A stretch of DNA of 64,000 nucleotides from Candidatus Latescibacterota bacterium (GCA_965222075.1 OZ244937.1:3808001-3872000); one strand, 5' to 3'. Shown: positions 1-64,000, numbered from the stretch's first letter. The notes: generated by a model not told the origin, from the letters alone. Made by a program: numbers and translations.

Positions 1-1
1 C

Positions 2-2824
2 AATGGCGACGCCCTCAACAAAATCGGCCGAAACGCCTGGAAAATCTCCTTCGACAAGCCCTGGAAAGTCACCCATCCCGCCGATGGAAAAGTCTACCCC
101 TCAAACAACTTCGAAGCCTTCAGGAAAAGCGGCTGTAAAGACCGCAGCCTCCTCACCGGACCCTACCCCGACGACGGCTGGGGATGTTATGTTAAAGGCG
201 AAGACAGGCCTTTCTGGTTCGTCGCCTTCTACGCCCACTGGTCCGTGACCCGGCTCCTGCTTCCCGCCCTCGACGACCTGAGCAGGGCCTACCTCATCAC
301 CGGCGATTCCTGTTATGCCCACGCCTGCACCCTGCTGCTGTGGCAGCTTGCGGAATACTATCCTCGCTACGTCTACGAAAAACAGTCTCGCTACGGCAGG
401 GAGGTCAATCCCGGTTACAAGGGCCGCCTGCTCTACCACACCTGGGAAAGTCACTACACCGGCCACTCGGTGCCCCCCGCCTATCACGCCGTCCGTCCCG
501 CCATCCGGAAAGACCGGGCCCTGATGGCGCTCACCGGACAAACCGCCCGGCAGATCCACGCCCACATCGAGGACCGCCTCCTCCGCACCATGGCCGGCGA
601 TATCATGGACGGCTCCGGCCGTATCCAGGGCAACTACGGCATGCACCAGGTCACCCTCCTCCGCATTGCCGCCGTCTTCAAAAACAGCCGAAAAAAACCC
701 ACCAGCCGCGACATGGTCGCCTGGGTGCTCAACAATCCCGATGCCCAAAACTACACCCAGCTGGGCCTGGAAGACGCCATCAACAACCTCCTCCACCGCG
801 ACGGCTACCCTTTCGAATCGCCCCAGTACAACACCCTCTGGATCAAAACCCTCAACGAAATCGTCGAAGCCCTCGGCCCGCAAGGCCGAAAAATCATCGC
901 CCTGCCCCGGTTTCGAAAACTCCATACCTGGGTTCTCCGCATGGCGTGCGCCGGGCGCTTTGTCCCCTCCTACGGCGACTCCAACAACCTCTTCCACGCG
1001 CTCCTGGACCGGACAAATCTTCGAACCGGCGAAATCCTCGAATCCGCCTACCGCCACTACAAAGCACCGATCTTCGCCAGAGCCCTCAAACAGATCAACG
1101 CCAGACCCAAACGCGATCTCTTCCTTGAGCCCCTCGACGGGAAAGCCCTGGCCGGCGCCGCCAAAAGGTACCCCGGTCGCCTGGGCGTCACGAGCGAACT
1201 GCTGCCTGGTGTGGGCTTCGCCAGCCTCCAGACCGGCAGCGAGGCCAACCCTACCGCCCTCGCCCTCTTTTACGGCTACTACTGGGGGCACGCCCACAAC
1301 GACCGCTTGCAACTCGACATCTATTCCTGGGGCCATGCGCTCACCCCCGACTTCGGCTATCCCGAAACCGCCGACGCCTACGACCCCCGCCGGTACGGCT
1401 TCCTCTCCCACACCGTCACCCACAACACCGTGATGGTCAACGCCAGGCGGCAGGCAACAGCGCGCGGGCGTCTGCACCTCTACGATCCCGGCCCCTTCGC
1501 CCAGCTCGTGGAGACCTCTGCCGAAGCGGCCTATGCCCAGGCGGTCAGCCTCTACCGCCGCACCCTCCTGCTCGTGGACGTCGCTCCCGACAAAGCTTAC
1601 ATCGTCGATATCTTCCGCGTGCGAGGCGGCGCCCAGCACGACTGGATCGTCCACGGCCCCCAGGCCGAACTCAAGAGCGATCTGCCCTTCTCCAAACCGC
1701 GCAAAAAGGGCACCCTGGCCGGCCAAAATGTCCCGTACGGTGATTTCTACGACGACAGTCGCTACGACAACAACAACACGGCCCATGTATCCTACAGCCG
1801 GTATGAGGGCAGCGCCTTTCAGTGGTTCTTCAACGTGCAGCAGGCAAAGCTGAACGGCGTCGGCGCCGCAAGCTGGCGCCTCAACCGCCCGCCCGACCTC
1901 TACCCGAAAATAGACCGAAAAGGCGTGGTCCTGCGCGCGCACCTGATCGGCCGGGACGAAACCGTCTTCGCCTGCGACGGCGTTCCCCAACGCCGCGAGA
2001 CCTGGCCGGAAACGGTCAAATTCCTCTTCCGCCGCCGCACGGGCGAAAACCTGGAAAGCGTCTACATAACCGTCTTCGAGCCTTACAGGAAAACGCCCTT
2101 CATCCACTCGGTAAGGGCGCTCCCCACCCAGGCCGGCAGCGACCTGCCCGTCGCGCTTGAAATCGCATGCGGCAAGGTGAAACACATCCTCTTTAACCGT
2201 TTGGAAAAGGTAAAAAACAAATCCTCGGTGCTGAAGCTGGGCAACGGGATCACCCTCGATGCCCGGGCCGCAGTCCTCGAACAGACGGCCAACGGCGATT
2301 TCAGACAGATCTACCTGCTCAACAACAATAAGACCGAAGGGCTGGGCATCGCCCCTGCGCCCGCTGTGAGGACCAGGGTGAAGCGCGTGGACTACGAAAA
2401 GGGCCTGGTCACACTGACCAGACCCATTCCATCCTCTCCCGCCGGTGGGATCGCAATCGTAGAAAGCGCCAAACACGCCAACGCCATCCCCGTCGCAGAG
2501 GTCGTCAACACCACCACGTTTGCCGTGGGCGACGACGAACTCTCCGCCGGTACCGTTCACATCACATCGGCCGCTGGAAACCGGATAGAATTCAACCCGA
2601 AATACGTCTACTTCATCGAACCGGGCATGACCGTCGTCAACGAGGCCGGCAGGGTGGTCGGTCGGATCAAATCGATAAAAAGCGGCAGCGCCGGACTGGA
2701 CACAAACGCCCTCACCCTGCGAAACTTCCCCGACCGAAACAGAGACGGCCGCCGCACCTGCCGCGTTATGGTCGTCGGCCCCGGCGACACCCTTACCCTG
2801 CACACGTCCCTGCGCCACGGATAA
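2..2824 (+). CDS. Heparinase II/III-like polysaccharide lyase (5'-truncated by window edge)
   Basis: Frame is open from base 2 (NGDALNKIGRNAWK...YPDDGWG) into the 859-aa ORF. Motifs GHAHNDRLQLDIY, PDFGYP, HTVTHNTVMVN and YRRTLLLVD..YIVDIFRVRGG are typical of the heparinase II/III C-terminal domain. Confidence 0.75.
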   Translation, partial: NGDALNKIGRNAWKISFDKPWKVTHPADGKVYPSNNFEAFRKSGCKDRSLLTGPYPDDGWGCYVKGEDRPFWFVAFYAHWSVTRLLLPALDDLSRAYLITGDSCYAHACTLLLWQLAEYYPRYVYEKQSRYGREVNPGYKGRLLYHTWESHYTGHSVPPAYHAVRPAIRKDRALMALTGQTARQIHAHIEDRLLRTMAGDIMDGSGRIQGNYGMHQVTLLRIAAVFKNSRKKPTSRDMVAWVLNNPDAQNYTQLGLEDAINNLLHRDGYPFESPQYNTLWIKTLNEIVEALGPQGRKIIALPRFRKLHTWVLRMACAGRFVPSYGDSNNLFHALLDRTNLRTGEILESAYRHYKAPIFARALKQINARPKRDLFLEPLDGKALAGAAKRYPGRLGVTSELLPGVGFASLQTGSEANPTALALFYGYYWGHAHNDRLQLDIYSWGHALTPDFGYPETADAYDPRRYGFLSHTVTHNTVMVNARRQATARGRLHLYDPGPFAQLVETSAEAAYAQAVSLYRRTLLLVDVAPDKAYIVDIFRVRGGAQHDWIVHGPQAELKSDLPFSKPRKKGTLAGQNVPYGDFYDDSRYDNNNTAHVSYSRYEGSAFQWFFNVQQAKLNGVGAASWRLNRPPDLYPKIDRKGVVLRAHLIGRDETVFACDGVPQRRETWPETVKFLFRRRTGENLESVYITVFEPYRKTPFIHSVRALPTQAGSDLPVALEIACGKVKHILFNRLEKVKNKSSVLKLGNGITLDARAAVLEQTANGDFRQIYLLNNNKTEGLGIAPAPAVRTRVKRVDYEKGLVTLTRPIPSSPAGGIAIVESAKHANAIPVAEVVNTTTFAVGDDELSAGTVHITSAAGNRIEFNPKYVYFIEPGMTVVNEAGRVVGRIKSIKSGSAGLDTNALTLRNFPDRNRDGRRTCRVMVVGPGDTLTLHTSLRHG

Positions 2825-2890
2825 GCACCTGTTCGTCGTGACCGTGAACCTTTTGATCTACTGGCACCTTCTTCCGAAAGAGATAGAAGG

Positions 2891-4168
2891 ATGGAACTCA
2901 AAACCATCCTCACCCAACTGGGTGAACCGGATGCCACCGACGCCCTGCGGCCCCACTGGGAAGCATCCGAAGCCACATTCCCTGGCGAACGGCCCTCCTT
3001 TCTTACCCCGGCCGAATTCGAAGTCAGCCGCGAATGGAGCGGGTTCGGCCCCGAAATAGACCCGGCCCTCGAAAAAACCGCCGACCGCATCGCGGAAAAC
3101 CCCGCCCTCCTGCGCCTGGCCTGGCACGGCTATTGGCTCCTGTTCGAAGCCCCGGACTACAACCGGTTTCGCGACTGGCCAACGCTCAAGCGTGCCCTGG
3201 CCGAATCCAGCGGCATCTTCAACCTCCTGCTCAGCCTCGCTGCGATCCCCAGGCTCCGCGCCGTCCACAACGCCCGGGGCGTGCCCGAGCAGGTCACCCG
3301 GCACACCGCCCTGGACATCCGCATCGGCGCGCACCGCTACAAAAGCATCTCCGGCGGACGCCTGGGCATGGAGCGCCGCCTGCTCTTCTGGCACCGGCTC
3401 GTCTCCTCCGGCGACCTCTACCGTCTGGGCCGGATGCAGTACGTCCTTCGCCCCTTCCGGGGGCAGGTCCGGGTCTACCGCAGCCGCAACACGAACCGCG
3501 TCCTCGCCCTCTCCGAAGGTGGCATCCGTTTCAACCGCGAAGGTTACGTAGACGGCGCCGGAGGCGTCACGGATGCGGAAAACGGCTGGACCTCCTGTCT
3601 CACCGAAACCAAAACCACGGTCACCGGTTCACCGATCTCGCCATACGGGATGGCCATACGACGCGAGCGCACGCTGTCGCTGGACGACTGGAACCCCGTT
3701 CTCTCCCCAGGAGATCCCGTCCTGGAAATGCATATCCCCGAAGGCGAGGCCATAACGCCCGACGTCTGCCGCTCGTCCATGCAGCAGGCCCTCGATTTCT
3801 TCCCAAAATACGAACCCGACCGGCCGTTTGTCTCCTTCGCCTGCTACTCCTGGATCTTCAACACCCAGCTTGAAGAAATGCTCTTCCCCGCCTCAAACCT
3901 GGTGCGCTACCAGCGCGAACTCTACCTCTTCCCCACGCCCTCCAGCGGCAAAGACGGCCTCTACTTCATCTTCTACAAAGACGACGTGGACATCCAAACC
4001 GCTCCCCGGGACACAACGTTAAAACGGGCCTTCCTTGACCACCTGGCGGCCGGAATTCCCCTGCGTAACGGCGGCATGTTTATGTTGAAAGACGATTTCC
4101 GGCGTTTCGGCACACAGCATTACCGGTCGCAGTGGCCTCCTGTTCCCGGCATCAATGAGAAAACATAA
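2891..4168 (+). CDS. Acyltransferase-domain protein (N-acyltransferase N-domain plus GNAT-like C-terminal domain)
   Basis: Motifs YRLGRMQY, LEMHIPEG and FACYSWIFNTQL..SNLVRYQR; upstream AGAAGG RBS. Confidence 0.7.
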   Translation: MELKTILTQLGEPDATDALRPHWEASEATFPGERPSFLTPAEFEVSREWSGFGPEIDPALEKTADRIAENPALLRLAWHGYWLLFEAPDYNRFRDWPTLKRALAESSGIFNLLLSLAAIPRLRAVHNARGVPEQVTRHTALDIRIGAHRYKSISGGRLGMERRLLFWHRLVSSGDLYRLGRMQYVLRPFRGQVRVYRSRNTNRVLALSEGGIRFNREGYVDGAGGVTDAENGWTSCLTETKTTVTGSPISPYGMAIRRERTLSLDDWNPVLSPGDPVLEMHIPEGEAITPDVCRSSMQQALDFFPKYEPDRPFVSFACYSWIFNTQLEEMLFPASNLVRYQRELYLFPTPSSGKDGLYFIFYKDDVDIQTAPRDTTLKRAFLDHLAAGIPLRNGGMFMLKDDFRRFGTQHYRSQWPPVPGINEKT

Positions 4169-4902
4169 TGAATAACGCCCCTGTTTATCCAGCCCTCACC
4201 CGATGGGTGTATATCAGAAAGATGGCCGTTGTTGTCTTTCTCCTCATCCTGGCAGCCATCCTCCTCCCAACCCGCCTGCACACACCCGCCCTTACCGACG
4301 ATTCCCTCCAGGTCGCCCCCGGCCAAAAGGAAATCCGCATCGCCGCCGTCGCCCACCCATCTCGCTTTAAGGGCACCGGCATGCCCGGCTACCACCTCCT
4401 CGTCTGGAAAAAAGGCCGGGCCGCCGGCAACGCCCTCTTCACCACACCCGTCGACGACCGGGCCGTCCATGCCGCCCTGGTCCGGATCGGCGCCCTGCCG
4501 GGAAACGCCCTCGCGATGGACACCTGGGAAGCCCGTAGCGATTCGAACAACAGCGCCCCGGACAGACAAATCGAAGGCAGCCCCGTCCGGATCGCCCTCT
4601 TATGGGGAGACCGAAAACGTCCGACGCCCCTTGCCGACCTGCTGAAAGACCCCGCAGGCAGGGGCTTCGACTTCCGTTTCGGGGGTCACGCCGACAACAT
4701 CCCCATCTGGAAATCGGGCTGCGTCGTCTGCCTCTACAGTTGTCCCGGCGCCAAAATCGGCAACGCCGCCTACACCATCCGCGACTACGTCAACAAAACC
4801 ACGGCGTTCCGCATCCGGGAGGACCGCTTCCCCCCGGACGGAACGCCCGTAACCCTGATCTTCCGCCTGGTGCAACCCCAAACGGAAAAAAGGAGTCCAT
4901 AA
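4168..4902 (+). CDS. YdjY-like exported protein with Cys cluster (start may be ATG 4222)
   Basis: Hydrophobic N-terminal segment; FGGH...SGCVVCLYSCP motif; start overlaps upstream stop (TAATG). Confidence 0.6.
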   Translation: MNNAPVYPALTRWVYIRKMAVVVFLLILAAILLPTRLHTPALTDDSLQVAPGQKEIRIAAVAHPSRFKGTGMPGYHLLVWKKGRAAGNALFTTPVDDRAVHAALVRIGALPGNALAMDTWEARSDSNNSAPDRQIEGSPVRIALLWGDRKRPTPLADLLKDPAGRGFDFRFGGHADNIPIWKSGCVVCLYSCPGAKIGNAAYTIRDYVNKTTAFRIREDRFPPDGTPVTLIFRLVQPQTEKRSP

Positions 4903-5537
4903 TGTCCGGCACCATCTTCTGGGACGTAGATACACAGTACGACTTCATCATGCCCGACGGCAAACTCTACATCACCGATGCCGAAAATATCCTCCCCAAC
5001 TTAGAGCGGCTCACCGCCTGCGCCCGGCAGCAGGGCATCCCCATCTTCGGCTCGGTCGACTTCCACAACCCGGACGACCCTGAAATCTCCGACGACCCCG
5101 ACTTCCAGGACACCTTCCCCCCCCACTGCCTGAAGGGCACCCCCGGCCAGGAAAAGGTCCCGGAGACCCGCCCGGAGAACCCGCTCTGGATCGACTCCGA
5201 TTCCGAGGATGCGGATGTCCTCAACCACCGGATGCGGAACCACGCGGGCGAGGTCATCTTCCGCAAACAGCGGTTCGACGTCTTCACCAACCCCAACGTC
5301 GACCCCGTCCTGAACGCCGTCCGTCCGGGCCGGATCGTCCTCTACGGCGTCGCCCTGGACGTCTGCAACGCCCACGCGGTCAACGGCTTCCTGGAGCGAA
5401 ACACCGCCCCCATCCGCCTCGTCACAGACGCCACCCAGGCCATTGTGCCCCAACGCGGCGAGGAACTCGTGAACAGGTGGAAAACCCGGGGCGTAGAAGT
5501 CGTCACGACCGACGAGATCGTTGGGGGGGTCGAATAA
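4902..5537 (+). CDS. pncA: Nicotinamidase/isochorismatase-family cysteine hydrolase
   Basis: DVDTQYDF, DFH, FPPHC, K..FDVF and GVALDVC catalytic motifs; AGGAG RBS before ATG 4902. Confidence 0.75.
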   Translation: MSGTIFWDVDTQYDFIMPDGKLYITDAENILPNLERLTACARQQGIPIFGSVDFHNPDDPEISDDPDFQDTFPPHCLKGTPGQEKVPETRPENPLWIDSDSEDADVLNHRMRNHAGEVIFRKQRFDVFTNPNVDPVLNAVRPGRIVLYGVALDVCNAHAVNGFLERNTAPIRLVTDATQAIVPQRGEELVNRWKTRGVEVVTTDEIVGGVE

Positions 5538-5588
5538 AAAACGGGATACCCAAAGCGTCTGCGCCCCCGGGTATCCCGATTATTTTTG
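5535..5588. terminator. Bidirectional rho-independent terminator between convergent pncA and pafA
   Basis: Stem CGGGATACCC (5542-5551) / GGGTATCCCG (5569-5578), flanked by an A-run and a T-rich tract. Confidence 0.7.
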
Positions 5589-5602
5589 CCCCGTACCCCC
5601 GC

Positions 5603-7069
5603 CTACCGCAACCGCCGTCTCATCGGACGCGGGGAAGAGGCCGAAACGGAATGGATCTCCTCGACAAATTCGGCCGTCTCTTTCTCGTAGGTCTCGAACG
5701 GATCCCGGAAACTCAGGTGGGACTCGTTCTCCAGGTAGACCGAGTCCCAGTCGACAATATAGCGCACCCGGTTCTCCGCCAGGGCCTTCACAACCCTCGA
5801 CCTGGCGCGCGCGCGGGTATCCTGCGGCGGTTCATACTCTGCCCGGTCGATCCGTTCCTCCGTCAGCACCCGCCCCACCATCCCCTTCCTCTCCAGATCG
5901 TAATAGAACCCCCGGTTCGGGTCAATATTGTGGAACTCCAGGTCGAGGCTCTGCAGCCAGGGGTCGTTCCAGTTGACCCCCTCCGACGCCACGAACAGAT
6001 CCAGCATCCACTTCTTGGCCACCCAGTCCAGCCGGTCTCCCAGCGACATCGGGTCCCGCTCCAGGTCGTCTAAGGTGCGCACCCACTCCCGCAGCACCCA
6101 GTCCGACTCCTCATCCATCCCGCTCAAATGCCGCTCCGCGAGCTCCAGGTAGCGCCGCTGGATATCGATTGCAGAGATCGTCCGGCCGTTCTTCCGCTCT
6201 AAAATCCAGCAAAACGTGGGATCGCGTGAGATCACCTTCAGCGCCCATACCGGGTCTCCCAGCCCCACATCCCGGGGAAAGATCTTCTGCTCCAACAGGT
6301 TTAAGACCATCGCCGTGGTGCCCACCTTCAGCGCCGTGGCGTACTCCGACATATTCGAATCGCCCATCAGCAGGTGGAGGCGGCGGTACCGGCTGTGATC
6401 GGCCAGCGGCTCGTCCCGCGTATTGATAATCGCCCGGGAAAACTGGATCCACTGGTAGATCTCCGTGACGATATGATCGGCCCGCTGCGAGATCTGGAAG
6501 GCCACCGGGTCTTCCCGGCAGGCCTCGTCCCGGTCCCCCCGGCCATAATAGTAAAAACTGTCGTCGTAGCTCCCCACACGCCCGGCACCGCTGTAAATCT
6601 GCCGGGTCACCAGAAAGGGCAGCAGCGCCGGTATAACCATGGTCGAAAACGGTACAGTCCTCCGGATCAGGTAGTTTTCGTGACACCCAAAGGTCGCCCC
6701 CGTAAAGTGGTCGATGTTGTTCTTTAAAAACGAGGCCTCTTTTTCCAGTCCCAGCGCCTTCAGGGCATTTTGCAGGATCCGATCCCCGGCCCGATCAAAC
6801 GCCACAAGGTCGAAGAGACCCTTGCACTCCGGGGTGGTATACTCGATATGCCCCATATCGATGTAGACCCGGCCGGAATTGAACAGAAACCCGCCGTTGC
6901 CCGGCGGCTCATCCCGTCCCCGGTAGTGGATATCCACAATTCCGATCCGGTCCGAGTAGAAAATGTGGTCCTTGACCTTCACCGAAATCGCATCCGGACT
7001 CACAAACCCCTCATGCTCCGGAGCCATACACCCGTATTCGGTCTCCAACCCAAAAATCCGATTCTCCAT
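5603..7069 (-). CDS. pafA: Pup/UBact-protein ligase PafA
   Basis: RIFGLETEYG, GGFLFNSGRVYIDMGHIEYTTPEC, GCHENY, QISQRAD, IINTRDEPLAD..YRRLH, DTRARAR; last gene of the proteasome operon. Confidence 0.9.
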   Translation of the reverse strand: MENRIFGLETEYGCMAPEHEGFVSPDAISVKVKDHIFYSDRIGIVDIHYRGRDEPPGNGGFLFNSGRVYIDMGHIEYTTPECKGLFDLVAFDRAGDRILQNALKALGLEKEASFLKNNIDHFTGATFGCHENYLIRRTVPFSTMVIPALLPFLVTRQIYSGAGRVGSYDDSFYYYGRGDRDEACREDPVAFQISQRADHIVTEIYQWIQFSRAIINTRDEPLADHSRYRRLHLLMGDSNMSEYATALKVGTTAMVLNLLEQKIFPRDVGLGDPVWALKVISRDPTFCWILERKNGRTISAIDIQRRYLELAERHLSGMDEESDWVLREWVRTLDDLERDPMSLGDRLDWVAKKWMLDLFVASEGVNWNDPWLQSLDLEFHNIDPNRGFYYDLERKGMVGRVLTEERIDRAEYEPPQDTRARARSRVVKALAENRVRYIVDWDSVYLENESHLSFRDPFETYEKETAEFVEEIHSVSASSPRPMRRRLR

Positions 7070-7103
7070 AGGACTCCCGTTTATCCCCCTGGAAAGAGAA
7101 ACG

Positions 7104-7883
7104 TCAGGTCCGATACGCCTTGAGCGCCGGTTCGACCTCCTTCTGGTCCAGCCTGCGATACTTACCCTTGCCCGGTCGGGACCGCTGGAACACGGCGGCT
7201 TCGACCGAAAGCGCCTCTAACTCGGTCCTCAGCACAGCCTCCAGGTTCGCCTCTCCGGCGGCCTCCTCCAGGCCCCCTTCCTTGTCTTCAAACTGCCCCG
7301 CCCACCGCCCGGCCGCCCAGGCCAGCAGCGCCGCATCCAGCGCCTTTCTCAGCGACAGCCGGCCCACCTTCAGATCCGCCAGGTGCCGCTGCATCAGCCG
7401 GTCCGCCTCCGGCACCCCCGCCACAACACCCCATCCCTCTGTCATGTGAAAAGCCCCGTCGTAGTTCACCGTATAAAACGTGGTCTGCCCCCCCACCCCG
7501 TCCAGCTCCGCCATGAGCACCCGGACAATATACGGAGACCGGAAGATCTCGTCAAACGCCGTTTTCACCGTTGGCCCCAGACCGAAGTGGACGATCTGCT
7601 GCAGGGTCACATCGGCCTCCGAATAATTGAACCCGATCACAGAGGCCAGATCCACGGCCGCCTGCCGCAGTTTTTCAATATCCGTCGGATGGCCCAGCGA
7701 GCCCATGCCAATCCGGTCGTAGACTTCAAAGATCTTCTGCTGCCCCTGCACCAGCGTCAACAGCAAGGCGCCATCCCGATACCCTACGCCCACAACCGGG
7801 CTTCCTCTCCGCAGCTGGTCCTCGATATATTCCCGCCGGTTGGCAACCGCCTCCGCCCACCGATAGGGCTCATCCAACATCAT
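7104..7883 (-). CDS. prcA: 20S proteasome alpha subunit
   Basis: RRGSPVV, KIFEVYDRIG, lacks N-terminal catalytic Thr; lies between prcB and pafA with 4-nt overlap to prcB. Confidence 0.88.
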   Translation of the reverse strand: MMLDEPYRWAEAVANRREYIEDQLRRGSPVVGVGYRDGALLLTLVQGQQKIFEVYDRIGMGSLGHPTDIEKLRQAAVDLASVIGFNYSEADVTLQQIVHFGLGPTVKTAFDEIFRSPYIVRVLMAELDGVGGQTTFYTVNYDGAFHMTEGWGVVAGVPEADRLMQRHLADLKVGRLSLRKALDAALLAWAAGRWAGQFEDKEGGLEEAAGEANLEAVLRTELEALSVEAAVFQRSRPGKGKYRRLDQKEVEPALKAYRT

Positions 7884-8689
7884 AGGTCAGCACCCTCCGG
7901 TGGATCGATATAACGCGCATGGGACTCGCGCAACTCATCGGTCGATACATCCTGTAGACCGTCGGCCGTAATCCGCTTCACCGACGGAAAGATATCGGCG
8001 GTACGCTCATACCGGCCGGTTGCAACATCGTACTCCGAGGCCGTGTGCAGCAGCCGCAGGACCAGCCCCAACCCCTCCTCCCCGTCCAACTCGGCAAAAG
8101 GGCGCCCTCCCCACTGATTCAGATAGTACATAGCCCCCCGAATCCCGGACGACCCGGAGCCGGTGGTGGAAAAATCGGTGCTTTCAAACTGAGCGCCCAG
8201 GGCATCGTAAAAAAAGATCTTCCCCCGATCGTCCCTCCGATCGTACGTAGCAAAGATCGGGATTACCGCCCCGATCCCCTGCAGGGCCATAGGCAGGTTG
8301 TCGCGGATCAACAGCGACAGCCGGCGCAGCTTCGCCTCTAAGCTCATCTCCTGGAGCTGCCGTCGGCGGTAGTACTGAAACTGATGCTCTAAAATACGGG
8401 CAACCTCATACGCAATGGCGGGTGACCCGGAAATGGCCATCACCGAATGCGCATCGATATCGATCACCTTGTCCGCCCGGTCGGTGACGATCGTATGCCC
8501 CGCCGTAGCCCGACGGTCTCCCGCAATAAGAACGCCATCCCGGTACCTCAACGCCAGGATGGTTGTCCCTTCTGCCGAGTAGAAAGGGGGCGCATCTCCG
8601 GAATCGCGCAGCCCATCCGGCAGCTCACTTCCCGGAAACCGATAGCCTCCGGCCTTTAAAAGATCCAAAAAATCGCCGCCTGAGTTCAT
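7880..8689 (-). CDS. prcB: 20S proteasome beta subunit
   Basis: Propeptide followed by EG/TTILAL (Thr1), AGDRRATAG, DKV (Lys33 equivalent) and GSGS. Confidence 0.92.
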   Translation of the reverse strand: MNSGGDFLDLLKAGGYRFPGSELPDGLRDSGDAPPFYSAEGTTILALRYRDGVLIAGDRRATAGHTIVTDRADKVIDIDAHSVMAISGSPAIAYEVARILEHQFQYYRRRQLQEMSLEAKLRRLSLLIRDNLPMALQGIGAVIPIFATYDRRDDRGKIFFYDALGAQFESTDFSTTGSGSSGIRGAMYYLNQWGGRPFAELDGEEGLGLVLRLLHTASEYDVATGRYERTADIFPSVKRITADGLQDVSTDELRESHARYIDPPEGADL

Positions 8690-8692
8690 CGG

Positions 8693-8890
8693 CTACTCGC
8701 CCGTCCGCTGCCGGTACCGCCTCGCCTGGTTCGGGTCCACCCGGCGCATCCGCCGCAGCAGATCCTGCGTATCGGGCCGGTCCACATCGGGCTGGGCCGG
8801 CCCCCCATCCTCATCGCCCGATTTCCGATCCGGCGGTGCAGTCGGCCGGGTGCGCCGCTCCAAACCCACAAAATCTCTCCGCATGTCCAT
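8693..8890 (-). CDS. ubact: Ubiquitin-like protein UBact (Pup analogue)
   Basis: About 65-aa disordered, charged protein ending LLRRMRRVDPNQARRYRQRTGE, matching the UBact R[T/S]G[E/Q] terminus; GGAGG RBS before ATG 8890; lies between dop and prcB. Confidence 0.92.
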   Translation of the reverse strand: MDMRRDFVGLERRTRPTAPPDRKSGDEDGGPAQPDVDRPDTQDLLRRMRRVDPNQARRYRQRTGE

Positions 8891-8926
8891 AACCTCCTCT
8901 CCGTACAGATAGCCAAACACGCGCCC

Positions 8927-10441
8927 TTATTCCTTCAACCCGTCTATAAAAACCTCCAGCGTCTCCGACCGGTCCAGCAGGGTGTTGTACTGCTCCACCC
9001 GCTCCGGATCGACCAGGTCCTTCAGGTCCACCGAATGCTGCCTTCCATTGATCGAAAAAACGATCCGGTCCCAGTTGATCGACCTGACATCGTCGCCGAA
9101 CTTTTCCAGACACTGTCCCCGGAAGTAGGCCCGCGTGCCCGACGGAGGAGAGGACATGGCCTGGGCGATCTCCTCGTCTCCCACCAGCCGGACCATTTTC
9201 CCCTGGGCCTCCAAAAGGTAATAAAGCCCCGCATCCCGGTCCACATTGTGGTATTCCAGATCCTGGCTCTGCATCCAGGCCAGATCCTTCGGGGCCTCCC
9301 AGGAGAGACCCTCCGCCTCACAGAAACAGTCTAAAAGCCACTTCTTGGTCACCCAGTCGCAAATCCCCACCAGACGACCCATCGGGTCCGATTCCAGGCC
9401 GTCTAAGACCTCTTCCCACGCCTTCAACACCCAGTCCGTCTCCGGGTCCCGCCCACCCATCTGGCGCTGCGCAAGGTCCAGATAGGCCCGCTGGATCTCC
9501 ACGGCCGGAACCAGCCGCCCTTCCACCTCCACCAGCCACTGGTAGGTCTGATCCCGGGCCACATCCTTCATCGCCGCAATCGGATCCTTCAACCCGATAT
9601 CGGGCAGCGCATCCCGTTCGATCAGGTCCACCACCAAAGCCGTCGTACCCACCTTAAGGGCGGTGATATGCTCCGACATATTGGAATCGCCCACAATCAC
9701 GTGCAGCCGCCGGTACTGCCTGGCATCGGCGTGGGGCTCATCCCGGGTGTTCACCAGCGGCCGCTTGTGCATCGTATCCACACTGGCGATCACTTCGAAA
9801 AACTCGGCCCGCTGCGACAGCTGATAAATCGCCGCCCTGTCCCCCCGTTCCACCCCCACCTTCCCGGCCCCGGCGTAGATCTGGCGGGTCGCAAAAAAGG
9901 GAAGCAACCCTTTGACAATCCGTTCAAAAGGGACCGAACGGCCCATCAGGTAATTTTCGTGACACCCGTAGCTGTGCCCTTCAAAGTCGGTGTTGTTCTT
10001 GTACATCCGCACCGACCCCTCCGGCAGTATCTCCGTCCGTCGCCGGGCGCAAATATCCACGATGCGCTCGCCCGCTTTGTCCTGCGCGACCAGCTCAAAA
10101 AGGCGGTTACACTCGCCGGTGGAGTACTCCGGGTGCGTATGGTCGTTGTAGAACCGGGCCCCATTGTAAATAATCAGATCGCTCTTGAGTTCCTTAAACG
10201 GAATCTTCCGCTTTCGATCCTGCTGCAGGTGGACCTTCTCGTCCACATCGTTTAAAAGCGCTTTCACCTCAAATCCCCGCATATCCCTGCGGGGATTCTC
10301 CAGCTGATAATCCCACAGGGGAACGAACTCCCCCTGCAGGTAACAGCGGATCAACTGCATCGACTCTTCCACCACATCGACCTTCTTGACCCCATCGATC
10401 GTGATCCCGTATTCCGTCTCCAGACCGAAAATCCGCGCCAT
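8927..10441 (-). CDS. dop: Depupylase/deamidase Dop (PafA2 family)
   Basis: RIFGLETEYG, NGARFYNDHTHPEYST (Dop-type), GHSYGCHENY, NTRDEPHAD, TRAYFRG; start reassigned to ATG 10441. Confidence 0.9.
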   Translation of the reverse strand: MARIFGLETEYGITIDGVKKVDVVEESMQLIRCYLQGEFVPLWDYQLENPRRDMRGFEVKALLNDVDEKVHLQQDRKRKIPFKELKSDLIIYNGARFYNDHTHPEYSTGECNRLFELVAQDKAGERIVDICARRRTEILPEGSVRMYKNNTDFEGHSYGCHENYLMGRSVPFERIVKGLLPFFATRQIYAGAGKVGVERGDRAAIYQLSQRAEFFEVIASVDTMHKRPLVNTRDEPHADARQYRRLHVIVGDSNMSEHITALKVGTTALVVDLIERDALPDIGLKDPIAAMKDVARDQTYQWLVEVEGRLVPAVEIQRAYLDLAQRQMGGRDPETDWVLKAWEEVLDGLESDPMGRLVGICDWVTKKWLLDCFCEAEGLSWEAPKDLAWMQSQDLEYHNVDRDAGLYYLLEAQGKMVRLVGDEEIAQAMSSPPSGTRAYFRGQCLEKFGDDVRSINWDRIVFSINGRQHSVDLKDLVDPERVEQYNTLLDRSETLEVFIDGLKE

Positions 10442-10466
10442 GCACCCCCAATCTTCAATCTTCAAT

Positions 10467-12227
10467 CTAAATAACCCCGCTCCCCGCCCTCCACGCCTCC
10501 CGGGTCGGCCGGATAGGAGCGGCGCGGACCACATTTTCCGGATCGTAGTCCAAAAGCTTCAGCCAGTCTTCGGTATTGTCCGTAGGCGGAAAAATCTCGT
10601 TCTCGGCATATTCGGCCTCGATGGCATGGAGTATATCCTCCATCGAGACCCCCTCCTCAACGCCCTTCGCAATCGAACGCCGGATGGCCAACTCCTTGGA
10701 CCGCCGGACAATCGACTCCAGGATCGCCCCGCTGCACAGGTCGCCTCGATGGAGAACCTCCTTGCGGGAACTGCGCAGGGTCACCTCCAGGAACCGGGTA
10801 TTGTCCCTGCGGGAAAAGATCTCCTCCACCGTCCGGTCCACAAGCGAGTCCACCGCCTGCTCCACATCGCCCCCGCACCGTTCCACCTCTTTCCGGTCAA
10901 TGGGCAAATCGGGCGTCAGGTAGATCTTCAGGATCTCCCGGCCTCCCTCTTTGTCCGGGCGCTCCACCTTGATCTTTCGATCGATCCGGCCGGGCCTCAA
11001 AAGCGCCGGATCGATCAGGTCCGGACGGTTGGAAGCCAGGATAATCACCACGTCCTGCAGCGACTCGATACCGTCCATCTCCGAGCAGAACATGGGCACC
11101 ACGGTATTTGAAATATTGTGCGACCGGATCGCCCGCCGGGTGCCTAATACCGACTCGGCCTCGTCGATAAAGACCACCGGCAGATAGCCCTCTTTCCGCT
11201 TTTCTCGCGCCCGGGCAAAAATCTCCCGCACCTGGCGTTCGGATTCGCCCAGCCACATGTTGAGAATCTCGGGACCCTTAACGTGCAGAAAGCACTCTCT
11301 CAGCGCCAGCCCGGCCTCCTGCCGCACCAGATTGTAAGCCGTGGCCTTCCCGATCAGCGTCTTCCCGCAGCCGGGGGGGCCGTAGAGCAAAAACCCTTTG
11401 GGTACGCTGTACTTGAACCGGGTGAAAAGCTCCGGATGGAGAACCGGCACCTCAATCGTATCCTTGATCGCCCCGATGGCCTCGCCCTGCCCCCCGATCT
11501 TCTCCCAGGGAATCTCCGGGATCTCTTCTAAGTAATAGTCCTTGACCTCCTTGCTCGGCATCTGCTCTAAAGCCACCCGGAAGTTGGGATCGATCCGGAC
11601 CTCCTCTCCCAATTTCAGGGACGCCTCCTCCAGGTCGCTCGATCGGATCAGGATCGCGGCCTGCAGCCCGTGCTCCTGCCCCACCCGCAGCCGTCCATCG
11701 TCTAAAATGTCCACGATCTTACCCACCGGCCCCGAAGCAGAATAGCCCAGATCCCCCACCACCGCAAAGGCCTCGTTTACCAAAACGCGCGTACCCACCC
11801 TCAGCTCGTCTTCCTTTAACCGCGTGTCCAGGTTGGCATAATATTCCGAGCCCCCCACAAAAATGTAGACCACCCCGTTCTCCGGCGGCTCTAAGAGCGT
11901 TCCAACCCGGTTTGCCGGGGCCGTCACCTTCTCCAGTGCGGCCTCCATCTCCACAATGGTCCGCCTGGCCTCCTCAAAGGTAATCTCATCCTCCTGGAGC
12001 TGCCGCCGGAGCTGGTAAAGCAGCGGACGCCGCCGGTCCTTTTCGTCCATCGACATCAAAATCTGATCGATAATGGACAGCGACTTGAAGGTATGCTGCA
12101 TGTCCACATAATCCTGAAGAAAGTCATCCGGAGACTTTCTCGGCCGGTCTGGGTCCTGTGGCCGGTTAATAGGACTCACCCCCTCAAAATAGGACCGTAC
12201 ACGCAGTACGGGACCTTCTTGCTGCAA
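10467..12227 (-). CDS. arc: Proteasome-associated AAA+ ATPase (ARC/Mpa)
   Basis: N-terminal coiled coil and OB domains, GPPGCGKT, VKGPEILNMWLGESER, VFIDEAES, SNRPDLIDPALLRPGRIDRKI. Confidence 0.92.
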   Translation of the reverse strand: MQQEGPVLRVRSYFEGVSPINRPQDPDRPRKSPDDFLQDYVDMQHTFKSLSIIDQILMSMDEKDRRRPLLYQLRRQLQEDEITFEEARRTIVEMEAALEKVTAPANRVGTLLEPPENGVVYIFVGGSEYYANLDTRLKEDELRVGTRVLVNEAFAVVGDLGYSASGPVGKIVDILDDGRLRVGQEHGLQAAILIRSSDLEEASLKLGEEVRIDPNFRVALEQMPSKEVKDYYLEEIPEIPWEKIGGQGEAIGAIKDTIEVPVLHPELFTRFKYSVPKGFLLYGPPGCGKTLIGKATAYNLVRQEAGLALRECFLHVKGPEILNMWLGESERQVREIFARAREKRKEGYLPVVFIDEAESVLGTRRAIRSHNISNTVVPMFCSEMDGIESLQDVVIILASNRPDLIDPALLRPGRIDRKIKVERPDKEGGREILKIYLTPDLPIDRKEVERCGGDVEQAVDSLVDRTVEEIFSRRDNTRFLEVTLRSSRKEVLHRGDLCSGAILESIVRRSKELAIRRSIAKGVEEGVSMEDILHAIEAEYAENEIFPPTDNTEDWLKLLDYDPENVVRAAPIRPTREAWRAGSGVI

Positions 12228-12248
12228 ACGCTCAACTTCCCATTCCTT

Positions 12249-12277
12249 AGTTTAGCACAAGTCCATACCAATGTCAA
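12249..12277 (-). promoter_or_regulatory. Sigma70-type promoter of the proteasome operon
   Basis: Minus strand TTGACA-17 nt-TAAACT with TG extension, about 20 nt upstream of the arc TTG start. Confidence 0.7.
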
Positions 12278-12434
12278 GCAAAGACCTGATCCCCCCAAAA
12301 GGCTGCCTGTCCTACCTGATTCTTTTCATTCCGCTTCGAGATAGTCGCTGTACCAGAGACCGCCCAACGGCAACTCTCCGCGACTATGTTGTTCACGATC
12401 GGATCGTCGCTTGCCCGGCGAATTACGGTATTTT

Positions 12435-12995
12435 TCATCGCGCTTCGAGACGCCTGGCAAGGTCATCGAAATCATCGGGACATTTCTGCCGAATCGCGTC
12501 AATCCGGCGCGATGCCTCTTCTCCCAGAGGCTTTCGACCACCGCCGGGTGCGTCCGATAAGCCGCGCCGGGCGACAAGTGGCTCGAAGTACCGTTCCTTG
12601 ATCTGTACTTCGGCTCGAACGGTCTTCCAATTCCAATCTACGGGCAAATCCAGACCCGCGAGGACCCAGGTTTCGATCTCTTCCCAGGCATTCTCGGCCA
12701 GGAATACCCGAGCATCCCCAAACTCCTGCTCCATCTCCTGGAGCCTCTGACGCCGCCCTTCCTCGCCATCGCGATCAACGCACAAAATGAATATCTGCGT
12801 CATTCCGCCATGTCGCCTTATGATCTCCGAAATACGGCTTGATTTCAGCGCTTCGTGGACGCCGCCAAGCACGGGGTCTTCGCACACCCGGATTCGTGTC
12901 CTTCGTTTGCCTATGGAGCGAAAGAGCGACTTGAACAGAGGTTTCAGAATGAACTTGTCCTTACGAGAATCTTCGGGAATGATGAGGACGTTCAT
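12435..12995 (-). CDS. TOPRIM-like (DUF4276/RloB-like) putative nuclease, partner of the AAA ATPase
   Basis: MNVLIIPED, ILCVDRDG (DxD) and EEIETWVLA; ATGA overlap with the ATPase stop. Confidence 0.55.
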   Translation of the reverse strand: MNVLIIPEDSRKDKFILKPLFKSLFRSIGKRRTRIRVCEDPVLGGVHEALKSSRISEIIRRHGGMTQIFILCVDRDGEEGRRQRLQEMEQEFGDARVFLAENAWEEIETWVLAGLDLPVDWNWKTVRAEVQIKERYFEPLVARRGLSDAPGGGRKPLGEEASRRIDAIRQKCPDDFDDLARRLEAR

Positions 12996-14239
12996 TCTCC
13001 GTCTCCCTCCGCTTCGCCGTGGTTTTCGGTAAAGGCGAGTGCGGTTTCCATCCAGCCTTCGGTAAGCAGCCCTCCCAACCCTCTCCCGGATGTGCGCAAC
13101 GCCTTGGCGTTGGGCAGTTCGGCAACCGGGCGAATGATGGCGTCGTGCGAGTCTTCCAGCCGGCAAACGACGGACATATTTTCAAATGTGCTATCGTTGA
13201 CAAAGGTCAACAGATCCGGCGCCTGGGTGGTGGTAATCACCTGAACTTCTCCCTTTGCGGCCTGCTTTTCGATCAGTTCGAGCAAGAGCCATTGCCGCGC
13301 CGGGTGAATGCCAGTGTCGATCTCCTCAAAGAAATACAGGTCCTTGAGGTTTTCGCGAAGCAGCACGGCCAGCATGGCGAGGAAGCGGAGCGTGCCGTCA
13401 GATGCGCTGTAGGCCGACACTTTTCGGCCGTTTCCCTCGCAGAGCATGAGATGAACCCGACCGCTGGGGTCACGCGGGAACTCGAAATCTTCGACATCCA
13501 TGGGGGTGAGCTCGCGTAGCCAATCGGCCAGAATCTTCTTCCGCTTGGGATCGGCGCAGATTTCCTCCAGTACCGTCGACAAATTCTCACCGAAATCGCC
13601 CAACACGTTCGCGCCGGGGGCAGAGGGCTCCCGCATTCGTTCCGGCGCCAGTTCCGGAAAATGTATGCTGAACAGGATGACGCAGACTTTCAACATCTTT
13701 ACGAGGTGCTTCCTGAATGCTTCCTTGCTGACTGCTTTAACGCGGAGATGTTCCATAAGCTGCATCAGAACTGCTCGATCTGATTCAAGCAAAATCTCTT
13801 CCTGCTCCCTGCCCCACGCGCCGCGAACCCTGAGATCCACACCGTCACTGTGAGCTATGTAGATCGTCTCTGATTCGACTTTGAGTTCTTCTTTTTTTAC
13901 TTGAAATATACCGGGGGGGTTTTCGTCAGGACCGACCTCAATCACATAGTGCGCCCTCCCATCGTCTATCTTCATCTCAACCTCAATAGAAAACATCTCT
14001 TGCCCAAACCGCACAATCTCATTTGGAGCGCCGCGGATCGGCTTCCAGTCTGCGCCGTACTTCCCGCCAAGAATATCCGCCAGCGTGTAGCCGCGGCTGA
14101 TGCCGTGCAGGAAGCGGAAGGCGTCGCGGATATTGCTCTTGCCGCTCGCGTTCGCGCCCACGATTACCGTGAACGGGCCTACGCGCAGCGTCTCGTCCGC
14201 GAAGTTCTTAAAATTCACGAGGCGAATCGACGTAATCAT
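12992..14239 (-). CDS. AAA_21/ABC-type ATPase (AbiEii/SMC-like)
   Basis: IRLVNFKNF, Walker A GANASGKSN, signature SDGTLRFL, Walker B FFEEIDTGIHP, QVITTTQ. Confidence 0.85.
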   Translation of the reverse strand: MITSIRLVNFKNFADETLRVGPFTVIVGANASGKSNIRDAFRFLHGISRGYTLADILGGKYGADWKPIRGAPNEIVRFGQEMFSIEVEMKIDDGRAHYVIEVGPDENPPGIFQVKKEELKVESETIYIAHSDGVDLRVRGAWGREQEEILLESDRAVLMQLMEHLRVKAVSKEAFRKHLVKMLKVCVILFSIHFPELAPERMREPSAPGANVLGDFGENLSTVLEEICADPKRKKILADWLRELTPMDVEDFEFPRDPSGRVHLMLCEGNGRKVSAYSASDGTLRFLAMLAVLLRENLKDLYFFEEIDTGIHPARQWLLLELIEKQAAKGEVQVITTTQAPDLLTFVNDSTFENMSVVCRLEDSHDAIIRPVAELPNAKALRTSGRGLGGLLTEGWMETALAFTENHGEAEGDGE

Positions 14240-14257
14240 CGGACTTCCTTCGGTTGA

Positions 14258-14530
14258 CTATTCAATGTTGTGCACGTACCGGAAGCCACCGCTGTATGCT
14301 GCGCGATGGCCGACGCGCACTCCGTATGTGACGGCCGACGGCCGCCGCTCCAAAAGCCGCCGCGTAGCCACCGCGTCCCCTGCGTCGATCTCATAGTCGC
14401 CGGTCTCAACGTCGATAACTACGAATTTTCCTTTCTCCGCCGGCTCAACTTTAGACTGGATCTGTTCTCGGTAAATGGCTTCCCCCTGGGCTGATATCTC
14501 CCCGGGGCCGTAAGTGCGATCTGCCCCCAT
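14258..14530 (-). CDS. Small DUF5678-like hypothetical protein
   Basis: GEAIY..I, GKFVVIDVETGDYEID, RVG motifs of the family often paired with clan-AA aspartic proteases; AGGAGG RBS. Confidence 0.6.
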   Translation of the reverse strand: MGADRTYGPGEISAQGEAIYREQIQSKVEPAEKGKFVVIDVETGDYEIDAGDAVATRRLLERRPSAVTYGVRVGHRAAYSGGFRYVHNIE

Positions 14531-14559
14531 GCTGTTCCTCCTGTCTCGATCTCGTCCGC

Positions 14560-14685
14560 AGGCTCTTGAGCCGCACGGCCGGCAACTTCTTCAGTTGCTG
14601 GTTGAGCGCATCGACTTCAATACTCAGGGACTCCGGAGCCGTTACCCCGAGCAACGGCTCGGCATTCGCCTCCCCAACCCTGTGC
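14560..14685 (-). pseudogene. C-terminal fragment of a clan-AA (retropepsin-like) aspartic protease
   Basis: GEANAEPLLGVTAPESLSIEVDALNQQLKKLPAVRLK resembles the EPLLG..ALE..G.EVDP terminus; the N-terminal DTG catalytic part is absent. Confidence 0.5.
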
Positions 14686-14729
14686 TCGCACGAAGCGTAC
14701 ATCGTTGGCGCAATGGAATGCCACAAAGA

Positions 14730-15335
14730 TCAAAGCGGCAGATGGGGGCCTATGTATCCAATTTCAATTTCTCGCGAGTCTGCGTCGAAACGAAGGTGAA
14801 TGCGCACACCGCTGCCAAGCCGGGCGTGCCATTCAAACAATTCTCGCGTGCCACGCCGCGACCTGAATCGACGTGCGTCGAGTAGTTTCTCATTATTCCT
14901 CACCCTCTCGCTTTCGGGAGTCACTTTGCAGGGCCACCGGGGGCTGGCCCCTCCGACGTCGCGCCATTCGGCAGCCGACTTATCAAGATCGGTGAGCCTT
15001 CTAACAATGGGCCCGAAAAACTCCGATGGCATTTCGACATCCGGCCCGAAAACAAGATTCGGGAACGCCTTTTCCCTTTGCTCCCACAATGCCGAGGGAC
15101 TCTGGAGAAGAAAGGCCGCACGGTGGCGCTCGCAGATCAAGCGAGCGTGAACGGATCGAGCAAGATTGTCTATTGTTTCGGAGGTTTCCTCAATGCTTTC
15201 GTCGAGCAGTAGCTCGCTGAAACTGACCGCGAGACGGTCGCTATCCCAGACCGGGTCCGACGGAAACCCGACGGCAATCCAATCGGTGATGGCACACAAG
15301 ACAAGCGGCTCTCCGTCTTCTGGCGGCAACTCTTT
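14730..15335 (-). pseudogene. N-terminally deleted effector gene (Menshen NsnC-like; RelE-like C-terminus)
   Basis: Ends FEWHARLG.G.RIHLRFD...IEIGYIGPHLP; lacks its own start and is joined out of frame to an ATPase stub. Confidence 0.5.
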
Positions 15336-15412
15336 AGCGTAAGCGGCGCGCAATTCAACTCCAGACTTTGGAAGCACTTGAAATTCGACAGCTTGATCTT
15401 TCTGAGCATCAC
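15335..15412 (-). pseudogene. 5' stub (about 26 codons) of an AAA/DUF3696-type ATPase
   Basis: MLRKIKLSNFKCFQSLELNCAPLTL breaks off just before the expected Walker A; GTGA overlap with the DUF262 stop. Confidence 0.6.
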
Positions 15413-16639
15413 ACCATCTCCCTGACCATCTTTTTGATTGCACTGAAGCGTTTTTTCACGTGTCTTGGTATTCCGGTCGAGGACGAGATTGCCTTATCGA
15501 AATCACTGTCTTCGTTCATAAGTGATATGAACCGATCTATGACTTCCTCACGTTTCTCGACAAGTCTACCGATCTGCTCGGGAGAGCATCGCGCCAGTTG
15601 AACGCTCCAGGCTTCGAACAACGCCTTACTGACCGGGAAACGGGAAACATCCCGATTGTAACGCTTACGAAACGCATCGTCGACAAAAATACAACGAGCT
15701 GCACGCATTGCTTTCTTGAAATCTTCAGCGACGGCTTCGCGTCGTTCCGGAGTCATCTTGTTGATCTTCGTCATGGTCCGTCCGAGATAGCCATCGAGAT
15801 CATTGGCGTCATAGTCCTCCCAGGGATGACGTAAAAGGCCAGAAAGCGCAAAACGCACTCGCGGTCGGCCATTCGATCTTCTCTGATCGAATGAACAGTG
15901 ACATCCTCGGTATTAGCGAGTTCTTTCAGGTATTCTCGAACCGGGCCGGGATACAGCATTTCGGATTTCCTGCGTCATACCGCCGGTATTGATACGTCGA
16001 AAAATATTGAACATCACGTCCTCGGGCGTTCCCGACTCAATAATATTCACCACAAGTTGGGTCTCACCGATCCGCCGCTGCATCGCCCGCGGCAGGTCTA
16101 TATGTCTGTCCATTGAGTTGGTCGAGATATTCGAGTCGGCTCAAGGAAAATTGGCCTGTAGCGTAGTTATAAATAGTGGACATACGCTGGACGCCGTCAA
16201 CCACGGACCAATTTTCTTTCTCATCCGCAGCCACATAGAACACGGGGATGGGAATGCGCAAGAGCAGGGATTCTATCAACCGAGACTGGCGTTCCGTTTT
16301 CCAGATGAACGAGCGCTGAAAGGGCGGCTCCAGATTGATCTCATCATACTTGATCCTCGCAACAAGCTGTTCCACGACGATATTAGCCGTCCGAACCTTT
16401 ATTTTCTCCGGATCAAATGGCCGTTCGATCTTGATCTCCGGATCGTCCCGTTCGACTTCTACGCCACTGTCTTGTTCTCCCTCAATGTCATCATCCGATT
16501 GAGAACTCATGGCGGCAATACCGGACTGCATTGCCGGTATATGTTCCTGGTTGCCGTCCTGGTCCTGGCCTGGTTGTTCCGGATTGTTATCTGTGCCGGC
16601 TGTCAGCCTGCGAGAGTTGGAGAGGAGTTCTTCAGGCAT
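15409..16639 (-). pseudogene. DUF262 (ParB-like) protein, frameshifted into four pieces
   Basis: FQRSFIW..QSRLIESLLLRIPIP, VVDGVQR, FNIFRRINTGG, DRECVLRF and SKALFEAW lie across ORFs 16064-16639, 15913-16113, 15771-15959 and 15409-15858. Confidence 0.8.
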
Positions 16640-16849
16640 CTCAAATCCTTTGGTCCCATCGGTTGTGGAGAGGTATGTACTTGCGGACTCAAGTGTCCAT
16701 GTTATTGCCGATCACATCCCCCACACCGGGTTCGCTTCGCGCCGCACTGGACCGCCCTCGGTTAGCAAGGCGCCCTTCTTTTTCGGCCCCGAATAAGAAC
16801 ACAACAGGAGTTTCGTTGCAATCCGAAAGGTTATTTTCCAAACAGCTTC

Positions 16850-17614
16850 TTATACTGGCGGAAGCATCTCCGCTGCATTCCGCCACGCAATCCGCTCTTT
16901 AACCCACCTGGGGGCATCCAGAACATCCAACTTCAAAAACTGGGGCGTAGGAACGTTGAACGGCATCCCCGTCCCAAACGCCACGTGCCGGGGTCCTGCG
17001 GTTTCCAACAGCGCCTGGATCGTCTTCTGAAGCACCGCTGTTTGACGGGAAATTTCCACCAGAAACCGGGCCTGGGCAGGCAACCTGTTTCCATTCAGCC
17101 CCACGCCATTCAAAACCATCCATCGGGTCTTGGGACGCAGGGCAAAAGCCTTCTCAAACACACCGGGCGTCAGATCCTCCGCCAGGTCCCACCGGTGCCG
17201 CTGCCGCCGGTCCACCACCCGCATCGGAACCTGCACAGCCCATCCCAACTCCGACGCCGCATCCACCAGCTCCAGCCCCGACGCATCGGTCAACCCGTAT
17301 CCGTGGTAGTGCGGGTAAAGCCGAATTCCGCACAACTCCAGGTCCTCCGCACACCGCCGCAGGTCCTCCTCCCACCCCGCATAAGTCGGATTGAGCGTGG
17401 CAAACGGGATCAGCCGATCCCGAAAACGGCATGTCTCCCTGGCCAGTTCCTCGTTGGCCGCGTGGGCATCCTTGTAAAAAATACCGTGAACCGAAGAAAC
17501 CACGGCCCGGTCAATACCGTGCCGATCCATCTGTTTCACCAGCGCCTGGGCCGTATTGTGCCGCAGTTGGCGGAAGGGCCAGTGTCCAACATAGGTGTTA
17601 ACGTCAATAACCAT
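16850..17614 (-). CDS. Amidohydrolase_2 family protein
   Basis: MVIDVNTYVGHWPFR, GIRLYPHYHGY, VAFGTGMP; start at ATG 17614. Confidence 0.75.
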   Translation of the reverse strand: MVIDVNTYVGHWPFRQLRHNTAQALVKQMDRHGIDRAVVSSVHGIFYKDAHAANEELARETCRFRDRLIPFATLNPTYAGWEEDLRRCAEDLELCGIRLYPHYHGYGLTDASGLELVDAASELGWAVQVPMRVVDRRQRHRWDLAEDLTPGVFEKAFALRPKTRWMVLNGVGLNGNRLPAQARFLVEISRQTAVLQKTIQALLETAGPRHVAFGTGMPFNVPTPQFLKLDVLDAPRWVKERIAWRNAAEMLPPV

Positions 17615-17678
17615 TTTAGACCGATCCTTCCAGGACATTTGCAGAACGCATTGTAGCAAGCGCAGGAACGCGCCCCTC

Positions 17679-18719
17679 CTATCTTGGCTCCTGGGGATAC
17701 AGGTCCGCCACATATTTGTCATACCCGTTGAACAACAGCGTCGGCCGCCGCTCAGGACTCCCCGCATCGGTCGTAATGAACTTTTCCGTGGCCTGAGACC
17801 ACCGGGGGTGGGAGACATTGGGGTTGACATTGGCATAAAAGCCGTATTCTCTTGGAACCAGCGTATTCCAGAACGTCTTGGGCTGCTCGCGGACAAACTC
17901 AATCGCAACAATCGACTTGATACTCTTAAAACCGTACTTCCAGGGAACCACCAGCCGGATAACCGCCCCGTGTTGATTGGGCATTGCATGGCCGTAAATC
18001 CCCGTAGCCAAAAAGGCGAGTTCGTTTGCAGCCTCTTCAATCGTCAACCCCTCCACATAGGGCCACGGCCAGTGGGTATTTTTAAACTGGCCGGGGGCCT
18101 CTTCCGGCTTCATAAAAGTAGTCATCCTCACAAATTTTGCCGAAGAAAGCGGTTGCACCTCATCCAAAAGCGCCTTCATCGGAAAACCCGTCCACGGGAC
18201 CGCAATAGACCACGCCTCCACACACCGCAGGCGGTAAAGCCGTTCCTCCAGCGGCATTTTTCGGACCAGATCGTCAAAATCGTACGTCATCTCCTTCTGG
18301 ACCTCTCCCTTGACCACCACCGTCCAGGGGTCCGTCGTCAACTTTTCCGACAGGGCCTTCACCTGAGTCTTTCCAGTGCTGAATTCATAAAAATTGTTGT
18401 ACGACCCGGCAACCGACTCCTTGGTCAAAGCCCGGTCCAACGCCTTAAATTCCGGATTCACCTTGGCCGGGTACAGCGGCCCCGTTGTGGGCGTGGGCGT
18501 CGTGGGCGTCGTCGTCGTGGGCGTACTTGTATCTGGTGTCGGCGGTGTTACTTCCGGTGTTTCGGCAGGGGTAAAAATCGCCTCGCTGCCACACCCGGCC
18601 AGCAGGCCCACCGCGCCTATCCCCGTTGCCCCCGCGGCCTTCATAAACCGCCGCCGGTTCATGTAAACATCTTCAGACGTTGCCTCTCTGTCGGGTATTT
18701 CCCAGCCTCGTTTTTTCAT
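17679..18719 (-). CDS. msrP: Protein-methionine-sulfoxide reductase catalytic subunit MsrP (YedY)
   Basis: Tat motif NRRRFMK, YNNFYEF, ERLYRLRCVEAWS, RLVVPWKYGFKSIKSI, EYGFYANVNP..HPRWSQATE. Confidence 0.92.
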   Translation of the reverse strand: MKKRGWEIPDREATSEDVYMNRRRFMKAAGATGIGAVGLLAGCGSEAIFTPAETPEVTPPTPDTSTPTTTTPTTPTPTTGPLYPAKVNPEFKALDRALTKESVAGSYNNFYEFSTGKTQVKALSEKLTTDPWTVVVKGEVQKEMTYDFDDLVRKMPLEERLYRLRCVEAWSIAVPWTGFPMKALLDEVQPLSSAKFVRMTTFMKPEEAPGQFKNTHWPWPYVEGLTIEEAANELAFLATGIYGHAMPNQHGAVIRLVVPWKYGFKSIKSIVAIEFVREQPKTFWNTLVPREYGFYANVNPNVSHPRWSQATEKFITTDAGSPERRPTLLFNGYDKYVADLYPQEPR

Positions 18720-18821
18720 ACAACCCTCCTTTTCTTTCCCGGCTCAAACACAAATGTAGAAAATTCATCCCCCCTGTGCCAAACGGATTTGGAAGCTCTC
18801 ATTCCGCAATCCGCAATCGGT

Positions 18822-19673
18822 TCACCGTTTAAACGCCACCCCGAACAAGAGCATATGCCCGGCGGATGTATTGCAGCCCCCTGCAACAGAAACAAGATCC
18901 ACGCCCAGCTCCATCCAATCGGTTAAACGCAAAATCACCCCAGGAGAGAGCTTCAGGATGTTCTGATCTCCAATCAGCTCTACCTCTCCCATTGGGTTGC
19001 ACTCTCCGGACGTATGGATGCCCGACACACTCCCTTTCAACAGCAGCCGATTCAGCATAATACCGGCCTCCAGGAAATACAACACCTCATTGCTGAAAAA
19101 CCCGTCGCGGATCCGGTAGCCGACCTCTCCGGTCACATATCCCGGGAAGGGATATAAAGACCGGCCCAGCAGAAGCCGGACGTCCACATCCGCCTCCTTG
19201 CTGCTCAGGGGAACGCGGGTGCCGTTGTCCTCGCCGTACCACAGCGGGACTTTGCCCCCCGCGGCAACCGAGACAACCAGCGGCTGGCTGGCCAGGCGCC
19301 ACCGCAGGCGCACCTCCAGGTCGCCAAACCCGGACCGCTTCTCCAGCGCGGTCCCCGTAACAACCGAATTGAGATCCCTCAGAGTGCGGATATCCCGAAG
19401 CCGTTTATAGGGCGCCGACGCCACAAGCGTCAGCCGGTCCAGCAGGCCGTACTCCAGATAGGCCGAATAATTGAGGTCTCTCAATTCCCCCATACTCGCC
19501 TTCTCTACCTGCTTGCCATCCGCATCGATATCCTTTGTCGAATTCAAATAGCCCGCTGCAAGCTTGAAATAATAGCCCCCCCACTTCTGGGTCCACGCCC
19601 CGGCAAACGCCGCACACGTTATGCCCCAGGAGACGGTACACACACACACAAAAAGCAGAATTCGACTGGCCAT
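18822..19673 (-). CDS. Putative outer-membrane beta-barrel (MetA-pathway/transporter-like)
   Basis: Signal peptide ending AFA-GAWTQ, YLEYGL.D.LTL, GFGDLEV, amphipathic strands, aromatic C-terminus. Confidence 0.55.
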   Translation of the reverse strand: MASRILLFVCVCTVSWGITCAAFAGAWTQKWGGYYFKLAAGYLNSTKDIDADGKQVEKASMGELRDLNYSAYLEYGLLDRLTLVASAPYKRLRDIRTLRDLNSVVTGTALEKRSGFGDLEVRLRWRLASQPLVVSVAAGGKVPLWYGEDNGTRVPLSSKEADVDVRLLLGRSLYPFPGYVTGEVGYRIRDGFFSNEVLYFLEAGIMLNRLLLKGSVSGIHTSGECNPMGEVELIGDQNILKLSPGVILRLTDWMELGVDLVSVAGGCNTSAGHMLLFGVAFKR

Positions 19674-19677
19674 GGCG

Positions 19678-20436
19678 TCACCTCCGATCTAAGATCTGTT
19701 TCATATTCTCCCAGAAAACCTTCTTCTTCTGAGCAGCGGTCAGATCCGCGCCCAGCACCTTCCCCACGCCCCCCTCCATCGTCATATCGGTCCCAAACAG
19801 CAGCCGATCCACCCCCAGTTCCCGTGCCGCCATCTCCACCATCCCCGCATCAATCACGCTCCCGCTCGTATCCAGATAAACGCTTGGCGCCTGCCGAAGT
19901 TGCTTAATCGCCCACTCCCAGTCTCCCCCCCCACCGATGTGGGCCTCAATCAGCATCGCCTCGGGATACACCCTGGCAACCTGCACAAAATCCCCCGCGT
20001 GCGACATGTTCGGCTGCGCAGCCCAACTCTCCGGTGTGGTTGGGTATCCCGCGTGCTCCAGGACCGGCACCCGCTCCTCAATCGCCTTTTCAAGCGTGGG
20101 CCGCACCGCCGGATCCCAGATTTTGTACTGATTGTAAAGCTTGATCCCGATCATGCCCCCGTCCAGACACCGGTCGATCTCATCCAGCGTCTCCCGATAG
20201 CCCGGACAGACGAAACAATACCCCAGGATCCGGTTCGGATAGCGCCGCATCGCCTCCAGCATCCCGTCGTTGCAGGCGCGGACCTCCTCCATCGTGGGCA
20301 TCCCTCGCACAATCGGAATAGAGGAACAGAGCTGGTCGATCCCCAGCCTGTCAGCAGCCTCGATAATCAGATCGTTGTCGCCCCAGGACCACGTCACCGG
20401 ACCGCCGTTGACGTGCATGTGACAGTCAATTTTCAT
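19678..20436 (-). CDS. Amidohydrolase_2 family protein
   Basis: IDCHMH, GIKLY, EHAG, AHIGGG, YLDTSGS, LLFGTD. Confidence 0.85.
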   Translation of the reverse strand: MKIDCHMHVNGGPVTWSWGDNDLIIEAADRLGIDQLCSSIPIVRGMPTMEEVRACNDGMLEAMRRYPNRILGYCFVCPGYRETLDEIDRCLDGGMIGIKLYNQYKIWDPAVRPTLEKAIEERVPVLEHAGYPTTPESWAAQPNMSHAGDFVQVARVYPEAMLIEAHIGGGGDWEWAIKQLRQAPSVYLDTSGSVIDAGMVEMAARELGVDRLLFGTDMTMEGGVGKVLGADLTAAQKKKVFWENMKQILDRR

Positions 20437-20784
20437 ATCGCTAACCCCTTTCTCGTTCCAAAAACAAACCCGCCAAAATCTAAAGAGCTAAAACCGTGCC
20501 GGATCTCTGTTCCCTGAGAAAATTCGTTGTAACCCATTCATTATAAATATATTGAATATTCCAAAAAAATACAGTGCCTGCCTCAAAAATCTAATGTTTT
20601 AATCAGAGTGTCGCAAAAATCCACAGAATATTGTACACAAGCCGGGCGCAGTGGATATCTCTTCGAGAAATATTAGCCGACGCGCAGGAATTTTCAGGGA
20701 GATGGTAGACGACTGGCTCTACCCATTCTTATGGGAACTTGTGGGAGGAATTATAGCCGAATTTTTAAAATAGTAACAGTCCAA

Positions 20785-20985
20785 TCACTCCCCCCTGGAG
20801 GGGGAGTAATGAGGGGGGTCTGGCGAGGGCAGGATGCCCTCGTTCCCGGGTTTTTCGAAGGCAGGATGCCCTCGTTCCGGCGAGACCTGTCTGCGTGCTT
20901 GCGCGCTGCGCGCAGGCAAGCGCCCGCGCTCCCAGGTTTTTCGAAGGCATGGGGAGGGTGGGCGGTGAGGGGTGCAGGTCTGTGG
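20785..20985. repeat. Cluster of several REP-like palindromes
   Basis: ACTCCCCC..GGGGGAGT hairpin; two GGCAGGATGCCCTCGTTCC copies; GCAGGCAAGCGCCCGCGCTCCCAG; CGAAGGCATGGGGAGGG shared with 63962. Confidence 0.6.
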
Positions 20986-21007
20986 GTTGTTGCGCGGGCA
21001 GTCCGCC

Positions 21008-22000
21008 TCATTCCATAACCCTCACTGCCTGGCCTCCCTTCTGCGCCGACGCCCAGGCCGCCTCGGTCAGCTGGATCACCCGCAGCCCGCAGATGGCCGG
21101 CACCTGAACCTCATCCCGTCCCAGGATGGCATCCACAAAATTCCGGTCCGGACTGCTGAAACGCGACGGCAAAGGCCCGATTTCCACCGGATCCTGTCCC
21201 CCGTACTTGCAGGTCAGTTTCTCGTTCCGAAGATAGAACACCCCTCTGGAGCCCCAGATCGTGATATCTTCCCATATCCCCGGACCCACGGAATTGCCCA
21301 CCACCGACAGATTGGCCAGCGCCCCGCCCGCAAACCGGATCGACAGCGCTGAATTGACGTCCACCTCCCCGTCAAAATACGCCATAAAGGCCGAAACCTC
21401 CGCCGGGCGCTGGTCGGTCATCCACAGCACCACATCCAGCAGGTGGCTTCCCGAATCATTCAGCTGCCCCCCGCCCGACAGCGCGTGCACCTGCCGCCAC
21501 TTCCCCTGCTGGCTCCGATACCAGTTCTGGTCCTGAAGCGCCGAAATAAACTGCACCTCGCCCACCTCCCCACCCAGAATCTGATTCCGGATAAACCGGA
21601 ACTGAGGGGCGAAATGCCGCTGGTAGGACACCATCAGAATCCTGTCCACCTCCTCCGACCGCGCGATCACCTGCCGGGCGTGGTCCACCGTGCAAACCAT
21701 CGGCTTCTCCGTCAGCACGTGCAACCCCCGGTCCAAACCCTCCATAATCTGCTCAAAATGGAGGGTGTGCGGCGTGGAAATCTCCACCGCGTCCATATCC
21801 ACCGAATCCAGCATCTCCTTATAGTCCGTAAACCTCGGAATACCCTCTGCCCCCGCCAGCCGCTCAAACAGCCTCCCGAAACTCTCCTCGCTCACATCGG
21901 CCAGCCCCACCACCTCCACCTCCCCCATCTCCATCAACCGCCGCAAATGCCCGCCCGCGTTCCCCCCACACCCAATCATCCCAATGCGCACCTTCTCCAT
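21008..22000 (-). CDS. Gfo/Idh/MocA-family oxidoreductase
   Basis: RIGMIGCGG, ISTPHTLH, HVLTEKPM, GGGQLNDSGSHLLD; AGGAG RBS before ATG 22000. Confidence 0.88.
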   Translation of the reverse strand: MEKVRIGMIGCGGNAGGHLRRLMEMGEVEVVGLADVSEESFGRLFERLAGAEGIPRFTDYKEMLDSVDMDAVEISTPHTLHFEQIMEGLDRGLHVLTEKPMVCTVDHARQVIARSEEVDRILMVSYQRHFAPQFRFIRNQILGGEVGEVQFISALQDQNWYRSQQGKWRQVHALSGGGQLNDSGSHLLDVVLWMTDQRPAEVSAFMAYFDGEVDVNSALSIRFAGGALANLSVVGNSVGPGIWEDITIWGSRGVFYLRNEKLTCKYGGQDPVEIGPLPSRFSSPDRNFVDAILGRDEVQVPAICGLRVIQLTEAAWASAQKGGQAVRVME

Positions 22001-22024
22001 CCCATCGCTCCTTTCCGCATTCTG

Positions 22025-22370
22025 CACCCCTTACCTCCTTCGCCTTTCTCCCCCTTTCCTCTCAGGAAAGGGGGCCGGGGGGATAGGTCACTCATACCGC
22101 TGGCTGACGGAACAGTTCGGGTTTGCGGAACAGCCGTGGGAATGACCCCTCCCCCGGCCCCTCCCCGAAACGGGGAGGGGAGAGGGTGCGCCTCATCCTG
22201 TACCCGCCACCTCCACCTTTGCTGCGGGGTACCCGCCACCTCCACCTTTGCTGCGGGGTTGAAGGGGCTTTTCCGCGCGGTTCCGTCCAGCCTGGTGGGC
22301 AACCACGAGGGTTGCCCCTACAAATGCAACGGCGTGGACAAAGGGGATAGGTCACTCATACCGCCCCTAC
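22025..22370 (-). repeat. Composite repeat: inverted copy of the 30.4-32.3 kb B-linker-A unit, 29-bp tandem duplication, GTAG-type REP
   Basis: GGATAGGTCACTCATACCGC..GCGGAACAGCCGTGG..TGACCCCTCCCCCGGCCCCTCCCCG is the reverse complement of the array junction; TACCCGCCACCTCCACCTTTGCTGCGGGG occurs twice (22201-22258); GGGCAACCACGAGGGTTGCCCCTAC. Confidence 0.85.
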
Positions 22371-22412
22371 CCCCGTCACGCGCCCGCTTTTCCAGGCAAC
22401 AATTTCTCTAAC

Positions 22413-22450
22413 AAAAAAGGGCCGCCGGACCAGATGACCGGCGACCCTTT
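22413..22450 (-). terminator. Rho-independent terminator after the surface-protein genes
   Basis: AAAGGGTCGCCGG/CCGGCGGCCCTTT stem followed by a T-run on the minus strand. Confidence 0.7.
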
Positions 22451-22469
22451 AGACCCTTCAAACAGAGCT

Positions 22470-23984
22470 TTACTTCAACAGCAGCATCTTCTGCGAAGCA
22501 GAGAACGAACCGGCTTCAACCTTTGCGATATACACACCGCTTCCCACGCTACGGCCCAGGTTGTCCTTCGCGTCCCACCGGACCTGATAGCGGCCCGCAA
22601 ACCTCTGCTCGTTCACCAGCTGCCGCACCACCTGCCCGGTTGCATCGTAAATCACGATGGAAATCAGGGCATCGCTCGGCAGATCGTAGGAAATCGTCGT
22701 ACTCGGGTTGAACGGATTCGGATACACATTGGTCGCAAACTCGGTCGGCACGTCCACAAACCGGGCGCCCAGGGTGACCTCAACCGCGTTCGACCGGTGA
22801 ATCGTACCGTCTAAGTCTACCTGTTCCAACACGTAAAAGACCTTCTCCGCAGACGGTGGGTTATTATCCACAAAACTGTAGCTCACCAGCGCGTCCGAAG
22901 TTCCGGCGCCCGAAACAAACTCGCCAACGGGCTCATAGGTCTTCCCGTCCACGCTGCGCAGCATCCGCCAGCCCGCGTTATTCGTCTGAGAGGCCGTCGT
23001 CCAGTTCAGCACCACCCGGTCTTCGGCCAACTCCCCACCGAAAGAAGCCAGTTCGACCGGGTTCTCAAGACTGAACTCGACCGTGACCACATCCGTGGTA
23101 TCCATTCCGGAGTAAGCGTAAACACTCACGCTTCCCGCATCTCCCATGCCCTTGGCGTAAACCTTGATCATAGTCCCCGTGGTAGCGAACATCATCCCCT
23201 CCATCATCATCCCATCCTGATCGAGCACGGTGATATCAAACGACCCCATCCTCGAAACACTCCACGAAATTGTATCGCCCACTGCAAAATTTTTGGCCGC
23301 TATCGTGACCGTATCGGGAGGAGCGTCGGCATCCCGCTGGACAGCGACGGGATCGGCGATCATCATGCCGCCCATGTCCAGAATTTCCAGCTTCGGCGCC
23401 TTGGGCTGCTCAAAGGTGATCATGGCCATGGAAACGTCTAAGGAGTCGACCTCAAGTGTTGTTGGGGGGGTCAACGCTCCAATCGTGGCCACGCTCACCG
23501 AAAGGGTCGTCCCTTCGGGAATATCCCGATTGGCAATCAGGGTAAATACCCCAAGGAGCATATTGTCCTTAAAGGAATAGGGCGCGAGGGTCAGCATCTC
23601 TGCCCCTGCATCCCCCATCTTGACAGGTATGCCGGCATCAGGGTCAATCATCAGCGTATCGGCTGTAAAGTTGTCTGAAAACACACCATCCGTATCGTCA
23701 AACCCAAAACCGAAGCCTAACCAACCTGCAGGGGCGTCGCTCACATATATTTCAATGTCCACCGTATCGCCCGCCGCCGGCGGCACAACGCTCGTGACAT
23801 TATCGTTCATCCTGTCGCCGAACATCATGGCCATCATCGAATCATCTTCAGCCGGTGCATAGCCGTCCAGCAACAGCCTCACGCCCTCATAAGGCCCGGC
23901 CTCCGCATGCTGCCCCGCCACAACAAAAGAAAACAGCGCGAAGGCTGAAATAAACCAGACAAATTTCTTCAAATTGAACATCAA
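22470..23984 (-). CDS. Secreted Met-rich protein with cohesin-like N-domain and C-terminal FlgD-Ig/secretion-tail domain
   Basis: Signal peptide, PVELASF..VVLNWTTASQTNNAGW, NVYPNPFNPSTTISY, WDAKDNLGRSVGSGVY, KMLLLK. Confidence 0.8.
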   Translation of the reverse strand: MMFNLKKFVWFISAFALFSFVVAGQHAEAGPYEGVRLLLDGYAPAEDDSMMAMMFGDRMNDNVTSVVPPAAGDTVDIEIYVSDAPAGWLGFGFGFDDTDGVFSDNFTADTLMIDPDAGIPVKMGDAGAEMLTLAPYSFKDNMLLGVFTLIANRDIPEGTTLSVSVATIGALTPPTTLEVDSLDVSMAMITFEQPKAPKLEILDMGGMMIADPVAVQRDADAPPDTVTIAAKNFAVGDTISWSVSRMGSFDITVLDQDGMMMEGMMFATTGTMIKVYAKGMGDAGSVSVYAYSGMDTTDVVTVEFSLENPVELASFGGELAEDRVVLNWTTASQTNNAGWRMLRSVDGKTYEPVGEFVSGAGTSDALVSYSFVDNNPPSAEKVFYVLEQVDLDGTIHRSNAVEVTLGARFVDVPTEFATNVYPNPFNPSTTISYDLPSDALISIVIYDATGQVVRQLVNEQRFAGRYQVRWDAKDNLGRSVGSGVYIAKVEAGSFSASQKMLLLK

Positions 23985-24064
23985 TCACGCCCTCCTCTTC
24001 ACCTGAAATTCGCCTCTCAGGACACCGCCGGGCAGATCAGCCCGAACCGGTTATAATAAACACA

Positions 24065-24103
24065 GGTATGGGAGCTCCACCAACGGGGTGGAACTCCCAT
24101 ACC
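24065..24103. other. Strong intergenic stem-loop (partial terminator or mRNA stabiliser)
   Basis: GGTATGGGAGCTCCACC / GGTGGAACTCCCATACC, one mismatch, directly after the large surface-protein stop. Confidence 0.6.
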
Positions 24104-24111
24104 AGACGGAT

Positions 24112-27100
24112 CTACTTGAGGAGCATCAACCGCTTCACGTCGTGGAACTTCCCACCCGTCGCGAGCTGGTAGAAGTAAATCCCACTCGACACAGGCATTC
24201 CCCGATCATCCGTACCGCTCCACTTCACCTGGTACCGGCCAGCCGACTGCCGCTCGGCCACCATCGTCCGGACCACCTGACCCAAAATATTGTAGATCTG
24301 GAGGTGGACATCGGAGCCTTCCGCCAGGTTGTACTTGATCGTGGTTTCGGGGTTGAACGGATTCGGGAAGTTCTGGAACAACGCGAACTCGGTAGGCGTA
24401 GTCTCGACATTCAACGCGCCCAGGACAACCATCTGATTCGAGAGCAACTTGTGATCGAATACGATCCCTTCGATAATCTCGAACCGGGCGTTGTCCTCAA
24501 ACTCCTTCAGAACCTTGAAGGTCAGCGTAACGACCGACCCCTCGCCGCTGACGACTTCACCGTCGGCAAGCGAGTTGGCAACCATAATCTGACCGGACTG
24601 CTCAGACTGTTCGAAGAACACCGGCGTCTCACCACCCGCAGACTTCAGCAGGTCGTTCTCGGCCGGCGCCGCCTTTAAGAACTCGAACTTTTCGGAATCG
24701 AAGGTCAGCACAAAACCGAAGCCCTTCAGGGCCTTTGTGTTGGCCACCGAAACATCCAGCGAAATCTGCTGCCCGACCAGCACACGATCGGTGTTGTTGC
24801 TAAGCAACATCTCGGCATCCTCGTTCACACCCAGCCTGGGAACCATAACCAGCTTGGTCGCTCCAATCGGCCGGCCGTTCCGTAAACTGGGCTTTTTGCC
24901 GAACGTGCTCGCGAAATTGACGACGTCCGCAAAGTCGACGACCCCGTCCTGGTTCGTGTCGGCCTGCTCGACATAATTCGCATCCCCGTCGTTCGCACCG
25001 AAGGCACTGGCGAGGGCAACGAAGTCCCGGAAGCTCGGAGTAAAGTCGGTCCGGCCGGGAGACAGATCAACAACGTAGATCAGACTACCGTCGGCGTCTG
25101 TAAAGCTGACATACCCCGTAACCGGCACCGAGAGCATTTCGCTCGGCATCTGGTTGTCCAGATCAGCCGCGTCAACGCGGTAAATCACCATCGAAGCGCC
25201 TTCCGGCACGTTCTCATCTACGAAGCTGGTGGCTCCTTGCTCCACCGAACCCACCATCTCCCAATCCCCGTCGTCCACGCTCCGCCAGACATTGTAGCTC
25301 GCCACGCCGGGGATTGAGACCGCGTGCCCACGGTAGTTGATAAAGCCTACGACCTTATCGTCCGCCGAAGCCAGCCAGTTGAGGGCGATATTTCCGTCTT
25401 CCATCTCACCCTTAAGCTCGGTGACCGCAGCAGGCGGAATATTATCAACCGCCCCTGCCGGCCCCTCGGTAAGGGTCCGTGCAGACATCATGACCACCAT
25501 GGCTCGCCGTCCGGATGCTCTGTGGCACCGTGGGCGTAGCCAGCAGAACGGTCAGGTCGGGATTCATAGGCGCAAAGATAAGATTCTCCTGGTCGCCCAG
25601 AATCGACTTCACATAGTCCTGAGGCGGTGAGAACACATTGGACAGTTCCTCGTACGAAAGCACGCGGTTGGGGTCAATCCCCAGGAACTGCGCCATAAGC
25701 TGCACGCTCTCCCTGCTAAACACCCGCTTGCCCGCTGGCACCCGATCCGAACCGTCTATCCGATCCGAACCCTGACCGCCCGCATAGGCCTGGATGCCCC
25801 ACATTGGTAGGATCGCCGTCAATCACGGGAACCACCGCCCGAACAATGCCGTCATCACTCGCCTCCATCGCCCCAATCGAAGCCCAACTTATCCACTCGG
25901 GCCCCCACCAAAGTATCTCTCTGGACGGCTATACCAGCGCTGTCCTCGACGCTAACCTGGATCTCTCGCCAGAGCCGGTACCCCTCCGCGCCTTCAGAGG
26001 ACGGGAAGCTCGCCATCACGTAGCCGCCCTGGTCGCCATCTCCCAAAGCTCCCTTGTAGTCCTGCACCAACAGGTTGGCCGGCGCAGCCAGCTCTTCGGG
26101 ATCGGGATCGGGATCGGGCTTTGGAATGATTGAGGGTTCTTCCTCGTTACTCCCCTTAGCCCCCCGGGACGCGATAGACCCGTCCGAGAGAGTTGCAACC
26201 GCCCTGACGACTACAGACTCCCCGGGGGGCGCATTGCCTCTGAAGTGCTCCCGTCTCCTTCCACGCCAACCCCTTGCGGTCCATCCGGCAGTGTGATACG
26301 GGTGTTGGGCGAGCCAAACTCGAAGGAGACCTCGTCGAGAATATACTTCGGATCAAGCCTGGAAGTCAGAAATTCCCTTCCCTCGTTGGCATTAATATCT
26401 ACATCTTCATCCCCAATAGTGGAGGTCTTCGTGCTCGGGTTGTCAAGCGAGTCGGTGGGAACCACGTTAATCATAAAATTCCCGGAGTCATCACCGTCCG
26501 GCGTGACACTCACGCGGAATTGGACGAACTCGCCGGCCTCCCAAACGAGGCTATCCCGATCGCCTCCAAAATTCGGCACCCTCTCCATCGTCGTCTCTTC
26601 GGGGGTGTCCTGATCCGTTCTGGTCTGCGTGGACGTGTCCTCAACTTTAACGATAACCATGGCGACAGCCGTGTCGGTGGTCACCGTGATCGTGCGTTTC
26701 CCAAGGTCCCACCCTTTCCTGTTCAGACTCACGGTCCCGTCCATGTTCACCGTGTTTTTGACACCCTCTTCCAAATCTTCCGAAATCGTGAACCTGCCGG
26801 AGTCGGCGAGAACATGCTCCATCTCCTCATTGAGCACCAGGACCGAGACCAGTACATCATTATCCTTCGCCTGGTCGTCATATGTCACCGCTGTCTTTCC
26901 TTTCTCTCCTTTTGTCCGGGCCTCGATATTCAGAGTCAGTTCTTGACCCACAATCGACGAGTCCGGCAGGACCTTGTCGTCGCTGCCCTTCGGGCGCGTG
27001 ACCAAGAACGTATCGGCCACCGGGTTTTTGAACTCTTCGCTGAAAAACAGCGTATCCGGCTCGGTCAGCGTAACATTCCCCGCCTTGTCCCGTGCAAAGA

Positions 27101-29027
27101 TCTGCAGCGTAAACGTCTTGTTGTTATCGTCATCGCCAAACGTAAAGTCGTCGAAACGGTCGTCGACATCGCCCTTCGGGATATCTTTGGCGATACCGAT
27201 CTTGGGTTCCAAGATGGAACCCTGGGGGTCGTCCTTTTTATACTGAAACCAGCGGACCGAGATCGAATCGGCATCTTCGCTAATCGCCAGGCTAACATCC
27301 ACGGTCTCTGTGGTGACCGTATCTATTACGGCCTCCGATTCGGGAAATCGGGGAAAGACGTCCGAGATTTCAAGAGGAACGTTGTCAAATGTGGCCGTTA
27401 CTTCAACCGCCTTACTCTTGTTTCCGACCTCGTCCTCGACCGTGACCTTCACCTTCAACTCATCGCCGTCCGGTTTCGTCTCGTCCTTATCCTCACCTTC
27501 ACCATCTTCACCGTCCGGTCCTTTATAGTCGGTAATTTCAACGATAACGGTGCTATCATCTTCCGCCCTCTTAAGATCCGAAATAGACATCACAGGAGCC
27601 TTCGCCGTCCCCAACGTAACCTCGATTTCGGAGATGTCTTCGTCTATTTTGATCTTCAGCGGGTTCTGACCGAACATATGGTCTTCCATGGTGATGCGCT
27701 TGCCCTCCGTGGTGTCGATATACGCCTCACCAGCGCTCAGCTTGGCGGCCGTGAATCTCCCGCCCTCCTGGGGGTTGACAATATTAACAGTCGGCAGGAT
27801 ACCGTCGACAGTATAGATGAGGGGGTCTGAATCCGCCTCGTCTCCGTTATCAACCTCTCCGTCGGATTGGAAATACGCATCGTTGGCCAAGTTTCCTACG
27901 TCATCTGTGGTAAACGCCAAAAGGCCGAATTTGACGTCGTTCCCAAACGTTTCCGCTTTAGCCTTTACAGGATCCTTTACCAAGACCCCCGTCCTGTCGA
28001 AAGAAAAGGACTCGATCCTATAAAAGGAGGAGTCTTTGTGTACGAGGGCCCTCATGATGCCTTCTGATAAACCCCGCAAAACACCGTTTGACTTATTGTT
28101 ATCCTCAGTTATCATCTTGATGATAGCTTCTATAGCTTCTGGGGATACCATCAAGACTTCGGCACCCTGCCCGGAAGTTAAAACAACCGCATCATCAAGA
28201 ATAGTAGGCATCTGCGTCGCAGTACGCGCGGCCCGAATAGTGCTGATTTGCAGGGTACTGTCAGCGGGGAACTTACGAGTTTCGTCATCTTTGTCTTCCC
28301 CACTCCCCCCAACCTTCCTACTGCCCTTAAGTGCTACACCCGTGACGAACGCATCCTCGGTGTCGCCAGGCCTCGTCAGATCGAGGCTGAACTTCTTCTT
28401 ATCGCCTATTTCTCCTCCCCCCTCCACATCCGTATCATCCGTAGACGAGTTTTTGACGTAAATGAAATCGTCATCGCCTAAGACGTCAGTGCCTGTATCT
28501 TCAGACAACATGGCGCCATCTTCATTTCTCCGCACTCCGTCCTTGTCTCTCCCAGCTTTTGCAAATCTGACGTGGACTTCCAGCGGCGCAGTCTTAGCCG
28601 AAATCTGGTCATCAGTCGGGTCGGCATCAAACGCTTCTTCGCCCATGGCTACAATTGTGACCTTGAAGGTATCCACTTTCGTTCCAACGCCTGGGTCGGA
28701 GTCCCCACCCCCTAAGCCGTGCTCACTGCTGCTTCTGTTGACATTGGGATTAAAACCGGCCGATTTCAAAGTACCAATATTACCAAAGGTAGTAGCAGAA
28801 GAGGCATCCTCTATACCACCCAGAGCCACTTCCACTGTATCAACTTGGCCCAGGATAGCATATACGTAGACCTTAATCTCAGTCCCGATCTTGATGACCG
28901 CGCCAGAATCGGCAGGCGACATGACCTCGATCCGAATATCTCCCATCTCCTGAGCAAACAGATCACCCGACGACGCTCCAACAACCAGAACAAGCGCCAC
29001 ACAGAGGCTTAATACGCGTTTAAACAT
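24112..29027 (-). CDS. Very large acidic surface protein (about 1600 aa if repaired): Ig-like repeats, EF-hand/dockerin-like, cohesin and FlgD tail; interrupted by frameshifts at about 25.5-26.2 kb
   Basis: AGGAGG RBS and signal peptide at 29027. Contiguous coding pieces 26211-29027, about 25855-26230, 25445-25822 and 24112-25500. DTNQDGVVDFAD EF-hand; VGQQISLDV..KGFGFVLTFD cohesin; QNFPNPFNPETTI..RLMLLK tail. Confidence 0.75.
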
Positions 29028-29359
29028 TTAAAAACCTCCTTGAAAAATACTGAAAACCAACAACGGGAAAATTTAAAACAAAACCTGCAAACTTCGGTTT
29101 CTTCATTGAGAAACCCTCCTGAGCGCCAGATGGCCCGGCCTCACACCCATAAGGGGAAAAGGTGCAAGAGTATCAGGAATGCCCACGTCTATGATACATT
29201 ACGAATACCTCCCTTCTTTCCAACGCTTATTTTGACAACCTGAATCTCTGTAAATTTTTGAAATTTCACTGTCGGAAGAATATGCATCCCCATACGATCG
29301 CAAAAATACAACAAATTCACACGCTACAGCCGCTTTTGGTATTTAGAGGGATGAGCTTA

Positions 29360-29388
29360 AGTATAAGCAACACAAAACCCACTGTCAA
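29360..29388 (-). promoter_or_regulatory. Near-consensus sigma70 promoter for the large surface-protein gene
   Basis: Minus strand TTGACA-17 nt-TATACT with AT-rich upstream sequence. Confidence 0.75.
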
Positions 29389-29672
29389 GCATTTTCTTAC
29401 CGTTTTCCAACGTCATGCGTGACTTTTTTTCAACGCTTATTTCCAACATGTTACTTCATAAGGGGTCATTCGAGAAAAAATGAGTGCTGTTAAAAAACAA
29501 AGAGTTAAAGAAAAGAAATCACACATCGCGTTTTTTTGCCGTTTGAAAACTTTTTTCTTTAGTCCCGACATCCGCCGAAGGCGCCTTGCCCCCGTATCCC
29601 CCAAAACCCCAAGAGATAGGGGTCTACGGCGCAAACACACAACATAAAGCACTCCCCCGGCAAAACAGACCC

Positions 29673-30266
29673 CTACCCCCGCTCGTGTTCAAGCCGCCCG
29701 ATTTCATCCCGCAGCTTCGCCGCCTCCTCGTACTCTTCGCGCGCAACCGCCTCCTGCAGCTTCGCCTTCAGGGTAACAACCCGTTCCACCACCCCCTCGT
29801 TCCCCCCCATCAGGTGATCCTTTGCGTCTTCTGCGCCTTCCACCTCAACCCCGGCTTCAAACGACTTCTCCACAGCAACCCCGGCCTCCTGAATAACCTC
29901 TTCCTCAACATAAATAGGCGCCCCAACCCGAAGCGCTACGGCAATCGCATCACTCGGGCGGGAATCGATCTCAAGCGTCTGCCCCCCACAGGACAGCGTA
30001 ATTTCGGCATAAAACGTATCCTTGCGCAGGGCATTGATCAGCACCTGCACAACCCGCGCATCCAGGCTGTCTAAAATAGACCGCAACAGATCGTACGGAA
30101 TAGGCCTGGGAGGGGGCTCGTCGTAGAGTTCCATATAAATGGCCGTGGCCTCGAAATTGCCGATTGCGATGGGCAAAAACACCCGATGGTCCTTATCCTT
30201 CAAACAGACCAGAGGACGGTTGCTGTTTGGTTCAAGCACCACGCCAACCACTTCCATCTCAATCAT
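29673..30266 (-). CDS. Bifunctional nuclease (DUF151) with C-terminal UvrB/UvrC motif
   Basis: LPIAIGNFEATAI, PPPRP..YDL, IDSRPSDAIAVALR, LQEAVAREEYEEAAKLRDEI. Confidence 0.88.
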   Translation of the reverse strand: MIEMEVVGVVLEPNSNRPLVCLKDKDHRVFLPIAIGNFEATAIYMELYDEPPPRPIPYDLLRSILDSLDARVVQVLINALRKDTFYAEITLSCGGQTLEIDSRPSDAIAVALRVGAPIYVEEEVIQEAGVAVEKSFEAGVEVEGAEDAKDHLMGGNEGVVERVVTLKAKLQEAVAREEYEEAAKLRDEIGRLEHERG

Positions 30267-30407
30267 GCCCGCTCGTCCTTCCTTTGGCATTAGGGCACCA
30301 GGTCAAAATAGCACAGATGTAATATAGAGAGAAACAGAGACAAAAATCAAGCAAAAAAACAAAGCCCCGAAAAGCCCACTCCCCTCGTTACTCCCCCCTT
30401 GATATGC

Positions 30408-32265
30408 GTGACCTATCCCCCCGGCCCCCTTTCCTGAGAAGAAAGGGGGAGAAAGGCGCAGGAAGTGATGGTTGTAGGATGAGTGACCTATCCCCCCGGC
30501 CCCCTTTCCTGAGAGGAAAGGGGGAGAAAGGCGCAGAAGGTGATGGGTGTAGGATGAGGAGAAGAAATATTGTTATTGGGCAGAAAATGCATCCGGATAA
30601 GGTGAAGATATAAGACAGAATCTTGAAGGTGTTCTGAGTCGTATCGTGACCCAACTGAAGAAACGCTCTACCTTCCAAACCTCTTAGGAACACCCTCTCC
30701 CCTCCCCGTTTCGGGGAGGGGCCGGGGGAGGGGTCACTACCACGGCTGTTCCGCAAGACCCAACCGTTCTGACTGCCAGCGGTATGAGTGACCTATCCCC
30801 CCGGCCCCCTTTCCTGAGAAGAAAGGGGGAGAAAGGCGCAGAAGGCGACGGGGAGTTTGCAGAAAATGCATCCGGATAAGGTGAAGATATAAGACAGAAT
30901 CTTGAAGGTGTTCTGAGTCGTATCGTGACCCAACTGAAGAAACGCTCTACCTTCCAAACCTCTTAGGAACACCCTCTCCCCTCCCCGCCTCGGGGAGGGG
31001 CCGGGGGAGGGGTCACTACCACGGCTGTTCCGCAAGACCCAACTGTTCTGACTGCCAGCGGTATGAGTGACCTATCCCCCCGGCCCCCTTTCCTGAGAAG
31101 AAAGGGGGAGAAAGGCGCAGGAAGTGATGGTTGTAGGATGAGGAGAAGAAATATTGTTATTGGGCAGAAAATGCATCCGGATAAGGTGAAGATATAAGAC
31201 AGAATCTTGAAGGTGTTCTGAGTCGTATCGTGGCCCAACTGAAGAAACGCTCTACCTTCCAAACCTCTTAGGAACACCCTCTCCCCTCCCCGTTTCCCGG
31301 GGGAGGGGCCGGGGGAGGGGTCACTACCACGGCTGTTCCGCAAGCCCCAACCGTTCTGACTGCCAGCGGTATGAGTGACCTATCCCCCCGGCCCCCTTTC
31401 CTGAGAAGAAAGGGGGAGAAAGGCGCAGGAAGTGATGGTTGTAGGATGAGTGACCTATCCCCCCGGCCCCCTTTCCTGAGAGGAAAGGGGGAGAAAGGCG
31501 CAGAAGGTGATGGTTGTAGGATGAGGAGAAAAGATATTGTTATTGGACAGAAAATGCATTGAAGGTGTTCTGAGTCGTATCGTGACCCAACTGAAGAAAC
31601 GCTCTACCTTCCAACCCTCTTAGGAACACCCTCTCCCCTCCCCGTCTCGGGGAGGGGCCGGGGGAGGGGTCACTACCACGGCTGTTCCGCAAGACCCAAC
31701 TGTTCTGACTGCCAGCGGTATGAGTGACCTATCCCCCCGGCCCCCTTTCCTGAGAGGAAAGGGGGAGCAAGGCGCAGAGGTGATGGGTGTAGGATGGGGA
31801 GAAAGGCAGAAAATGCATCCGGATAAGGTGAAGATATAAGACAGAATCTTGAGGTGTTCTGAGTCGTATCGTGACCCAACTGAAGAAACGCTCTACCTTC
31901 CAAACCTCTTAGGAACACCCTCTCCCCTCCCCGCCTCGGGGAGGGGCCGGGGGAGGGGTCACTACCACGGCTGTTCCGCAAGACCCAACCGTTCTGACTG
32001 CCAGCGGACTGGTGACCTATCCCCCCGGCCCCCTTTCCTGAGAAGAAAGGGGGAGAAAGGCGCAGAAGGCGACGGGGAGTTTGCAGAAAGTGGATCTGGA
32101 TAAGGTGAAGATATAAGACAGAATCTTGAAGGTGTTCTAAGTCGACCCATCCGGAGAGAGTATAACTGAAGAAACGCTCTACCTTCCAAACCTCTTAGGA
32201 ACACCCTCTCCCCTCCCCGCCTCGGGGAGGGGCCGGGGGAGGGGTCACTACCACGGCTGTTCCGC
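30408..32265 (+). mobile_element. Tandem array of six MITE/BIME-like units (hairpin A - DUF559 remnant - inverted hairpin B - linker)
   Basis: A (GTGACCTATCCCCCCGGCCCCCTTTCCTGAGARGAAAGGGGGAG) starts at 30408, 30483, 30788, 31067, 31375, 31450, 31724 and 32012. B (..GGGGAGGGGCCGGGGGAGGGGTCAC) ends at 30737, 31016, 31324, 31673, 31962 and 32248. Confidence 0.85.
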
Positions 32266-32428
32266 GTTCCCCGGACGCCGACGGCAATCGCACCGGTGGC
32301 CTGCAACCTCTGCTGTCCGCTACAACAACTTTCCCTGTATTCTGTCAAAACAATTGGTTATATTTACTTTGTTACCAATGGCGTTGTATTTATAGGCGGT
32401 TTCTGCGGCATAAAGGGAGAGAGTATGG

Positions 32429-32881
32429 ATGTTGAAAAGCGAAACGGATGAGCATCGGGAATCGGTCTGGAGTGTGAACGACAGGGAATGGTTTGCCTAT
32501 TTGTCGGTCGCACTATTTGTTCTCGGATTGGTTTTGCGGTATCGGGAAAAGGATGCATTTCAAACGGCATTCGACCTCATAAAAGATGTGGGAACCATTG
32601 GCATCTTTGCTGTTACAGGTGCTTTTTTCACACTGGAGGTGATAGACGTTATGTTAGGAATTTATGAGAGGATTAAGAAAACGCAACATGAAATGGGACG
32701 CAAGGCAGGACGTCAGGAAGGACGTCAGGAAGGTCAGGAAGGACGTCAGGAAGGACGTCAGGAAGGACGTCAGGAACAAATTGATAAAATCAGGAAACGG
32801 ATTGAGGCTGAAAGAGAAAAAGGAAATCTGAAAGACATCGAGTTGAGGAAATTTGAAAAACTTCTGGACGACGATGAGTAA
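32429..32881 (+). CDS. Hypothetical two-TM membrane protein with (GRQE)n tail
   Basis: Two hydrophobic segments; GGACGTCAGGAA tandem repeat at about 32708-32775; lower GC than flanks. Confidence 0.65.
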   Translation: MLKSETDEHRESVWSVNDREWFAYLSVALFVLGLVLRYREKDAFQTAFDLIKDVGTIGIFAVTGAFFTLEVIDVMLGIYERIKKTQHEMGRKAGRQEGRQEGQEGRQEGRQEGRQEQIDKIRKRIEAEREKGNLKDIELRKFEKLLDDDE

Positions 32882-32909
32882 GAAGCTGTATAGGTGCATT
32901 GAGGATACC

Positions 32910-33893
32910 GTGTCAGACCCCCGAAAACTCGCCTGCTGTGCGGCCGATCGGCCCACCACCCTGGCAGGCAGGCAACCGCCCGCCTCAAAACCGCGGGCCA
33001 AAGCGAAAACCCGCCGCGCCCGGAAGAAAACCGCGTCCACCAGCGGAATGGTCCGGCTGGACAGCGGAGCATTCCTGATGGGCACAGACGACAACCTCGG
33101 CTTTCCCGATGACGGCGAAGGTCCCGTCCGGGAAGTCTATCTGCACCCATTCTACATCGACCCATGCGCCGTCACCAACGCCCGGTTTGCCAGATTTGTG
33201 AAAGCCACCGGGTACCAGACCGAAGCGGAACGGTTTGGCTGGTCCTTCGTCTTCCACAGCTTTATTGCCCCCAGCGTGGCGCAGCGCGTGACTCAGGTCG
33301 CCTCCGATACCCCCTGGTGGTGGCCCGTGGAAAACGCCTCTTGGCGCTGCCCCGAAGGCCCCGGTTCAACCGTCCGGAGACGCCTGGACCACCCCGCCGT
33401 CCACATCTCCTGGAACGACGCCGCTGCCTACTGCAAGTGGGCGGGAATGCGCTTGCCCACAGAAGCCGAATGGGAATTTGCCGCCCGGGGGGGGCTGAAA
33501 GGGAAAACCTACCCGTGGGGAGATGAACTGACCCCCAACGGGGAACACCGATGCAACATTTGGCAGGGAACGTTTCCCGATGTCAACACCGCAGAAGACG
33601 GACACGTAGGCACAGCGCCCGCGCATGCCTTCCCGCCCAACGGCTATGGTCTATACAGTGTATCCGGAAACGTATGGGAGTGGTGCGCCGACTGGTTTAG
33701 CCCCGACTTCCACGTCAATAGCCCCCACGAAAACCCGAAAGGCCCCCCTTCCGGCGGGGCAAAAGTGATGCGAGGAGGGTCCTACCTCTGCCACGACTCC
33801 TACTGCAACCGCTACCGCGTGGGCGCACGATCCTCCATCACCCCCGACAGCTCAACGGGAAATCTTGGATTCCGCTGCGCCCGGAACGCCTGA
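32910..33893 (+). CDS. Formylglycine-generating enzyme (sulfatase maturase, FGE/SUMF1)
   Basis: HPAVHISWNDA, RLPTEAEWEFAARGG, GNVWEWC, RGGSYLCHDSYCNRYRVGAR (catalytic CxxxxC), NLGFRC. Confidence 0.88.
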   Translation: MSDPRKLACCAADRPTTLAGRQPPASKPRAKAKTRRARKKTASTSGMVRLDSGAFLMGTDDNLGFPDDGEGPVREVYLHPFYIDPCAVTNARFARFVKATGYQTEAERFGWSFVFHSFIAPSVAQRVTQVASDTPWWWPVENASWRCPEGPGSTVRRRLDHPAVHISWNDAAAYCKWAGMRLPTEAEWEFAARGGLKGKTYPWGDELTPNGEHRCNIWQGTFPDVNTAEDGHVGTAPAHAFPPNGYGLYSVSGNVWEWCADWFSPDFHVNSPHENPKGPPSGGAKVMRGGSYLCHDSYCNRYRVGARSSITPDSSTGNLGFRCARNA

Positions 33894-33904
33894 ACCACAC
33901 ACCC

Positions 33905-33968
33905 GCAACCCTTCCCCGCCCTTCCCATGCCTTCGGCGAGGCCTTTTTCTTGATCGCCCAAGAAGCGG
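33905..33968 (-). repeat. Dispersed intergenic repeat (copy at 63.93-63.99 kb)
   Basis: Reverse complement TTCTTGGGCGATCAAGAAAAAGGCCTCGCCGAAGGCATGGGAAGGGCGGGGA matches 63933-63990. Confidence 0.8.
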
Positions 33969-33969
33969 G

Positions 33970-34596
33970 TTACACCATCGGCCGCTGCGAGAGGTCCAAC
34001 GGCGATGGCGCGCGCGCCATCGCGAGCTCGTAGCCCGGTTTCGACGGTTCGAGAAAGGTGATGGCTTCATAGAAGTCGTCGAGCGCGACGAACACCCCGT
34101 TCGCATTCGCCCAGGACCGCATCCGCTGGTTGCACGAATGCCTCCACGAGAGGATTTCCACTCTCCAGCCTCGTTTCTGCATCCGTTCCAGCGTCCGGTG
34201 AAACCCGGCGCCTTCAAGGTAGCCTGCTCCGTCGCCGGTGAGGAGCGTCACGATCCCGGGAATTCCGTTGTAATCCAGTGCGTCCTCAAGCATCTGCAAT
34301 TGCAACATGTAATCGGGCATTTGCTGCTCGCCGCGAGCGGGGTCGTGGCGATCGAACAGAGTGACTTCCACGCCGGAAGCCTCCATCCGGTTCCAGAGGC
34401 CCCGCATTTCAGGCGGAACCGAACCGGCGGCGATCGCCTTTTGGAGCGTCCGGTCCGCGTGCGCGAGCCGCAGCAGGTTATCGAAGTGGATGCGCACCCG
34501 GTAACGGGCACCTGGCCCTTCGTCCTGTTCCTCCGCGAGGCGCTGGACCTCGTGAAAGATGTTTGAGTTATCCCAATAAACGAAAACCTTGTCCAT
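33970..34596 (-). CDS. NYN-domain (PIN-like) protein
   Basis: VYWDNSNI, EQQMPD, LLTGDG, GWRVEILSW, FVALDD. Confidence 0.8.
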   Translation of the reverse strand: MDKVFVYWDNSNIFHEVQRLAEEQDEGPGARYRVRIHFDNLLRLAHADRTLQKAIAAGSVPPEMRGLWNRMEASGVEVTLFDRHDPARGEQQMPDYMLQLQMLEDALDYNGIPGIVTLLTGDGAGYLEGAGFHRTLERMQKRGWRVEILSWRHSCNQRMRSWANANGVFVALDDFYEAITFLEPSKPGYELAMARAPSPLDLSQRPMV

Positions 34597-34740
34597 CCAG
34601 TGTTCTCCCCTTCTGATCTATCGGCCTACCTCATACCTAGCTCAGAAGAAACACCTGTCAATAGAGTTTTTTATCCGCCGACCGACCTGTCTGCTGCCAG
34701 GCAGGCGCGAAGACCGCTGGGAGGGTTAAAACAGCTTCTT

Positions 34741-36459
34741 TTAGCATACCTGCCGCACCCGCAGGGTCCGAAACCGGTTGATGGCCGCCGCCAGTTCAAA
34801 CCGGCGCGGAAGCGCAAACTGCCCCAGCAGGCGCGGGCTCAAAACATCCAGCCCCTCCCCATCCAAATCCGCCCAGACCCGCTCCAGCACCTCCCGCAAC
34901 GGACGCCTTCCGTCCATATACCGGTTTCGAGCGTAAAGAATCGCGTTCCCGATCGCCTCCGTCTGCCCCCTGTCAACGACCTGCTCAACCGCAGAAAGGT
35001 CGATCGTCTGCTCCCCAAACGCAATCGTATGGGCATCGCGCACCCCAATATTGACCCCCCGGCGGCCCCGGCTGGGATCGATACTATCCGAGATGGGTGC
35101 CCGGGCAGTCACCCGCCCGAACCGCTCGCCTCCCTCTGCCCTCCGTCTTGCCCGATAGCGCTGCGCAATCGCCCCCGCCTCCCGGCTGACGTCCCGGGGG
35201 CAATAGACATCCATCATAATCACCCGGTCGGCTGCATCGAAATAGTCGCCCGACCCCCCGATCACCAGCACCGTAGAAACCCCCAGATCCCGATAGAGCA
35301 GGCGAACCTTATCGATAAACGGCGTGATCGGCTCCTTCTCCTTGGCCACCAGCTCCTGCATCCGGTGATCCCGGATCATAAAATTCGTCGCCGAAGTATC
35401 CTCGTCAATCAGCAACAAATCAGCGCCCGCCTCCAGCGCCTCGATAATATTTGCAGCCTGCGATGTACTCCCGCTGGCGTCCTCCGTAGAAAAGGCGGAC
35501 GTGTCCTTGCCGTGGGGCAGATGGGTAATAAAGGGCCGGATGTCCACCCCCTCAATCCTCCGGCCGTCCTCTGCCCGGATCTTGACCGCATCCGCCACCG
35601 TCACCGCCAGCTCCCGGCCGTCTCCGGGAATGTGGTTGTAGACCCCCACCTCCAGGGCACGCAACAGCGTCGACTTCCCGTGGTAGCCCCCGCCTACGAT
35701 GAGGGTGATCCCCCTGGGAATCCCCATCCCCACCACCTCCCCCCGGCCTGGAAGGTCCACCACCACACGCAGTGAGGGGGGGGAAACAAACGGAACGGCC
35801 GCTTCCGCCCGCATCGGCCTGTCGTCCACCCCGCTGCGCCGGGGCAGCACCGCCCCCTCCGGTACAAAAGCCACCAGCCCCAAATCGTCCAACCTCTTTC
35901 GCAGCGCATCCTGGTCTTCATTCACCTCAAGATGGGCGTATAACCCCGCCCGGTCCAAACGGTCAAAACACAGCGCGCAGGCCACGATCTCGGGCAACTC
36001 CTCAAAAAACATCGCCTCTGCCTGTCGGCCCATCACACGCCTCCCCTGAGCGGGCAGCCCCATCAGCAGCCGCGCCTCCACCCCCTCCTGCGTCACCCCC
36101 ACCGAAGTCCGCTCTAAAATCTCCTGCCCCGGCCCACCAATCGCAATCTGTCCGCTCCGCCCGCTCCCCCGCCGGCCCCGCGTAACCCGCAGGATGGCCT
36201 CGGCAACCCGCCGGGTCAAAAAATCGCAGAGCCCCACCCGCCGGCTTCGAGAGGAAAACGTATCCCCTGGAAAACGGGCCACGCCCTGCAAGACCTCAAC
36301 CCGTATCCGGCTTGGCGGCGCGAACGGATCGGCCTGTACATGGTCGATACGCAAACAATAGCATCCAAAATCGTACTGCCCTGCAATCGCCTTGTACGCC
36401 GGATACCCCCGACCGTCGATCCGGCGCAGATTCCGACGCAGATCCTCCCCGCTCCTCAT
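34741..36459 (-). CDS. ABC-ATPase domain-containing protein (PF09818 type)
   Basis: DHVQADPFAPPS, GGGYHGKSTLL, IRAEDGR, DASGSTSQAANI, LLIDEDTSATNFMIRD, RRFELAAAINR.R. Confidence 0.88.
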   Translation of the reverse strand: MRSGEDLRRNLRRIDGRGYPAYKAIAGQYDFGCYCLRIDHVQADPFAPPSRIRVEVLQGVARFPGDTFSSRSRRVGLCDFLTRRVAEAILRVTRGRRGSGRSGQIAIGGPGQEILERTSVGVTQEGVEARLLMGLPAQGRRVMGRQAEAMFFEELPEIVACALCFDRLDRAGLYAHLEVNEDQDALRKRLDDLGLVAFVPEGAVLPRRSGVDDRPMRAEAAVPFVSPPSLRVVVDLPGRGEVVGMGIPRGITLIVGGGYHGKSTLLRALEVGVYNHIPGDGRELAVTVADAVKIRAEDGRRIEGVDIRPFITHLPHGKDTSAFSTEDASGSTSQAANIIEALEAGADLLLIDEDTSATNFMIRDHRMQELVAKEKEPITPFIDKVRLLYRDLGVSTVLVIGGSGDYFDAADRVIMMDVYCPRDVSREAGAIAQRYRARRRAEGGERFGRVTARAPISDSIDPSRGRRGVNIGVRDAHTIAFGEQTIDLSAVEQVVDRGQTEAIGNAILYARNRYMDGRRPLREVLERVWADLDGEGLDVLSPRLLGQFALPRRFELAAAINRFRTLRVRQVC

Positions 36460-36480
36460 GGTCTCTATACCTTACATATA

Positions 36481-36520
36481 AAGCAGTGGGGGACGAACCT
36501 GCCGTCGTCCCCCACTGCTT
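36481..36520 (-). terminator. Hairpin or terminator after rplI
   Basis: Perfect 15-bp stem AAGCAGTGGGGGACG / CGTCCCCCACTGCTT. Confidence 0.65.
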
Positions 36521-36549
36521 CCAAACCGGCCCGAAACCTGAAACACGCC

Positions 36550-36993
36550 TCATTCCCTCACAACCCAAACCTTGACCTTGGCCTCCACTTCCGCATGCAG
36601 ACGGATAGGCACATCGTAAACGCCCAGCGCCCGAATCGGCTCCTCGAGCTGAACCGCGCGGCGATCGATCTCAAGCCCCTGCTCGTTCAACAGGTCGGCA
36701 ATATGCTGCGACCCGACCGACCCGAAAATCCGATCCTCTTCACCCACAGCCACGGGCACCGTGCACGACATCTTCTCCAGCCGCTTCCCCAAAGCCTCCG
36801 CCTCTCGCTGCGCCCGGGTACCCTGCATCTGCTTCTGGCGGCCGAACTCCTTGTATACCGCCATGTTGCTCCGGTTGGCAACAAGCGCCAAACTCCGCGG
36901 GAGGAGGTAGTTCCGGGCATAACCGTCCTTCACCTCAACAATACTCCCCGCCTCCCCCAAACGGCCCACGTCCTCTGTCAGTATCACCTTCAT
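36550..36993 (-). CDS. rplI: 50S ribosomal protein L9
   Basis: MKVILTEDV..LG..G.IVEVKDGYARNYLLP, IFGSV. Confidence 0.95.
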   Translation of the reverse strand: MKVILTEDVGRLGEAGSIVEVKDGYARNYLLPRSLALVANRSNMAVYKEFGRQKQMQGTRAQREAEALGKRLEKMSCTVPVAVGEEDRIFGSVGSQHIADLLNEQGLEIDRRAVQLEEPIRALGVYDVPIRLHAEVEAKVKVWVVRE

Positions 36994-37034
36994 AAATCTC
37001 ATTCCTCGTCAAAAAAAGATGGGCCCCATCGTCT

Positions 37035-37250
37035 TTACCTGACCGTCTCCGCGGCAAAGGGCAACAACGCAATCTGTCGCGCCCGTTTGAGCACCCGCGT
37101 CAACTGGCGCTGATGATGTGCCTGACTCCGCCGGGGGGTAATCTTTCCCCGTTCGGTAACAAACCGTTGAAGCAGCCGCACATCCTTGTAACCGATCTCC
37201 AGAGACTTATCCTCGCAAAACCGGCAGACCTTTACACGCATTCGATTCAT
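37035..37250 (-). CDS. rpsR: 30S ribosomal protein S18
   Basis: [40 protein letters not shown]. Confidence 0.93.
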
Positions 37251-37663
37251 ACCGCTTCCTCCTCGTCTGCTTCGTGCTCACCCTCGGCTTCAGCATCTTC
37301 AGCATCCCCATCCGACGCGTCGCCCCCGGTGTGAACCTCCTCCGCTTCAACCTCGGAAGGGGCAGGCTCCAAATCCACTTCGAGCAGAACGACCATATAC
37401 CGGAGCACCGACTCGTCCAACTTGCAGACCCGATCCAGTTCGGGAAGAATCCCTGGCTCCGCCTGGAACTGGACAAAAGTGTAAACAGCCTGCTGGTGTT
37501 TCTTAATTTCATACGCCAGCTTCCGCACCCCCCACCGATCCACATTGAAGATTGTGGCGTCCTGCCCGGTGAGAAAGTCCTCATAGCGCTTGATGGTCTC
37601 CTCTACACCCCCTTCCGGAAGTTGAGAATCCACAATCAGCGCCAGTTCGTAATTCCTCGACAT
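37247..37663 (-). CDS. rpsF: 30S ribosomal protein S6
   Basis: [26 protein letters not shown], acidic tail. Confidence 0.95.
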
Positions 37664-37667
37664 ACAA

Positions 37668-37718
37668 AATCTCCCCCTGGACTAAGACCCGGGATATACG
37701 CTTCCCGAGTGGGGTTAA
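37668..37718 (-). promoter_or_regulatory. Putative S6:S18 autoregulatory leader RNA
   Basis: Minus strand CCCC-ACTCGGGA..TCCCGGGT-CTTAGTCCA-GGGGGAG: hairpin, CC-containing bulge and SD-sequestering stem directly before rpsF. Confidence 0.55.
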
Positions 37719-37734
37719 ATACTGCCTGCTACCC

Positions 37735-40014
37735 TCAGTTGGCCTGCTTTGAATCCTGTTCCCCCTCCTCGACCAGGGACCCGCGCTTGCTAAACACGAT
37801 CCCGATGCCCAGGGCAATAATGCAGGTAAGAACGACCACCATGCGGCCAATAGAGAACTCGTTGAAGTGAACGTACACAACAAAGGGTGCAACGAGAAGG
37901 CCGACCAGATTCATCACCTTGATCAGCGGGTTGAACGCCGGTCCCGCCGTGTCCTTGTAGGGATCGCCCACCGTGTCACCGATCACGCCCGCCTTGTGGG
38001 CGTCGGTCCCCTTGCCGCCCAGGAACCCGTCCTCGATCTTTTTCTTGGCATTATCCCATGTTGCCCCGGTATTGCACATATACCCGGCAAGCAGCTGCCC
38101 CGTAAGGATCGCACCGGCTAAGTACCCGCCCAGAGCGCCCGGCCCCAGGCCAAAACCGACCAGCACCGGCGTGGCGATGGCCAGGATGCCGGGGCCAAGG
38201 AGTTCCTTCTGCGCGGCCGCCGTTACAATATCCACACAGGTGCCGTAATCCGGCTTCTCTTTGCCCGTCATAATGCCGGGATGTTCCCGGAACTGCCGAC
38301 GAACCTCCTCCACAACCTGGAATGCGGCACGGCCCACAGCCTTGATCGCAAACGAAGAAAACAGAAACGGCACGGCCCCGCCAATCAGCAGACCCACAAA
38401 TACCTGTGGAAGGTTCACCTGAATACCCGTCTCGATCAGGCCCGTGGCGTCGATAAAGGAACTGAAAAGGGAGATGGCCGCAATCACCGCCGTGGCAATG
38501 GCCAGCCCCTTCGTCAATGCCTTGGTGGTATTCCCGATGGCGTCCATCCAGGCCAGGTTCCGGCTGGCCTCGTGCTCCTCCGTAATGCCCGACATCTCGA
38601 AAATGCCGTGCGCATTGTCAGTGATGGGGCCGTAGGTATCCATCGCCAGGATGAACCCGGTGGTCGTCAGCAGCCCCAGACCGGTCAGCGCGATGCCGTA
38701 GGCGGCCAGGGCGGGACTGTCCGGGAAAATGATCAGGGAGGAGATGATCGTCAGGCTAATGGTGACCACCGCCCAGACCGTCGACTCCAGCCCCTCGGCC
38801 ATACCCGCTAAGATCAGCGTGGCCGGCCCGGTTCGAGAAGCCACGGCGGTCTCTGTGGTCGGCCGCAGGTCCGGATGGGTGAAATGGTTGGTCAGCCACA
38901 GCGTGACAATAGCCAGGACGATGCCCATCGTCGTCGCCCAGAAAAACCGAAAGTCGGGCGCACCCGTATTGGGGTCGGTCAAATAGAAAAAATTGACAAT
39001 GGCGAAGCCCAAAATAGACACAAGAGACGCCGTCCAGTAGCCCACGCTGATGGGCCGCATCGGGTCCGCCAGCTCCTGTTCCTTCGCCCGCACCGCCCAG
39101 GTGCCGATAATGGACGAGAAGACGCCGACCGCGCGGATGAGGAGCGGATAGATGATAAGCTTCAGGGCGAACCCTGCCGATGCCGCCCCGTAGACCTCGT
39201 TGAAGTGCGCATCCAGCGTGGCCACCGCCGCTAAGATGATGGCAGCCACAAGCGTCACTTCATAGGACTCGAACACATCCGCCGCCATCCCGGCGCAGTC
39301 CCCCACGTTATCCCCCACATTGTCGGCAATCACCGCCGCATTTCGCGGGTCATCCTCCGGGATGTTCTGTTCCACCTTGCCCACCAGGTCCGCGCCCACG
39401 TCCGCCGCCTTGGTGAAAATACCCCCGCCCACCCTCATGAACAGGGCTGCGAGCGACCCACCGAACCCGAAGCCGATGAGGACCTTCATAGCATCCTCTT
39501 TGAAGATCATAAAAATCAGCGTTGCGCCAAGCAGCCCGAAGCCAACGGTGAACATGCCCGACACGGTCCCGGCGCGAAAAGCCAGCTCCAGCGCAGGCTT
39601 GAACCCCCGCAGGGCGGCGTTGGCCGTACGCACATTCCCCTTCACGGCCAACCACATCCCCACATAACCCGCCCCGTAGGAGGCCATCACGCCCATCAGA
39701 AAGGCCACGGCCACACCAATGGGAAGCGGGTGGGGGTACTGCTCGGGCATGCTGTGATACATGTAAAAAAGGCCGATGGTGATCACGATGACAAACCAGA
39801 TCATCGTCCTGACCTGCCGGCCCAGGTAGGCCATCGCCCCCTCCTCAATGGCGCGGGCAACCTGCTGCATCCGGGGTGTGCCGGGGTCTTCCTTGAGCAC
39901 CTGCCTGACCAGATACAATCCATACGCCAGCGCAACGAACGCAGACGCCAGAACAGCCCACAGCAATATCAACTCCGACTGCCCCAACGGGGGCAACTCA
40001 ATATGACCTTCCAT
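37735..40014 (-). CDS. hppA: Membrane H+-translocating pyrophosphatase, K+-independent type
   Basis: DVGADLVGKVEQNIPEDDPRN, DNVGDNVGD, GDTVGDPYKDTAGP; GNTTKA carries the Lys diagnostic of K+-independence. Confidence 0.93.
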   Translation of the reverse strand: MEGHIELPPLGQSELILLWAVLASAFVALAYGLYLVRQVLKEDPGTPRMQQVARAIEEGAMAYLGRQVRTMIWFVIVITIGLFYMYHSMPEQYPHPLPIGVAVAFLMGVMASYGAGYVGMWLAVKGNVRTANAALRGFKPALELAFRAGTVSGMFTVGFGLLGATLIFMIFKEDAMKVLIGFGFGGSLAALFMRVGGGIFTKAADVGADLVGKVEQNIPEDDPRNAAVIADNVGDNVGDCAGMAADVFESYEVTLVAAIILAAVATLDAHFNEVYGAASAGFALKLIIYPLLIRAVGVFSSIIGTWAVRAKEQELADPMRPISVGYWTASLVSILGFAIVNFFYLTDPNTGAPDFRFFWATTMGIVLAIVTLWLTNHFTHPDLRPTTETAVASRTGPATLILAGMAEGLESTVWAVVTISLTIISSLIIFPDSPALAAYGIALTGLGLLTTTGFILAMDTYGPITDNAHGIFEMSGITEEHEASRNLAWMDAIGNTTKALTKGLAIATAVIAAISLFSSFIDATGLIETGIQVNLPQVFVGLLIGGAVPFLFSSFAIKAVGRAAFQVVEEVRRQFREHPGIMTGKEKPDYGTCVDIVTAAAQKELLGPGILAIATPVLVGFGLGPGALGGYLAGAILTGQLLAGYMCNTGATWDNAKKKIEDGFLGGKGTDAHKAGVIGDTVGDPYKDTAGPAFNPLIKVMNLVGLLVAPFVVYVHFNEFSIGRMVVVLTCIIALGIGIVFSKRGSLVEEGEQDSKQAN

Positions 40015-40036
40015 GGAACGGTTGACCCTCCCTCCT

Positions 40037-40600
40037 TTAAGAATTATAACGATTCATCGCCGCATCCGGACCCAACGCCGTCCAGCACGCCACGCCATCG
40101 GCCGCCGTCCGGACCAACCTCTCGACCCCTTCCAGCTCACCCTCGTCGAATCCATTCAACACATAGGCAACAAGGCCCATCTCTTCCGGAGGCATGCCAA
40201 TACCCATCCGGAGCCTTGGGAACCCGGCAGCCCCTACGGTTTCAATGATCGAAGCCAGCCCGTTGTGCCCCCCATCGCTTCCTTTTCGCCGCAGCCGAAC
40301 ACACCCCAGGTCCAGATACACGTCGTCAACCACCACCAGCGCATCTTCCAGAGCAATACCGAACCGCCGGAGGACGTCTCCAACCGCAGTCCCGCTGCTG
40401 TTCATATACACCGTCGGCTTGACCAGCAGCAGCGGCTTTGACGCACAGGCCACCTCACAGAAGAGATACGTAGACGCCCGCGCCCAATCCCCTCCCAGGT
40501 CGCCTGCCAGCAAATCGACCACCCGGAAGCCCAGATTGTGGCGGGTACCGGCATAACGCGCCCCCGGGTTGCCCAGGCCCACTGCGGCCTGCACAATCAT
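40037..40600 (-). CDS. pth: Peptidyl-tRNA hydrolase
   Basis: GLGNPG..Y..TRHNLGF, KPTVYMNSSG, GGHNGL, RLRMGIG. Confidence 0.93.
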   Translation of the reverse strand: MIVQAAVGLGNPGARYAGTRHNLGFRVVDLLAGDLGGDWARASTYLFCEVACASKPLLLVKPTVYMNSSGTAVGDVLRRFGIALEDALVVVDDVYLDLGCVRLRRKGSDGGHNGLASIIETVGAAGFPRLRMGIGMPPEEMGLVAYVLNGFDEGELEGVERLVRTAADGVACWTALGPDAAMNRYNS

Positions 40601-40608
40601 ACCCCCCT

Positions 40609-41301
40609 CTACTGCGATCTGCCTTCCTCGGCCTCCTCCTCACCGCGCCTGCCCCGCTCGATAACCTCAGGCTCCTGCATCTCCTCTTCCTCCACCTCCA
40701 CCCCTTCCTCTTCCTCTTCCTCCACCTCCTTGACCACAGTGGGCGGAACCACCACGAACACCGAACGATCCCCTTCGGTAACAATCCGGACATCGCCCCC
40801 AACAGAGAGATCCGAAACGTGGACCGTATCTCCGATACGCATCTCAGACACATCCAACTCGATCCGCTCGGGGATCTGGGTGGGCAGACACTCCACCTCC
40901 ACCGTGTAGAGCATGTGCTCCAGGATCCCCCCATCGGCCCGCACCCCAACCGGGATGCCCACCCCCACAACCGACACATCCAACACGATTTTCTCGGTCA
41001 GAGAAATCCGGTGAAAGTCTACATGCAGGATGCTGTCCCCAATAGGGTGCTGCTGGATCTCCTTGATAATGGTGGTTTGGAAGGCGTCCTTTCCATCTTC
41101 CAGTACCAGGGAAATGATGGTATTCCGGCCCTGAGTATGCAGGATGTCCTCCAGGTGCTTCCGGTCCACCAAACAGGGCACCGTCGGCTCGTTGTCTCCA
41201 TATACCACCGCTGGAAGGTAGCCCTGCTGCCGGAGGTGTTTGGCCGCCTGTTTTCCGCTCTGCCGGCGCAACCTGGCCTGTAGTACCACATCATCAGCCA
41301 T
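40609..41301 (-). CDS. rplY: 50S ribosomal protein L25/Ctc
   Basis: LRQQGYLPAVVYG, ILHVDF, GGILE, CLPTQIPE, EPEVI. Confidence 0.93.
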   Translation of the reverse strand: MADDVVLQARLRRQSGKQAAKHLRQQGYLPAVVYGDNEPTVPCLVDRKHLEDILHTQGRNTIISLVLEDGKDAFQTTIIKEIQQHPIGDSILHVDFHRISLTEKIVLDVSVVGVGIPVGVRADGGILEHMLYTVEVECLPTQIPERIELDVSEMRIGDTVHVSDLSVGGDVRIVTEGDRSVFVVVPPTVVKEVEEEEEEGVEVEEEEMQEPEVIERGRRGEEEAEEGRSQ

Positions 41302-41330
41302 GCTTGAATTCTCCGTTCAACGCAAAAAAA

Positions 41331-41401
41331 CTGCCGGGCAGGGATTCGAACCCTGATTAACGGCTCCAAAGGCCGCGGTCTTGCCATTAGACGACCCGGC
41401 A
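41331..41401 (-). tRNA. tRNA-Gln(TTG), CCA not encoded
   Basis: TGCCGGG/CCCGGCA acceptor stem, D-loop TAATGGCAA, anticodon arm GCGGC-CTTTGGA-GCCGT, GGTTCGAATCC. Confidence 0.95.
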
Positions 41402-41409
41402 ATCCAAAT

Positions 41410-42273
41410 TCAAACCTTCGGACGACACAGACTAACCCGGTAGCCCCGCAACCCCGTGGCCGCTTCCGCCGCCTGCCTGCCCTCCCCAAAAACACCGTAC
41501 AGGGTTGATCCGCTCCCCGAAAGCGAACAGGCCAAAGCCCCGGACGCCTCCAGAGCGCTCAGGATGGGATCCACCTCCGGATAAGTCGTTTTCAGAAGGG
41601 GCAAAAAGTCGTTTTCCAAACAGGTGAACAAAACGTCCGCGCAAAGTTCCCCATTTTCCTCTATAGAATTCAGAAAACTAATATATCCGGATGCTTCTGT
41701 CAAGGCAATTTTCAAATTCCGATAGGCCCATCCGCTCGACACCTGGAATCCGGGGTGAACCAGGACATAATGGAAATCCGCCTGCCAGGGGATATACCGG
41801 AGACACTCACCCCGCCCGGTGACCACGGCGGTCCCCCGCCTCAAAAAAAAGGGCACATCCGACCCCAGGTCCCCGGCCAGAGCCTCCAACCGCGCCCCGG
41901 AAAGGCGCAACGCCCACATCCCGTCCAGCACCCGAAGCACCGCCGCCGCATCCGAACTGCCCCCGCCCAACCCTGCCCCGACCGGGATGCGTTTTTCCAG
42001 AACCACCCGAATGCCGTTCTCCGTCCCGGTGGCCTCCCGCAGGGCCTCCACCGCCTGAAAAACCAGATTCTCACGCCCCGCCGGAATCCCCGGGTCATCA
42101 CATAAAATCTCCGTCGCCCCCCTCGCCGCCGGTTCAAAAATCAGCCGATCGTGCAGGTCTATAGTCTGAAAAATCGATAGAATATCGTGATATCCATCCG
42201 CCCGCCGCCCCAGCACCTTAAGCCCCAGGTTGATCTTGGCATAGGCATACGCAATCGTCCGATTCACGCACAA
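41410..42273 (-). CDS. ispE: 4-diphosphocytidyl-2-C-methyl-D-erythritol kinase
   Basis: AKINLGL..RADGYHD, KRIPVGAGLGGGSSDAA, LGSDVPFF, LSGSGST. Confidence 0.93.
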   Translation of the reverse strand: MCVNRTIAYAYAKINLGLKVLGRRADGYHDILSIFQTIDLHDRLIFEPAARGATEILCDDPGIPAGRENLVFQAVEALREATGTENGIRVVLEKRIPVGAGLGGGSSDAAAVLRVLDGMWALRLSGARLEALAGDLGSDVPFFLRRGTAVVTGRGECLRYIPWQADFHYVLVHPGFQVSSGWAYRNLKIALTEASGYISFLNSIEENGELCADVLFTCLENDFLPLLKTTYPEVDPILSALEASGALACSLSGSGSTLYGVFGEGRQAAEAATGLRGYRVSLCRPKV

Positions 42274-42386
42274 TCTCCTTCAGATGTACATCCTCTCTGC
42301 CAAACTTGCAGGTGACGTCCTCGACCTTGCAAACCCGCAACACAGGCCCCTGTTTGGGTGTCTCAAGCCCAACGTGAAATTAAAGA

Positions 42387-42415
42387 TTGACGCTTTTGGA
42401 TAAATGTTATACATT
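42387..42415 (+). promoter_or_regulatory. Possible sigma70 promoter for the TPR gene
   Basis: TTGACG-17 nt-TACATT in an AT-rich divergent intergenic region. Confidence 0.45.
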
Positions 42416-42488
42416 GGAAGAAAAGCTCCCGGAAAAGAAGATAACCAGCGTAAAATTTTAAGATTATGAATACTTCAACGCCGATTGC

Positions 42489-45400
42489 GTGAAGGCTATG
42501 GTGTCGATCCGAACAGGTGGAATAGTGGGAGGTCTGCTCGTCGTCCTGGGCCTTTTCGCGCCTTTGACGGCACAGGGGCCCCAGGACGAAAAAGAACTGT
42601 TCGGGTTTGCCCAGAGGCTCTTTAAAGACGCCTCGTATGCCAATGCGGCGCAGGAATTCAGCCGGTTTATTGCCTACTTCCCAACCAGCGCCCGCCTCCC
42701 GGAGGCCATGCAGCGTCTGGGAGAAGCTTACTTTTTGGACGGGAAATATCAGGAAGCGATCGGCGCCTGTCAGGCATTTATCGACAAATACCCCAACCGC
42801 TTCAATGCAGCCGCGGTCATGCGCCGAAAGGCCGAGGCCCTCCTGCGTCTGAAAGAATATACAAAAGCCGGAATGGCCTTTCAAGAAGTGCACGACGCCT
42901 TTCCCGGCGGAGACTACGCCCCCCAGGACCTCCTCTACGCAGGCGACACGTTTCGCCTTGGAGGCGACCTCAACGCCGCAGAATCCGCACTCCGATCCCT
43001 CATCAGTACCCACCCCACGTCCCGGCTGATCCACGAAGCGACCTACAATCTCGGGCGCGTCCTGCTTGAGGCAAACCGTTCCGAAGAGGCGCTCGCCCAG
43101 TTCCGATCTATCGCCGAGTTTTCCGGAGCCACCGAACGGAAACCGGATGCCCTCCTCGAAATTGGAAACGTGGCCCTTGCCAGGGAGGACCTCCAGGAAG
43201 CCCAGCGGGTCTTCTTACAGCTTCGCAAAGCCTTCCCCAAAACGACTTCGGCCGAAACCTCCTACCTGGTGATGGCGCGCTGGTTTGTCGACAGAGGCGA
43301 CCTGCAACGCGCGGCCAAAACCTATGCCATGGCCCGCAACACCCTCCCCGGAAACGAACGTCGCCAGCAGGCCGTTCTGGGACTGGCCGACGCCAACCGA
43401 AAACTTGGCCGGAGCGCCGACGCCCTCAACCTGTATAGTCAATTTCTCAAAATCTATCCCTCCAGCCCCTTCCTGGCCCGGGCCTGGCTCGGCCTGGGTC
43501 GCGCTTATGCAGACCTGGAAAACGACCGACACGCCCTGGAAGCCTTCAAGCGCCTCCTGGAAGAATTCCCAAACGCCGACGTCAGCGTCCGGGCTTACAG
43601 CGATATGGGCGATATCTGGCGAAAGCACCGAACCCCCCAAAAGGCCCTCAACGCTTACCGGACCTATTTGGATCGGGTTGGTGACCCCGGCGCAAAGGCC
43701 TCGGCCCTGCTGCGCATCGCCCGGCTCTACGAGGAAGACCTGGAGTGGTACGACCGGGCCGCCGATACCTATCGTAAACTCCTCGATACGACGCCTCCCT
43801 ATGCCTCCGAAGGCCAGTTCGGGCTGGCCCGCACCTTCGAAAAAACCGGGCAACCCAAACTGGCCCTTCGAGAATACCGGACCTATCTCCAAAAGTTTCC
43901 CGGCAGCACCCGTGCGGCAGAGGCCGAAACCCGTATTCAATACCTCCGGGAGTTTGCACGCAGCGAGAGTCCCCCGGATGCCCTCGTTGCGCTCCTGGCC
44001 GACCTCCCCTCCGTCGCAGCCGACCCGGAAGCCCGGTTTCGGCTGGGGCGCTTCCTCTACCAGCACCGAAACTATCGCCTGGCCGCCGAAAACCTTGAGG
44101 CCGCCCTTGCGGGCGACCCGGCCTCCTCGTATGCGCCCCAAGCCGGCTACCTCTTAGCCGAGAGCCATCTCAAACTTGCCCGCAAAGCACACCTTGGAAC
44201 CGACCTGCAAGAAGCAAGGGCCTGGCAGCGGAAAGGCCTGGCAGCACTTCAGAATGTCGTATCCCAATACCCCCAAAGCGACTGGGCGGACGATGCGGCG
44301 CTGGGGGTGATCCGGCAGACCCTGGTGGAGGTCACGCCCGACTCTGCGCGTGCGCGACGCATGCTCGACGCCTACGGCAAATTTGAGCAGACCTATCCCA
44401 CCAGCAACCGGCGCGACACCGCCCTGCTGCGGGTGGCCGATGCCTACCTCCTGCTCGGCCGGACCGATCCCCTCCGGATCGCGGACGCGCTTGCGGCCTA
44501 CCGCAGCTTGCAGAGGAACTTCCCCGAAAGTCCCTTAAGCGCGCAGGCGGCCTACGGAATCGGCATCTGCCAGGCCCGCCAAAAGAATTACATCGATGCC
44601 GAAGAGACGCTGCGCAACTTCTTCTTCGAGTTCCCGCAAAACGACCTGGCCGACCGTGCCCGATTCGAACTGGGGCGCATCCTCCTGGAGAGAGAATACT
44701 ACGCCAGCGCCGCCGAAGCGTTCTCCGAACTCCTCGTCAGCCCTTCCTCTTTGGAACGCGAGCGTTCAAGCCGGGCGCTCCTGGCCGAGTGCTACTTCCG
44801 CCTGAAAAACTACGCCGGCGCCATCCGGATCGACCGCGGCCTGCTCCGGCGAGGCGCCGAACCCTCCCTCCTCCGGCGGCTCGCCAGGGCCTACCAAAAA
44901 AGCGGACAACACGAGAAAGCCGTTGAAACCTACGCGGCCTTTCTCAGAACCTTTCCCGATGCAGCCAACGCCGACAGCATCGCTTTTACCCGGGCGGAAC
45001 TCCTCTCCTTCTTGAACCGCACCCCCGAAGCCATCGCCGCCTTCCAGGAATTTACGAAAAAATTTCCCAAAAGCCCCCTCCGGGGCGAAGTCGGCCGAAA
45101 CGTGGGCAACCTCCTGTTTGAAACGGGAAATTATGAAAAGGCGTTTGCGGCCTATCAAAACCTCTCCCCCTCGGCCCGCAACGAATCTGTTGCCGGCCGG
45201 GAGGTCCTGAGTCTTTACCGCCTGAAGCGCATCAAAGACGCCCGAAAAAGTGAAAAAAAGTTTAAAAAGACCTACCCGAACGCCCGTTCCTGGCTGGCCC
45301 TGCTCCAGGTGGAAGGGGGGAAATACCACCTCGAGTCCGGCAACCCCAAAAAGGCCCGGGGAATTTTTGAAAACGTCATCAAAAAATACGCCGATACCAG

Positions 45401-46133
45401 CGCGCTGGCAGAGGCGCACTACTACCAGGCGCGCGCTTTGTATAAAGAGGGACGCGCAGAAGACTACGAAAAAGCCCTGGGCGCCTTTGTAAAAGACCGC
45501 TCCGACAACCCGCACTGGACCGACGCAGCGGTCGAACTGGCAGACCTCTACCATAAAAATGAAAACTACGCCGGGGCGTCTAAAACCTATCAACGCGCGC
45601 TTAACAACGGCCTCTCGCCCCAACAAAAACCCTTGATCCTCTCAAAACTTGTGAGTACGCACAGAAACCTCAAATGGTACGACACCGCAATCCACTATGC
45701 GCGCCAACTCGCTCAGGAATTCCCCCGGCACAGCCTCGCCGCCGAAGCCCGAATGGACATCGGCATCATGCTACACGACAAAGGAGACTACCGGCAGGCC
45801 ATTCAGGAACTGACCCCCCTGCTCAAAATCGTAGAGAAAGACAACTGGTCGCTTGTGCAGTATGATATTGCGGAATGCTACTTCAAAATGGGCGACTACG
45901 ATAGCGCAAAACGGGAATACTTAAAACTCCGATACAACTTCCAGGGCTCCACACAATGGCTGGCAAGCGCGTATGCAGGCATCGCCTTCTGCTATGAAGC
46001 CCAGGGCAGCTATCAAAAAGCCATCGCGGAACTGGAAGAGATCCGGCGTCGATTCGGGTCTACCAGTGACTTCGGCACCCATGCCGGAGATTACATTCAA
46101 AAGCTTCAAAAACACCTCAACACAGACCCGTAG
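42489..46133 (+). CDS. Large exported tetratricopeptide-repeat protein (YbgF/BamD-like repeats)
   Basis: Signal peptide; many TPR pairs with (F/Y)P.S..A..A...LG motifs. Confidence 0.85.
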   Translation: MKAMVSIRTGGIVGGLLVVLGLFAPLTAQGPQDEKELFGFAQRLFKDASYANAAQEFSRFIAYFPTSARLPEAMQRLGEAYFLDGKYQEAIGACQAFIDKYPNRFNAAAVMRRKAEALLRLKEYTKAGMAFQEVHDAFPGGDYAPQDLLYAGDTFRLGGDLNAAESALRSLISTHPTSRLIHEATYNLGRVLLEANRSEEALAQFRSIAEFSGATERKPDALLEIGNVALAREDLQEAQRVFLQLRKAFPKTTSAETSYLVMARWFVDRGDLQRAAKTYAMARNTLPGNERRQQAVLGLADANRKLGRSADALNLYSQFLKIYPSSPFLARAWLGLGRAYADLENDRHALEAFKRLLEEFPNADVSVRAYSDMGDIWRKHRTPQKALNAYRTYLDRVGDPGAKASALLRIARLYEEDLEWYDRAADTYRKLLDTTPPYASEGQFGLARTFEKTGQPKLALREYRTYLQKFPGSTRAAEAETRIQYLREFARSESPPDALVALLADLPSVAADPEARFRLGRFLYQHRNYRLAAENLEAALAGDPASSYAPQAGYLLAESHLKLARKAHLGTDLQEARAWQRKGLAALQNVVSQYPQSDWADDAALGVIRQTLVEVTPDSARARRMLDAYGKFEQTYPTSNRRDTALLRVADAYLLLGRTDPLRIADALAAYRSLQRNFPESPLSAQAAYGIGICQARQKNYIDAEETLRNFFFEFPQNDLADRARFELGRILLEREYYASAAEAFSELLVSPSSLERERSSRALLAECYFRLKNYAGAIRIDRGLLRRGAEPSLLRRLARAYQKSGQHEKAVETYAAFLRTFPDAANADSIAFTRAELLSFLNRTPEAIAAFQEFTKKFPKSPLRGEVGRNVGNLLFETGNYEKAFAAYQNLSPSARNESVAGREVLSLYRLKRIKDARKSEKKFKKTYPNARSWLALLQVEGGKYHLESGNPKKARGIFENVIKKYADTSALAEAHYYQARALYKEGRAEDYEKALGAFVKDRSDNPHWTDAAVELADLYHKNENYAGASKTYQRALNNGLSPQQKPLILSKLVSTHRNLKWYDTAIHYARQLAQEFPRHSLAAEARMDIGIMLHDKGDYRQAIQELTPLLKIVEKDNWSLVQYDIAECYFKMGDYDSAKREYLKLRYNFQGSTQWLASAYAGIAFCYEAQGSYQKAIAELEEIRRRFGSTSDFGTHAGDYIQKLQKHLNTDP

Positions 46134-46155
46134 GGGCGACCCTTGGGGTCGCCCG
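46130..46155 (+). repeat. GTAG-type REP overlapping the TPR gene stop codon
   Basis: GTAGGGGCGACCCTTGGGGTCGCCC palindrome, related to the REP at about 22297-22321. Confidence 0.75.
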
Positions 46156-46173
46156 CCCTGGAGAAAACGCCTC

Positions 46174-47343
46174 ATCGAAAAAGACATCAAAATTCTGGGG
46201 CACTCAGACGCCTTACGGCAAATCCGGGACACCATCGCACAGATTGCTCCCACACCGATCATCGTCCTGATCACCGGAGAGAGCGGTACGGGAAAAGACC
46301 TGATTGCCGAGTCCATCCACCAGCACAGCCCCCGCCGTAACGCACGCTTCCTGACCGTCAACTGCGGCGCCATCCCCGAAACCCTGCTGGAAAGCGAACT
46401 CTTTGGCCACCAAAAGGGCGCCTTCACCGATGCCCGGACGCATCGGCCGGGCATCTTCGAGGCCGCAGACGGCGGTACGGTCTTCCTGGACGAAATCGGA
46501 GAGATGTCGCTCTCCGCCCAGGTTCGACTCCTGCGGGTACTGGAAGGCCGGGAGATCACCCGCCTCGGCAGCACCCGGCCCACCGAAATAGACGTCCGGG
46601 TAATTGCCGCTACAAACCAGGACCTGAAACAGAACGTAGACAACGGCACCTTTCGCCGGGATCTCTACTACCGACTCAAAGTCGTCGAAATCGCGGCCCC
46701 CCCCCTGCGCAACCGCCCCGAAGACATCCCCATCCTCATCGACCACTTCGTCCAGCTCTACAGCCGGAAACACAACGTCCCTCCCATTGAACCGGATGCG
46801 CAGTCTATGGCCCTGCTTCAAAATTACCGCTGGCCCGGAAACGTCCGGGAACTCAAAAACCTCATCGAACGCCTGATAGTCCTTTCCGTGAACCGCCGCA
46901 TCGGGGTGGCCGATATTACCGCACACCTTGAAGACCTCGACGGAGCGGCCTCCCCGGGTGGTGAGGTCTCCAACCTTCCCGTCCACCTTGGCAAAACCCC
47001 CGAAGAATCCCACCACGACCTCCTCTACTGGGCCATCCTCGAAGTCGCCCGTGACCTCAAAGAACTCAAGGCCTACCTGATGGACAACCAGCCGGAAGTC
47101 CGGTCCCTCCCTGTGTACCCGCCCGAAGGAACACCCTTCGCCGGGCAGGCAACAGAAGTCGAAGTTACGGAATCGACCGCCCCTCCACCGGTTCCCGAAG
47201 ACGTCAAACCCCTTCGGGAAGTGGAGCGGGAAGCCATCGTCAAAGCGCTGCGAGCCACAGGGGGCCACCGCAAACGCGCAGCAAAACTCCTCGATATGCC
47301 GGAGCGCACCCTCTACCGCAAGATCCAGCAGTATAATCTCTGA
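46174..47343 (+). CDS. Sigma54-dependent Fis-family activator with no regulatory domain (start uncertain)
   Basis: GESGTGKD, NCGAIPETLLESELFGH.KGAFTDA, FLDEIGE, FRRDLYYRL, WPGNVREL, C-terminal HTH. Confidence 0.88.
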   Translation: MEKDIKILGHSDALRQIRDTIAQIAPTPIIVLITGESGTGKDLIAESIHQHSPRRNARFLTVNCGAIPETLLESELFGHQKGAFTDARTHRPGIFEAADGGTVFLDEIGEMSLSAQVRLLRVLEGREITRLGSTRPTEIDVRVIAATNQDLKQNVDNGTFRRDLYYRLKVVEIAAPPLRNRPEDIPILIDHFVQLYSRKHNVPPIEPDAQSMALLQNYRWPGNVRELKNLIERLIVLSVNRRIGVADITAHLEDLDGAASPGGEVSNLPVHLGKTPEESHHDLLYWAILEVARDLKELKAYLMDNQPEVRSLPVYPPEGTPFAGQATEVEVTESTAPPPVPEDVKPLREVEREAIVKALRATGGHRKRAAKLLDMPERTLYRKIQQYNL

Positions 47344-47479
47344 GGCCACCCCTATTCCTCACCCCTATATTTTTGGGAACCTTTCCCCACACTTACAGGT
47401 TTAAGCGGAGAACCCGGGTGCTGTGATTTTGGATAGCGGCTTTTAATCCTTCCATAATGCAGAAAGGAGTTGAAAACAG

Positions 47480-48931
47480 ATGCGTCCGATCCTCATACTG
47501 AGCCTCGTCCTGCTCACCGCAGGCATCGGTCCAATCACCGCCACAGAGGCAGACCAGGCCGTTGCCCAGCTTCAGAGCCTCAACAAAGCGTTTACGAGCA
47601 TCGCCAAACAGGTGACCCCAACCGTTGTCACCATCAGCACCAAACAGGATGTGAAGCAGGCCCGCCGGTGGCGGCAGCGCTTCCCCGCTCACCCTTTTTT
47701 TGAAGACCCCCGGTTCCCGGAATTCCGGGAACGTGAAAGAGAACCGGAAGAACGGAAAGGCCTCGGCTCCGGCGTCATCATAACCCGGGACGGCTACATC
47801 CTCACCAACCACCACGTGGCGGGCAAAGCAAACGAGATTACCGTGATCCTCAGTGACAATCGAGAGTTTGAGGCTAAGCTGGTTGGCACCGACTCCCTCA
47901 CCGACGTGGCGGTAATCAAAATAGACGCAAAAGGCCTGCCGACCGCGAAAATCGGGAATTCCGACCAGCTTGAGATTGGGGAGTGGGTACTGGCCGTTGG
48001 TGCTCCCATGGACCTGCGCTCTACCGTCACTTCCGGCATCGTCAGCGCCCTGGGTCGGGATATCAATATCATGGGGCATTCCGGTTTCGAAGTGGAAGAC
48101 TTCATCCAGACCGATGCCGCCATCAACCCGGGCAACTCAGGGGGTGCGCTGGTCAACCTCAACGGCGAGGTCATCGGCATCAACACCGCCATCGCCACAC
48201 GAACCGGTAATTTCGTAGGCTACGGATTCGCCATCCCCATCAACCTTGCCAAAAAGGTCATGGACGACATCACCGCGCACGGCTATGTCCGGCGGGGCTT
48301 CCTGGGTGTGGCCCTGGGTAATGTTACAGCCGGCATCGCCGACGCCTTTGGCCTTGATCGGCCCCGGGGGGTTCTCATTACGACCGTCTATCCCGAATTC
48401 CCCGCCGACATCGCCGGTTTGATGGCCGAGGACATTGTCCTAAAAATCGATGGACAGGAGGTCAACCGGCCAAACCACGTCCAGAGCCTGATTGCCAGAC
48501 AACATCCCAACGACACCGTCTCCCTGGAAATAAGGCGCAAAGACAAAACCCTTACCCTGAAGGCCAGGCTGGGTGAAAAGCCCAACGACTTCCGTATAGT
48601 TCAGGCCCCCCATCGCAAACCCGGAGAAACCGAACAGCTCGGCCTCACAGTCCGGAATATCACCCCGGAAATCGCCGAAAGCATCGGCATCGATGAGAAT
48701 GTGAAGGGCATCATCGTCACCGATGTCGGCCGTGGACCGGCCCGCGATGCGGGCTTCCGGCCGGGCTACATTATTCTCAAGGTCCGCCAGGGGGATATAG
48801 ATCAGGACATTCGATCCGTTAAAGACCTCAAAACCGCCCTTGAAAGACTCAAAAAGGGTCGCAACGCCGCCTTCTCCGTCAGGTGGGGCGACAGACGCAT
48901 ATTCCTGACCCTGCAAATCCCTGAAGAATGA
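47480..48931 (+). CDS. htrA: DegP/DegQ (HtrA) serine protease with two PDZ domains
   Basis: GLGSGVII, TNHHV, TDVAVIK, IQTDAAINPGNSGGAL. Confidence 0.92.
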   Translation: MRPILILSLVLLTAGIGPITATEADQAVAQLQSLNKAFTSIAKQVTPTVVTISTKQDVKQARRWRQRFPAHPFFEDPRFPEFREREREPEERKGLGSGVIITRDGYILTNHHVAGKANEITVILSDNREFEAKLVGTDSLTDVAVIKIDAKGLPTAKIGNSDQLEIGEWVLAVGAPMDLRSTVTSGIVSALGRDINIMGHSGFEVEDFIQTDAAINPGNSGGALVNLNGEVIGINTAIATRTGNFVGYGFAIPINLAKKVMDDITAHGYVRRGFLGVALGNVTAGIADAFGLDRPRGVLITTVYPEFPADIAGLMAEDIVLKIDGQEVNRPNHVQSLIARQHPNDTVSLEIRRKDKTLTLKARLGEKPNDFRIVQAPHRKPGETEQLGLTVRNITPEIAESIGIDENVKGIIVTDVGRGPARDAGFRPGYIILKVRQGDIDQDIRSVKDLKTALERLKKGRNAAFSVRWGDRRIFLTLQIPEE

Positions 48932-48986
48932 ATTGCGGGTTTGGTCCCTCACCTGAGAACGAGGGCCTCCCGAACTCGAATCGGCC

Positions 48987-50123
48987 ATGTCCAATACAGA
49001 CGCCACCCACGCCCGCCTCATCATCGCCGCCAGCGAGGTCGATGCAGACCTTTACTACGCGACACAATTCCTGGCCCCCGACGCCTTCGTCTTCCTCCGG
49101 ACAAAGGCCGAAAAAATCCTGCTCGTGTCCGACCTGGAACTGGACCGGGCGCGTGGGCACGCGCAGGTCGACACGGTCCTCTCCCTCTCCCGGTACCAGC
49201 ACAGGGCACGCCGGAACGGGATCGAAAGCCCAACCCCCCTGGACGCCCTCCACCAACTCCTCCAGGAGCGGGGAATCAAAACCCTGCTTGTCCCCCGGAC
49301 CTTCCCCATAGAAGCCGCCGACCACCTTCGAAACGCCGGCTATCGGATCAGCTTCCCTTCGGGCTCCTTCTTTCCCCGGCGGGAATGCAAAACGCCCGAT
49401 GAAATCGACCACATCCGTCAGGTCCAGCGCCATACCGAAGCCGCCATGCACACCGCCATCGCCGCCGTGCGCGAGGCCGAGGTACAGGACGGCGTCCTCT
49501 ACCTCAACGGCGCCCCCCTCACCGCCGATGTGGTCAAACGCCTCATCGCCCTGTCCTTAATGGAAAAAGGGTGCACGGCCCGCCACACCATCGTGGCCTG
49601 CGGAGACCAGGCCTGCGATCCCCACAACCAGGGCTCGGGTCCCCTCCGTGCCGGGCAGATGATCGTCATCGACATCTTTCCCCGCTCCGATCACACCGGC
49701 TACTTCGCCGACATAACCCGCACCATCGTCAAAGGGCCGGCCACCGACGATCAGCGCCGGCTCTACGAAGCCGTCCTGGAAGGCCAGACGCTCGCTCTTG
49801 GACGCATTCGAGGCGGCGAAAACGGAAAAGAGATCCATCACAGCGTGGCGGATCTCTTCGAAAACAAGGGCTATTCAACCGGAGAAATCAACGGCCGCAT
49901 GCAGGGCTTCTTCCACGGCACCGGCCACGGCGTCGGCCTGGAAATCCACGAACCCCCCCGAATCAGCAAAGCCGACATCCCCCTCCGGCCCGGCCACGTC
50001 GTCACCGTCGAACCCGGCCTCTACTATCCCGGCCGGGGCGCCGTCCGCATCGAAGACCTCGTCGTCGTCACCCGGCACGGCTGCGACAACCTCACCTCCT
50101 ATCCCAAGGAACTTGAGGTCTGA
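48987..50123 (+). CDS. Xaa-Pro peptidase (M24B family)
   Basis: DPH, IDIFP..GYFADITRT, HGTGHGVGLEIHE, TVEPGLY, VRIED. Confidence 0.9.
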   Translation: MSNTDATHARLIIAASEVDADLYYATQFLAPDAFVFLRTKAEKILLVSDLELDRARGHAQVDTVLSLSRYQHRARRNGIESPTPLDALHQLLQERGIKTLLVPRTFPIEAADHLRNAGYRISFPSGSFFPRRECKTPDEIDHIRQVQRHTEAAMHTAIAAVREAEVQDGVLYLNGAPLTADVVKRLIALSLMEKGCTARHTIVACGDQACDPHNQGSGPLRAGQMIVIDIFPRSDHTGYFADITRTIVKGPATDDQRRLYEAVLEGQTLALGRIRGGENGKEIHHSVADLFENKGYSTGEINGRMQGFFHGTGHGVGLEIHEPPRISKADIPLRPGHVVTVEPGLYYPGRGAVRIEDLVVVTRHGCDNLTSYPKELEV

Positions 50124-50169
50124 ACCCCGGCGCCGGATCGTCTCCCCTCCCTGGAATAAGAAGCTGTCC

Positions 50170-51087
50170 CTATGCTCTTGGATGAAACGTCCGGTGCACC
50201 TCCTTCAAATACTCCCGGTCTACGTGTGTGTAAATCTGCGTCGTCGAAATATCTACATGTCCCAGCATTTCCTGCACCGCTCGCAGGTCCGCGCCCCCTT
50301 CCAGCAGGTGGGTCGCAAACGAATGCCTGAGGGTATGGGGGCTCACCCTCTTTTCAATCCCCGCCTTCCGCACATACTGCCGCAGCAGCTTCCAGACGCC
50401 CATGCGGGACAGCCTTCCGCCGCGCCAGTTCAAAAAAACCGCATCCCCCGATCCCGGCCGGGTCAGTTCGGGTCGCACCTGCTCCAGATAGCGGGTCACC
50501 CACACCTCCGACTCGGACCCGATCGGCACCACCCGCTCACGGCTTCCCTTCCCAACCACCCGGACCACCTCCAGGCCGAACAGCAGATGGGACCGTTCCA
50601 GCCCGATCAGTTCCGACACACGCAGCCCTGCCCCGTAGAGCACCTCTAAAAGCGCCCGGTCCCGCAACCCCAGAGGCGTCTCCCAATCCGGCTCCACCAT
50701 CAGGCGCTCCACCTCAAAAATATTCAGCACCATCGGCAGCTTCCGCACCGGCTTGGGCGGATTCAGATGCTCGGTCGGATCCCGCTTTGCCAGCCCCTCC
50801 GCCTTCAAAAACCGGTGGTACATCCGCACCGCCGTCAGATTGCGGGCCACGCTCGACGCCTCCAGTCCCAGATCCCCCAAAAGGCGCAACAGCGCCAAAA
50901 CGTCCTCCTGAGAGGCGTCCCCCACCCCCAAAGCGCCCTGCGCCGTCAGCAGCATCAGGTACCGGTCCAGATCCCGCCTGTAGGCCTCCACCGTATTCTC
51001 CGCCAGCCCCCGCTCCAGCCTCACAAAATCCAGAAACCGGCGCAACGTCTCGTGCAGTTCGGGCGCAATCCTCCCGTTATTCCGCAA
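50170..51087 (-). CDS. xerD: Tyrosine recombinase XerD
   Basis: ERGLAENTVEAYRRDL, RDRALLEVLYGAGLRVSEL, SPHTLRHSFATHLLEGGADLRAVQEMLGH, TTQIYTHV..HPRA; probable TTG start at 51087 after GGAGGG. Confidence 0.92.
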   Translation of the reverse strand: MRNNGRIAPELHETLRRFLDFVRLERGLAENTVEAYRRDLDRYLMLLTAQGALGVGDASQEDVLALLRLLGDLGLEASSVARNLTAVRMYHRFLKAEGLAKRDPTEHLNPPKPVRKLPMVLNIFEVERLMVEPDWETPLGLRDRALLEVLYGAGLRVSELIGLERSHLLFGLEVVRVVGKGSRERVVPIGSESEVWVTRYLEQVRPELTRPGSGDAVFLNWRGGRLSRMGVWKLLRQYVRKAGIEKRVSPHTLRHSFATHLLEGGADLRAVQEMLGHVDISTTQIYTHVDREYLKEVHRTFHPRA

Positions 51088-51577
51088 TCCGCATTCCCTC
51101 CAACGCCAACAACGCCGCCTTCCAGGCCTTCCCGTATGCAAACCCCGTCAACGCCCCACCCGCCCCCACCACCCGGTGGCAGGGCACCACCATGGGGAAG
51201 GGGTTCTTCCCCAGCGCCGCCCCCACCGCCCGTGCCGCCCTCGGCCGGCCGACCGCCTCTGCAACCCACCCATAACGCCGGGTCTGCCCGTAGGGAATCT
51301 CCCGCGCCGCCCGCCAGACCGCCCGCTGAAAAGGCGTCGCCTCCGGCAGCGGCAGACCCTCCCCCGGCGTGATCAACCTGCCGGAAAAATAACCCATCAA
51401 TTCCCCCACCAACGCCTCACCCATCCCATCCGGCGGCCGTCCCTCAGCCACGTACGGCCGACCGATCCTCCCCGCATCCCGCTCCAGACGCCCCAACCGG
51501 ATGCCTTCCAACCTCCCCCCGGACCACCTCAGACTCACCCGCCCCAACCCCGTCTGCAGCACCACCGTATACCTCAT
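51077..51577 (-). CDS. ogt: Methylated-DNA-protein-cysteine methyltransferase
   Basis: TPFQRAVW, IPYGQTR.YG, ARAVG, PCHRVV. Confidence 0.9.
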   Translation of the reverse strand: MRYTVVLQTGLGRVSLRWSGGRLEGIRLGRLERDAGRIGRPYVAEGRPPDGMGEALVGELMGYFSGRLITPGEGLPLPEATPFQRAVWRAAREIPYGQTRRYGWVAEAVGRPRAARAVGAALGKNPFPMVVPCHRVVGAGGALTGFAYGKAWKAALLALEGMRIAE

Positions 51578-51830
51578 CACACCCCCCTTGAAAAGGGGCT
51601 TATATATTTAGAAGCAACTGACCCTGACGCTTCGCTTCAGGGTTATGAATGAGAGAAACTTGCTTTCAGACGGTTTTATAGCGCAAATAAGCACCATATA
51701 TATTGTGCCAAATTCATTATGTGACACAATATGTGCTAAATTACTCAGGAGAAAAGAAAACGAAGCAGGCAGGAAGTCAAGAAGACGGGTCCCAAGCTAC
51801 CACAGCAAGACGGGACCCTTTGAGTTGATC

Positions 51831-52211
51831 TCAGGGCATTTCAAAAAACTTTATTACCTTGGGATCAGCATAAGGCGAGTCTAAAAGCCCCTGTTGAACG
51901 CGTTGAAGCACGGCAGGTTTTAGGCGTTCTATGCCTACTCGATCACCGTTACGAAAAGCAACCTCGGCGTTACTATGCGCCAATATCCCTGCGTTGTAGT
52001 AATTAACCACGGACTCGTGTTTTATAAAAGAGTGATCGCCAGGATTCAGGATTGTCGTGGTATCACTGTTATCACGTAGTGATGTAACATTGACGAGAAT
52101 AAGTTCATACTTATCACCTTTGGGATCACACAATACAATATAGAGATGCCTTCTCTCCCCGTCGTAATGGCCGTCGTGAAGAATCGCAGTGTCCCCCGCG
52201 GATAACGGCAT
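51831..52211 (-). CDS. Putative toxin with PemK/MazF-like fold
   Basis: GD..L..RRHLYIVL..P, LVNVTS, L.PGDH.FIKH.S.V.Y; directly downstream of the Panacea gene; low GC. Confidence 0.55.
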   Translation of the reverse strand: MPLSAGDTAILHDGHYDGERRHLYIVLCDPKGDKYELILVNVTSLRDNSDTTTILNPGDHSFIKHESVVNYYNAGILAHSNAEVAFRNGDRVGIERLKPAVLQRVQQGLLDSPYADPKVIKFFEMP

Positions 52212-52216
52212 ACCAA

Positions 52217-52771
52217 CTACCTACAAAGCTGTTCAGCAAAGGCCTGCACACTTAGATCCTCACAAATACCGTCAAATTCCTCTTGGTTTTTCAAAACCGC
52301 CTGGAGTATGCTTTCGATGGAGATCGGCAGAGAACCCCCATCGGGATCTTGGTACTCTGGGAAATTGTGAGTGATGCTCTGGAGTTCTTTAAAACTTAAA
52401 CGACCGTAATCCTCAAAAACTTCCTCTGCAAGGTCTCTCTCTGCCCTTGAGAGATTTCCCAAATCAGGATCATTTTTGACCAAACACACACAATGCTCTT
52501 CTTCACACCCGGAAAAATGCTCGTCCCAAAGCGGATTATGTGTTTCGCCTTTGATCAGGTCATAGGTCTGACTTACAACAGGACCGTAAGGTAGCGACAC
52601 ATAGTCGTCGAACGTGACAGCACGTCCCCAACGCTTAAATCCTTCTCTGTCAAGGATATAAAGCAACTTGATCAGGATATATTTATCAATCCTGCCCTTT
52701 GCCATCTGGAGAAAATAAGCAACCATCTGGCAGGTTTTCTCGAATTTGAATTTGGGTCTCTGTAATATCAT
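52217..52771 (-). CDS. Panacea-domain (DUF4065/SocA-like) antitoxin
   Basis: LIKLLYILDRE, VTFDDYVSLPYGPVVS, LS..E, EL...TH.FPEY. Confidence 0.8.
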   Translation of the reverse strand: MILQRPKFKFEKTCQMVAYFLQMAKGRIDKYILIKLLYILDREGFKRWGRAVTFDDYVSLPYGPVVSQTYDLIKGETHNPLWDEHFSGCEEEHCVCLVKNDPDLGNLSRAERDLAEEVFEDYGRLSFKELQSITHNFPEYQDPDGGSLPISIESILQAVLKNQEEFDGICEDLSVQAFAEQLCR

Positions 52772-52916
52772 CGCAAATCTCCTTTTTTAGTCCATTCCGT
52801 TGATCAAACTCCGTAGGTTGGCCGCAAGTTTGTCAACGCCGAACCAGTTCACATCGTTTTCCGGCCAATCCAAATCATTGAGAAGCGATGTGCGGGCTTT
52901 TTCCCCTGTACTTCTG

Positions 52917-54791
52917 TTACTCAAGCACTGGACTACCCTCTTTCAACGCTTCCAGGATCTGCCCCGCCAGCTTCGGCCCGATCCCCCCCACCGCCGCGAC
53001 CTCCTCTACCCCGGCTTCCCGGATCCGAGCCACCGACCCGAAGTGGAGCAGCAACGCCTTCCGCCGCGCCGGCCCCACCCCACCCACTGCATCCAGCTCC
53101 GACCTCAGCGTCCGCTTGCTGCGCAGCTTCCGGTGATAGGCCACCGCAAACCGGTGCGACTCGTCCCGAACCGCCTGCAACAACCGAATGGACGACGACG
53201 TCTTCGGAATATTCTGTGCGTCCGAACACCCCGGCAGGAACACCTCCTCCAGGCGTTTGGCCAGCCCGACCACCGGCTGTTCTTTGATCCCCAACCCCCC
53301 CAGCGCCGCCACCGCACTGGAAAGCTGCCCCTTCCCCCCGTCAATCAGCAGCAGGTCGGGAAAAGCCCGGCCCTCCTCCATCAACCGCTTGAACCGCCGG
53401 GTGACGGCCTGCTGCATCATCGCAAAATCGTTCGGCCCCTCAACCCCGGTGATCTTGAAGCGCCGGTACTCCGACTTCCGGGGGCGGCCATCCACGAAAC
53501 AGACCAGCGACGCGGCCGCATCGGTCCCCTGAATATTGGAAATATCCATCGCCTCAATCCGCCGGGGCGGGCGCTCTAAGCGCAGGTCCCGCTGCAGCGC
53601 CGCAATCGCCGCCGGCACCTGCGCCTTTCGGTTCTCCCGCTTCAGCCGCCGCTCGCACAACAGCAGGGCGGCGTTGTTCCGTGCCATCTTCAACAGGCGC
53701 GCCTTATCGCCCCGCTGGGGCATCCGGATCTCCACAAGCCCCTCCGACCGTTCCCGCAGCCAGTCTAAGACCGTCTCCCGGTCCTGGATGTCGCAGGGCA
53801 GACAGATCTCCTTTGGCACAAACGACGCATTCAGATAAAACAACTGCACAAACCTCGAAACCACTTCCTCCACCGGCGCATCCAGTACCCCGCCCATAAA
53901 ATAGTGCTGCCGGCCGATCAGCCGCCCCTCGCGCACCTCCATCACCACCCCGCATGCCTCGTCGTCCTCCCGGGCCAGAGCGATCGTATCCCAATCCGTC
54001 TGCTCCATCGAAACCACCTTCTGGCGGCTCACCGTCTGCTCCAGCGCCTGCAGCCGGTCCCGGTAAACCGCCGCCGCCTCAAATTTCAGCGCCTCCGCCG
54101 CCTGCCGCATCCGGTCCTTCAACGCAACCACCACCTGCGTGTGCCGTCCGGTCAGAAACAGCATCGCCTCATCCACGATCACCCTGTAGTCTTCCTCCGA
54201 AATCAACCCCTCACAGGGACCGTCACACCGCTTGATCTCGTAATCCAGACAAACCCGCACATTGTCGCAGGGCAGAGCATAGTCGCAGCTTCGGATCCGG
54301 AACAGCCGGTGCATCGTATCCACCGTCCGGCGCATCGCCTTCACATCCGTATAAGGCCCCAGGTAGCGCGACCCGTCCTTCACCACGTCCCGCGTGACGA
54401 TAATCCGGGGAAACGGCTCATTTGTAATCCTGATAAACGGATACTTCTTGTCGTCCTTCAGGCTGATATTGTATCTCGGCTTGTGGGTCTTAATCAGGTT
54501 CGCCTCTAAAATCAGCGCCTCCAACTCCGTATCGGCCACGATATATTCCACATCCCGAACGCTTCTCACAAGCGCCCGGAACTGCCGCCTCCCGTCGTGC
54601 GCATGGGGGCGGAAATAGGACTGTACCCGGCCCCGCAGGGACTTGGCCTTGCCAATATAGACGATCTGCCCGTCCGCATTCTTCATCAGGTACACCCCGG
54701 GCTCTTTGGGCAGGTGGTCCAGCGCCTCCTTAAGCTGCTCGCCGGCCTCCCGCGGACCTGCCCGCGCCCGGTCTGCCAATAGAGAATCCAC
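52917..54791 (-). CDS. uvrC: Excinuclease ABC subunit C
   Basis: PGVYLMK..YIGKAKSLR.RV.SYF, KPRYNI.LKDDKKYP, DISN, LIDGGKGQL, RDESHRFA, HhH motifs. Confidence 0.95.
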   Translation of the reverse strand: MDSLLADRARAGPREAGEQLKEALDHLPKEPGVYLMKNADGQIVYIGKAKSLRGRVQSYFRPHAHDGRRQFRALVRSVRDVEYIVADTELEALILEANLIKTHKPRYNISLKDDKKYPFIRITNEPFPRIIVTRDVVKDGSRYLGPYTDVKAMRRTVDTMHRLFRIRSCDYALPCDNVRVCLDYEIKRCDGPCEGLISEEDYRVIVDEAMLFLTGRHTQVVVALKDRMRQAAEALKFEAAAVYRDRLQALEQTVSRQKVVSMEQTDWDTIALAREDDEACGVVMEVREGRLIGRQHYFMGGVLDAPVEEVVSRFVQLFYLNASFVPKEICLPCDIQDRETVLDWLRERSEGLVEIRMPQRGDKARLLKMARNNAALLLCERRLKRENRKAQVPAAIAALQRDLRLERPPRRIEAMDISNIQGTDAAASLVCFVDGRPRKSEYRRFKITGVEGPNDFAMMQQAVTRRFKRLMEEGRAFPDLLLIDGGKGQLSSAVAALGGLGIKEQPVVGLAKRLEEVFLPGCSDAQNIPKTSSSIRLLQAVRDESHRFAVAYHRKLRSKRTLRSELDAVGGVGPARRKALLLHFGSVARIREAGVEEVAAVGGIGPKLAGQILEALKEGSPVLE

Positions 54792-54806
54792 CGTCCATTC
54801 CCCTTC

Positions 54807-55301
54807 TCACAGGTCCACAACCTCAACCGCCATCGTCGTCAGATCCAGCACCCCCACCGTCGCCCGGCCGGTCACCCAGCCTCCGGCCTCTCCGGGGTTG
54901 ACCACCAGCGTCTTCCCGGGCCGAATGTCGATCTCGTGCGTGTGCCCGTAGACAATCGCATCGTATGCCCCGCTCGCGGCCAGGGCATCCACCTCGTCCG
55001 GTTCGTGCAGCATCAGCACCCGTTTCCCCCCGTATTCAAACGCATGGGGCGCCCGATGAATCGGTCCGATGGGCTCAAACTGCGCCCGCAGCCCGAACCG
55101 CTCTCCGTCGTTATTTCCGAACACCCCGATCATGGGCGCCTCTAAGGCCGCCATCCAGCGCGCGTTAAACGGCGCAATATAGTCCCCCCCGTGCAGGACC
55201 AGCCCCACCTGCCGGGCGTTGAACAGAGCCACCGCCACCTCCACCGAATCCCTGTTGTCATGCGTATCGGTAATCAGCCCGATCAGATGCGCTTTTCCCA
55301 T
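54807..55301 (-). CDS. YfcE/MJ0936-family metallophosphoesterase
   Basis: TDTHDN, HGGD, GNND, YGHTH, VNPGE. Confidence 0.88.
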   Translation of the reverse strand: MGKAHLIGLITDTHDNRDSVEVAVALFNARQVGLVLHGGDYIAPFNARWMAALEAPMIGVFGNNDGERFGLRAQFEPIGPIHRAPHAFEYGGKRVLMLHEPDEVDALAASGAYDAIVYGHTHEIDIRPGKTLVVNPGEAGGWVTGRATVGVLDLTTMAVEVVDL

Positions 55302-55426
55302 GGCCGTCCCCCTTTGCGTAGATCTTTCCCCGTCGGTCTTTCAAACCAGCCCCGACGCAAAATTCGGCGCCTGTATCCTGACTTACCATAAGGAATAAAC
55401 AGGAACCTTGCGCTACAACCTTCAAA

Positions 55427-55455
55427 AACTTAACCGCCTCCCTCTGCTTTGTCAA
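55427..55455 (-). promoter_or_regulatory. Sigma70-type promoter for phosphoesterase-uvrC
   Basis: Minus strand TTGACA-17 nt-TAAGTT. Confidence 0.55.
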
Positions 55456-55596
55456 CCGAAACCCTTTCTCCGGGAAAAAAGAGTATCCATAAAAAGGCAA
55501 AAAGCGTATCTTTACAACGTTACACGGTGTTTCTGCGATTTTATCTATGTACGCCATGTGTGGTTGCTGATCACAAAAAACCAGGAGATCCCTGTT

Positions 55597-56475
55597 TTGT
55601 CCCGCTTAAAAATCGGCCTCCCTTCCGGAAGCCTTCAGGAATCCACCCTCGACCTCTTTGCCAAAGCCGGCTACCGTATCCGGACAAACGCCCGTTCGTA
55701 TACCCCCTCCATCGACGATACCGAACTGGAGGGGCTCTTCCTGCGGGCGCAGGAGATCGCCCACTACGTGGAACGAGGGGTGCTTGATGTGGGCCTCACC
55801 GGCATAGACTGGATTCTCGAAAACGACGCGGATGTCGTTGAAATCTGCGAACTTCGATACAGCAAAACTACAACCCGGCCTGCCCACTGGGTGATTGCCG
55901 TACCGGAGGATTCTCTCATTCGGTCCGTACAGGACCTCCAGGGCAAGCGCATTGCCACAGAACTGGTCAACACCACCCGAAAATACCTCCGGGAGAGGGG
56001 GGTGGAGGCCGAAGTCGAATACTCCTGGGGCTCCACCGAGGCCAAGGTCCGCGTCCCCGGCCTGGTAGACGCCATTGCCGAGATTACGGAGACCGGCTCC
56101 TCCCTGCGTGCGAACAAACTTCGTATCGTGGAGACGATATCCGAGACAACCACCCGGTTCATCGCCAACAAACAGGCCTGGAACAACCCCTGGAAGCGGG
56201 AGAAGGCCCAGAACATCGCCACCCTCCTCGTCGGCGCCTTCCAGGCCGAAGACAAGGTCGGCATCAAAATGAACGTGCCCAGAAACAACCTGAATGCCGT
56301 CGTCGAACACCTCCCCGCGCTCAACAACCCGACCATCTCCAACCTCCTCGACGGGGATTGGGTCGCCATCGAGGTCGTCGTGGACGAAAAGGTCGTGCGC
56401 GATATCATCCCCCATCTCAAAAAAGCAGGCGCCGAAGGCATCATCGAATATCCCTTGAACAAGGTGATCTACTGA
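55597..56475 (+). CDS. hisG: ATP phosphoribosyltransferase, long form
   Basis: [41 protein letters not shown]-terminal regulatory domain; TTG start after AGGAG. Confidence 0.93.
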
Positions 56476-56523
56476 CCGTCTCCCGAAGCGCCTGCTGCGG
56501 GAATTCAGATCGGAACAGAACGA

Positions 56524-57819
56524 ATGATCCAGATGATCTTCTATGGTTCGGACACCGAATCCAAAAAACTCAACGCCATCCTCTCACGCAGCACCGACTT
56601 CACGCCCGAGCTTGAGGCCGCCGTTCGGGAGATCGTCACCCATGTGCGGGACCGGGGCGACGAAGCCCTCCTGGAATATACCCGCACATTCGACCGGGCC
56701 GACCTCACCGTCGACGATCTCCGGGTGCCCGAAGCCCACATCGAATCGGCCTACCGCAGCGCCGATCCGAACCTGATCGAAGCCCTCCAGGCCGCAGCGG
56801 CCAACATCCGCCGCTTCCACGAGACCCAGCAGCAGACCTCCTGGTTCATCGAAGACGGCGACGGCGTCGTCCTGGGCAAGCGCGTCCTCCCCATCGAACG
56901 CGCCGCCCTCCTGATTCCAGGCGCCAGCGCGCCCCTCTTCTCCACCCTTCTCATGGCCGTCATTCCCGCTCAGATCGCCGGTGTGCCCAACCTCTGCATA
57001 GCCACCCCCCCCCGACCCGATGGCTCCGTGCATCCCACCGTCCTGGCCGCGGCCCACACCGTGGGGGTAAGCGAAATCTACCGGGTCTTCGGCGCCCAGG
57101 CCGTCGCCGCCTTCGCCTTTGGCACAACAAGCCTGCCCCGGGTCGATAAACTCGTTGGCCCCGGACACCCTTCGGTCCAGATCGCCAAGAAAATGGTCTT
57201 TGGCAGCGTTGACATCGACATGATCGCCGGCCCCAGCGAAATCGTGGTCTTGGCCGATGAAACCGCCGACCCCCGCCACGTGGCCGCCGACCTCCTCTCC
57301 CAGGCCGAACACGGCAGCGGCTTCGAGGCCGCCGTCTGCATCACCCCCTCGGCCGACCTCGCAGAGAGGGTCGCGGCCGAAATCCAACGTCAGACCGTCA
57401 ACCTGACCCACCAGGAGGCAATTCAAAAGGCCCTGGACAACTTTGGAGCGGTGGTGGTGGTCAAAGACCTTGCCGAGGGCATTGCCCTGGCCAACCGGAT
57501 TGCTCCGGAACACATCGAACTCATCGTGGCCGATCCCTGGGCATGCCTCCACGCGGTCAAAAACGCCGGGGCGGTCTTCCTGGGGTCGGCCTCACCCGAA
57601 CCGGTCGGCGATTACTACGCCGGCACAAACCACATCTTGCCCACGGCCGGCGCGGCCCGGTTTGCCTCTTCTGTGGGCGTCGAAACCTTTCTCAAAACCG
57701 TCAGCATCGTGTCCTACACCAACCGCCGCCTTCGACACACCGCCGGACACATCATCCGCCTGGCCGAAGCCGAAGGTCTCGATGCCCACGCCAACGCCAT
57801 CCGGGTGCGACAGCAGTAG
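56524..57819 (+). CDS. hisD: Histidinol dehydrogenase
   Basis: VGPG, IDMIAGPSE, DLLSQAEH, APEHIEL, GDYYAGTNHILPT, EGLDAHA. Confidence 0.95.
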   Translation: MIQMIFYGSDTESKKLNAILSRSTDFTPELEAAVREIVTHVRDRGDEALLEYTRTFDRADLTVDDLRVPEAHIESAYRSADPNLIEALQAAAANIRRFHETQQQTSWFIEDGDGVVLGKRVLPIERAALLIPGASAPLFSTLLMAVIPAQIAGVPNLCIATPPRPDGSVHPTVLAAAHTVGVSEIYRVFGAQAVAAFAFGTTSLPRVDKLVGPGHPSVQIAKKMVFGSVDIDMIAGPSEIVVLADETADPRHVAADLLSQAEHGSGFEAAVCITPSADLAERVAAEIQRQTVNLTHQEAIQKALDNFGAVVVVKDLAEGIALANRIAPEHIELIVADPWACLHAVKNAGAVFLGSASPEPVGDYYAGTNHILPTAGAARFASSVGVETFLKTVSIVSYTNRRLRHTAGHIIRLAEAEGLDAHANAIRVRQQ

Positions 57820-57847
57820 CCAACTCCATTATCGCGAGAACGCCCCC

Positions 57848-58912
57848 TTGAAAACGCCCCCTCTCCAAAGAATCAAGCCCGAAGTCCGGGCGATCCACGG
57901 CTACCACCTCAAAACCTACGACTGTCCGGTAAAACTCAACCAGAACGAAAGCCCCTTCGACGTTCCCGATAAACTCAAAGCAGAGATCCTCAAAACCGTG
58001 GGAGAGCGCCCCTGGTCTCGGTACCTCCAACCGATGCCCACCGACCTGGTCGAGGCGCTTGCCCGGCACGTCGGCTGGCCCCCGGAAGGCCTGATTGTCT
58101 GCAACGGCGCCAACACGCTGGTCCAGCTCGTCCTCGCCGTCAGCACCAGCCCGGGCGTCCCGATCGTGATTCCATCGCCCAGCTTCTCTCTCTACGGCCT
58201 CTATGCCAGCATCTTCAGCGGCCGGGTCGTGCCGGTGGACCCCATGCCCGACCACACCTTCAACCTCCCGGCTATCCGCGAGGCAATCCATCGGGAACAG
58301 GCGCATACGGTTATCCTCTGCTCCCCAAACAACCCCACCGGCTGTACCGTATCCAATCCGGATCTGGAAGCCCTGTTGAAGAAAACCGATGCCCTGGTCA
58401 TCGTTGACGAGGCCTACGGAGAATTCAGCAGCAGCACCGCCCTCGACCTCCTGCCCCGCCACCCCAACCTGATCGTGCTCAAAACCCTCTCCAAAGCCTT
58501 CGGCGCGGCCGGCATCCGCATCGGCTACCTCCTCGCCCACCCCAACCTGGTTCGGGAGGTCATCAAAGGAAAAATTCCATTCGACATTAACGTGTTCTCC
58601 CACACAGCCGCATTGACCCTCATAAATCGTTCGGACCTCTTCCAGGAACGCGTGGCCGCTATATGTGCCGAACGGGAGCGGGTCTTTGGCGCGCTTCAAA
58701 AGATCGACCTCGTGTGTCCCTATGCTTCACACGCCAACTTCATCCTTTTTGAGGTTGACGATGCCGATGCCGTCTTCAACGGTCTGATCGAACAGGGCGT
58801 CCTCGTCCGTAACCTCGCCGGCTATCCCGGGCTTTCAAAAGCCCTCCGGGTCAGCATCGGTACCCCGCAGGAGAACGCGTGTTTCTTGAATGCCCTTCGG
58901 GAAGTCGTCTAA
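57848..58912 (+). CDS. hisC: Histidinol-phosphate aminotransferase
   Basis: KLNQNESP, CSPNNPTG, VDEAYGEF, KTLSKAFGAAGIRIGY, LRVSIGT. Confidence 0.92.
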   Translation: MKTPPLQRIKPEVRAIHGYHLKTYDCPVKLNQNESPFDVPDKLKAEILKTVGERPWSRYLQPMPTDLVEALARHVGWPPEGLIVCNGANTLVQLVLAVSTSPGVPIVIPSPSFSLYGLYASIFSGRVVPVDPMPDHTFNLPAIREAIHREQAHTVILCSPNNPTGCTVSNPDLEALLKKTDALVIVDEAYGEFSSSTALDLLPRHPNLIVLKTLSKAFGAAGIRIGYLLAHPNLVREVIKGKIPFDINVFSHTAALTLINRSDLFQERVAAICAERERVFGALQKIDLVCPYASHANFILFEVDDADAVFNGLIEQGVLVRNLAGYPGLSKALRVSIGTPQENACFLNALREVV

Positions 58913-58968
58913 AATATCGCCATACCGAATATTGGAAAATCCTCAACCAACGGGAGTCCCACCAGACC

Positions 58969-59562
58969 ATGTCCAACCTCCGCACCGCCCGCATCCAGCG
59001 CAGAACCTCCGAAACCGACATCGACCTCTCCCTGGTCCTCGACGGTTCCGGAACCTGCCAAACCGAAACCGGCATCGGCTTCTTCGACCACATGCTCACC
59101 GCCCTTGCCCGGCACGGCCTCTTCGACCTGAAAGTCGCCTGCAGGGGCGACCTCGACATCGATGCCCACCACACCGTCGAAGATGTCGGCATCTGCCTGG
59201 GCCAGGCCCTCGCCCAGGCCCTTGGAGACCGGGCCGGCATCGCCCGGTTCGGATCAAGCTGCGTCCCTATGGACGAGGCCCTCGCCCGTGCGGTTGCGGA
59301 CCTCTCCGGCCGCCCGTATCTCGTTTACAACGCCGCCTTCTCACAGGAGATGATCGGCGCCTTCCCAACCGCCCTGGGCGCCGAGTTCTTTCGGTCGGTC
59401 GCCGACCATGCGCGGATCAACCTCCACATCGACCTTCTCCGGGGCGAAAACGCCCACCACGGCGTGGAAGCCATCTTCAAAGCCGTCGCCCGCGCCCTCC
59501 GCCAGGCCTCGGAACACGACCCCCGGGTCGTGGGCGTACCCTCGACCAAAGGCGTGCTTTAG
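58969..59562 (+). CDS. hisB: Imidazoleglycerol-phosphate dehydratase
   Basis: R.TSETDI, TGIGFFDHML, DAHHTVEDVG, NAHHGVEAIFKA, PSTKGVL. Confidence 0.95.
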   Translation: MSNLRTARIQRRTSETDIDLSLVLDGSGTCQTETGIGFFDHMLTALARHGLFDLKVACRGDLDIDAHHTVEDVGICLGQALAQALGDRAGIARFGSSCVPMDEALARAVADLSGRPYLVYNAAFSQEMIGAFPTALGAEFFRSVADHARINLHIDLLRGENAHHGVEAIFKAVARALRQASEHDPRVVGVPSTKGVL

Positions 59563-59579
59563 AAGCGGCGAAAACAGAC

Positions 59580-60752
59580 GTGAAAATCCTCCATACCATA
59601 TACGACGACGTGGACAACCCCTGGTGCGGAGGGGGGGGCGCCGTTCGGGCGCTCGAAATCAACCGCCGCATGGCCCAACGACACGAGATCACCCTGCTCA
59701 CGGGCAACTACCCCGGCGCCAGCCTCCAGGAGGTCCGCGAGGGCATTCACATCCACCGCATCGGAACAAACCGCAGCTACGCCCTCAGCCGGCTCAGCTA
59801 CAGCCTGCTGCTGCCCCGCTACCTGCGTCGACGGACCTTCGACCTCTGGGTCTACGATTTCTCTGCCTTTGCCCCCGTCCACGCACCGCCATCCCTTCGG
59901 GCGCGGGCGGTCCTGGTCCTCCACCACCTGATGGGAGGACACGCCCTCAGAAAATATTTCGGCGTGGGCCTGCTGGCCTGGGCTGCCGAAGCGGTCAATA
60001 CCCGGCTCTACCCCCGGATCATCACCGTCTCCCCCGGCACCGCATCCCAGGTCAAAAGCCGCGTGGGTCCCAACGTGGGCATCACAACCATTTATAACGG
60101 TGTGGATGCCTCTTGCTTTATCCCGGACATCCCCGACCTGCCTGCGCCGCGTCCGTCGCGGCAGGCAGGAGCGAACTACATCCTCTACTTTGGCCGCCTC
60201 GACATCTACAACAAAGGGATCGACCTCCTGTTGAAGGCCTTCGCCCAAATTGGAGGCGACTACCCCGACGTTCGCCTCATCCTGGCAGGCCGGGGTACGC
60301 AGCAGCGGCAGCGGGAATTGGAATCCCTGTGCGCTGCCCTCAACATAAGGGATCGCGTCGAAGTGACAGGCCCGGTCTCCGAAGCTCGAAAGCGGGAACT
60401 CTTCGGGGGCGCCCTCTTCACCTGTCTGCCTTCCCGCTACGAAGGCTGGGGCATCACGGCCATCGAAGCCGGCGCCGCGGGCAAAGCCGTCATCGGCGCC
60501 GACATTCCCGGCCTGGCCGATGCGATCCGCAAAGACGAAACCGGCCTCCTGGTTGCCCCCGAAAACGTGGACGCCCTGGCCGGTGCGATGCAGCACCTCC
60601 TGGGCGATCCGGAGGCGCGCCGCCGCTTCGGACAGGCCGGACGCGAATGGGCGGGGCGTTTCACCTGGGACCGGATCGCTCTGCAGCAGGAACGGGCCTA
60701 CGAACAGGCCATACGTAAAATATCCAAAAAACAGAGACGGGAATGGGACTGA
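59580..60752 (+). CDS. Glycosyltransferase family 4
   Basis: GGGA, FGRL..YNKG.DLL, PSRYEGWGITAIEA.A.G, ETGLLV. Confidence 0.9.
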   Translation: MKILHTIYDDVDNPWCGGGGAVRALEINRRMAQRHEITLLTGNYPGASLQEVREGIHIHRIGTNRSYALSRLSYSLLLPRYLRRRTFDLWVYDFSAFAPVHAPPSLRARAVLVLHHLMGGHALRKYFGVGLLAWAAEAVNTRLYPRIITVSPGTASQVKSRVGPNVGITTIYNGVDASCFIPDIPDLPAPRPSRQAGANYILYFGRLDIYNKGIDLLLKAFAQIGGDYPDVRLILAGRGTQQRQRELESLCAALNIRDRVEVTGPVSEARKRELFGGALFTCLPSRYEGWGITAIEAGAAGKAVIGADIPGLADAIRKDETGLLVAPENVDALAGAMQHLLGDPEARRRFGQAGREWAGRFTWDRIALQQERAYEQAIRKISKKQRREWD

Positions 60753-61261
60753 TTCAGGCCGTTTACACGTATGCTTTAAAATTGAAAAGCGGCACGGAAT
60801 TTTTGGCTTTCGGAAGGCCCATCGTAAAACACCTGATTCTCATCAACCAGGTGCTGGAACACACCAAAGAAATCTTCTTCATCCTCAGCGAAATCTCCCG
60901 AGCCCTCAAAAAAGGGGGCCTCCTCATCGTGGGCCTGCCCAACCTGGCCACCTGGCACGACCAGCTCCTCCTCCTGTTGGGACAGCAGCCTTCAAGCATG
61001 AGGGTTCTGGGTCCCCACATCCGGGGAATCACCCTCCCCGGCTTCAGAGCATTCGTCGAATGCGAAGGGTTCTTTCGCCTTCTGGAATACCGGGGCAGCG
61101 GCTTCTACCCCTTTTCCGTTCGGCTCAGCAGGCCCCTGGCAAAACAGTTTCCCACCCTCGCCACCTCCCTCTTTTACAAAATCGAAAGGTGCGAAAAACC
61201 GGGTACCTTTATTGACGTCCTCAAAACCCGGCGTTTTCAAACGAACTATCTGATGGGTTAA
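60743..61261 (+). pseudogene. Class I SAM-dependent methyltransferase lacking its SAM-binding core (apparent in-frame deletion)
   Basis: Retains NQVLEHT..EISRALK.GG.LIVG.PN but has no motif I (LD.G.G) between FGRPIVKH and LILINQ. Confidence 0.6.
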
Positions 61262-61279
61262 TATGACTGGAGGTACGCT

Positions 61280-63712
61280 GTGAAACGGACAAGGCCCCGA
61301 AAGCGCCGAAGAAAATCCGATACGCGTCCCGATGCCCGTACAGAACGCACAGGAACGCTTCTGGACCGTAGCGCAGCTTATCTCGCATCTCCGTGGGCGC
61401 CCGTCTGCTTCTTCGCGGTCCTCAGCATCGTCTACTTCGCCGGGTTCGTCTTCACCGACAACCAGATCCTGGGCCTCGACCCGGGCACAGCCTTCCACAG
61501 GGGGCAGGAGCCCTTCCTCCAAAAAGTCGCAGAAGTAAAGCCACCCAACTGGAGGCGCTATATGGGCGGCAACCCCGAAACCAGCAGTTTGCGGTTCAAC
61601 TACTACTTCCCGCTGCATACAATCTACTTCTTCACCAGGCTTCACACCTACTTCGGCTGGCGCTATGTCATCGCCATGTTCTGCGCCGGCTATTTCACCT
61701 ACCTGTGCATGCGCGGGTTCGGCCTGCGCCCGCTCGTCGCACTCCTCTCAGGCGTCGCCTTTTCATCGGCGCCCACCTTTCTCAGTTTCTCCTACGCGGG
61801 GCACTTTGCCAAAATGTCGGTCATCGCCCTCTTTCCCCTCATGGTCTGGAGCCTCTACCGGGGCATGGAAACCCGGCGCATCATCTACTTTCTCCTCCTG
61901 GGCGGAAGCATCGGCATGTCCGTATACAGCCCCCAGATTCAGATGGTCTACTTCTCCCTGCTGGGCCTTGGCCTCATCTTCGCCGTCAAGCTCATCGTCA
62001 CCCACGTCCGGGAGCACAACCTCATCAAATCGCTCCACCGCAGCCTGCTGGCCGCCGGAGCAATCTGTCTGGGCCTGGCCATCGGCGCCGAAGGCATCTT
62101 CCCCCAGTGGTATAACAGCAGCACCCAGACCAAACGCGGCGCCTCCCGCGGCGCGGAAAGCGAAGCGGACAGCCGCCTGGCCTTTGCCACCTCCTGGTCC
62201 CTGCACCCGGAGGAAATCGCCTCTCTCGTCGTCCCGGAATTCGTCCACTTCGACGTCCGGCAGCGGAACTACTGGGGCCGGAACGCGTTCAAAGCCAATG
62301 CGGAATACTTCGGCATCGTCGTCCTCTTCTTCGCCGCCTTCGCCCTGAGTCGAATCCGGAAAGACCCCCTGGTGCCTCTCTTGCTCATCCCCTTCCTCTT
62401 TGCAGTCGCCTACAGCCTGGGCCCACACACGCCCGTACACCGGTTTTTCTACGACTATGTCCCCGGTGTACGCGCCCTTCGCGTTCCCGGCATGATCGCC
62501 TTTCTCTTCGCCTTTCCGGCCTGCGCACTGGCCGGCCTGGGGCTGGCTCGGGTGCTCTCTGCGGAAGCCCCCGCGCCCCGGCTCCTCGTCCGCCTCACAA
62601 TCGGCGCCGCCGTGGCGGTGATCTGCCTGCTTGCGCTGGCCGTGGCCACAAAACCCCTGCTCAGCCTCTGGAACAGCCTTTTCTGGCCGGACATCCCCCT
62701 CCGGAAAGCGCAAATCGCACAGACCAACCTGCCCAACCTCAGCCGGGGCGCCCTGATCGGCGCCCTGATCGTTGCGGTCTTATGCCTCCTGACCAGAAAA
62801 CGGCTGCAAGGCACCCTCTCTCCTGCCACATTTACCCTCCTGCTCATCCCCCTGATCCTCTTCGATACCTGGCGGATCAACAAACAGCATCTCAGATACG
62901 CGGACCCGCACCACTACCCCCCAACGGAGCAGATCAACGCCGGCGTCGTACGCTTTCTCAAACAGGACGAAAGCCTCTACCGCGTGTTCCCCCTCCCCGA
63001 CTTCCGCCGGGTCACCCTGGAAGGCATCGACATCGTCACGGGATTCTACGATTTTACCATCCGGCGTTACGATCGCATCACACAGCCCGACTGCCTGCAA
63101 CACTTCCCCATCCTCAACCTTCTGAACACCAAATATATCGTGTCCACAGACCCCCTCTCCATACAGGGCTTGCAGGCGGTGGGCCGCATCGAACGGCTCC
63201 ACATCTACAAAAATCCCAACGCCCTGCCCTGGTTCTACCTTGCCCCCGACTACATCGTTGAAACGGATAAAAACCGTATCCTGGAGCGCCTGAAAGATCC
63301 CGAATTCGATCCCGCCAAAACGGCCATCCTTGAAACCGAACCGACCGGCTTTACACCCGGCGGAGACAAAAGTGGGGACCGGATCGAACAGCTTACCTAC
63401 AACGAGCGCCAGGGGATTATCGAACTCCGGGTGCAATCCGGCGGCTCCCGCCTGCTCGTCGTCTCCGAGAACCACCACCCCTTCTGGCACGCCTACGTCG
63501 ATGGGGACGAGCGACCGCTTCTGCGGGCCAACTACGTCTGGAAGGCCGTTTTGGTGCCCGCCGGCGAACACCGGGTTGCATTCCGCTACCACGACCCCAT
63601 CACCGCAGCCTGCCGGTGGGTGACCCTCTCGGCGACCGGCCTCTTCCTGGTCGGCATTGCCGCCTGGTTCCGCTGGGGCCGAATCCGCAACAAACAGACC
63701 CCCGTTGCCTGA
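61280..63712 (+). CDS. YfhO-family multi-pass membrane protein (GT-C-like)
   Basis: Many TM helices, YMGGNP, WSLHPEE, YWG...F...EYFG, LLVVSE...PFWHAYVDG..LRANY....V.VPAGEHRV.F.Y. Confidence 0.85.
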   Translation: MKRTRPRKRRRKSDTRPDARTERTGTLLDRSAAYLASPWAPVCFFAVLSIVYFAGFVFTDNQILGLDPGTAFHRGQEPFLQKVAEVKPPNWRRYMGGNPETSSLRFNYYFPLHTIYFFTRLHTYFGWRYVIAMFCAGYFTYLCMRGFGLRPLVALLSGVAFSSAPTFLSFSYAGHFAKMSVIALFPLMVWSLYRGMETRRIIYFLLLGGSIGMSVYSPQIQMVYFSLLGLGLIFAVKLIVTHVREHNLIKSLHRSLLAAGAICLGLAIGAEGIFPQWYNSSTQTKRGASRGAESEADSRLAFATSWSLHPEEIASLVVPEFVHFDVRQRNYWGRNAFKANAEYFGIVVLFFAAFALSRIRKDPLVPLLLIPFLFAVAYSLGPHTPVHRFFYDYVPGVRALRVPGMIAFLFAFPACALAGLGLARVLSAEAPAPRLLVRLTIGAAVAVICLLALAVATKPLLSLWNSLFWPDIPLRKAQIAQTNLPNLSRGALIGALIVAVLCLLTRKRLQGTLSPATFTLLLIPLILFDTWRINKQHLRYADPHHYPPTEQINAGVVRFLKQDESLYRVFPLPDFRRVTLEGIDIVTGFYDFTIRRYDRITQPDCLQHFPILNLLNTKYIVSTDPLSIQGLQAVGRIERLHIYKNPNALPWFYLAPDYIVETDKNRILERLKDPEFDPAKTAILETEPTGFTPGGDKSGDRIEQLTYNERQGIIELRVQSGGSRLLVVSENHHPFWHAYVDGDERPLLRANYVWKAVLVPAGEHRVAFRYHDPITAACRWVTLSATGLFLVGIAAWFRWGRIRNKQTPVA

Positions 63713-63754
63713 GAAGCCGTCTCAAAATTCCGTCCACGCCCGCTCACGCGTCTC

Positions 63755-64000
63755 GCCTCCCTCACCTTCGCTGCGGGGGGGAAGAGGCTTTTCCGCGCGG
63801 TTCCCTCCAGCACCATCGCCCAGCAACGCCCCAGAGGTCCGCAGGGCAGAAGCTTCCGTTTCCACCACTGGGGCTATTCGCGGAAAAGCAGCCCCCGCGG
63901 CGTCTGAGCGGCGCCCTTCTTTTTCGGCCTTTTTCTTGGGCGCGCAAGAAAAAGGCCTCGCCGAAGGCATGGGGAGGGGAAGGGCGGGGAGGGCTTTTCC
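63755..64000 (+). repeat. Mosaic intergenic repeat or MITE-like element (runs off window end)
   Basis: CACCTTCGCTGCGGGG..GGCTTTTCCGCGCGGTTCC shared with 22240-22290; GGCGCCCTTCTTTTTCGGCC shared with about 16769-16788; AAGAAAAAGGCCTCGCCGAAGGCATGGG shared with about 33925-33950. Confidence 0.75.

What the first reader, a model, noticed from the sequence alone, without database searches (positions are those of the whole stretch)
30408..32265. Tandem array of hairpin-flanked, internally deleted DUF559 (Vsr-like) endonuclease cassettes: candidate endonuclease-associated REP/MITE system
Seen: six units, spaced 279, 308, 349, 289 and 286 bp between B ends. Each has hairpin A and an inverted relative B; both read GTGACC..CCCCCGGCCCC then a 10-11 bp stem when read inward. 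Between them, in unit 1, ATG 30554 gives MRRRNIVIGQKMHPDKVK, and 30604-30687 in another frame gives EDIRQNLEGVLSRIVTQLKKRSTFQTS-stop. Knowledge (my recall of the family): DUF559 endonucleases begin ...NIVIGQK..P.K..RAKELR and end ...NE(D/E)(I/V)RQ.L..VL.RI. Inference: the catalytic middle was deleted at a TGAAG microhomology, leaving a non-autonomous element with both terminal hairpins, which was then amplified. This parallels REP/BIME and RAYT, but with a PD-(D/E)XK/Vsr nuclease in place of an HUH transposase. I do not know of this pairing being characterised as a mobile system.
Basis: partly seen in the sequence, partly recalled or inferred. Interest (0 to 1): 0.85.

Follow-up and report, generated by a model that had tools for sequence, protein, structure and literature searches.

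The report
Tandem remnants of triplex-repeat nuclease cassette
Six broken, head-to-tail copies of a small DNA-cutting gene framed by repeats built to fold into a three-stranded helix sit here, intact parents lie nearby in the same genome, and the same gene-plus-repeat pairing across many bacteria points to a testable partner enzyme for a long-unexplained repeat family.

Summary
The array is real: six units spaced 279/308/349/289/286 bp. Each is an internally deleted copy of a 564-bp unit whose intact form (A, a 130-aa DUF559 gene, B) occurs three times 64-79 kb away. Five units share the 259-bp TGAAG deletion, found only here, so this is a local expansion, not a dispersed MITE family. The linker is captured host DNA: the ends of a hydrolase gene and an ABC-permease gene.

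A and B are not REPs. They fit the intrastrand-triplex class of BoxC/PIT/TM repeats, for which Holder 2015 found no mobility gene. Such motifs flank 62 of 67 close DUF559 relatives (controls 15 of 751), and also E. coli ycjD and the gene of crystallised NGO0050. Motif type tracks the protein tree, and gene and motif co-occur across genomes.

Best reading (about 0.55): a REP/RAYT-like system whose Vsr-like nuclease nicks at the repeats while host repair copies them. No activity is shown. Many genomes keep the motif without the gene, and one remnant moved inside another MITE. My searches found no paper on the pairing; this scan noted it before in at least 8 other findings.

The parts
30408..32265 (+). 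Tandem array: six deleted A-(DUF559 remnant)-B-linker units plus two 75-bp A-only subunits
   Evidence: units 91-92% identical to the intact 564-bp unit at G000:C1:3759281-3759844
30408..30482 (+). A-only 75-bp subunit (A plus spacer up to the DUF559 start, re-joined to A at ATGAG); second copy at 31375-31449
30483..30526 (+). Motif A of unit 1: hairpin plus mirror third arm, 10 possible purine-motif triplets on the G-rich strand, CCG loop. Other copies start at 30408, 30788, 31067, 31375, 31450, 31724, 32012
   Evidence: geometry read from the sequence
30554..30607 (+). 5' remnant of the DUF559 gene (residues 1-18)
30603..30607 (+). TGAAG microhomology junction of the 259-bp deletion that removes the catalytic core; the same junction lies in units 2, 3, 5 and 6
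30604..30687 (+). 3' remnant of the DUF559 gene (residues 104-130 and stop)
30699..30736 (-). Motif B of unit 1, inverted to A: 9 of 9 mirror triplets, CCG loop, 2 mismatches from the published TMECO pattern. Other copies at 30978-31015, 31283-31323, 31635-31672, 31924-31961, 32210-32247
30737..30787 (+). Linker: reverse complement of the last codons of an alpha/beta-hydrolase gene joined at GCGGTA to the last codons of an ABC-permease gene; both genes lie about 78 kb away
30390..30402 (+). Half hairpin resembling another DUF559-associated repeat type, at the left edge of the array
   Evidence: the same type flanks DUF559 domains in L005-L007
22050..22188 (-). Second site in the window: B and A with the same linker and no nuclease remnant, just upstream of a GFO/IDH/MocA oxidoreductase gene; an A stub lies near 22354

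Best explanation
The parent is a compact cassette: triplex motif A, a 130-aa Vsr-like (DUF559/YcjD-type) nuclease gene, and inverted triplex motif B. SHOWN: it sits between the convergent stop codons of an ABC-permease gene and a hydrolase gene. A tandem duplication through a GCGGTA overlap in the two flanks made a 564-bp unit that carries both gene tails. That unit, intact or with several different internal deletions, now lies at neighbouring permease ends. One deleted copy reached the window site, where the sister genome already has an A, and expanded there head to tail with mosaic exchange. INFERRED: the nuclease is the cognate enzyme of these repeats, as RAYT is for REPs. It would recognise the folded motif and nick near its RACC foot. 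A Vsr-type hydrolase cannot rejoin DNA (established knowledge), so host recombination or template switching would copy the motif, the A-B doublet or the whole cassette. That 'nick and copy' route would explain the missing target duplications, the co-copied host flanks, the short-overlap joints and the arrival at a site that already held a motif. Odds: about 0.95 for the history of the array, about 0.55 for the nuclease as the driver.
For: Three intact genes flanked by A and B, one in tandem with another. Sister genome G001 has a gene-less B-27 bp-A doublet at the orthologous permease/hydrolase site, and its intact gene lies at another site with both gene tails attached. Motif within about 200 nt of the gene in 62 of 67 close relatives, on both sides in 43 of 67, against 15 of 751 control windows. 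Distant relatives: 24 of 40 cyanobacterial loci and 8 of 8 other loci, against 11 of 657 controls; most misses carry their own shorter-stem variant. E. coli ycjD and the gene of PDB 3HRL are flanked too. Motif type clusters on the protein tree, 34 changes against 59.9 shuffled. Co-occurrence (at least 3 motif hits): 13 of 14 gene-bearing against 21 of 111 other genomes of the phylum, and 12 of 61 against 1 of 59 cyanobacteria. K-12 has 23 motifs and ycjD; IHE3034 has 1 motif and no ycjD. G004 holds 14 dispersed 111-118-bp doublets with sharp ends and no target duplication. E31, D60, E71, D73, H77 and D84 are kept in 79-80 of 80 relatives, dN is below dS, and the closest folds are 3HRL and homing endonuclease I-Bth0305I. 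No motif lies near either Y1 transposase gene of the genome.
Against: No binding, nicking or movement is shown. 21 genomes of the phylum keep at least 3 motifs without a gene of this clade, G004 with 42 and no DUF559 match at all; cyanobacterium G104 has 40 motifs and no DUF559 match at E <= 1e-22. G231 has the gene and no hit to the pattern. A decayed cassette at two loci moved inside a TIR-bounded element with 4-bp target duplications. Only 2 of 6 deletion junctions show 4 or more bp of overlap (one read by eye). None of 4 filled/empty site comparisons gave a precise insertion junction. A DUF559 protein of Caulobacter is proposed to be a T:G repair enzyme (PMC12907096). The genome statistics are not independent of kinship or genome size, and the tree is a quick tree on 125 columns.
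Confidence: 0.55

Rival explanations
1. Passive instability. The triplex motifs stall replication and cause slippage, deletion and duplication on their own, and they travel inside other mobile elements. The DUF559 gene is a T:G-mismatch repair nickase or a passenger that was caught between two motifs early and has been carried with them since.
For: Holder 2015 links the motifs to local variability and proposes slippage. The window array holds no intact gene. Motifs persist in many genomes without the gene. Hitch-hiking in a TIR element is shown. Vsr-like function is proposed for a DUF559 protein, and a second-group Vsr cuts T:G in any context.
Against: It does not readily explain clade-specific motif types around clade-specific proteins, sharp-ended dispersed doublets, or whole cassettes in frame inside unrelated long ORFs. 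No cytosine methyltransferase gene lies beside the three intact copies.
Confidence: 0.27
2. Domesticated processor. The nuclease does recognise the motif, but as a host factor that resolves the folded structure or acts on motif-bearing transcripts at gene ends. Repeat spread is a by-product and the gene is not selfish.
For: 11 of 24 motif sites examined in G000 lie within a few bases of the stop codon of an ORF of 100 or more codons (no control). ycjD has one place per genome in nearly all of the 3378 of 5426 E. coli genomes that hold it. Relatives are rare on plasmids (26 of 72,556 records) and phages (2 of 50,697), as reported for RAYTs.
Against: Here the gene itself is triplicated and repeatedly destroyed by deletion. 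It is present or absent at the orthologous site in sister genomes, patchy (14 of 125 genomes), low in GC (47% against 59%), and inserted in frame in other genes.
Confidence: 0.13
3. The array is an assembly artefact.
For: No contig spans it.
Against: The units differ by private substitutions and distinct indels. Both edges are seen in runs of separate studies. Similar tandem units exist at other loci and in G001.
Confidence: 0.03
4. The units are integron cassettes and A/B are attC sites; one common A variant begins with an RYYYAAC-like word (core consensus recalled).
For: Motifs often follow stop codons, and cassettes occur in tandem.
Against: A in this genome lacks the AAC, the G004 doublets do not end in GTTRRRY, and the neighbours are ordinary genes with no integrase among the ORFs examined.
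Confidence: 0.02

Closest known systems
BoxC / PIT / TMECO intrastrand triplex motifs (Holder et al. 2015, PMC4666352; abstract, introduction, three results parts and first discussion part read; supplement not searchable)
   Same: Three-block geometry (hairpin plus mirror arm), 3-nt CCG second loop as in TMECO type B, two types paired as inverted doublets, intergenic, patchy copy number, unstable surroundings. The E. coli motif lies 170 nt from ycjD, with a degenerate copy at the gene's end.
   Different: Different consensus: no exact TMECO match in G000, B is 2 mismatches away, and A is not matched within 5. The paper reports no transposase or integrase near the motifs; its main text has 0 hits for ycjD, endonuclease or Vsr.
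REP/REPIN-RAYT (TnpA-REP) systems (bioRxiv 10.1101/2021.07.10.451892 and PMC3733652, passages read)
   Same: A small nuclease gene flanked by inverted short repeats; gene-less doublets of about 115 bp with a variable spacer; repeat type tracks the protein clade; ends overlap stop codons; rare on plasmids.
   Different: The enzyme is DUF559 (PD-(D/E)XK, Vsr-like), not a Y1 HUH transposase, so there is no covalent strand transfer (established knowledge). The ends are triplex motifs without a GTAG or CGTC tag. The gene itself duplicates, moves with flanks and enters ORFs, whereas RAYTs are described as immobile.
Vsr / VSP repair endonucleases, including Caulobacter VsrA and Neisseria second-group Vsr (PMC12907096, PMC6116569, PMC3424549, passages read)
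   Same: Same structural clade (Vsr, DUF559, 3HRL, 3R3P) and a conserved E-x-D-G-x-x-H active-site region.
   Different: No adjacent cytosine methyltransferase gene; framed by repeats; multi-copy. T:G activity was not tested here, and I could not tell whether NGO0050 is V.NgoAXIII (PMC2916375 not held).
EDxHD homing endonucleases (I-Bth0305I; PMC3239194, passages read)
   Same: Second-best sequence-profile and fold match (E 1.2e-4; TM 0.60). Filled and empty alleles exist, and flanks are co-copied as in homing.
   Different: No NUMOD/HTH DNA-binding domain, no intron or intein, and many unrelated sites rather than one allele.
MITEs of DDE insertion sequences
   Same: Internally deleted derivatives keep both ends.
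   Different: The ends are imperfect inverted motifs, and there is no target duplication in 14 doublets beyond a 2-bp match in 2 of them. The window form expanded in tandem instead of dispersing.

Membership tests
DUF559 (PF04480) / YcjD-type nuclease | Pfam match above cut-off in the intact parent | tested here: met
   121 bits against a cut-off of 20.6; 3HRL E 7e-21; below the equivalog cut-off of PRK09767 (87.6 against 218)
DUF559 (PF04480) / YcjD-type nuclease | Catalytic core present in the window units | tested here: not met
   Residues about 19-103 are deleted in all six units
BoxC/PIT/TM intrastrand triplex motifs | Hairpin plus mirror third arm joined by a 3-nt loop | tested here: met
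   A 10 of 10 and B 9 of 9 triplets read from the sequence; 325 of 375 allowed triplets in 75 variants against 229 +/- 9 shuffled (variants are related, and the anchor biases the count)
BoxC/PIT/TM intrastrand triplex motifs | Exact TMECO consensus | tested here: not met
   0 exact matches in G000; B 2 mismatches away; A not within 5
BoxC/PIT/TM intrastrand triplex motifs | Triplex folding in vitro (CD/NMR) | not testable with these tools
   Only the hairpins were folded, z -2.4 to -3.3
REP-RAYT / REPIN | Y1 HUH transposase (PF01797) flanked by the repeats | tested here: not met
   The flanked gene is PF04480; the two PF01797 genes of G000 are over 20 kb from any motif
REP-RAYT / REPIN | Nuclease gene between inverted repeats, plus dispersed gene-less doublets with a variable spacer | tested here: met
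REP-RAYT / REPIN | GTAG or CGTC terminal tag | tested here: not met
   Doublet ends read RACC...GGTY
REP-RAYT / REPIN | The enzyme binds and cleaves the single-stranded repeat | not testable with these tools
   Needs biochemistry
MITE (DDE type) | Terminal inverted repeats with target-site duplication | tested here: not met
   No duplication of 3 bp or more in 14 of 14 doublets; the array is bounded by partial host tails
MITE (DDE type) | Dispersed copies of the same deleted form | tested here: not met
   All 5 TGAAG junctions of the genome lie in this array
Vsr (VSP repair) | Gene beside a cytosine methyltransferase gene | tested here: not met
   The neighbours are ABC-permease, hydrolase and other genes; unlinked Vsr-like genes exist
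Vsr (VSP repair) | Nicks T:G mismatches | not testable with these tools
   Needs biochemistry
EDxHD homing endonuclease | N-terminal DNA-binding region and intron/intein host | tested here: not met
   130-aa single domain, free-standing

The most novel reading that the evidence does not exclude
DUF559/YcjD proteins are structure-specific nickases that read an intrastrand DNA triplex, and they drive a class of selfish element of its own. It spreads with no transposase chemistry, by nick-triggered host copying, and gives solo motifs, doublets, full cassettes, in-frame insertions and tandem arrays with captured flanks. E. coli BoxC would be its non-autonomous offspring and ycjD its engine.
Probability: 0.35. 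Interest if true: 0.92.

Novelty: new variant of a known kind. Interest (0 to 1): 0.75.

Why it matters
BoxC/PIT/TM repeats have been known since the 1990s with no function or means of spread, and the most systematic study I read found no mobility gene beside them. A cognate nuclease makes the question testable in E. coli K-12, which has 23 motifs and one ycjD. It would give a role to a widespread domain of unknown function and could be a natural enzyme for intrastrand triplex DNA. This genome adds an unusually complete series: intact parents, five independent deletions, solo motifs, a gene-less allele in a sister genome and traceable captured flanks. That series limits how the movement can work.

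Tried and rejected
Rfam on the parent loci gave only weak hairpin matches far below gathering scores. The short-peptide tblastn was swamped by chance hits beyond the true remnants. Global alignments of A copies followed by unrelated DNA are meaningless and were ignored. The automated microhomology measure was disturbed by substitutions; only TGAAG is clean, and the other junctions were read by eye. The careful tree did not finish, so the quick tree was used; its labels come from hand-made patterns, and 15 of 141 rows stayed unlabelled. An Enterobacteriaceae-wide gene/motif test could not be run, so only three E. coli records were compared, and the 55989 motif count (29) comes from the paper. 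Four filled/empty site comparisons gave no precise junction. A T:G wobble where A pairs with B, as a Vsr-type substrate, holds for the G000 and G004 types but not for the cyanobacterial type (read by eye), so it was dropped as a general mechanism. The attC reading was rejected. No family was found for ORF 32429-32881. Literature: 10 searches found no paper on the pairing (DUF559+palindrom; DUF559+transpos+hairpin; boxC+ycjD; boxC+palindromic+repeat+E. coli; intrastrand triplex+nuclease+bacteria+mobile; PF04480+repeat; very short patch repair+REP+endonuclease; RAYT+REPIN+endonuclease; DUF559+mobile genetic element; V.NgoAXIII+Vsr). Most hits were seen only as listings. Subscription papers, including the 1990s BoxC and Hoyne/Maher papers, were not available. 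The Holder supplement, which lists flanking genes and may name ycjD, could not be searched.

Full report
OBSERVATION. The array is as described. Six B motifs end at 30736, 31015, 31323, 31672, 31961 and 32247 (spacings 279, 308, 349, 289, 286), and eight A motifs start at 30408, 30483, 30788, 31067, 31375, 31450, 31724 and 32012. The two peptides translate as stated. It lies between a bifunctional-nuclease-domain gene and a 150-aa ORF of no known family, followed by an FGE-sulfatase-family gene. Contigs from 4 runs of 4 studies enter A from unique DNA, and those of 3 runs leave B into unique DNA; none of the listed pieces spans the array.

THE PARENT. The genome (G000, one 5.36-Mb contig; window = C1:3808001-3872000) has three intact DUF559 genes at C1:3759382-3759774, 3759946-3760338 and 3774066-3774458, plus a remnant. 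Each is framed by A and an inverted B, in a 564-bp unit. The window units are 91-92% identical to it. Five lack reference bases 120-378 (259 bp, joined at TGAAG) and unit 4 lacks 290 bp; four other deletions (209, 231, 251, 262 bp) occur in the parent cluster. The TGAAG junction occurs 5 times in the genome, all in the window, and all six units share substitutions seen in no other copy. So one founder arrived and expanded locally. The 130-aa protein scores 121 bits on PF04480 and matches PDB 3HRL (E 7e-21). Its model (pLDDT 85) is closest to 3HRL and to homing endonuclease I-Bth0305I, and more distant from Vsr. E31, D60, E71, D73, H77 and D84 are kept in 79-80 of 80 relatives (E31, D60, H77 and D84 lay in search patterns, E71 and D73 did not). 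dN/dS is 0.043/0.128 to the sister genome and 0.23/2.7 to L035. The closest records are titled Ca. Latescibacterota.

CAPTURED FLANKS. A overlaps the stop codons of four ABC-permease genes, and B overlaps the stop of a convergent hydrolase gene. The linker between B and the next A is the reversed hydrolase tail joined at GCGGTA to a permease tail. The hydrolase end is real host sequence: orthologs in G001 and G004 end the same way and are followed by B or a B stub. At that site G001 has only a gene-less B-27 bp-A doublet, while its intact gene lies elsewhere with both tails attached. At the ortholog of the window site G001 has one A and a partial A, with no array. Window units 2 and 6 also carry a short flank from the terminal A copies of the permease cluster.

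WHAT A AND B ARE. Each is a hairpin (z -2.4 to -3.3) plus a third arm that mirrors the stem. On the G-rich strand A allows 10 purine-motif triplets and B 9, both with a CCG loop (read). Across 75 variants from 81 loci, 325 of 375 variable positions form allowed triplets against 229 +/- 9 after shuffling, and mirror identity is 0.79 against 0.50 direct (the variants are related). This is the class of BoxC/PIT/TMECO. Holder et al. (PMC4666352) show TMECO folds as a triplex in vitro, pairs type A with type B in inverted doublets and marks unstable loci. They report no transposase or integrase nearby. The consensus differs from ours: 0 exact matches in G000, and B is 2 mismatches away. G000 has 55 such motifs against 0, 0 and 1 in shuffles.

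PAIRING WITH THE NUCLEASE. Of 142 confirmed relatives, 80 loci were returned. Among the 67 with full flanks, 62 have a motif within about 200 nt and 43 have one on both sides; 15 of 751 control windows do. They come from Latescibacterota, Chloroflexota, Cyanobacteriota and other phyla. With a looser finder, 24 of 40 more distant cyanobacterial loci (my pick of about 100 places listed) and 8 of 8 loci from plasmid and phage records have one, against 11 of 657 controls. Most cyanobacterial misses form a clade with its own shorter-stem variant. E. coli ycjD ends in a degenerate motif with a full one 170 nt on. The N. gonorrhoeae gene matching 3HRL is flanked on both sides. Motif type clusters on the protein tree (34 changes against 59.9; quick tree, kin not independent).

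CO-OCCURRENCE. Counts of genomes with at least 3 pattern hits were tallied by hand. In the own phylum, 13 of 14 genomes with the gene against 21 of 111 without (Fisher 7e-8). In cyanobacteria, 12 of 61 against 1 of 59 (p 0.002). Both p values are overstated by kinship. ycjD is in 3378 of 5426 E. coli genomes. K-12 has 23 motifs and the gene, IHE3034 has 1 motif and no gene, and 55989 has the gene and 29 motifs by the paper. In G034 the gene sits in a cluster of about 11 motifs, and the genome has 233 pattern hits. G004 has 14 dispersed doublets of 111-118 bp among 20 regions fetched, with variable spacers, ends RACC...GGTY and no target duplication.

AGAINST. No activity is shown. Motifs persist without the gene in 21 genomes of the phylum, including G004, where PF04480 found nothing, and in G104; G231 has the gene without pattern hits. 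A decayed cassette at C1:246888-247285 and 3046048-3046446 lies inside 14-bp terminal inverted repeats with 4-bp target duplications, so it moved as cargo of another element. Solo A copies with permease tails sit in mosaics of other repeats. Four site comparisons showed motifs present, eroded or absent among G000, G001 and G004, but no clean junction. A Caulobacter DUF559 protein causes DNA damage in vivo and is read as a T:G repair enzyme (PMC12907096).

MECHANISM. The history of the array is shown (about 0.95): cassette between two stops, duplication with both tails, deletion, transfer to a site that already held an A, tandem expansion. The driver is inferred (about 0.55). The nuclease would recognise the folded motif and nick it. 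A hydrolytic Vsr-type enzyme cannot rejoin strands (established knowledge), so host repair would do the copying. This fits the missing target duplications and the co-copied flanks. Rivals: passive triplex instability with a repair or passenger gene (0.27), a domesticated motif-processing enzyme (0.13), assembly artefact (0.03), attC cassettes (0.02).

COMPARISON AND NOVELTY. It works like REP/REPIN-RAYT in layout but fails membership: no Y1 HUH enzyme, no GTAG or CGTC tag, and neither PF01797 gene of the genome is near a motif. It is not a DDE MITE, a linked Vsr or an intron homing endonuclease. Repeat class and protein family are each known; ten searches found no paper that pairs them, with the limits given under Tried and rejected. 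I reached the BoxC reading before the look-up (note). Searches then showed that this scan had noted the pairing in at least 8 findings on other genomes, and the parent cluster of this genome in one more; these are unchecked AI notes and not support. Verdict: a real feature, a new variant of the nuclease-plus-small-repeat kind, with an untested and possibly new mechanism. Interest 0.75.

Noticed in passing
G000:C1:246888-247285 and 3046048-3046446 (L219, L220): A 400-bp element with 14-bp terminal inverted repeats and 4-bp target duplications carries a decayed motif-DUF559-motif cassette; two copies, 98.5% identical. The ends recall IS1380-type elements (recalled, not tested).
   Followed up: partly
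L005, L006, L018, L020, L173, L174, L176, L183, L185, L190, L194: Whole motif-DUF559-motif cassettes lie in frame inside long ORFs that look like restriction-modification subunits or methylases (read by eye, not scanned), and the motifs translate into Pro/Gly-rich linkers.
   Followed up: partly
window 32429-32881: 150-aa ORF with two hydrophobic stretches and a 12-bp tandem repeat (32703-32776) encoding RQEG units. No family match; conserved in G001 with a different repeat count.
   Followed up: partly
window 22050-22400 and G000:C1:1711000-1715500: Other dispersed repeat families (about 140 bp, dozens of copies, and a 29-bp tandem at 22200-22259) form mosaics with the A and B motifs.
   Followed up: no
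G000:C1:3769582-3769883, 3769269-3769581, 3773611-3773965: Three different deletions of the nuclease gene share nearly the same left breakpoint (reference bases 189-193): either a fragile site or successive deletions from one founder.
   Followed up: no
L156 (G034:C1:4674000-4675800): A DUF559 gene inside about 11 motifs, several with a 30-nt insert of another palindrome in the loop; this genome has 233 pattern hits, the most of the phylum sample.
   Followed up: no
L242 (G004:C1:6186613-6187074): Where G000 has a solo A at a stop codon and G001 has nothing, G004 has a 460-bp insert bounded by short tandem repeats of another type, so this site has been hit by unrelated elements.
   Followed up: no
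G168, G104: 72 and 40 motif hits without a nuclease match at the thresholds used; another DUF559 clade or recent loss was not checked.
   Followed up: no
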